A stretch of DNA of 63,367 nt, filler included, from Octopus bimaculoides (taxonomy: Eukaryota): NCBI RefSeq assembly GCF_001194135.2. It is 5 parts of 5 records of this genome, joined end to end, with 100 filler letters (N's around TTAATTAATTAA, not from the genome) between each part and the next. Parts side by side here need not be neighbours in the genome. Positions count along the whole stretch, not along the records: positions 26,571 to 40,961 come from NC_068987.1; 4 more parts are not named here. One strand, written 5' to 3'. A model generated the notes under the pieces. That model was not told the DNA's origin and made no database searches. It worked only from the letters and a program-made list of their open reading frames with translations. The position numbers and the translations under genes were made by a program. This document shows, piece by piece, positions 1-63,367 of the stretch. The stretch's first letter is position 1; each line of letters opens with the position of its first letter.

Positions 1-12830: not shown

Positions 12831-14227
12831 TATTACTATTGTTGTTGTTGTTGTTAGTACTGTCCTATCACGTTACTAAAGACTGTGTCTTTAGAATTGC
12901 TAGAATCAGATTCCAGTCAATAACATGAGTTATGTTTTCATTCCTTCTAGGCCTCTCTTTATAACTATCAGATAAGACAGCAATCTCGTAAAGTAAAAAT
13001 CAGCGGGGTTTTTTTTTTTTCATTTTATTTTCCTTAATCTATTATTTTATGTTTTTTCATTTTTAACTTTACTTTCTGATACAAACACGGAGAAGTTATT
13101 GCGAATGAAAGGTGTCAACCTTCATGAGCCCCTCTACAAAACCCCAACACTAAAAATGTAAAAAGTGTGAAGATATAATTCCGAATGAAGATATCACATA
13201 AACAAACAACTATTTCTACGAAATATTTTTGTCAGATAATTTGGAGGGTTGCCTATTTATTTCAACAGTTCAGTTTTATTATTCCGCTTCCAGATATTTC
13301 GGGTGAGAGGAAAGCAACTAACACCTAAACTTTGTAAAAATAAATGTTAACCCTATCCATATTCCTCCGAAAATCTAAATCTTACTAGATAATAGTCCTA
13401 TTATCTCTTCAATCTCTGATAATACACACACACACATGCACGCACACGTACACACAGACAATTGCACACACACACACACGACTGAATGGATAGAAAATAA
13501 GAAGTGTACGTAACGTTAAATTAAGTAAGAAGTTCCAAAATTTGAACAGAAACATAACAAAAGAAAGAACGGAAAATCCACGCAGAAGACGTTGCTAATT
13601 CCTCGTCAGCTATCGTTAACAAGACCCTTACAATTTCCTGACTTTGACGATAAATATTGTTCATTTTTGTTGGCGTCAGTGGCGAGAAGCTGCTGGGAAT
13701 AGCTAAAGAATGTTGGGGACAGTAACGAAAAGCAACACAACAATATAGGAGAATACAAACAAAATAAATTAAATATGGAATTGTAAAACAAATAAGGACT
13801 TATATATATATATATATATATATATNNNNNNNNNNNNNNNNNNNNNNNNNNNNNNNNNNNNNNNNNNNNNNNNNNNNNNNNNNNNNNNNNNNNNNNNNNN
13901 NNNNNNNNNNNNNNNNNNNNNNNNNNNNNNNNNNNNNNNNNNNNNNNNNNNNNNNNNNNNNNNNNNNNNNNNNNNNNNNNNNNNNNNNNNNNNNNNNNNN
14001 NNNNNNNNNNNNNNNNNNNNNNNNNNNNNNNNNNNNNNNNNNNNNNNNNNNNNNNNNNNNNNNNNNNNNNNNNNNNNNNNNNNNNNNNNNNNNNNNNNNN
14101 NNNNNNNNNNNNNNNNNNNNNNNNNNNNNNNNNNNNNNNNNNNNNNNNNNNNNNNNNNNNNNNNNNNNNNNNNNNNNNNNNNNNNNNTATATATATATAT
14201 ATATTCAGTCGAATGAATTGACTCCAT

Positions 14228-14660
14228 TACTTATTTTTTGCTGAGCTGGGTACTTATTCTATCGGTCCCTCTTACCGAACCGCTAGTTTCAGAAACGTAA
14301 ACACACCTACACCAGATGTCAAGCTGAGGTGGTGGTGGATTACATAGACACAAAGACACACACATAGATGCATATATCTGACCGCGTGTGTATCGTTGGC
14401 GATTTTCTTTCTCCGTCTTCCCTTCTTTGGACTTTTTCTATATTTCTGATGAAGAGCTCCGCTCGAAACGTGAAATCCTCTTTCTTTTCTTTATATTTAT
14501 GACGGGTTTCTTTCACTTTCAGTCTACCAAATCCACTCACAAAGCTTTAGTCGACCCGTGGCTACAGCAGAAATCACCTGCCCAAGGTACCATGCAGTGT
14601 GACTGAACTCAGAACCATGTGGCTGAGAATCAAGTTTTTTGCCACCCAGTCACGCTAGCG
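14228..14660 (-). mobile_element. SINE family C carrying an insertion in its internal microsatellite
   Basis: Both halves match 3168-3482 in reverse; an extra ~110 bp at ~14390-14500. Confidence 0.75.
14442..14476 (+). ncRNA. Minimal hammerhead-ribozyme-like motif (Penelope-type), G at position 17
   Basis: ATTT-CTGATGA-A-GAGC-TCC-GCTC-GAAAC-GT-G-AAAT. Confidence 0.6.
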
Positions 14661-15663
14661 CCTATATCTATATACGTGTGCGAGCGCGCATACCATGAGC
14701 GTTTATATATGTAAGAACTAAAAATACAAAGGACTTAACTTTTAGAAAAATATTCTTTTCTACTCTAGGCACAAGGCCCGAAATTTTAGGGGAAGGCGGG
14801 GCAGTCAATTAGATCGACCCCAGTACGCAACTGGTACTTAATTTATCGACCCGGAAAGGATGAAAGGCAAAGTTAATTTATTGAACTTAATGTGGTCTGT
14901 TTCTACTTTAATGTGTTTTGGTGTCAGTTTTCGTTACCAAATCCATTCACGCGGTTTTGATCGGCCCCAAGGTGCCAGGCAGTGGAACTAAACCCGAAAC
15001 CATATATATATATATANNNNNNNNNNNNNNNNNNNNNNNNNNNNNNNNNNNNNNNNNNNNNNNNNNNNNNNNNNNNNNNNNNNNNNNNNNNNNNNNNNNN
15101 NNNNNNNNNNNNNNNNNNNNNNNNNNNNNNNNNNNNNNNNNNNNNNNNNNNNNNNNNNNNNNNNNNNNNNNNNNNNNNNNNNNNNNNNNNNNNNNNNNNN
15201 NNNNNNNNNNNNNNNNNNNNNNNNNNNNNNNNNNNNNNNNNNNNNNNNNNNNNNNNNNNNNNNNNNNNNNNNNNNNNNNNNNNNNNNNNNNNNNNNNNNN
15301 NNNNNNNNNNNNNNNNNNNNNNNNNNNNNNNNNNNNNNNNNNNNNNNNNNNNNNNNNNNNNNNNNNNNNNNNNNNNNNNNNNNNNNNNNNNNNNNNNNNN
15401 NNNNNNNNNNNNNNNNNNNNNNNNNNNNNNNNNNNNNNNNNNNNNNNNNNNNNNNNNNNNNNNNNNNNNNNNNNNNNNNNNNNNNNNNNNNNNNNNNNNN
15501 NNNNNNNNNNNNNNNNNNNNNNNNNNNNNNNNNNNNNNNNNNNNNNNNNNNNNNNNNNNNNNNNNNNNNNNNNNNNNNNNNNNNNNNNNNNNNNNNNNNN
15601 NNNNNNNNNNNNNNNNNNNNNNNNNNNNNNNNNNNNNNNNNNNNTATAGTGTGAATGGATAGA

Positions 15664-15990
15664 GTGAAGGCGCGTGGCCCAGTGGTTACGGTATTCGGCT
15701 CACGATCATAAGGACATGAGTTCAATTCTCGGCGACGCGTTGTATCCTTGAGCAAGACACTTTATTTCATGTTGCTCCAGTCCACTCAGCTGGCAAGAAT
15801 GAGTAGTACCTGTGTTGCAAAGGGCCGGCCTTGTCACACTCTGTGTCACGCTGAATCTCCCTGAGAAGTATGTTAAAGAGTACACGTGTCTGTGGAGTGC
15901 TCAGCCTCTTTGCACGTTAATTTCACGAGCAGGCTGTTCCGTTGATCGGATCAACTGGAACCCTCGTCCGTCGTAACCGACGGAGTGCCA
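15664..15990 (+). mobile_element. tRNA-headed SINE: head B plus the 3' tail shared with family A
   Basis: Head matches 38930-39229 (-); last ~170 bp match the tail of 19461-19818. Confidence 0.8.
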
Positions 15991-16466
15991 GTTAGTTAGA
16001 ACGGATAAGGATAATACATCTAGCTTGGTACTGTTCAAGCACTATAGTATAATCCAAATTCTGGCTAGCCGCATCAAATGATATGGAATAACTTGAAGTT
16101 ATTCAAGGTAACCAATCACACGGTCTTGTTTATAGTCACTTTAATGTGGCTGTCCTCTAAGGGAAGGCGATACTGCTATTTAACCATAGGAAAACATCTC
16201 ATCCAGATGGGTTTATTCAGTGTGCTTCTCGCACCCGATATCTATTGCAAGCGGGAGATAACTCCTGCCACCCTAGCTTCAAGACTACCAGACCACGTGG
16301 TTTTGATTTGTATTGACCACATTAAAGTGGCCATAAGCAATACTTATGGTTCGTATACTGCATCTATCTCGAACAGGGATTTTTGTAGCGGACTAATCAC
16401 GGGGTATTTCACTCGATAGGTAAATTTTGACTTCACTTCGCTGGATTATAAATAGTCTACTGAGTG

Positions 16467-17384
16467 TACGAGGTTACTCAAAGGAAACCGGAAGTTTGCA
16501 ATATTATTTTATTCACTTAGATTTACATGTTTACACTTTTATCGTCTTCAAAGTATTCTCCACTTGAAGCAATGCATCTGTCCAGATGCGTTTTCTACCG
16601 TTGGAAGCAGCGTTGGAACTCTTGCGAAGTGATACCTTTTAACACCGTGTTTTTAACGTCTTTTTTTTCCCCCCTTCACCTCTTCCACATCTGCAAATTC
16701 CGTAGCACCAGCTTTCGTCACCAGTGATTATCATTGAGGAAAGGTCCGGATCAATTTCCAACTGTTCTTTCAGTTCGTAACACGCATTCAGTCGTAATTG
16801 CTTTTGATCTTCTGTGAGCAAGTGAGGCACAAATTTTGGTACAACTCTTTTCATTCATAATTCCTCGCTCAAAATTCGTTGGCAGCAGCTCCAGGACATA
16901 CCAGTCATATCAACAAGTTCATCAATTATTCGGTGACGTTCCTCCAAGATCGGTTCTTGAATTTTCATGTTTTCATTCATTCGGGGGGTCTACGGATATC
17001 CCTGAACGAGGTTGGTCTTCAAGTGACAAGTGACCATTCCTAAAGAGTGAAAATCGCTTGTAAACTTGCGTTTTCCTCATGGCAGCGTCCATGTTAGGTG
17101 TTTGAAGCGTGACAACTGTTTCGACCGCCGTTTTCCCCAGCAGAAAACAGAATTTCACGGAAGAACGCTGTTCCTTCGATTCAGCCATCGCAAAAATCGA
17201 CAAACACGGGAGAAGCTTGCAAAACAAAGACACACCACATGGCAGTACGACTTCAAATGACAACGCCAGTCAACAGATTGATACCTGGGGGTCGCATCAA
17301 GTGGCTTCTAGCTGCAGAAGCCTGAACTACAACGGGCTTGTCTCATAGAGAACGTTTCCGGTTACTTTTGGGTAACCCCTCGTA
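16467..17384 (-). mobile_element. Mariner (DD34D/SETMAR-like) with internal deletion
   Basis: TA-bounded TIRs TACGAGG..TACxCAAA.G.AACCGGAA; ORFs EQRSSVKFCFLLGK... and KFVP...IITGDESWCYG; second and third catalytic residues missing. Confidence 0.85.
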
Positions 17385-17639
17385 TAGCCAAGACATTAAA
17401 ATAAAGAAAGAGAATTATACATCTATACAATTTTTATTACTACAAACTTTTATACAGTATACTCTTTTTAAACCTCTCTCCTACATGTGTATCCACTACA
17501 TGGATATCTTGCCATGTGGTGTCATTTGCATCCTGTTGGTTCTGCTGCATTCAGATATTTTCCTGGTTAAAAACGTATACATGAAGCTTTATTCAGGGTG
17601 TGGTACCTAGTTGCCACATATCCTTTTATTCTGTTATTC

Positions 17640-18225
17640 TTTTCCTTGTTTCAGTCATTTCACAGCGGCCATGCTGTAGCAACGCCTTAAAGGGTTTTTT
17701 TTTTAGTTGAAGAAACTGACTCCAAAATTTATTCTTTGGCCGAACCGCTAATTTACGGGGACGTAAACTCACCAACATCGGTTGTCAAGCGATGGTGGGA
17801 AGACAAACACAAACACAAACACACAAATAAATATATACAAATATTATAGATATAGGGTAAAGAATAATTAATTAATAAATTAATAATTAATAATTTTACT
17901 AAGTAGTTCGGTATGGAAAAAAACCCATTATCGGTAAAAACGTGTATATACAAATATATATACATTTATACGACGAGCTTCTTCCAGTTTCTAATTTCTT
18001 TATTGCCCACAAAGGGCTAAACATAGAGGAGACAAACAAGGACAGACAAAGGGATTAAGTCGATTACATCGACCCCAGTGCGTAACTGGTACTTAATTTA
18101 TCGACCCTGAAAGGATGAAAGGCAAAGTCGAACTCGGCAGAATTTGAACTCAGAACATAACGGCAGACGAAATATCGCTAAGCATTTCACCCGGCGCGCT
18201 ACCGTTTCTGCCACATCGCCGCCTT
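17640..18225 (-). mobile_element. Adjacent SINE family C (~17640-17990) and family D (~17995-18225) copies
   Basis: Reverse matches to 3168-3482 and 12385-12600. Confidence 0.75.
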
Positions 18226-19319
18226 CTTCCAGNNNNNNNNNNNNNNNNNNNNNNNNNNNNNNNNNNNNNNNNNNNNNNNNNNNNNNNNNNNNNNNNNNNN
18301 NNNNNNNNNNNNNNNNNNNNNNNNNNNNNNNNNNNNNNNNNNNNNNNNNNNNNNNNNNNNNNNNNNNNNNNNNNNNNNNNNNNNNNNNNNNNNNNNNNNN
18401 NNNNNNNNNNNNNNNNNNNNNNNNNNNNNNNNNNNNNNNNNNNNNNNNNNNNNNNNNNNNNNNNNNNNNNNNNNNNNNNNNNNNNNNNNNNNNNNNTATA
18501 TATGTATATGTATGTATATATATATGTATATATATATACATACATACATACATACAATATTTAAAATAGAATATTAATTTTTTGTACTTAATGGTTGTTT
18601 CTAATTAAATCGCGAATTATCCACGGGGTCAGCAAGTTTGTATTAAATGACCAGCCTTCTCACACACTGTGCAGCGATCATTCAGCCTGAAAATTGTACT
18701 TGGAGTTTAGGAGTCTGCGAACTGGTTCAGACATTTAGATGTTAGTGCAATTAATTGTGGTGTTCGGCTGATTGAGTAAATGAATAATCATCGTCGAAAG
18801 CGACGGAGATCCGATGACTATATGAACTTATAAAATAATGACGTTTGATTTAAGTTACACAGCCATAAATTTTGGCAGACGAACAGCTGAATAAATCTAT
18901 CCATACCTTTGACTGGCGATTTATTCTGTTGACTCTGGAAGAATAAAAGCAAAAAAGTCAAACTCGGTGGCATTTGAACTCGAAACGTAAAGAAACTTTA
19001 AACTAAACACTACAAATAATGTTTGCTGTCACCACCGCTGCTGCTGCCGCCACCACCACTGTTGCTACCGCCACAGCCGCCATCGCTCTGCTTTGCGGTC
19101 TATGATAAAAATTCTTAAAATAGACTTAAATAAAAATCATTGTATTTGTTCTTTCAAATATTCATTCCATTTGACTAAGCACAAAGCTGTTTAGTTATGA
19201 GATGTAATGTTGCGACTGTCATGCATTTACCGGGGTATGATAATGTGAGATTGTACCAAAGGAGGTCTAGATCCGGGACCCGATGTAGGCTCACCTGGAA
19301 TGCATTCGTTTCTCTACAA

Positions 19320-20034
19320 CAGCGGTTCTCAACCAAGGTCCATATGGACCCTGAGATTTTGGAGGTTGGGGTCCACTCAGTAAAATAGTAAACTGGGGAT
19401 CCACAATAGAACTTCAAGGGCCCCCCGAAAAAGTTTTGCTTTAGATGTATGTATTGGTATGTGGAAGCGCAATGGCCCAGTGGTTAGGGCAGCGGACTCG
19501 TGGTCGTAGGATCGCGGTTTCGATTCCCAGACCGGGCATTGTGAGTGTTTATTGAGCGAGGCTCCAGCAGGGGATGGTGGTGAACCCTGCTGTACTCTTC
19601 CACCACAACTTTCTCTCACTCTTACTTCCTGTTTCTGTTGTACCTGCATTTCAAAGGGCCAGCCTTGTCACACTCTGTGTCACGCTGAATCTCCCCGAGA
19701 ACTACGTTAAGGGTACACGTGTCTGTGGAGTGCTCAACCACTTGCACGTTAATTTCACGAGCAGGCTGTTACGGATCAACTGGAACCCTCGTCGTCGTAA
19801 CCGACGGAGTGCCAACCAATGTATTGGTATGTATTGCAAGAAACTGTTCGGTGTCTTTTCTCTAACATTTTACATAGTTCAACTTACACAAGTTAATATG
19901 CGAAAAATCAAATAGGAATTTTGAAAGAAGTCTCTGAAAAACCAGTTTTTTATACATCAAATGGCTACGGGGTCCACCAGAATAAAATAGTAATCAAAGG
20001 GGTCCATAGATAAGAAATGACTGAGAACTCCCTC
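19320..20034. mobile_element. hAT-type MITE with a nested SINE
   Basis: Left TIR CAGCGGTTCTCAACC, degenerate right TIR, exact 8-bp TSD CTCTACAA (19312-19319 and 20035-20042). Confidence 0.8.
19461..19818 (+). mobile_element. tRNA-headed SINE family A with 12-bp TSD
   Basis: TSD ATGTATTGGTAT at 19449-19460 and 19819-19830. Confidence 0.9.
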
Positions 20035-20595
20035 CTCTACAACATTTGTCTTAAAATTGTTTCTAATTTAAGCATAAGGCCTATAGTTTTGAGGTGGGGG
20101 AGTTAGTCAATACTACCACCCTTAGCCTTCAATTGGTATTTTAATTTATCGATTTCGGAAGATTTCGGAAGTTGATTAAATGTGAACCATTATTTTTGCA
20201 TTAAAGTATGTCCATTATCTTTGCCGGTCCACCTACATTAGTGAGATCGATGTGGTAAATATCCCACTCGGATAGATTTATTCAGCAGGGGGAAAAAAAA
20301 CTAAGTGACTAAGTAGAAAAGCGAGGATTAATTCAAATAATTACAACAGAGTCAAATAGGCTAAATAGGCTAAAAAACAAGTTGTGACGTTAAACCGGGC
20401 TTACTCACCACCCACAATGTCAAAAATGGCATCAACTTAAGTTGAGTTCAATAAGATCTGGGATTTGAACATAGGCTGTAAGGAATAAGAAGAAATAGCG
20501 CAAGAGATTTTCCTACTCTCCTAAATCTACGGCCCTGCACTTGTCTTAAAATGTAATGTTATGACGTTGGTTTAGTTTGGAAGAAGCTGTATTAA

Positions 20596-20812
20596 CGGTT
20601 TCAAATTTTGGTACATGGCCAGCAATATTAGGAGAGGAATAAGTCGATTACATAGACCTCAGGGTTCGACTGGTACTTATTTCATCGATCCCGAAAGGGT
20701 GAAAGGCAAAGTCAGCCTCGGTAGAATTTGAACTTAGAACGTAAAGCCAGGAGAAATGCTGCTAAGCAATTTTTCCGACCATTTTTCTAACGATTGTGCC
20801 AGCTCGCCACCT
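20596..20812 (-). mobile_element. SINE family D
   Basis: Reverse match to 12385-12600. Confidence 0.7.
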
Positions 20813-21175
20813 GAAACAATATCGACCCTTAAAACGACGAACGTTACCAATTGATGCTTCATTAGATAACAGCAGACATCAACAATTGATGTTTCAAAAA
20901 TTTTACGGCTATCATCAATTGACGTTCGAGGGTCTATTTCGTCAAGTGCGCCTAAGCGTAAGCGGCTCTCGTTACCGATAGGAGAAACCAAATCGCAACA
21001 ATTCGACCCCAGAATTTATTTTAAAGCCTAGTACTTATTTTATCAGTCTCCTTGCCGAACCGTTAAGATACGGGGACGTCAACTCACCAGTACCGGTTGT
21101 CAAGCAATGATGGGGAGAGGGTAAACAAAGATACAACAACCCATACACATAGATATATACATATATATATAATCA

Positions 21176-21330
21176 AAATAAGCAACAAGGATATTCAAAG
21201 TTAATGCAGTACGATCGTTTCATGCGATTCCATTTATTTAAGCAATGTGAACATTACACATTGCTTAAATAAATGGAGTCGCATGAAACGATCGTACTGC
21301 ATTAACATTGGATATCCTTGTTGCTTATTT
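21176..21330. repeat. 74-bp-arm palindrome, 7-nt loop, 3 mismatches
   Basis: 21176-21249 pairs with 21257-21330. Confidence 0.95.
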
Positions 21331-22569
21331 AAATTTTAATCACCTTATTTGGGAATTGTATGGATAATATCATAATTAATTCTGGTGCCTAAACTTAAGT
21401 ATCATATTCACCTTGAATCTAAATTTTTTACACACACACACACACACANNNNNNNNNNNNNNNNNNNNNNNNNNNNNNNNNNNNNNNNNNNNNNNNNNNN
21501 NNNNNNNNNNNNNNNNNNNNNNNNNNNNNNNNNNNNNNNNNNNNNNNNNNNNNNNNNNNNNNNNNNTATATATATATATATATATATATTTATTTATATG
21601 ACGGGCTTCTTTCTGTTTCCGTCAGCCGAATCCACTCACAAGGCTTTGGACGGCCCGAGCTAGAATAGAAGACTTCCCAAGGTGCCACACAGAAAAAAAA
21701 AGAAGACGTTGATAGATAAAGAAGCGATGATTAATCTGAATATTTGCAATACAGTCAAATATGCTATAAGAACCAAGTAGTGGTGTGAAATTGGGTGGCG
21801 AGTTCATCCTACCTACCACCCACAATGTCAGAAATGGCACCAACCTATCGTCGAAGCCAAGGTGTAGTCTTGGCACACTTTCTTAGCTTATTCTTTATTA
21901 TTAAAACCGTGCTCGGCCACAATCGTAAGCCATTTTGTTATTTTTTTTTAAACAGCTGCACTTTACCATCAAAACGTCATTAAAAGAGCGTTCAGCTTGG
22001 TTAACTTCAAAAGAATTATCTTCCAGCAGAGCAATGAGCTTCTTGTTATCGCAACGATCACTACTGCAAAGGAGCTGTTAAGGAGCTTGCTGATAGATAA
22101 TTTCGGCATTTTCTTTCTTTGAAATTATCATTTATTAAGAATTTTCAAGCCATAATCTTAATGAGGTGTTTGGTCGAGCTGGCTGACTTCTCTCTCAAGC
22201 AATTCATACATATACACGTACACACACATACACATGTATATTTACAAACATGCATGCTTACATATATGCATACATACATAATTACATATGTACATATATA
22301 CATACACACGCACACACACAAACACACATTCTGACAAAAATAAATTTCTGAAGCTTTTTTTTTTTTTTTTAAACTCTGACGCTAAACTGCAAACTAAAAT
22401 ATAACAATAGTATCCAAGCAATTAAATCCATCAACATAGTCTTCAGCAAGGTTAATGATTAATCTCAATGACAATCAAAGTTATAACTATCAGGGGAAGA
22501 GAGTAGGGGGAATAAATATACTCGTTTTCTTGTTTCGTTCATTGGATGGCGTCCATAATGGAGAACCGT

Positions 22570-22641
22570 TATAAAGGGATCTTGTGGTTGAGTATAAAGG
22601 GATTTTGTGGTTGAGTATAAAGGGATTTTGTGGTTGAGTAT
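22570..22641 (+). repeat. 23-bp tandem repeat x3
   Basis: TATAAAGGGAT(C/T)TTGTGGTTGAG at 22570, 22593 and 22616. Confidence 0.9.
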
Positions 22642-22764
22642 GTCTGAATGTTGGACAGCTAATGCGATGGGATATAAACAAAGGCACCATTTGCTTTAAA
22701 GCGGTGTCAATGGAAAGACTCACTGCCACTCACACGTAACCTCCCCCTCTCTCTCTCCACATAT

Positions 22765-23068
22765 ATACAAAAATAAGAGGAATGACCAGCAAAAGTGGAC
22801 TCCTATATGCTAGAAATAGATGTTGAATCATCTAACCACGAAGAATATGTTATCAGTAAAAATTTCAGCGACACAACAGACCGTAAAACCATGGTACGTA
22901 GGTTAATCGTTTTTTTATTTAGTATTTTTTCATTTGTCTTGCCCTTTTACGGTCTGTTGTGTCGCTGAAATTTTTACTGAGAACATATTCTTCGTGGTTA
23001 GATGATTCGGCATCTATTTCTAGCATATAGGAGTCCACTTTTGCTGGTCATTCCTCTTAGTTTTGTAT
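22765..23068. repeat. 124-bp-arm inverted repeat, 56-bp spacer, 4 mismatches
   Basis: 22765-22888 pairs with 22945-23068. Confidence 0.95.
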
Positions 23069-23147
23069 GTAATATAATTTTAATCTTCGGATTTTTTTTA
23101 ATATGCTAGACCACTATTTTTAATTGATTAATATCAATTTCTACCCT

Positions 23148-23207
<60 letters not shown>

Positions 23208-23292
23208 TCAGTAGTTCATATATCCGTAAAAGAAGCACACTCTAAAACATTAGGACAGTAATGTATTTTTTAGGAAGTTAAAAGTCATGGCC

Positions 23293-23365
23293 GGTCATAG
23301 CGTGACCATTGGTTTCACACCTATAAAACGCTTGGCAGTATAGGCAACTCATCAGACTCACATAG
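23293..23365 (-). ncRNA. Type I hammerhead-like motif with GUC cleavage triplet
   Basis: On -: CTGATGA (23355-23349), stem II CCTATA/TATAGG plus wobbles, GAAAC-C-AAT-G-GTC; stem I weak. Confidence 0.5.
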
Positions 23366-23979
23366 CTGACGAGTCGCCTGTTCTGTTAAGCGCTTTGCAG
23401 TGGCAAAACCAATAGCCACTTTCTCTTTCTTTGCTTTACTTTTGTCTTCCTCCCATTCCCTTATTCTCTCTTTCTTTCCTCATTACTTAACTTCTTCCTT
23501 TGTTCTGGATTTCTATATCTTTCTCTTGTCTCCGTTTTCCTTTGCGTTACCTCACATCAGTGTCTTGAGGCCGCACGGCCTTTTTTGTTGTATATGTATG
23601 CTTTATCTTGGCGTGTTTGTTTTCCTCATTCTCTCGTGCATTCGTTAGCTATTCATAGTAGCTTCTCACCACTGGCGTCACCAAAAGTGAACAATATTAA
23701 CGTTAAAAACACGAAATTGTAAAGATCTTTTGGTTGTTGACTGATGAGGAATAAGCTACGAATTTTCTATTAGTTTGAAGCATCCAAGCAGCCAGGGGAT
23801 GTTTAAATCCGAAGGCACTCCTGGGAATCACCTGTGCGGGTACCGTCTTGGTTAGAGGGCATCTAGAGGCAGGTAATTTACTGTTTAAACCGTAGTTTAT
23901 AATTATATTTATGTGGAAAATGGAGCAACAAATACAAGAAGAAGCAATTCTGTTGGGCTAGTTAGCCATTGTTTTATTA

Positions 23980-24056
23980 TGTGGAGGTTATGTAATGAGT
24001 CATTGTGGAATGACTAATTACATAACCTCCACAATGACTCATTACATAACCTCCAC
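23980..24056. repeat. 24-bp minisatellite with an orientation switch, running into a gap
   Basis: Unit AATGACTCATTACATAACCTCCAC; 23980-24004 pairs with 24009-24033 (1 mismatch). Confidence 0.85.
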
Positions 24057-25115
24057 NNNNNNNNNNNNNNNNNNNNNNNNNNNNNNNNNNNNNNNNNNNN
24101 NNNNNNNNNNNNNNNNNNNNNNNNNNNNNNNNNNNNNNNNNNNNNNNNNNNNNNNNNNNNNNNNNNNNNNNNNNNNNNNNNNNNNNNNNNNNNNNNNNNN
24201 NNNNNNNNNNNNNNNNNNNNNNNNNNNNNNNNNNNNNNNNNNNNNNNNNNNNNNNNNNNNNNNNNNNNNNNNNNNNNNNNNNNNNNNNNNNNNNNNNNNN
24301 NNNNNNNNNNNNNAAGTTTATAAACATAATAAATGCACAAACGAACGGAAAACAGATATAGACGGTTACCAAATCCTCATTCATCAGTTATCAGTCAGAG
24401 GGTCGAACGCAGTTTAGCACCTTTAACGATAAGATTACTTCCCTTCTGGTGGTGCCGGAACAAGAAGCTGCCGAGAAATGGGACCAAAAACATAACAGGA
24501 CGAGAACGAACAGATAATAAATAGAATAAACAAGCCATACAGAAGTGGACATAAAAACATGGATAAATGTGATTCAAGACGAAACCATTAGGAGACAAAC
24601 GAGGGATAAAGACGAAGTAAAATTTATCGTGCAGCATCTATATTCCTCCCTGTGCCTGTGAAAACTTATATCCCTGCCGTAAGGCTTTATTTCCACACGC
24701 GCCAGCTTAATTTAATTCGTCCTTAGTTGAAAGACATCTGTTGTTATGCCCTTTTATTTGTATTTGTGTAACATTCTCCGTTTTTTTTTCCCGTCCTTGT
24801 TTTCGTATACATTTGCTGCTTTCTTCCAAGGAATCTAATGCTCTTAGCTTAGTTTTTCTTTGGGGCTAGCCAGGTTGGAGCAATCTCGAGTGTAACAAGC
24901 TGAAATTGCAAAGATAATCTGGAACTAGACTGAGAAAAGAAAACTGCGAATGACCCGTCCTTGTTTTCTTTGTATTGTCTGTCTGGATGTTTTGTTGTCC
25001 CTTTTTTGTATCACTTAACTGTCTGGATGTTTTGCGTTCTTGTCCCATTCTGTATTTTTCATATATAAAAATATAGCGGCATATATACACTTTGGTCTCT
25101 CTATATACATACATG

Positions 25116-25168
<53 letters not shown>

Positions 25169-25324
25169 GACGGGCTTCTTTTAGTTTCCGTCTACCAAAT
25201 CCACTAACAAGGCCTTGGTCGGCCCGAAGTTATAGTAGAAGACACTTGCCCAAGATGCCACGCAGTTGGTACTGAACCCGGAACCATGTGGTTGGAAAAT
25301 GGATTATACATTTTAATCAGGGCT

Positions 25325-25781
25325 GGCTCAGTGTATTCCAGCAGGCACCCTCTTGACTCAAGGCAGGACTACCTCCTCCAGGCACTTGATGAAGGTTTCC
25401 GTGTTGAATGTGAGGCCATGTGGGGAGATGAATAGAGGCATAACGTCGCATCACTAGTGATCACTCCAAACACCATGATGTTGACTGGGTGTTTGATTTT
25501 TATCACTCTCGGTACATGTCTTCAGATTGCACTGTCGTCAGATTGACAGCCCAAAACTCTGAAATGTTCGTATTGGAACTTCCGGTGCGAATGTCAAGCA
25601 GTACAGCATATCATTTCCAAATTTCTGACAGGGTGAATTGCGCAATATTACTGTTTTTTTCTCACAGACAGTGCCCAACTGACCGTACTTTACTGTGTAG
25701 TAGACAAAATCAAAAACAAACAATGCGCAATACGCGAAATTAAAGATATAAAATGGCGGCAAATTATTCATCGCACCTTGT
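25325..25781 (-). mobile_element. Second copy of the deleted Tc1/mariner derivative at 705-1375
   Basis: Near-collinear match including CATCACTAGTGATCACTCCAAACACCATGATGTTGACT. Confidence 0.8.
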
Positions 25782-26436
25782 GTGCCTACGTGCGTGCGAT
25801 TGCAAGATTAAAACAAAAAATGATTTTATATGAAACTTCGCTAATAAATGGACAAATTCTGGAGGCAAAAAACGGTGATTTTAACTCACAGCATTCAATT
25901 ATTAAACAGTCATAATTGGAATGAATAAATAAAATTGAATATTAAGTATTTATGGGATTTCGATTTACTGTCGGGTGACTTTTGGCCAACTTTGTATACG
26001 TAGGTAATAATCCAAGCCACTCACAATTTGTAAACAATACATATGACAGACTAGATACATTCCAGGCATTGATGGATTGTCGTTAAGAGTGATATAAAAT
26101 GAATGCTGCATTAAATACAGATTTCTCTCTCTCTCGGTTTGCTTTTGTTTTGTTTTTTTTTGCTATTTTTGGAATATTTGTATGTTTATTTCCTCCTCTG
26201 TAAAATACGGCATTCTTAAGGCATGACGTCTGTGTATGGGTTTGTCGATCGCTAAAATGTTTTGATGTGTGTGCTTATATAGTTTCATCTACGTTTACAG
26301 ATTCAAACGCATAAACATTTGTGCGCGCGCACACACACACACACACATACACGCACACACACGTGTATATATGTATGTATGTATGTGTGTATATAATACC
26401 TATGCAGTAGATATATAAACATATAAACACGGCAAC

Positions 26437-26470
<34 letters not shown>

Positions 26471-26687
26471 NNNNNNNNNNNNNNNNNNNNNNNNNNNNNN
26501 NNNNNNNNNNNNNNTTAATTAATTAANNNNNNNNNNNNNNNNNNNNNNNNNNNNNNNNNNNNNNNNNNNNCTTTAGAAAGAACTTTTCCCCCACCACCTC
26601 CTCTTCCGGTCTTTTCATAATGTAACCTCGTGGGCATCGGTACCATTTTCCTCTTTCTCCGTTCTTCCATTCTCCGAACTTTCCATC

Positions 26688-26720
26688 TTTCCGACGAAGG
26701 GCTACGCCCGAAACGTCATG
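26688..26720 (+). ncRNA. Degenerate minimal hammerhead-like motif
   Basis: CCGACGA-A-GGGC-TAC-GCCC-GAAAC-GTC (U4 changed to C; stem I poor). Confidence 0.5.
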
Positions 26721-27360
26721 CACTCTCTCTTTCCTTTCCTGAGCGTCCAATAATACTATCCATATCACGTCCTCACTTTGTTGTTTTTTTGTTTTTTGTT
26801 ATTGTTTTTTGAACTACATACATACATACATACATGCATGCATGTATGTATGTATGTATGTATGTATGTATATATCTATCTATCTATCTATCTATCTATC
26901 TACAGAGAGAAATTATGTATAAACAACAAAGAAAAAAGCCACAGTAATTAATAACAGCTCGTTAATACAATTAATAACAGGTCGTTGCATTGCAGTAAGT
27001 CCAAGTGGGACAAACTTGTATGTATATGCATAATAGATTAAAATAAGCCTCAAGAACGACAGCAGAAAAGCACAGATATCACATATACTTCATATTCTAA
27101 TTATGATTAACAGCTGTTTTGTTAAGATAAACATCACCAAATGTATAATTACATAATTACATTACACAATTGAATTAAATTAAATGAAATTAAGAACTGT
27201 ATTTACCCAAATCATCAGCAATGTTGTTTTATGTAAAACAGAAAACAGTTAATAAGAAATTATGAATTACTAGTTCCAGTTCTTTGGGGGATACTGGATT
27301 TGTTATGTATATAAAGAGATTGGCTACTTATTTTTCTGGGATTGGTCAAGTGATGTAGAC

Positions 27361-27403
27361 ACCTCTGATGAGAATCTAGCAAGGTTCGAAAATCGATTAA
27401 AGT
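27361..27403 (+). ncRNA. Minimal hammerhead ribozyme candidate with intact core
   Basis: ACCT-CTGATGA-GAATC-TAGCAA-GGTTC-GAA-AATCGATT-A-AAGT; palindromic helix III, UUA triplet. Confidence 0.65.
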
Positions 27404-29486
27404 TGATCATTGTTTTCATGCGACGGAGAAATAGTTAAATTTGCTATGCTTGTATGTTTACTATGTGGGTTTAAATAACTTCAACAGAAATTTTTAATTT
27501 CATAGGTGACGTCTGACATCAGAAATGGATATGTTTCATTCGTATTAAACTTCATTAAAAAGCATGGTGTCTTCAAAGTTGATTGATCTGTGATTTTTAC
27601 CCCCAAGCAAAAAAAAAAAAAAAGACAGTTTTAGCTAGCAGAATTTAGTGTACTTACAAAATTATTAAAATAAATAGTCAAAGAGGGCCAATGAATTTAA
27701 ATAATTACGGAAGGTGAAGATCAACTTAATGACTTAATGACCTGAAATGAGTTTATTCTATATCATTTATATTTTGGTATATAAACTCGTTTACTCCTGT
27801 CAATGTAAAGTTGAAGGAAGAGAGCCAATTGAAAAGACCCCAGCAGAAGCAACGTCTGCGGTGTTAACTGTTAAAAATCTATATCTTTTTGTATCTTTAT
27901 TTTCTACTTACTTCAGTCTCTGGACTGCAGCCATGCTGGAGCACTGTTTTGAAGGTTTTCTGTCAAACGGCTCGAGCCTAGTACTTATTTTTCTTTAAGT
28001 CTAGTACCTATAATATCGGTCTTTTTTTTCTGAAACGTTAAGTTACGGAGAAGGGGGAAATCATAAATACAATGACATACACGCACATTTATATATACGA
28101 CGGCTTCCACGTAGTTTCCGTTTACAAAATCTACTCACAAGGTATTAGTTGGCCCAGCGATACAGTAGAAGACACTTGCTCAAGGTGCCGCATAGTGGAA
28201 CTGAACCTGAAACTACGTAGTTGCAAAACGAGCTTCCTAACCACCCAGCCACGCCTGCGCCAATAACAACCAATTCTCTCTCAAATACCACCTTTCTGAC
28301 TTAAATGAAGATGCACATTGGACAATATAATTCCAGCTATACTATGCCCAGTAACTATGATTGAAAATGTTTTTGATTGCAGATTTGCTAGATTTGAGTT
28401 ACCTTAGGACTAAGTAACAAGTAATACTTAGTTTATATACCGTGGTGGTACAAAGAGTAAAATCGAATCAAATACGATCTGATCATGAGGGACACATCCC
28501 CTTAAACGACAGGCACTTTTTCGACCTCTCCGCTAACCTCTGGTAATTACACATGACGACTCTTGGTTCATGTTTTTAAGATCCAGCACATGAACGCTCA
28601 GAGACGTTCCAGCCATGACCATCCAGAATTGTTTTTATTATATGTAAAACTTACTTAGTGCGTCGTTCCTTTTTCTAAGTTTATTTAGGACATATTTAAT
28701 TGGCATTTCAAGAAAGCAAACTATGATTAGACTTGGATTCTTGGGGAGAGAAAGCAACTTTTTAATTCGTGCGCTACAAATGATCACGATAACTGGGATA
28801 ATAAAAATCTGCAAGATATTCTTAAGATTTAAAGTTGATGAACAAAATAAGATGCTTTCTTTCACAACCCTGCTACTAAATAGGTAGCCGATCAAAATTA
28901 AATCTATGTTAAATAAGAGAAAAATAATATAAGCATGAACATACATCATGCCCGCTTTCTCGTTTCTCGTACAGCCATCGCTTAAAACATTTCAGAATGG
29001 GCCTCATGTGTGAGCATTACGATGCTAGAATGCCAAGTGATGCCTATGCATGATGCTTTTTAAAGAGAGGAGAGGCCTTGTACACAACCAATCCCACTTT
29101 CTGAACAAACGTGTTTTATGCACCAAAGTCATCAGTTTGTCAATGATTGCTGCAGGAACTACCGCTGTCCATGAGAAATAGCAGGACCAAGCTTGTGTGT
29201 ACAGTATTGGATGGCTGTTGACTTTATCCGTTTTGTTTTTCATCCTCCAAGGTGTTCAATCACCCTCCTCACTAAGTAAGATTAGTGGGGTTATCAGTTT
29301 AGTCGCCGGCGACCCGAGCATGCAGCAAGTTGCAATGGATTACATGTTACCAGTGGCGCTCACAAGTTACCTGTTATTCATAGATAGATAGATACATTTC
29401 TTTTATTAGCCACACAGGGCTCAACGAAGATGGGACAAATACAATATAGATAGATAGATACATACATACATACATACATACATACA

Positions 29487-30254
<768 letters not shown>

Positions 30255-32884
30255 AACACATACAAACACATGCATGTATGTGTATGCATGTATGCGTGCA
30301 AGTATTTATGCATGTGTGTGTGTTTTACTTGAAAAAGAATGACTGTAAGGTCGAGACACCGGCGAAAATGAATATTTTCTATAATGTTATTCAAATACAT
30401 TAATAACGACCATCCCTCGCGTCCACTGAGTGGTACGAATTCAGTTCCCTCTTCTTTAAAAAATTTCACATTCAGTCTGTAGATGGAAAAAAAGGAAAAG
30501 AATGTTAATGATATTTGTCATTCATCCAACCTTTATGGTTACCCTTCAAACTTAAGTTCTTCGTAGAATTAGCACCAGTCACTTACAAAATTACGAAACT
30601 CTTTTGCAAGAGTCAAACCTGTTCCAAGATTTTGCATATATGACGCTATATGTGTAGATATACTTGCACTTGTTTAATGAGTTTGCATGTTCCTTTATTA
30701 CACACTCACACAATGTGTGTGTGTGTGTGTACGTTTGTGTGTCAACGTACGCATGTATAAATTACTCTTTATGCACGAACGTGTATGCTATTATGTACAT
30801 AATATGGTTGTGCAAATACATTCATTCCCGGAAACTGAAATGGACAGTCTTATAAAGTTTTACAAGTCTTTACTATAACACAAATAGATTAGATTTGGTG
30901 GAATAGAATCAGTTTGCTTTGTTCTTTGTTGGAACATTCTAGCATTTCGAGGCTTTTATGTAAATCTATTATAGCGTAGCCCACTACATCTATGATAAGA
31001 GTTACAAATGAAAGCATATAGCCACGATACGAAAACTACACATTCTTCATTAATTCACTATCGGTGTCCACTTTTTACAAAACTGTAGACAAAATATTCA
31101 CGTCCTCTGGACAGTGGACTTCTACAATAGTACATGATGTTTTTACTAAGTATTATAGAACGATCTTAAATCTGTGTGTTTGTATTGGATTGTTATTTTT
31201 ATTGTAATATTCTCCCAGTATTCCATATTTTTAAAGATGCTTTTAAAGATACAGTTTGGTTCTGGTGAATAGCACCCGTGCCATGTCTCATGGGAAGGTA
31301 ATACTTTGCGGATTATCTTCTTATGTGGACGATTTTAAGTAGTCGCTGGTGATGTGCATGTCACCATCAAGATTGCTGTGCTATATTCAACATTTTCTTT
31401 CACAATGTCGTTGTTCGGAGCTATGCTTGATTAGATATTTATTAGCTATATCCCGTTCCTGAAGAGCGAAAGAATATCCAGCTTGGTGGAATGTGATATG
31501 TCTATCACCTGTCCAGGAGACACTGTTCCTCTTCTCAATCTTATTCGTATACTCTTCCTTACATGTTACGCAAGCGTAGCTTTTTGTTTATATGGCTGTT
31601 TTACTTTGCAGTTTCTATTTAAGCCGAATTTGTACCCCAGGTACACTTGGGGTACAAGAAACAATTATACACTCTGGGCACATATTTAAGATATCTTTAC
31701 CTGTTATGAAGATGTGACTTTCATATACATGTCATTATTCAGTTTATTTCAATATTTCTTGCCAACAGAGAAAGAACCAGTTTCTAACCCAGATCCAAGG
31801 TTCCGTCATTGGAATTTCAACATCAACAACAGAGTATGTATGTATGTATGTATGTATGTATGTATGTATGTATGTATGCATGTATGTATGTGCAGATTTG
31901 TATGTTTTATATATGTGTTCTCATGCATATAGTTACATATCTAGACATGCTTATATATATTTAAATGATAAACTTCTGGAAAGTTTTACAGATTTTTTAC
32001 AGTTCCAGTGATGAATTGGATCTGTAACCTTCGAATTAGCTTCCTCCGTTCTGATTTTGAGAAGCCTGATTTCTCAAGATTGGTATTTAGGCAGTGTGTT
32101 ACATATCCCAGGACCTCAATAATTACAGGTATAAACCTGAACTTGTAATCTGGATAGAGTTACTGTATGTACGTATGTACATATGTATGTATGTACGTAT
32201 ATATATATATATGTATATAGGGATGGGTGGATGGGTGGATGATTGTGTGCGCGCGCGCGCGTATGGATGTATGTATATGTGAGTCGTGGCTGGCTGGTCC
32301 CATGAATGGAGGATGAACTGATGGTTAGTTGTATGGATGAATACACACATATATATATATATATATATAGAAACATAAACACACACACACATACATATAT
32401 ACATATGCACAGAGAGAGAATGAGAGGGAAAGAGAGAGAGAGAATGAGAGGGAAAGAGAGAGAGAATGAGAGGGAAAGAGAGAGAGGGAATGAGAGGGAG
32501 AGAGAGAGAAACAGAAACGGATGGACAGGCAAACGGATACACTGACTGACGTATATCGAAAATGAATAAAAGTAAAATTACTTAAGTTGGTATGCCCTCC
32601 TTAGAAACAGTTTATCTGTGTACGTATATTCACCTCAAACACCTACGTGGGTGTGATACGATGGTTTGTTTTGCCAACAAGCTCGCCCCAACAATCTGCT
32701 ACGTCAGAGGTACTTATGATCGTGGGGTAATAAAAGGAAGTGTTGATATGGTTTCGGCAGGCACACAGACAAGCAGATGGGAATCAGATGCTATCTTGTC
32801 TCTATACCGGAAGTAAGCTGTACGTCTGTAAGCCTGCCAGTCTGCACGTCTGGTTATATGGTCATGTGGTTATGTAGAAATACG

Positions 32885-32886
<2 letters not shown>

Positions 32887-32957
<71 letters not shown>
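32887..32957 (+). repeat. (GA)n microsatellite
   Basis: Direct reading. Confidence 0.95.
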
Positions 32958-32961
<4 letters not shown>

Positions 32962-34907
32962 CGTAAGTGAGTGAGTGAGTTAGTGCGTGTATGTGTGTGT
33001 ATATGTATATATAGTTGTGTATCTATTTCTTTGTGTTAGTGTGTGAATGTGGATGTGGATGTAAATGTGCATGTGAGTATGCGTGTGTGTATCTGTGTGG
33101 TTATGTAACTGTTTGTGTATGTAATTGTTTTTCTGTGTAATACGTATGTGATTGAGCGTTGAGTGCGTAGATGTATGCATATATGGGTATGTGTTTTGAG
33201 ATGTGTGTGATGGTCTCTGGGGATGTGTGTGTGTATGTGTGTGTATGAGTGCAAGCGTTTGAATGATCATGAGAATATACGTGTATGTGCTTCTATGTGT
33301 GTAAGTCTGCGTTTGGATGTACGGTTCTTCTTCATATGTGTGAGAGAGAGAGAGGGGGGAGAGAAAGAGAGTGAGAGAGAGAGAGTGTTTGTGTGTATTA
33401 AGTATGTGTATATGATCATATTTGTGAATGTAAGTGGTTGTGTGAATGCTTACATGTGTAAAGTATATTTCCGTGTGCATAGCTGTAAGTCCAATGTGTT
33501 TATCGGTCCGTCACTCTTCCCTTGTGTTTATCGCCCTGTTTCTCTCCCTCTGTATGTCGATGCCTCTCTCGCAATATATTATTAAATTGAATTCAGTTCT
33601 ACCTTACAAGACCTTACGATGATTCTGGCCTTTTCGCTGTCAGATAGTTATCTTTTTATTTTTTTTTAATTGAATAATTTCTTTAAAATAAATTTAAAAT
33701 GTTTAAAAGTTAGACTCATATGTATATTGTATATATTTTCATTGAAATAATTAATGTACTATAGGAGGAAGGAGGTGAGAGAGTTAGCCAACTGGGGGAG
33801 GGAACTAAACACTTACATCGATCTCAGTGTTTTCGTAAGGATAAAAGGTTTAGTCCACCTCGCCGGAATTTGAACTCAGAAAAGCTAATGCCGCTAAGCA
33901 TTTTGTCTAGCGTGCTAATGTTTCTTCTAGCTCGTCGGCTTATAATGTGAATAAAATAAAGCTATGCATTTAGCGAAGAAATAAGTCTGATGACCAAGCA
34001 TCTGGCCCCAATTAACTACAATTAGCGGAAAACACTAGAAATAATACAAAGACTCAATCTTCGAAGATGCAATAGTATTAACATGAGTAGACACCTATGT
34101 GACTGAGCTAACCTAATCTTATAGTAATTCTGCTTGTTTCTTCGTTACTTAGCCCGTCCGCTTCCATGTGATTAGCTGAAGGGGATGGGGATGGGGATGA
34201 GGATGGGGAGGGAGGGGAGGAAAGAGATGGGGAGGTGGAGAGATAGGGAGGGAGAGGTGGCTGTGAGTGAAATGTGTAATTTTTTAACTAAATTTTCTCT
34301 CTCCGTTACTAAACCCGCCTGTAACGCTTTCACGTGATTAGTTGAAGGGAAAGGCGAAGATGGAGAGAGAAAGAGGGAGAGTGCTGTGTATTAAGTCTAT
34401 AAAATTGTGCATAAATATATAAAGTGTATATGTCAAGTGCATTAAGTAATCATCGTATTCCAATTTCCTTCACTTTTCAATGATTAGCAGATGAGCGACT
34501 ATCTTTTGATACAGACACAACAAAAGCTACGCTTTCAGGTCTTTTGGATAAAGTTTTCAGAAATAACCCAATAAGTTTACCATTAATTCCGTAAAATATT
34601 CATGGGGTCCCGCTGGTGATTTTCCTTGTTTCAGTCATTCTATTCCAGCTTTATATTTAGACTATATCATCCTATGTCTTTCTCTGTTTAAAACAGTAGG
34701 ATGTAATCTGAAGGAGTTCTGACTGCTATTTTTAGTAAGTTGATCCAACTATTTAAAACCGCCCTATTTTAAAGAATCGAATGTTGGCTGGTTTGGAATA
34801 TCTCATTTGTTGGCTCGCCCTACAATATAGAACTTTTGTGACTTTGTCAGGAAGGGAGATAATTTTATGAAACATTTCATTGCTATCTTCTTTCTGTCTC
34901 CATCCAG

Positions 34908-35229
34908 GATGCTGACGTCATTGTCGGTTCATTGTCAGTGACAACAGAGCGGGACGCAGTCGTTGACTTCACCTTACCTTACTACGACTTCGCTGGTATC
35001 CAGATACTGGTTAAGAAGAAAGCTCAAGAAACGAAATTATTTTACTTTCTCGACGTCTTTCATCTGGATGTATGGCTATGCCTGGTGGCCGTTCTTATTA
35101 CTACTAGTATCCTGCTTTATATGTTTGACCGATTCAGTCCTTTCACCAACGTTGACCAGAATGGTGATCAAAGGGTTTTTGATATGAAGGAAAGTATGTG
35201 GTTCGTGATAGGGTCCTTGACACAGTCAG
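34908..35229 (+). CDS. iGluR-family (IR25a/IR8a-like) exon: S1 C-terminal half, M1, pore loop
   Basis: Pyrimidine tract plus CAG acceptor (34907), phase 0; DADVIVGSLSVTTERDAVVDFTLPYYDFAG...ESMWFVIGSLTQS; donor G|GTGAGT, phase 1. Confidence 0.93.
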
Positions 35230-36260
35230 GTGAGTAAAACAGTGAAACTTAGTTTCTTTAGATCGCCATTGCTTTTGAGACATTGATATGAGTCAGTGTG
35301 ATATTCTCCAACCAAAATAGTTCTGCAGCTGTTATTTACGTCCCTTTTTTTACTCCCAAACTCACAGTATCTTTCTATCTTTTACTTTTAACATGTTTCG
35401 GTTATTGGACAGCGGTCATGCTGGAGCACCGCCTTGAAGGGCTTAGTCAAAAAAATCTTAACTTATTCGTCAAACCTGGTACTTATTCTATCGGTGTCTT
35501 TTGCTGGTCTGCCAAGTTAAGAAGGCGTAAACAAACAAACAAATAAACACCGGTTGTCAAGTGGTGGGAGGGGAGAATACACACAAACACACACACACAC
35601 ACACACACACGACGGTTTTCTTTCAGTTTCCGTCTACCAAACCACTTACTAGGCTTTAGTCGGCCAGAGGCTATAATAGAAGATACTTGCCCAAGGTTCC
35701 ACGCAGTGGGACTAAACCTAGAATCATGTGGTTGGGAAGAACAAATCTCTTACTTTCCAGAGCTGTGAGATGCACGAGGACATCCTTTTATCTTCTAGAA
35801 GATACTCTCACTCTTATTCTATAGGAACATTTTCTGTAACAATATGCAGGTTTCCAATGAACAACTTCGATTATTGTTTATATTATCCTTTATAATCTAG
35901 TTTCATCCTCAGTCGCCATCAACTTCTCTACGCCGTCCTCTCCTATTCAACTTTATCTCCAGTTACCTTACATTCTACAACTTTGTATTCAATTATTCTA
36001 AGGTATCTATATCGTTCTCCATTCCGCGATTTTGTCTCCGGTTGTCTTCAACTGTATTAAACTGTCTTCCACACTCCAGTTGGATTCTCAGTTGTCTTCA
36101 GCTATTCTGTGTCACTATCTCACCTCACTGTCCAAGTTTGCTGCAAGTTGTTCCCCACTGTACCCCATTGCTCAACGTTGCTTTGAATCATCTCAATATT
36201 ATCCTTTTCGTCTGTCAAGAAAATACTAATACGTTCATATCTATTGTTTGTTGATCACAG

Positions 36261-36828
36261 GTGGAGGTGACCCGCCGTCTTCGTTCTCTTCAAGAGTCCT
36301 CGTAGCAGGTTTTTGGTTCTTTTGCATCATAATGATGTCAACCTTCACGGCTAATTTGGCCGCCTTCCTCACAGCACGTCGTTACACAAGTGACCTAAGC
36401 TCACTCGACGATCTCGCAGCTCAGACAGAAATCAACTTCTCAGTAATGGCCAACAGCTCTACAATGCGCTACTTTGAACGCATGGCTAAAATTGAGAACC
36501 TCTTTGACACAAAATGGAAGAAAATGAATTTCAAGCACGGTTCCGCTGGAGATTTTGAAGGAAATTTAGCAGTTTGGAATTATCCAGTTAGCGAGAAAAA
36601 TGCTAACATCTGGAAACGCATTCAGGCCAACGGTATGGTGGCAAATTCCTCAGAAGGACTGCAAAGAGTAAGAGACGGTAATTTTGCGTACATCACTGAA
36701 TCTCCAATTGTTGAGTATTATACAAAGAAATACAACGACCTCACAAGCATCGGTAACCCATTCAGCTCAAGACCTTATGCTTTTGCTTTCAAGCAGAACT
36801 CGGAACTTGTAGATCAATTTTCAAAACA
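36261..36828 (+). CDS. iGluR-family (IR25a/IR8a-like) exon: M3 gate and S2
   Basis: CACAG acceptor, phase 1 matches the previous exon; GGDPP...STFTANLAAFLT...YFERMAKIE...LAVWNYPVSEK...RPYAFAF; donor CA|GTAAGA, phase 2. Confidence 0.95.
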
Positions 36829-36886
36829 GTAAGAATTGGGTTGATTTTGCTATTTTAATTTTTCTCACTCAATTTATCTATCAACT

Positions 36887-36887
<1 letters not shown>

Positions 36888-36942
<55 letters not shown>

Positions 36943-37008
36943 TATTTCTTTCTTTCTTTCTTTCTTCTTCTTCTTCTTCTTCTTCTTCTTCTTCTTCTTC
37001 TTCTTCTT
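36888..37008 (+). repeat. (TTTC)n/(TTC)n pyrimidine microsatellite
   Basis: Direct reading; ~60 nt after the exon donor. Confidence 0.9.
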
Positions 37009-37037
37009 CATCACTCACTCACTCTCAGTAGATATGT

Positions 37038-37071
<34 letters not shown>

Positions 37072-37733
37072 ATGCACGCCTGTATATGTGTGCATGTGTG
37101 TTTATTAGCATAGGTGTATGTATGTATGTATATACACACGCACACACACACACACACATAAATATTTCTTTATTTGTGCTACCAATGGCTTCATGTGGGC
37201 AAAATACGCAGTTTCCAAATGTTCCACTTAAAAATGTTAGGCATCCTTCTGCGCGAGATTCTACATTATACATAAAACTATTGAAGACTCTCCATTAACT
37301 GATATCATCGAAGCAGATATTATCCAAGAAGTAAGATTTTCTAGTAGTCTATAATCTTAAAACAACAAACAAAAGGTATAATAGCCATGTAGCTAGAAAA
37401 CTGAAATTTTGGGATCAATACAGATATTGCACATAGAAGTACGTTTGGTTATTCTTTGATCGCTCATGTTGTATTTACTCTCATCTGTATTGCCGATAGC
37501 ACATTTACTGTCTTCTTTGCTTCTGTAGCCACACTATAGATATCAAACGATATGCCATTTAATACAAGTATACATATAGGCAGGTTAAATTGCATTCCTG
37601 TATTCACAAATTCTTGTAAATGTCTTGTTGACTTAAATAGAATATGTCTTTTCACTTTGTTAGTAAAGGGCTTGAATTCAGAAAAGAACTGATATTTCAA
37701 AGAACGTCATTCATACCTTGCTCTTGTTTTTAG

Positions 37734-37935
37734 TATTCTTCAGCTGCAGCAGAAATCTGTTCTAGAAGACCTGAAGAGGAAGTGGTGGCCTAAATCGACT
37801 GAGGAAACAAAGGTGAAAGACTCTGAAGGTCTCAGCGTGGAGAGTTTATCTGGAACATTCATAGTACTTGGCATTGGACTGGCATGTAGCCTGTTGTTTC
37901 TGGCTTTAGAAGTAGTATGGGATAAATACAAGAAG
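37734..37935 (+). CDS. iGluR-family exon: S2 end and M4
   Basis: TTTTTAG acceptor, phase 2 matches; (H)ILQLQQKSVLEDLKRKWW...EGLSVESLSGTFIVLGIGLACSLLFLALEVVWDKYKK; donor AAG|GTAAGC. Confidence 0.93.
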
Positions 37936-38018
37936 GTAAGCGATACTCTACGAATAAAGACCTCAATAGGTGGCGAAATGTCATCGAACAAGCGATTCAG
38001 AGACAAATCATCGACTAA

Positions 38019-38308
38019 CTCCTCCTTCTTCTCTCCTTCCTCTCTCCTTCCTCTTCCTCTCCCTCCTCCTTCTCCCCCTTCTCCTTCTCCCCTTCTCCTT
38101 CTCCCCTTCTCCTTCTCTCCTCCTTCTTCTCCCCTCCTCCTTCTCCCCTCCTCCTTCTCCCCCTCCTTCTCCCCTCCTCCTTCTCCCCTCCTCCTTCTCC
38201 CTTCCTCCTTCTCCCCTCCTCCTTCTCCCCCTCTTTCTCCCCTCCTCCTTCTCCCCTCCCCTTCTCCTCCTTCGCCTCCTCCTACCCTTCTCCGCCTCCT
38301 CCTCTTTT
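38019..38308 (+). repeat. ~290-bp polypyrimidine tract with 14-bp TTCTCCCCTCCTCC units
   Basis: Only three purines seen in the interval. Confidence 0.9.
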
Positions 38309-38331
38309 ATACTCACATCTATACTCTACGT

Positions 38332-38576
38332 TAGTGGTTCTCAACTATTTTCTGCTTATGGAGCTCCAATTTTACTCTATTGGACCCCCCCCCCATGTTA
38401 AAAATAAAATCCTGTTATATTTTGATAATGAAATGTTATTAGGAATTGTATAAAAAATTGTTTAAAATATTTTGCGTATTGTAGAAGATACTTCTACAAT
38501 ATATTGCTGATAAATCTTAATAACAAACTCTTATGTGGACACCAAAGGTTATGTGGATCCCGTTTGCAAACCACTG
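38332..38576. mobile_element. hAT-type MITE
   Basis: Imperfect TIRs TAGTGGTTCTCAAC / GTTTGCAAACCACTG; flanks CTCTACGT / CTTTACAT. Confidence 0.7.
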
Positions 38577-38929
38577 CTTTACATTATATCTATACTGGCA
38601 TTTCAAAGAACTTTATATTCTGAAGCTAACATACAAGCTTTATCCTGATACCGAGTTCTTTTCACAAAAGGGCCAACGACGGAGCCTCTACATACATTAA
38701 ATTATTCATTATTTAATATACATCTCATACTGCAGAACATTCCCTTTATTAGTGCTCCACAAGTGATCACAACAATTTTGGCACTTTACAATAGTATCAC
38801 CCCATCCAGCTGTCTCGAGCAGCTTTGATGTTGTCAAGAAATGCTCAGATTGTTTTAACCCACATCGGAGCTCACCTTTTATTTCCTGTCATCTATGAAG
38901 TTACCTTGCTAGACAATGCAACGCAAAGA

Positions 38930-39229
38930 CCCCCTTACGTCATGAATGACCATGGAATTGCACATAGACAGTTACCATCCGAGGTACAAGTCCGGGCAAG
39001 ATTGTTTATGGAAGACCAGCAGTTACCCGTGCATATCAGCCAGCCCTCTCCACGCCACCCATGTTGGCGGCAGTGACGTTACAACTCATTTCTACAGCTG
39101 AGTGAACTGGTGTAACGTGAAATAAAGTGTCTTGCTCAAGAGCACAACACGCAGCCCGGACCGGGAATCACATTCACTACCTCATGATCGTTAGCCCAAC
39201 GCTCTAACTACTGAGCCATGCGCCTTCAC
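38930..39229 (-). mobile_element. tRNA-headed SINE: head B with a different 3' tail
   Basis: GTGAAGGCGCATGGCTCAGTAGTTAG...CTTGAGCAAGACACTTTATTTCA shared with 15664; 3' part unrelated; left boundary approximate. Confidence 0.7.
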
Positions 39230-39849
39230 CAAACAATATTTATATGATTTAGATACACTGACATACATCATGCCCTCATAGATTACGTGCTTGTATTACA
39301 CTCATGTATTACATACTTATTTTCTCGGGCCACAACAGCTGTTAGAAATATAAACGTATTGCCATTGTGCTTTCTGCTTACAAGATAAGAACTTGACAGC
39401 AGCGTAGATTTGGAACGATAGATCAATTAGTACCAACCATTTGATATTAGATCTTGCCAAGTGTTAGACAATAACACCAATATCAACAACTGTGTGGTAG
39501 CTGTTATCTTTTGCTTGTTTCAGTCATTGGACTACAGCCATGCTAGGGTATCGCCTTATTTTGTTTTTTAAAGCTTGGAATTTAGTCTGTCATTGTCTTC
39601 TGTTTGAACCGCTAGGTTATGAGGATGTAAAAAGACCAACAGCAGTTATCAAACGGTGTGGGGGACACACACAACGATACATACACACACAAATACAATA
39701 CACACACAAATACAATACACACACATGCACACGCAAACAAAATACACATACAAACACAAACATAACCACACACACACACACACACACACACACACNNNNN
39801 NNNNNNNNNNNNNNNNNNNNNNNNNNNNNNNNNNNNNNNNNNNNNNNNN

Positions 39850-39901
<52 letters not shown>

Positions 39902-40480
39902 GCACACATACACACACACACACACATAAATGCGCTCACAAGATTTTGTCCGGCCCGGGGCTATACTAGCAGATACTAAGATACCATGCAGTGAGACTCC
40001 TGCGCCTACGTGTAATATATCGCACGTTTTAGCATAACAATCTGGGTCTGACTCTCTCGCAAGGATAACTAAAAAATTATATGCTGCTTTCTATTGCAAC
40101 AATTTACGAATGGAAGATAATGACTCTAGGCATGGCTGTGTGGTGAGAAGTTTACCTCTCAACTTTGGTTCCCAGCTTCATGGTTCTGGGATCAATCGCA
40201 CTACGTGGCATCTTGGGCGAGTGTTTTCTCGGTCCTATCAAAGCTAAAAAGACACCGATAGCGTAAGTACCAGGTTTAAAGAAGAAAAAAAAAAGGTATT
40301 GGGGTCCATTCGTTCGACAGAAGTTTTTAATGCGGTGCCCAAGTATGGCTGCAGTCTAAATGATTGAAACAAATAGAGGATAAAAGACAGAATATATCAC
40401 CAGGCACCAAACACAGCAACCCTGTAAAAATCATGGACATTGCAGTTCCTTTCTCTTCTATACTTCCACTTCTGTTTCAG

Positions 40481-40531
40481 CAATACCAAAACCGAAATAA
40501 CAATATCATTAACGATAGCACCAGCGACCAT
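40481..40531 (+). CDS. Candidate 51-nt cytoplasmic-tail exon of the IR-like gene
   Basis: Strong pyrimidine tract plus TTTCAG; QYQNRNNNIINDSTSDH; phase 0/0; weak donor CAT|GTATAT. Confidence 0.4.
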
Positions 40532-40624
40532 GTATATTTACTAATACTGTCTTACCGTAATTTAAAACGTGTTTTACTTAAGAATTCTTTCTGATTCTCT
40601 CTGTCTTTATTTATTATTTTCCAG

Positions 40625-40774
40625 TTAGGAAATCCAGCCCTTGGACCAACCACTCACAATGTTTCTGTCATATATGATCGTCCCAGTTACCAACAGAAAG
40701 AATCCAGTAGTTTTTCCAACGGATCAATGTTTACATACGCTAACCCAGCTTTCACTGATTCGGGGTTCAAATGA
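40625..40774 (+). CDS. Candidate terminal coding exon of the IR-like gene
   Basis: Long pyrimidine tract plus CCAG, phase 0; LGNPALGPTTHNVSVIYDRPSYQQKESSSFSNGSMFTYANPAFTDSGFK*; AATAAA 73 nt downstream. Confidence 0.6.
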   Translation, partial: LGNPALGPTTHNVSVIYDRPSYQQKESSSFSNGSMFTYANPAFTDSGFK

Positions 40775-40846
40775 AAATCTTCCCGAAGCAAAAGAAAACA
40801 ATAACAAAAATTAAAAAAAACCCCCAAAACATACAATTAATAGGAA

Positions 40847-40852
40847 AATAAA
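40847..40852 (+). promoter_or_regulatory. Candidate polyadenylation signal AATAAA
   Basis: Follows the candidate stop at 40772-40774; U/GU-rich sequence downstream. Confidence 0.4.
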
Positions 40853-40917
40853 TTATAGCCCCAAACCTAAACTTTGCTCTCCATCCACTTTTCAAGTTTG
40901 TGACTCTTTCTGATTAG

Positions 40918-40961
<44 letters not shown>

Positions 40962-41061
40962 NNNNNNNNNNNNNNNNNNNNNNNNNNNNNNNNNNNNNNN
41001 NNNNNTTAATTAATTAANNNNNNNNNNNNNNNNNNNNNNNNNNNNNNNNNNNNNNNNNNNN

Positions 41062-41975
41062 CACAATATATTCACTGGGTAATATGCAAAAACCTGGACT
41101 TGCCCCATGATAAAAACTGGTGGGAACACAAACCACCCCCAGTACTTGAAAATGATCACATTGCACTCCTCTGGAACTTCACCATTCAAACTGACAGAAA
41201 GATAGACGCAAATAGGCCAGACATGATACTGGAAGACTTCATACAAAAATGATGCCTCCTCATTGATATGACTGTCCCAATCGATATAAACGTATCTGTC
41301 AAGACCTACCAAAAACTGAGCAAATATAAAGATCTTGAAATAGAAATTAGCAAAATGTGGAATCTGAAGACGAAAACAATACCTATTGTCATAGGTGCCC
41401 TGGGAATGACAGCGAAACGGGCTGATTACNNNNNNNNNNNNNNNNNNNNNNNNNNNNNNNNNNNNNNNNNNNNNNNNNNNNNNNNNNNNNNNNNNNNNNN
41501 NNNNNNNNNNNNNNNNNNNNNNNNNNNNNNNNNNNNNNNNNNNNNNNNNNNNNNNNNNNNNNNNNNNNNNNNNNNNNNNNNNNNNNNNNNNNNNNNNNNN
41601 NNNNNNNNNNNNNNNNNNNNNNNNNNNNNNNNNNNNNNNNNNNNNNNNNNNNNNNNNNNNNNNNNNNNNNNNNNNNNNNNNTTACTACCTAGATCAGATT
41701 CCAGGACGCCCCAAAATGGCTGAAGTTCAAAAGATAGTGCTCATGGGAACTGCCCATATCCTACGTAAAATACTGTATATGTGATCTCAAATTGTAAAGC
41801 AAACACACAATTTTCTTATGGTTTCTTAAACATTCACTTGAACAAAACTGTACAAATCCAAATATATGGTACTCTAGGCATAACACCTACATGAACTTCT
41901 AACTTGTTGCCTCTTGAGGTCTCTAGGTGAGACTTGGATCCAACTTGTACAAATGCAAAACAAAAGTCAAACATA

Positions 41976-42032
<57 letters not shown>

Positions 42033-42070
42033 TAATAATAATAAATACTAATAATAAATACTAATAATAA
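41062..42070 (+). mobile_element. 3' end of a non-LTR retrotransposon with restriction-like endonuclease (R4/Dong-like), (AAT)n tail
   Basis: LLWNFTIQTDRKIDANRPD...IDMTVPIDINVSVKTYQKLSKYKDL...PIVIGALG...VQKIVLMGTAHILRK; (AAT)n from ~41979; interrupted by a gap. Confidence 0.85.
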
Positions 42071-42479
42071 ATGCTGATGTATATTTTAGATAATGCTTCC
42101 GGAATATGTCTGCTTTTGAAGATACGTTAAGACAATAGCATTATGCAATAATGAGTATTGCTAAAAGTATATTCTATGTTTCACACATATGCTCGTTTCT
42201 TCGCGTGCGCGTGCATGTGTGTGTAAGTATTTATTTCCTATTTTATTCTATGTGGTTCAGTCAAATATTTCAGAACATATTGGGTGTACGGCTGTTTAAT
42301 GATATGATTTGGAACTCTTCACGAATATGCATATAGAAATATATCAATAGATATATATGCACACACACAACGCAAAAATATATACACATACATGCAGGAA
42401 GTAAATTGATACAATTAATTTTCAAAATCTTTTATTTCATACGCAAAGCGAACAATGAAAATGTAATCGATTGGCAGGA

Positions 42480-43330
42480 CTACATACTTTAGTACTTAGT
42501 TGACATTTAATTTGCAGTTTTTAATTCAGAAACTCTTTTTGGTTTTGAACTGCTGAGCAGTGTGATTGTCTCTTGTAGAATGTCTTTCCACTTTTCATGC
42601 AACAATCGAAACACTTCATGATTAGATTTCGGCTTCTGTCGAGTGTCTTGTATAGCTCTGTCTAGTATGCTCCAAAGATTTTCAATTGGTTCCATGTCAA
42701 GAGATTGGCTCGGCTAAAGAAGCTTTTTAATCCTATTTTCAGTCAGCCATTGTCGATTCATTTTCGCTGTGTGGCATGAAGCCCCATCTTCCATGGATGA
42801 AAGCTCATTTTCCATTAAGTCATTGTGTGCATACATTGGAAGTAGTCATTGCTTAAGGTTTTCGATGTATTTTTCATAGTTTATAGTTCCAAAACATTCG
42901 ATCAGAGCAGGACGTCCATTGCTGGTAATAGCTCCCCATACCATTGCAGAGATTCAAATCAAATTCTTGAGCGAGAAGCCACGAGACGCAACCACGTCCA
43001 CTGTCTGAAAATAATGCAAACCTGGATTCATCTGAGAAAATTACTGTATCCCAAAATGAACTGGATTTTTGTGACATCTCCTTAGGCCATTTCTTTCTTT
43101 TCATGATATTAATTGTTTGAAGTAGAGGATTTCTTCTACCTGTCTTGCAATGTCAGAAGCCTTTGAACGGGGTTCGTTTTGCACAATTCTCTTCAAACAG
43201 CGAAGTTTCCTTTCCGAGGGCCCAGGTCGGCCGAGACGATAATCTGCTGATTCTTTTCCTTAGCTTTTGAATTGCCCTATAATTCTATTAACAGTGGCAA
43301 GAGGAATTTGAAGAGTTTTTGGCAATTTTT
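42480..43330 (-). mobile_element. Degenerate Tc1 (DD34E) transposase
   Basis: WDTVIFSDES, MEDGASCHTAK and PIENLW motifs in order on -; ends not resolved. Confidence 0.8.
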
Positions 43331-44126
43331 CGCTGGGCAAGACCAGTATCAGATTGTCCAACTAAATGATCTCTTTCAACGTCTGATAATTCTGCTATTT
43401 ATTTATTTATTTTTTTTGTTTAGTATGGTTAGTTTTCACAAATGTTTAATTTAATGGCACCTGGAATGAAAAAGAATAATTACATTATAATTTCTACACC
43501 GCTGAAAATATATTAAACGCTTAGAACCGATATTTTCAAAATTAAAGATGTCTATTTACTTCTTGCATGTCTGTGTATGCATATATATATATATATATAT
43601 ATANNNNNNNNNNNNNNNNNNNNNNNNNNNNNNNNNNNNNNNNNNNNNNNNNNNNNNNNNNNNNNNNNNNNNNNNNNNNNNNNNNNNNNNNNNNNNNNNN
43701 NNNNNNNNNNNNNNNNNNNNNNNNNNNNNNNNNNNNNNNNNNNNNNNNNNNNNNNNNNNNNNNNNNNNNNNNNNNNNNNNNNNNNNNNNNNNNNNNNNNN
43801 NNNNNNNNNNNNNNNNNNNNNNNNNNNNNNNNNNNNNNNNNNNNNNNNNNNNNNNNNNNNNNNNNNNNNNNNNNNNNNNNNNNNNNNNNNNNNNNNNNNN
43901 NNNNNNNNNNNNNNNNNNNNNNNNNNNNNNNNNNNNNNNNNNNNNNNNNNNNNNNNNNNNNNNNNNNNNNNNNNNNNNNNNNNNNNNNNNNNNNNNNNNN
44001 NNNNNNNNNNNNNNNNNNNNNNNNNNNNNNNNNNNNNNNNNNNNNNNNNNNNNNNNNNNNNNNNNNNNNNNNNNNNNNNNNNNNNNNNNNNNNNNNNNNN
44101 NNNNNNNNNNNNNNNNNNNNNNNNNN

Positions 44127-44168
<42 letters not shown>

Positions 44169-44902
44169 GTATGTATGTATATATACACATATATATCGGT
44201 GTCTGTATTTATGTATATATCTATATATTCATACAGTATATCTAGATACATATACAGGCATATTTATTTGTATGTATATACATGCACATGTACACGTACA
44301 AGCACACAAAAACAAACACTGACACATATATACTTCAGAAGAAAAATATATTGATTGTTGTGTCTCCATAATAAGCCTAATATTTTTGTTTAGCGGTTGA
44401 TGGTCAGATAGGATCATTGTCTCTAGTTCTTACTGCTATTTGTGTTCTGACATCAATGACTATCATGATTCTCATCCCAAGATCTATCGGATTTTAAATT
44501 GACTTTGCACAACTTCTGAGACGAGGAATATAGAGACTTGCATGAAAGAGCAATTTCAGGTCTTTGATAAAACAATTCCCACAGGCATGCGTGTCTCCAT
44601 CAATAGACAGTCTAAAGATTAAAAAGGCACGCAGACATGCGCGCGCGCGGTTGTGCGGTAGTATGCATGCACACACCGCACCCGCACATATATTTATGTA
44701 TTTATACAAAAATGAAAATGCGTATATCGGCCTAATGGTTTATGAATTTATGAATATATGTATGTATGCATGCATGTATGTATATATATATATATATACA
44801 TATATATGAATTCATAACCATATACATTGATACATGCATACGCATACACATATAAATGTATGTATGTATGTATGTATGGATGGATGGGTGGATGGATGCG
44901 TT

Positions 44903-44943
<41 letters not shown>

Positions 44944-47519
44944 NNNNNNNNNNNNNNNNNNNNNNNNNNNNNNNNNNNNNNNNNNNNNNNNNNNNNNNNN
45001 NNNNNNNNNNNNNNNNNNNNNNNNNNNNNNNNNNNNNNNNNNNNNNNNNNNNNNNNNNNNNNNNNNNNNNNNNNNNNNNNNNNNNNNNNNNNNNNNNNNN
45101 NNNNNNNNNNNNNNNNNNNNNNNNNNNNNNNNNNNNNNNNNNNNNNNNNNNNNNNNNNNNNNNNNNNNNNNNNNNNNNNNNNNNNNNNNNNNNNNNNTAT
45201 ATATTCATAGGTGTGTTTCATACGTTAATAATGTGGGTCTGTATACACATTACATCATATATTCTATTATACTTTTTATACGCATATTTCATATATGTCG
45301 CATTACGACACTCCAATTGTGATGAATTATAACTATCAGCAAAAGATGTATGCCCTTGACTGAAATCTATGATTAACATCCTTTGTCATTCTATACCAAT
45401 AAGCAATAAATGACATCTTCCTTTATCAAATTGGTTACTGATTACAGGCCGAAATATGAATATGGCAACCGTAACGTACTATGTTACCGCGAATTTCCTT
45501 CATAAGCTGTAGATTTTATATCATTATGGGTTGCACACCTCAGTGAATTATGCCTACGTATGATGCTATCAATCGACATTGGAAAATATACTCTAGTATG
45601 GTTTGGAACATGCGTTGAGAGCTAAATACTAATTTAGAATCAGTATCATCTAGCATATACCGCCATACAGCACCGCCCGGAGAGAAAACATCGTCAAACA
45701 CTTGTGTCCAGAATAGTTTGGTATGACAGACTCTAGGTTACGTTCCGTATGATGCTTCCACATCAGCATTTGTCTTTCTAGCTGCTCCTTGCTACAAAAG
45801 GAGATTCTCCACCCCCCTTGTAATGGAGGTAACACCTTGCAGGTTGCTATGAAGAACCTAGTTCTGTATACGGGAATGTTATTTGTTTTTAAGTGCTTCC
45901 GAGAATAGCGCAAAACATATATATCATGGACAATATGTAAGAAGGAATTATAAAAATCTTTAAAATACTTATAAATAAACATAACATAATTTGGTTAGAA
46001 AATTCAGTGAACGGTTGCAGTAAACAAGGAATTACACGAATAGTTTTAGTGATTATCACTTAATTGTCGATCATATAAAAAGATAATCATAACTCTTTCG
46101 TCTAGATTACTCGCTATCTCCTGTGAGATGTGGCGGCAGAACTGAAAGCTATTGAGCCTGATGGTGAAGTAGAAATGATGATAATTAAAAAAAATGAAAG
46201 TCACAGAAAGAGAAAAAGAGTCAACTAAAAGTAACGAGTTTTTTAATACATCGACGTTATTTCTTTAAAGAAAATGGTCAACGTAATGTGACTTCACCTG
46301 AGAAAAAGGGGCCCTAATTATTCCTAAACCGATAACTTCCACTCACCTCCAAGCTCTACGTGAAATTTACTTTAAATATGTTTTCATATATTTAGATATC
46401 ATAAAATGAATTATCTAACAGGTTTTCACATTACATCCTTGCCCAGCCATATATTTTATCTGATTACGTGTTATACCTATCAATACACTACAACGACTAA
46501 CTATTCTATCTCCCAGTTTTTTCTCGCCTCCCTACAAGAATGTCATATCCGAATTTAATAGATATGCAGTTATCTGCATATGACAGTGCATCTATGTTAA
46601 ACTTAAAATCGCTAATTTATTGCATGCAGCTCTTATAATAATCTCCTTGCCAATCATCACTGTAACAGCCAGAAAAAAAATATATTATTTATAGTACTAC
46701 TAAATCTGCTTGCTCCCAAATTCCTACAATAAATTTTACACAATAACTACTCAAAAACCACTTATTTAGTTACTAAAATGTCGTTTATATATCTGCAGCA
46801 TGTACTAAGGGGTCTAATTAAATCTTAAATCGTGTCTTCCAGTAAATCAGTGCGGAAAATGAATGCTCTGAAGGGGTGACAATCACTCACCGATGAAACG
46901 TTTGTAACTTACGTAAATAGCTTGACGACGTATGAAATATACGCGTTAGCCAAAATAGACTTAATTATCTTGGCATTGTTGTTGGTAATTGCAAACAAAT
47001 CAATAATAACAGAAGTGTAATGATGCATGGCGTTTATTGTCAGAACACGGTGGGATATAACGACACGAATCTCATCAAAGTCTCGTTTTAGAGAGGAAGA
47101 TGCATTACATAGGGTTATTTTTTACTAAAACAATTAATAACACGTCTATATGTGTGCGTGTGTGTACGTGTGTGTGACTGTGTGTGAGTGAGTGTGTATG
47201 TGCGTGTGTACGCGTGCATATGTGTGTGGGTACGTATGTGCGTGTGTATGACTATATGTGTGTGTACGAGTGATGGTGTATTTGAGTCTGTTTATACATG
47301 TGTGATTGTCTGTGTGTGGGGACTGTTCTTACTATTTTTATATTCAGTTATAATGAAAACAATTTTAAATAACATCCTGCTTTATCAAAGTTGTTACTGA
47401 TAACAGGCAGAAATATGAATATGGCAACCGTAACGTACTATGTTACCGTGAATTCCCTTCATGAGCTGATTTAGGTGCTAGATTACTGTATACCTGGCCG
47501 AAACTTCGAGGCCATTGTC

Positions 47520-47692
47520 AATAATATTCTTCATTATTTACATTATTTAGATTTGACGGATATTTGTCCTCATCTTTGTTGTTAACACAACGCTTCGGGT
47601 GATATACCCTCCTGCCTTCATCAAGTGTCTCGGGGAAATTTCTAACCTGGGTTCTCATTCCTAAGGTATTTTCGATGTTGTTATTATTATTA

Positions 47693-47741
<49 letters not shown>

Positions 47742-49320
47742 TATCACTGCATGGAATTGAAAACGGAATCTTGGGTTTAGAAGCCCTTGCTCTTAACTAC
47801 TACTCCATATGCCCGTGGACAATTATGGAGTGAATTTTAGGGCTTATAAAATCTAATATTTTCCTATCTTTCCTTAATACCGGTTCCCATATGCTACTCA
47901 TCTACTCGGTCTACTTAGGTGTCATCAACATATCGCAGCCATAGGGTTGGTTTTAGTGGTGTTGATCCTAAAGCGAAATTATCAAAGTATTCCATGTATA
48001 TATTGTCTATCATCGGTGATAATGGTGAACCCATTACTAAACCCTCCTCTTCTCGTTATATATCAGTGTCTATACGGAAGTAGAATGTCAACATTTTCAT
48101 TACGTTTGTTATTGGTATACGAGTGCGTTCTATTATATGGGTGTATGTCACTAGTTTTTCTTGAATCAACATTTGGGACTTTGGTGAACAGACATATCAC
48201 ATCTAGATTCAACATCTGGTTGGATTCAATGGCAGTATACTTCCTCAGTTCTGTGAAGTGGGTGGAATTCTACACGAACGATGTTGATTTTCCTGCTACT
48301 GGATTTGATTATAACCGCAATGAGGTGGCTCAATGGAGGACATGCTGAACTTATACAGCTCACTATAGGTCTTAATTGAATAACATCCTTGTGAATCTTA
48401 GGGAGACCGTACGTGTATGGTAGTTTACTGTGGTGTTGGGTCATCCTTGATCTGTGACAACTTCCTCTGTTTTCACTGATCGGTCTTCATTTGCTTTACT
48501 GTAACTGCCAATTTTTCATAGTAGTCAGACTTGTTCATCGCCACTGTAGCATTTCCCTTGTCAACTGGAAGTATTATGATGGCAGTGTCATTCTCTAGTA
48601 TTTTGATAGCGAAATTTTCTACCTTAGTGATGTTTGGTTTATGAAGTTTTGCTTTTCCTCGTACCTGTCTCACTTTCCATCTTAGTTCATCTCCCTGAGA
48701 TTTTGCTATATTTAATGCTATCTCTTCAATAGGAGCTATTATTTCCAAGTATGGAATGCGCTTGATGGTTGTCGCAAAGTTGAGACATTTGTTCAGTACT
48801 GATTCTTCAAAGCTTTCTACTTACATAAATTACTGCTTTCCCAGGTGGGTGACGGACTTCAATCTTCACTCTCTGACCTTTGAGTTTCATAAACGTCTTA
48901 ATCTGGCGTGTCTTCAGGATTTCAAATTCTTTCCTGTACGACATTTCTAGATTTTCTTGGATTCTCTTTCTATCATAATCTCTGGTAATTTTCCTAAGTA
49001 ATGAAGAAAACCTCTCTTTGATTTTGCTATTTAATTGGTTCTTTTTTCCAACGGTTTTAATGTATCCTCTCACGGACGAGGGCATGTTCTTCCCTTTCCG
49101 CTACTCTTCTAACTTCAGATGAATCCACTGGTGTCATTATATTCAAGCCAGGTGGTATTAGGTTTGAGTCTGTATATCTACACAAGCAAGTTAGATTGTT
49201 TGAAATACGAGCAAATTTTTGCTGGAAGGTATATCAGCTGGAAACGTTGTGTTAACAACAAACAAGATGAGGACAATTATCTGTCAAATGTAAATAATGT
49301 AAACGATGTACATAATTCTT
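47520..49320 (-). mobile_element. Penelope-like element: RT relic with inverted pseudo-LTR ends
   Basis: DKGNATV, YGLPKIHK..LRPIVS, LDVICLFTKVP, MGSPLSP and WLRYVDDT (~47919-47943) on -; 47533-47607 inverted relative to 49228-49305. Confidence 0.85.
47584..47629 (-). ncRNA. Degenerate hammerhead-like motif in the Penelope pseudo-LTR
   Basis: GACAC-TTGATGA-A-GGCAG...CACCC-GAAGC-GTT-GTGTT; stem I GACAC/GTGTT retained, core mutated. Confidence 0.5.

Positions 49321-63334: not shown

Positions 63335-63367
<33 letters not shown>

What the first reader, a model, noticed from the sequence alone, without database searches (positions are those of the whole stretch)
34908..37935. IR co-receptor-clade receptor with mixed IR8a and IR25a signatures
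Seen: three phase-compatible exons encode S1-M1-P-M3-S2-M4. Established (recalled): the co-receptor extra loop (CREL) ending in WxYPxxE/D is specific to IR25a/IR8a. Here YFERMAKIE and LAVWNYPVSEK and PYYD resemble IR25a. In contrast TFTANLAAF (F for Y), QTEINFSV, ILQLQ and EGLSVESL resemble IR8a. All three acid-ligand contacts are retained (R in TTERD, T in NSSTM, E in ITESP). IR8a is usually regarded as arthropod-restricted. Inference: a divergent cephalopod paralogue of the co-receptor clade, or an IR8a-like lineage outside arthropods, possibly acting in arm or sucker chemosensation.
Basis: partly seen in the sequence, partly recalled or inferred. Interest (0 to 1): 0.75.

Follow-up and report, generated by a model that had tools for sequence, protein, structure and literature searches.

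The report
Octopus IR25-type co-receptor gene, 3' exons
These exons are the last part of an already annotated Octopus bimaculoides gene for a chemosensory ion-channel co-receptor ("ionotropic receptor 25a"), which on closer analysis belongs to the published IR25b side-branch of snails and other lophotrochozoans, not to true IR25a or IR8a.

Summary
The three exons have exactly the stated boundaries and splice into 364 residues with no stop. They are 100% identical to residues 486-849 of RefSeq XP_052825715.1, "ionotropic receptor 25a" of Octopus bimaculoides (898 aa). A fourth, terminal coding exon at 40625-40774 was missed.

The protein carries the co-receptor extra loop, the Arg/Thr/Glu ligand triad, and an ATD-LBD-channel architecture.

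The "mixed signature" is real. At 33 columns where IR25a and IR8a differ, octopus has 15 IR25a residues, 7 IR8a residues and 11 neither. That pattern is shared by a whole lophotrochozoan lineage published as "IR25b".

- **Placement:** my trees put the octopus gene next to gastropod IR25b.1.
- **Rejected:** it is not sister to true lophotrochozoan IR25a (ΔlnL 159) or to IR8a (ΔlnL 74).
- **Unresolved:** the order of the three lineages (ΔlnL 5.5 or less), so an IR8a-IR25b sister relationship is neither shown nor excluded.
- **Untested:** whether Octopus also has a true IR25a could not be checked with these tools.

Verdict: a known gene in a known subfamily with an imprecise database name. Interest is low to moderate.

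The parts
34908..35229 (+). Coding exon 10 of 13 (aa 486-592, plus the first base of Gly593). It encodes the second half of S1 with agonist-contact Arg500 (34950-34952), M1 (35064-35135) and the pore helix (35184-35219).
   Evidence: AG|GAT...CAG|gtgagt splice sites. 100% tblastn match to P0309 aa 486-593. Feature mapping. AF2 helices 538-561 and 578-589.
36261..36828 (+). Coding exon 11 (aa 593-781, plus two bases of His782). It encodes the pore-loop tip TQSGGGDPP, M3 (36284-36388) with TFTANLAAF (36341-36367), and the start of S2 with Thr660 (36461-36463). It also holds the co-receptor extra loop (about 36497-36613, LAVWNYPVSEK inside) and Glu739 (36698-36700).
   Evidence: cacag|GT...ACA|gtaaga splice sites. 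tblastn match. Alignment with iGluRs, IR25a and IR8a. Coordinates. The same exon boundaries and phases occur in a 66%-identical relative, L001/P0013.
37734..37935 (+). Coding exon 12 (last base of His782, then aa 783-849). It encodes the end of S2 (ILQLQQ..KRKWW) and M4 (from 37837).
   Evidence: tttag|T...AAG|gtaagc splice sites. tblastn match. AF2 helix 817-851.
40625..40774 (+). Terminal coding exon 13 (aa 850-898, cytoplasmic tail LGNPALGP...TDSGFK) with stop TGA at 40772-40774.
   Evidence: Acceptor ttttccag|TTAGGA. The reading frame matches the C-terminus of XP_052825715.1.
35230..36260 (+). Intron 10 (1031 nt). It holds one copy of a dispersed SINE-like repeat (about 35300-35560) and a (CA)n run.
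36829..37733 (+). Intron 11 (905 nt), with (TTTC)n, (CTT)n and (GT)n microsatellites.
37936..40624 (+). Intron 12 (2689 nt). It holds CT-rich low-complexity sequence, a third copy of the SINE-like repeat, and an assembly gap of N at 39796-39849 inside a (CA)n run.
26571..34907 (+). The 3' part of intron 9 (the intron is about 14.6 kb in the chromosome). It holds no coding exon of this gene, only repeats and a mariner-like fragment.
   Evidence: Exon 9 (aa 426-485) maps at L004 73303-73482, which is upstream of the piece. The piece corresponds to L004 79732-94122. tblastn with homologues found nothing here.

Best explanation
Window 34908-40774 (+ strand) holds the last four coding exons (10-13 of 13) of the Octopus bimaculoides gene annotated in RefSeq as 'ionotropic receptor 25a' (XP_052825715.1, 898 aa; chromosome CM046607.1). 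These exons encode residues 486-898: the second half of S1, M1, the pore loop, M3, S2 with the co-receptor extra loop, M4 and the cytoplasmic tail. The whole protein has the three-layer iGluR build of ATD, ligand-binding clamshell and channel.

By descent it is neither the orthologue of arthropod and nematode IR25a nor an IR8a. It belongs to a third co-receptor lineage of lophotrochozoans, published for molluscs as 'IR25b'. Its nearest relatives are the gastropod IR25b.1 genes. The blend of IR25a-like, IR8a-like and iGluR-like residues is a property of that whole lineage.

Inferred mechanism (not shown here): it acts as a broadly expressed co-receptor subunit that assembles, probably as a pair, with ligand-specific 'tuning' IRs. 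The result would be heterotetrameric cation channels in peripheral chemosensory neurons, with the extra loop serving export and trafficking as in Drosophila IR8a.

Two octopus features could alter detail: there is no N-glycosylation motif in the loop, and Ser stands where iGluRs, IR25a and IR8a have the pore Gln (Q/R site). Retention of Arg/Thr/Glu leaves open that it binds an amino-acid-like ligand itself.
For: Identity:
- The spliced product equals residues 486-849 of P0309 (XP_052825715.1) at 100% identity.
- The piece maps exactly onto L004 79732-94122 of CM046607.1, and the terminal exon is confirmed.
- The O. sinensis and O. vulgaris orthologues are 96% identical.

Architecture:
- Pfam finds Lig_chan, Lig_chan-Glu_bd and SBP_bac_3.
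- The AF2 model has pLDDT 72 and aligns to full-length GluA2, GluK2 and GluD2 over about 870 columns, E=3e-45.
- The extra loop is present, which is the co-receptor hallmark defined in PMC6472016.

Lineage (ML-distance NJ, 101 sequences, 367 columns):
- Co-receptor clade 100%, true IR25a 99%, IR8a 100%.
- The true IR25a clade includes lophotrochozoans: Elysia, Tubulanus and P0068.
- The lophotrochozoan IR25b-like clade has 85%, and Octopus plus gastropod C1 has 71%.

Fixed-topology ML:
- Octopus moved to lophotrochozoan true IR25a: ΔlnL 159 (sd 21).
- Octopus moved to IR8a: 74 (sd 17).
- Octopus moved outside the whole IR25b clade: 21 (sd 9.5).

Link to published names: clade C1 contains the published BarIR25b.1 (P0300, 100% identical). 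C2 contains BarIR25b.2.

Similarity:
- Identity to C1 is 50%, to true IR25a 39% and to IR8a 37%. Lophotrochozoan true IR25a is 62% identical to arthropod IR25a.
- The octopus ATD scores 53-59 bits on an IR25b.1 profile, 34-37 bits on IR25a and 9-14 bits on IR8a.
- The diagnostic columns give 15/7/11 for octopus and the same pattern for Patella, Pomacea, Mytilus and Owenia. True lophotrochozoan IR25a gives 28-29/0-1.

Function by analogy: the co-receptor role and the loop's role in ER export are from PMC6472016. Expression of IR25 in Sepia olfactory organs, suckers and fins is as summarised in PMC12837371 and PMC11682238.
Against: - My phylogeny is home-made: a Gonnet-derived rate matrix with four gamma categories, NJ subtrees held fixed, 38 taxa, and no site-heterogeneous model. 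A fast-evolving true IR25a could be pulled away from its orthologues by long-branch effects.
- Octopus has more IR25a-type than IR8a-type residues, and its loop (LAVW.YPVSEK) reads like IR25a.
- If cephalopods have only this one IR25-type gene, calling it 'the IR25' is functionally reasonable.
- I could not read Andouche et al. 2021, so I do not know whether they placed the cephalopod gene in IR25a or IR25b.
- No expression, assembly or channel data for this gene were available. The mechanism rests wholly on analogy with Drosophila IR8a and IR25a.
- Pfam does not recognise the N-terminal 410 residues as an ANF_receptor domain. The ATD call rests on the predicted fold.
Confidence: 0.85

Rival explanations
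1. It is simply the ordinary cephalopod orthologue of IR25a, as the RefSeq name says, and has evolved fast. Its grouping with gastropod IR25b would then be a long-branch artefact.
For: - RefSeq names it IR25a or IR25a-like in three Octopus species.
- It has twice as many IR25a-type as IR8a-type diagnostic residues.
- The extra-loop motif LAVW.YPVSEK matches tick IR25a.
- No second octopus IR25-type protein appeared in the profile search.
Against: - ΔlnL is 159 (7 sd) against this placement.
- Identity to true IR25a is 39%, whereas true IR25a is 62% identical between phyla.
- It lacks the invariant TPQGGGEAP pore motif and the S/TYTANLAAF motif of all true IR25a.
- Its ATD fits IR25b.1 better.
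- It shares 16 residues with IR25b.1 at columns where IR25a and IR8a both conserve something else.
- Gastropods and a nemertean carry both gene types, so the two lineages are distinct.
Confidence: 0.07
2. The lophotrochozoan IR25b lineage, including this octopus gene, is the counterpart (orthologue) of arthropod IR8a. In that case the IR25a/IR8a pair would date back to the protostome ancestor.
For: - The NJ tree joins IR8a and the IR25b clade, though with only 17% bootstrap.
- The ML topology (IR8a,IR25b) is only 4.7 lnL units (0.9 sd) worse than the best, with RELL 0.16.
- Seven IR8a-type residues are present, including F in TFTANLAAF and S in ESL.
- A Biomphalaria member of this kind was once named 'IR8a' (PMC4890853).
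Against: - The best topology is (IR25a,IR8a) with IR25b outside, RELL 0.78.
- Octopus alone as sister of IR8a is rejected, ΔlnL 74.
- The F of TFTANLAAF occurs only in Octopus plus gastropod IR25b.1. The other IR25b-like sequences have Y, so it is convergent.
- The IR8a loop signature YRVWDYPIKEQY is absent.
- IR8a and ecdysozoan IR25a share D at the acidic ligand position and a short insertion before FAFI. IR25b and iGluRs lack both.
Confidence: 0.12
3. It is a conventional synaptic glutamate receptor of the AMPA/kainate/delta group. An earlier RefSeq model called it 'glutamate receptor ionotropic, delta-2-like'.
For: - The best solved-structure matches are GluD2, GluD1 and GluK.
- The Arg/Thr/Glu triad is intact, with Glu as in iGluRs.
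Against: - It has the roughly 30-residue extra loop that iGluRs lack.
- It groups with IR25a, IR8a and IR25b at 100% bootstrap, apart from 15 iGluR outgroups.
- Identity to iGluRs is 34%, against 50% to IR25b.1.
- The pore Gln is lost.
Confidence: 0.02

Closest known systems
Gastropod IR25b.1 (e.g. Babylonia areolata BarIR25b.1 = XP_076458839.1; Pomacea XP_025098257.1; Patella, Lottia and Haliotis 'IR25a-like' proteins)
   Same: - About 50% identity over S1b to M4.
- Same clade in NJ and ML trees.
- MSTFTANLAAF in M3.
- Gln lost at the pore Q/R site.
- Glu at the acidic ligand position.
- A divergent ATD that Pfam barely detects, or does not detect.
- The extra loop is present.

   Different: - Octopus keeps Thr at the S2 ligand position, where IR25b.1 has Val.
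- The loop reads VSEK rather than LGDK and has no NxS/T motif.
- No tandem IR25b.2 neighbour lies within 10 kb, whereas gastropods have 25b.1 and 25b.2 on one chromosome.
- The octopus gene is spread over 84 kb.
True IR25a (Drosophila, crustacean and nematode IR25a; mollusc IR25a such as CchIR25a and Elysia marginata GFR79731.1)
   Same: - ATD-LBD-TMD architecture.
- The extra loop with the A-V-W-x-Y-P core.
- Arg in S1.
- A presumed co-receptor role.

   Different: - Only 39% identity.
- Lacks the TPQGGGEAP pore motif and the YTANLAAF motif.
- Has E, not D, at the acidic ligand position.
- The ATD is not recognisably IR25a-type.
- Placement in this clade is rejected (ΔlnL 159).

Arthropod IR8a
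   Same: - Co-receptor architecture and the extra loop.
- TFTANLAAF with F.
- An I-N-F/Y-S/T-V strand after M3.
- E-G-x-x-x-E-S-L before M4.

   Different: - 37% identity.
- The IR8a loop signature (LTLNxT...YRVWDYPIKEQY) is absent.
- The pore Gln is absent.
- Placement as sister of IR8a is rejected (ΔlnL 74).

Vertebrate GluD2, GluK2 and GluA2 (solved structures, e.g. 9nwq, 8fwq, 7rz4)
   Same: - Overall fold and domain order.
- M1-P-M3-M4 topology.
- Arg/Thr/Glu agonist contacts.

   Different: - They have no extra loop.
- They have a pore Gln.
- They are synaptic receptors.
- About 34% identity.

Membership tests
IR co-receptor clade (IR25a/IR8a type) | iGluR core S1-M1-P-M3-S2-M4 | tested here: met
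   Pfam Lig_chan 1.5e-36 and Lig_chan-Glu_bd. AF2 helices lie at M1, P, M3 and M4.
IR co-receptor clade (IR25a/IR8a type) | Full-size amino-terminal domain, which tuning IRs lack | tested here: met
   There are 410 residues before S1. The AF2 model aligns to full-length GluA2, GluK2 and GluD2 over about 870 of 898 columns. However, Pfam ANF_receptor is not detected at E<=0.01. The ATD exons lie outside the window piece.
IR co-receptor clade (IR25a/IR8a type) | Co-receptor extra loop of about 30-35 residues near the start of S2, absent from iGluRs and tuning IRs (PMC6472016) | tested here: met
   aa 672-710 (window 36497-36613) align with the loop of IR25a and IR8a and with a gap in 15 iGluRs.
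IR co-receptor clade (IR25a/IR8a type) | Single N-glycosylation motif inside the loop, stated in PMC6472016 to be conserved in all IR8a and IR25a | tested here: not met
   There is no NxS/T in the octopus loop in any of the three Octopus species. It is also missing in 28 of 86 co-receptor-clade sequences in my set, so it is not universal outside insects.
IR co-receptor clade (IR25a/IR8a type) | Broad expression in sensory neurons and a requirement for trafficking and function of tuning IRs | not testable with these tools
   Only second-hand literature is available on Sepia IR25 expression.
True IR25a orthologue group | Groups with arthropod and nematode IR25a in phylogeny | tested here: not met
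   0 of 100 NJ bootstraps. ΔlnL is 159 when forced next to lophotrochozoan IR25a.
True IR25a orthologue group | Very high conservation across phyla, with signature motifs TPQGGGEAP (pore) and S/TYTANLAAF | tested here: not met
   Identity is 39%, against 62% between lophotrochozoan and arthropod IR25a. Octopus has TQSGGGDPP and TFTANLAAF.
IR8a | Groups with arthropod IR8a, with loop signature LTLNxT...YRVWDYPIKEQY | tested here: not met
   0 of 100 bootstraps. ΔlnL is 74. The loop reads KMNFKH...LAVWNYPVSEKN.
IR25b (mollusc lineage of PMC12837371 / Andouche 2021) | Groups with published IR25b sequences rather than with IR25a | tested here: met
   Octopus plus clade C1 has 71% bootstrap. C1 contains BarIR25b.1 (P0300, 100% identical to the supplementary sequence). 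Moving Octopus outside the whole clade costs ΔlnL 21, sd 9.5.
IR25b (mollusc lineage of PMC12837371 / Andouche 2021) | ATD of the IR25b type | tested here: inconclusive
   The best score is on the IR25b.1 ATD profile (53-59 bits, against 34-37 for IR25a). Identity is only about 19%, and a profile built from the other IR25b-like ATDs gave no hit.
IR25b (mollusc lineage of PMC12837371 / Andouche 2021) | Tandem pair IR25b.1/IR25b.2 on one chromosome, as reported for gastropods | tested here: inconclusive
   No second gene lies within 10 kb either side of the 84-kb octopus gene. Larger distances could not be inspected.

The most novel reading that the evidence does not exclude
The IR25b lineage is not mollusc-specific. 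It would be a third, ancient co-receptor lineage, as old as the IR25a/IR8a split and possibly the lophotrochozoan orthologue of IR8a. Octopus, where only this IR25-type gene has turned up, may have lost true IR25a and run its IR system on this lineage alone.
Probability: 0.15. Interest if true: 0.6.

Novelty: already known. Interest (0 to 1): 0.3.

Why it matters
IR25a is regarded as the ancestral protostome chemosensory co-receptor. Cephalopod chemosensation, by suckers and olfactory organ, is an active field. The octopus gene labelled IR25a actually sits in the IR25b lineage, with an altered pore and a loop that lacks the glycosylation site. This matters for anyone who transfers Drosophila IR25a biology to cephalopods or uses database names to count co-receptors.

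My trees also suggest that 'IR25b' extends to annelids and nemerteans and is not a recent offshoot of IR25a. If that holds up, it changes the picture of how the co-receptor pair evolved. As a genome finding, though, it is an annotated gene in a described subfamily.

Tried and rejected
1. **tblastn with distant homologues.** I searched the piece for further exons and found none. This missed the unconserved terminal exon, which the RefSeq protein later revealed.
2. **First word-indexed protein search.** The spliced protein did not retrieve its own RefSeq entry. Only the profile search did. For a while I therefore wrongly suspected an unannotated genome.
3. **Organism identification via the mariner-like ORF at 29590-29994.** It returned only unnamed metagenome hits and termite or frog mariners, so one search was wasted.
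4. **Exact look-up of the exon-11 ORF.** It is not on record.
5. **Reading Andouche et al. 2021.** The paper is not held, so its placement of the cephalopod gene is known only through citing papers.
6. **Looking for a true IR25a in Octopus.** Look-ups of P0068 and P0080, which are lophotrochozoan-type true IR25a of unknown species, gave a Logan transcript and nothing respectively.
7. **Supplementary sequences of PMC12837371.** They are cut at 400 residues, so only N-terminal comparisons were possible.
8. **Pseudogene and chance ORF.** Both are rejected: the frame is intact, 96% conserved among Octopus species, and matches the RefSeq model.
9. **tRNA-derived origin of the intronic repeat.** ARAGORN found no tRNA-like sequence.
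Full report
**What is in the sequence.** They are 34908-35229, 36261-36828 and 37734-37935, each bounded by AG and GT. They join in frame to 1092 nt, giving 364 aa with no stop. All quoted peptide motifs are present.

The product has Pfam Lig_chan (E=1.5e-36) and the tail of the glutamate-binding domain. It matches solved GluD2, GluD1, GluK and GluA chains at E down to 2.9e-54. tblastn with distant homologues found no further exon in the piece. That turned out to be a false negative for the unconserved C-terminal exon.

**Identity of the gene.** A profile search returned P0309, RefSeq XP_052825715.1 'ionotropic receptor 25a [Octopus bimaculoides]', 898 aa. It is 100% identical over the whole query, and the spliced peptide is residues 486-849 of it.

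Its 90% cluster holds O. sinensis XP_036360612.1 and O. vulgaris CAI9725624.1, which are 96% identical. It also holds the older partial models XP_014768463.1 and XP_014768464.1; the latter was named 'delta-2-like'. XP_014768464.1 is listed in Table S1 of PMC12837371, which reuses the mollusc iGluR collection of Andouche et al. 2021. The gene has therefore already been through published phylogenies.

The gene spans 84 kb on CM046607.1, and tblastn resolves 13 coding segments. The window piece is L004 79732-94122 and contains the last four. The ATD and the first half of S1 lie upstream of the piece.

**Architecture and functional residues.** An AF2 model has mean pLDDT 72, with the LBD at 90 or above. 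It shows an alternating beta/alpha N-terminal domain, the clamshell, and helices at M1 (538-561), the pore helix (578-589), M3 (601-635) and M4 (817-851). Foldseek aligns it to full-length GluA2, GluK2 and GluD2 over about 870 columns, E=3e-45. An ATD is therefore present, even though Pfam ANF_receptor does not detect it.

Between the start of S2 and helix 705-716 there is a segment of about 30-39 residues that 15 iGluRs lack and that all IR25a and IR8a sequences have. This is the co-receptor extra loop defined by Abuin et al. 2019 (PMC6472016).

Two departures stand out:
- The loop has no NxS/T motif. That paper found the motif conserved in all IR8a and IR25a. In my wider set, 28 of 86 sequences lack it.
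- The pore reads TQSGGGDPP, with Ser where iGluRs (MQQG), IR25a and IR8a (TPQGGGEAP) have the Q/R-site Gln.

**Which lineage?** No tree-building program was available, so I built my own tools. I derived an amino-acid rate matrix from the Gonnet matrix. I computed ML distances with four gamma categories and ran NJ with 100 bootstraps on 101 sequences and 367 columns. I then optimised branch lengths by ML on fixed alternative topologies for 38 taxa.

The NJ tree gave four clades:
- The co-receptor clade has 100% support.
- 'True IR25a' has 99%. It contains arthropods, nematodes and also lophotrochozoans: Elysia marginata P0044, the nemertean Tubulanus P0317, and P0068 and P0080.
- IR8a has 100%.
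- A lophotrochozoan clade has 85%. It contains Octopus, two gastropod groups (C1 and C2), bivalves, the annelid Owenia and a second Tubulanus gene.

Octopus joins gastropod C1 with 71% support. The supplementary sequences of PMC12837371 tie these groups to published names:
- BarIR25b.1 is P0300, at 100% identity, and falls in C1.
- BarIR25b.2 is P0028 and falls in C2.
- The ATD of CchIR25a matches P0044, P0068 and arthropod IR25a instead.

That paper, citing Andouche 2021, describes IR25a plus a 'mollusk-specific' IR25b in every gastropod.

The ML tests of alternative placements were:

| Alternative placement | ΔlnL | sd |
|---|---|---|
| Octopus beside lophotrochozoan true IR25a | 159 | 21 |
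| Octopus beside IR8a | 74 | 17 |
| Octopus outside the whole IR25b-like clade | 21 | 9.5 |
| Whole IR25b-like clade sister to lophotrochozoan IR25a (a recent duplication) | 60 | 16 |
| Annelid and nemertean members moved to true IR25a | 142 | 22 |

Two further lines support the placement. The octopus ATD scores best on an IR25b.1 profile: 53-59 bits, against 34-37 for IR25a and 9-14 for IR8a. Identity over S1b to M4 is 50% to C1, 43% to the other IR25b-like sequences, 39% to true IR25a, 37% to IR8a and 34% to iGluRs. Lophotrochozoan and arthropod true IR25a are 62% identical to each other.

**The 'mixed signature'.** I took the 33 columns where true IR25a and IR8a each have a consensus of at least 80% and the two differ:

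| Sequence | IR25a residue | IR8a residue | Neither |
|---|---|---|---|
| Octopus | 15 | 7 | 11 |
| Patella IR25b.1 | 15 | 7 | 11 |
| Pomacea IR25b.1 | 15 | 6 | 12 |
| Mytilus | 17 | 5 | 11 |
| Owenia | 17 | 4 | 12 |
| P0068 (lophotrochozoan true IR25a) | 29 | 0 | 1 |
| Tubulanus P0317 (true IR25a) | 28 | 1 | 2 |

Several 'IR8a-like' states, such as V after I-N-F/Y-S, are also the iGluR state. So is the Glu at the acidic ligand position, where IR25a and IR8a both have Asp. These look ancestral. The F of TFTANLAAF is shared only by Octopus and gastropod IR25b.1, while the rest of the lineage has Y. It therefore supports the Octopus-C1 grouping and is convergent with IR8a.

An earlier paper had already called a Biomphalaria gene of this kind 'IR8a' on 31% identity (PMC4890853). 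The confusion is not new.

**What remains open.** The order of the three lineages is not resolved. ((IR25a,IR8a),IR25b) is best at lnL -19520.05. (IR8a,IR25b) is 4.7 worse and (IR25a,IR25b) is 5.5 worse, each about 1 sd. The RELL weights are 0.78, 0.16 and 0.05. IR8a as sister of arthropod IR25a costs 46, sd 13.

These numbers come from a simple model with fixed subtrees and should be treated as indicative. I could not test whether Octopus also carries a true IR25a. No tool searches eukaryote genomes, and the capped protein searches retrieved no second octopus co-receptor. Those searches also missed known gastropod true IR25a, so absence there means little. Citing papers say Sepia has three IRs and one IR25.

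**Mechanism.** The shown facts are the gene, its exon structure, its domain build, the loop, the ligand triad, the altered pore and its lineage. The rest is inferred from Drosophila IR8a and IR25a (PMC6472016). On that analogy, it serves as a co-receptor that pairs with tuning IRs in heterotetrameric cation channels of peripheral sensory neurons, with the loop needed for export from the ER.

The intact Arg/Thr/Glu triad leaves open that it binds an amino-acid-like ligand itself. Gastropod IR25b.1 has Val in place of the Thr. The Ser at the Q/R position may change conductance or Ca2+ permeability.

**Verdict.** This is a real and correctly delimited feature that was already annotated. It belongs to an already described subfamily, and its RefSeq name is phylogenetically loose. 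I rate novelty 'already known' and interest 0.3.

Noticed in passing
window 40625-40774: This is the terminal coding exon of the same gene (aa 850-898 plus TGA).
   Followed up: yes
window 27800-28120, 35285-35605, 39410-39730 (+ strand, all intronic): Three copies of a dispersed repeat of about 200-250 nt lie in the same orientation (core ...TTGGACTGCAGCCATGCTGGAGCACCGCCTTGAAGG...). They are 65-73% alike, and each is followed by an A/C-rich or (CA)n tail. The element is SINE-like, but ARAGORN finds no tRNA-like head.
   Followed up: partly
window 29487-30158: Inverted arms of 218 nt, 87% complementary (29487-29704 and 29941-30158), flank a 236-nt core. A minus-strand ORF (29590-29994) spanning the core and parts of both arms encodes a Mos1/mariner HTH_48 domain. 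Its best hits are about 78% identical unnamed metagenome and termite mariners. This is a decayed or rearranged mariner-type element in intron 9.
   Followed up: partly
window 39796-39849: A run of 54 N (an assembly gap) lies inside a long (CA)n microsatellite in intron 12. Other microsatellites are (CA)n at 30158-30250, (TTTC)n/(CTT)n at 36885-37010 and (GT)n at 37040-37070. A CT-rich tract at 38000-38330 produces long spurious ORFs.
   Followed up: no
related proteins P0033 (Owenia), P0034 and P0317 (Tubulanus): The nemertean Tubulanus has both a true IR25a (P0317) and an IR25b-like gene (P0034), and the annelid Owenia has an IR25b-like gene. The lineage published as 'mollusk-specific IR25b' therefore seems to be lophotrochozoan-wide. 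Moving these two sequences to true IR25a costs ΔlnL 142.
   Followed up: partly
window 35220-36277 (pore-loop tip); alignment: The whole IR25b-like lineage has lost the Gln at the iGluR Q/R site. That Gln is invariant in iGluRs, IR25a and IR8a (TPQGGGEAP or MQQG). Octopus and Owenia have Q-S-G, while gastropods have M-S-G or L-A-G.
   Followed up: partly
alignment, S2 before ...FAFI (octopus aa about 731-735; window about 36674-36690): Ecdysozoan IR25a and IR8a share a 2-7 residue insertion here. It is absent from lophotrochozoan true IR25a, from most of the IR25b lineage and from iGluRs. It may be a rare-change marker that ties IR8a to ecdysozoan IR25a.
   Followed up: no
database names: RefSeq's automatic names are unreliable in this family. 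Many lepidopteran and mosquito IR8a proteins, and a Panulirus ornatus protein that groups with krill inside IR8a, are labelled 'ionotropic receptor 25a'. Gastropod IR25b genes are labelled 'IR25a-like' or 'kainate 4-like'.
   Followed up: partly
L001/L002 (Logan runs ERR12370324 and ERR12370320), protein P0013: An unlabelled sequencing run holds a 66%-identical copy of exon 11 with the same acceptor and donor positions and phases. It also lacks a glycosylation motif in the loop. It is probably another cephalopod's orthologue, but the species is unknown.
   Followed up: partly
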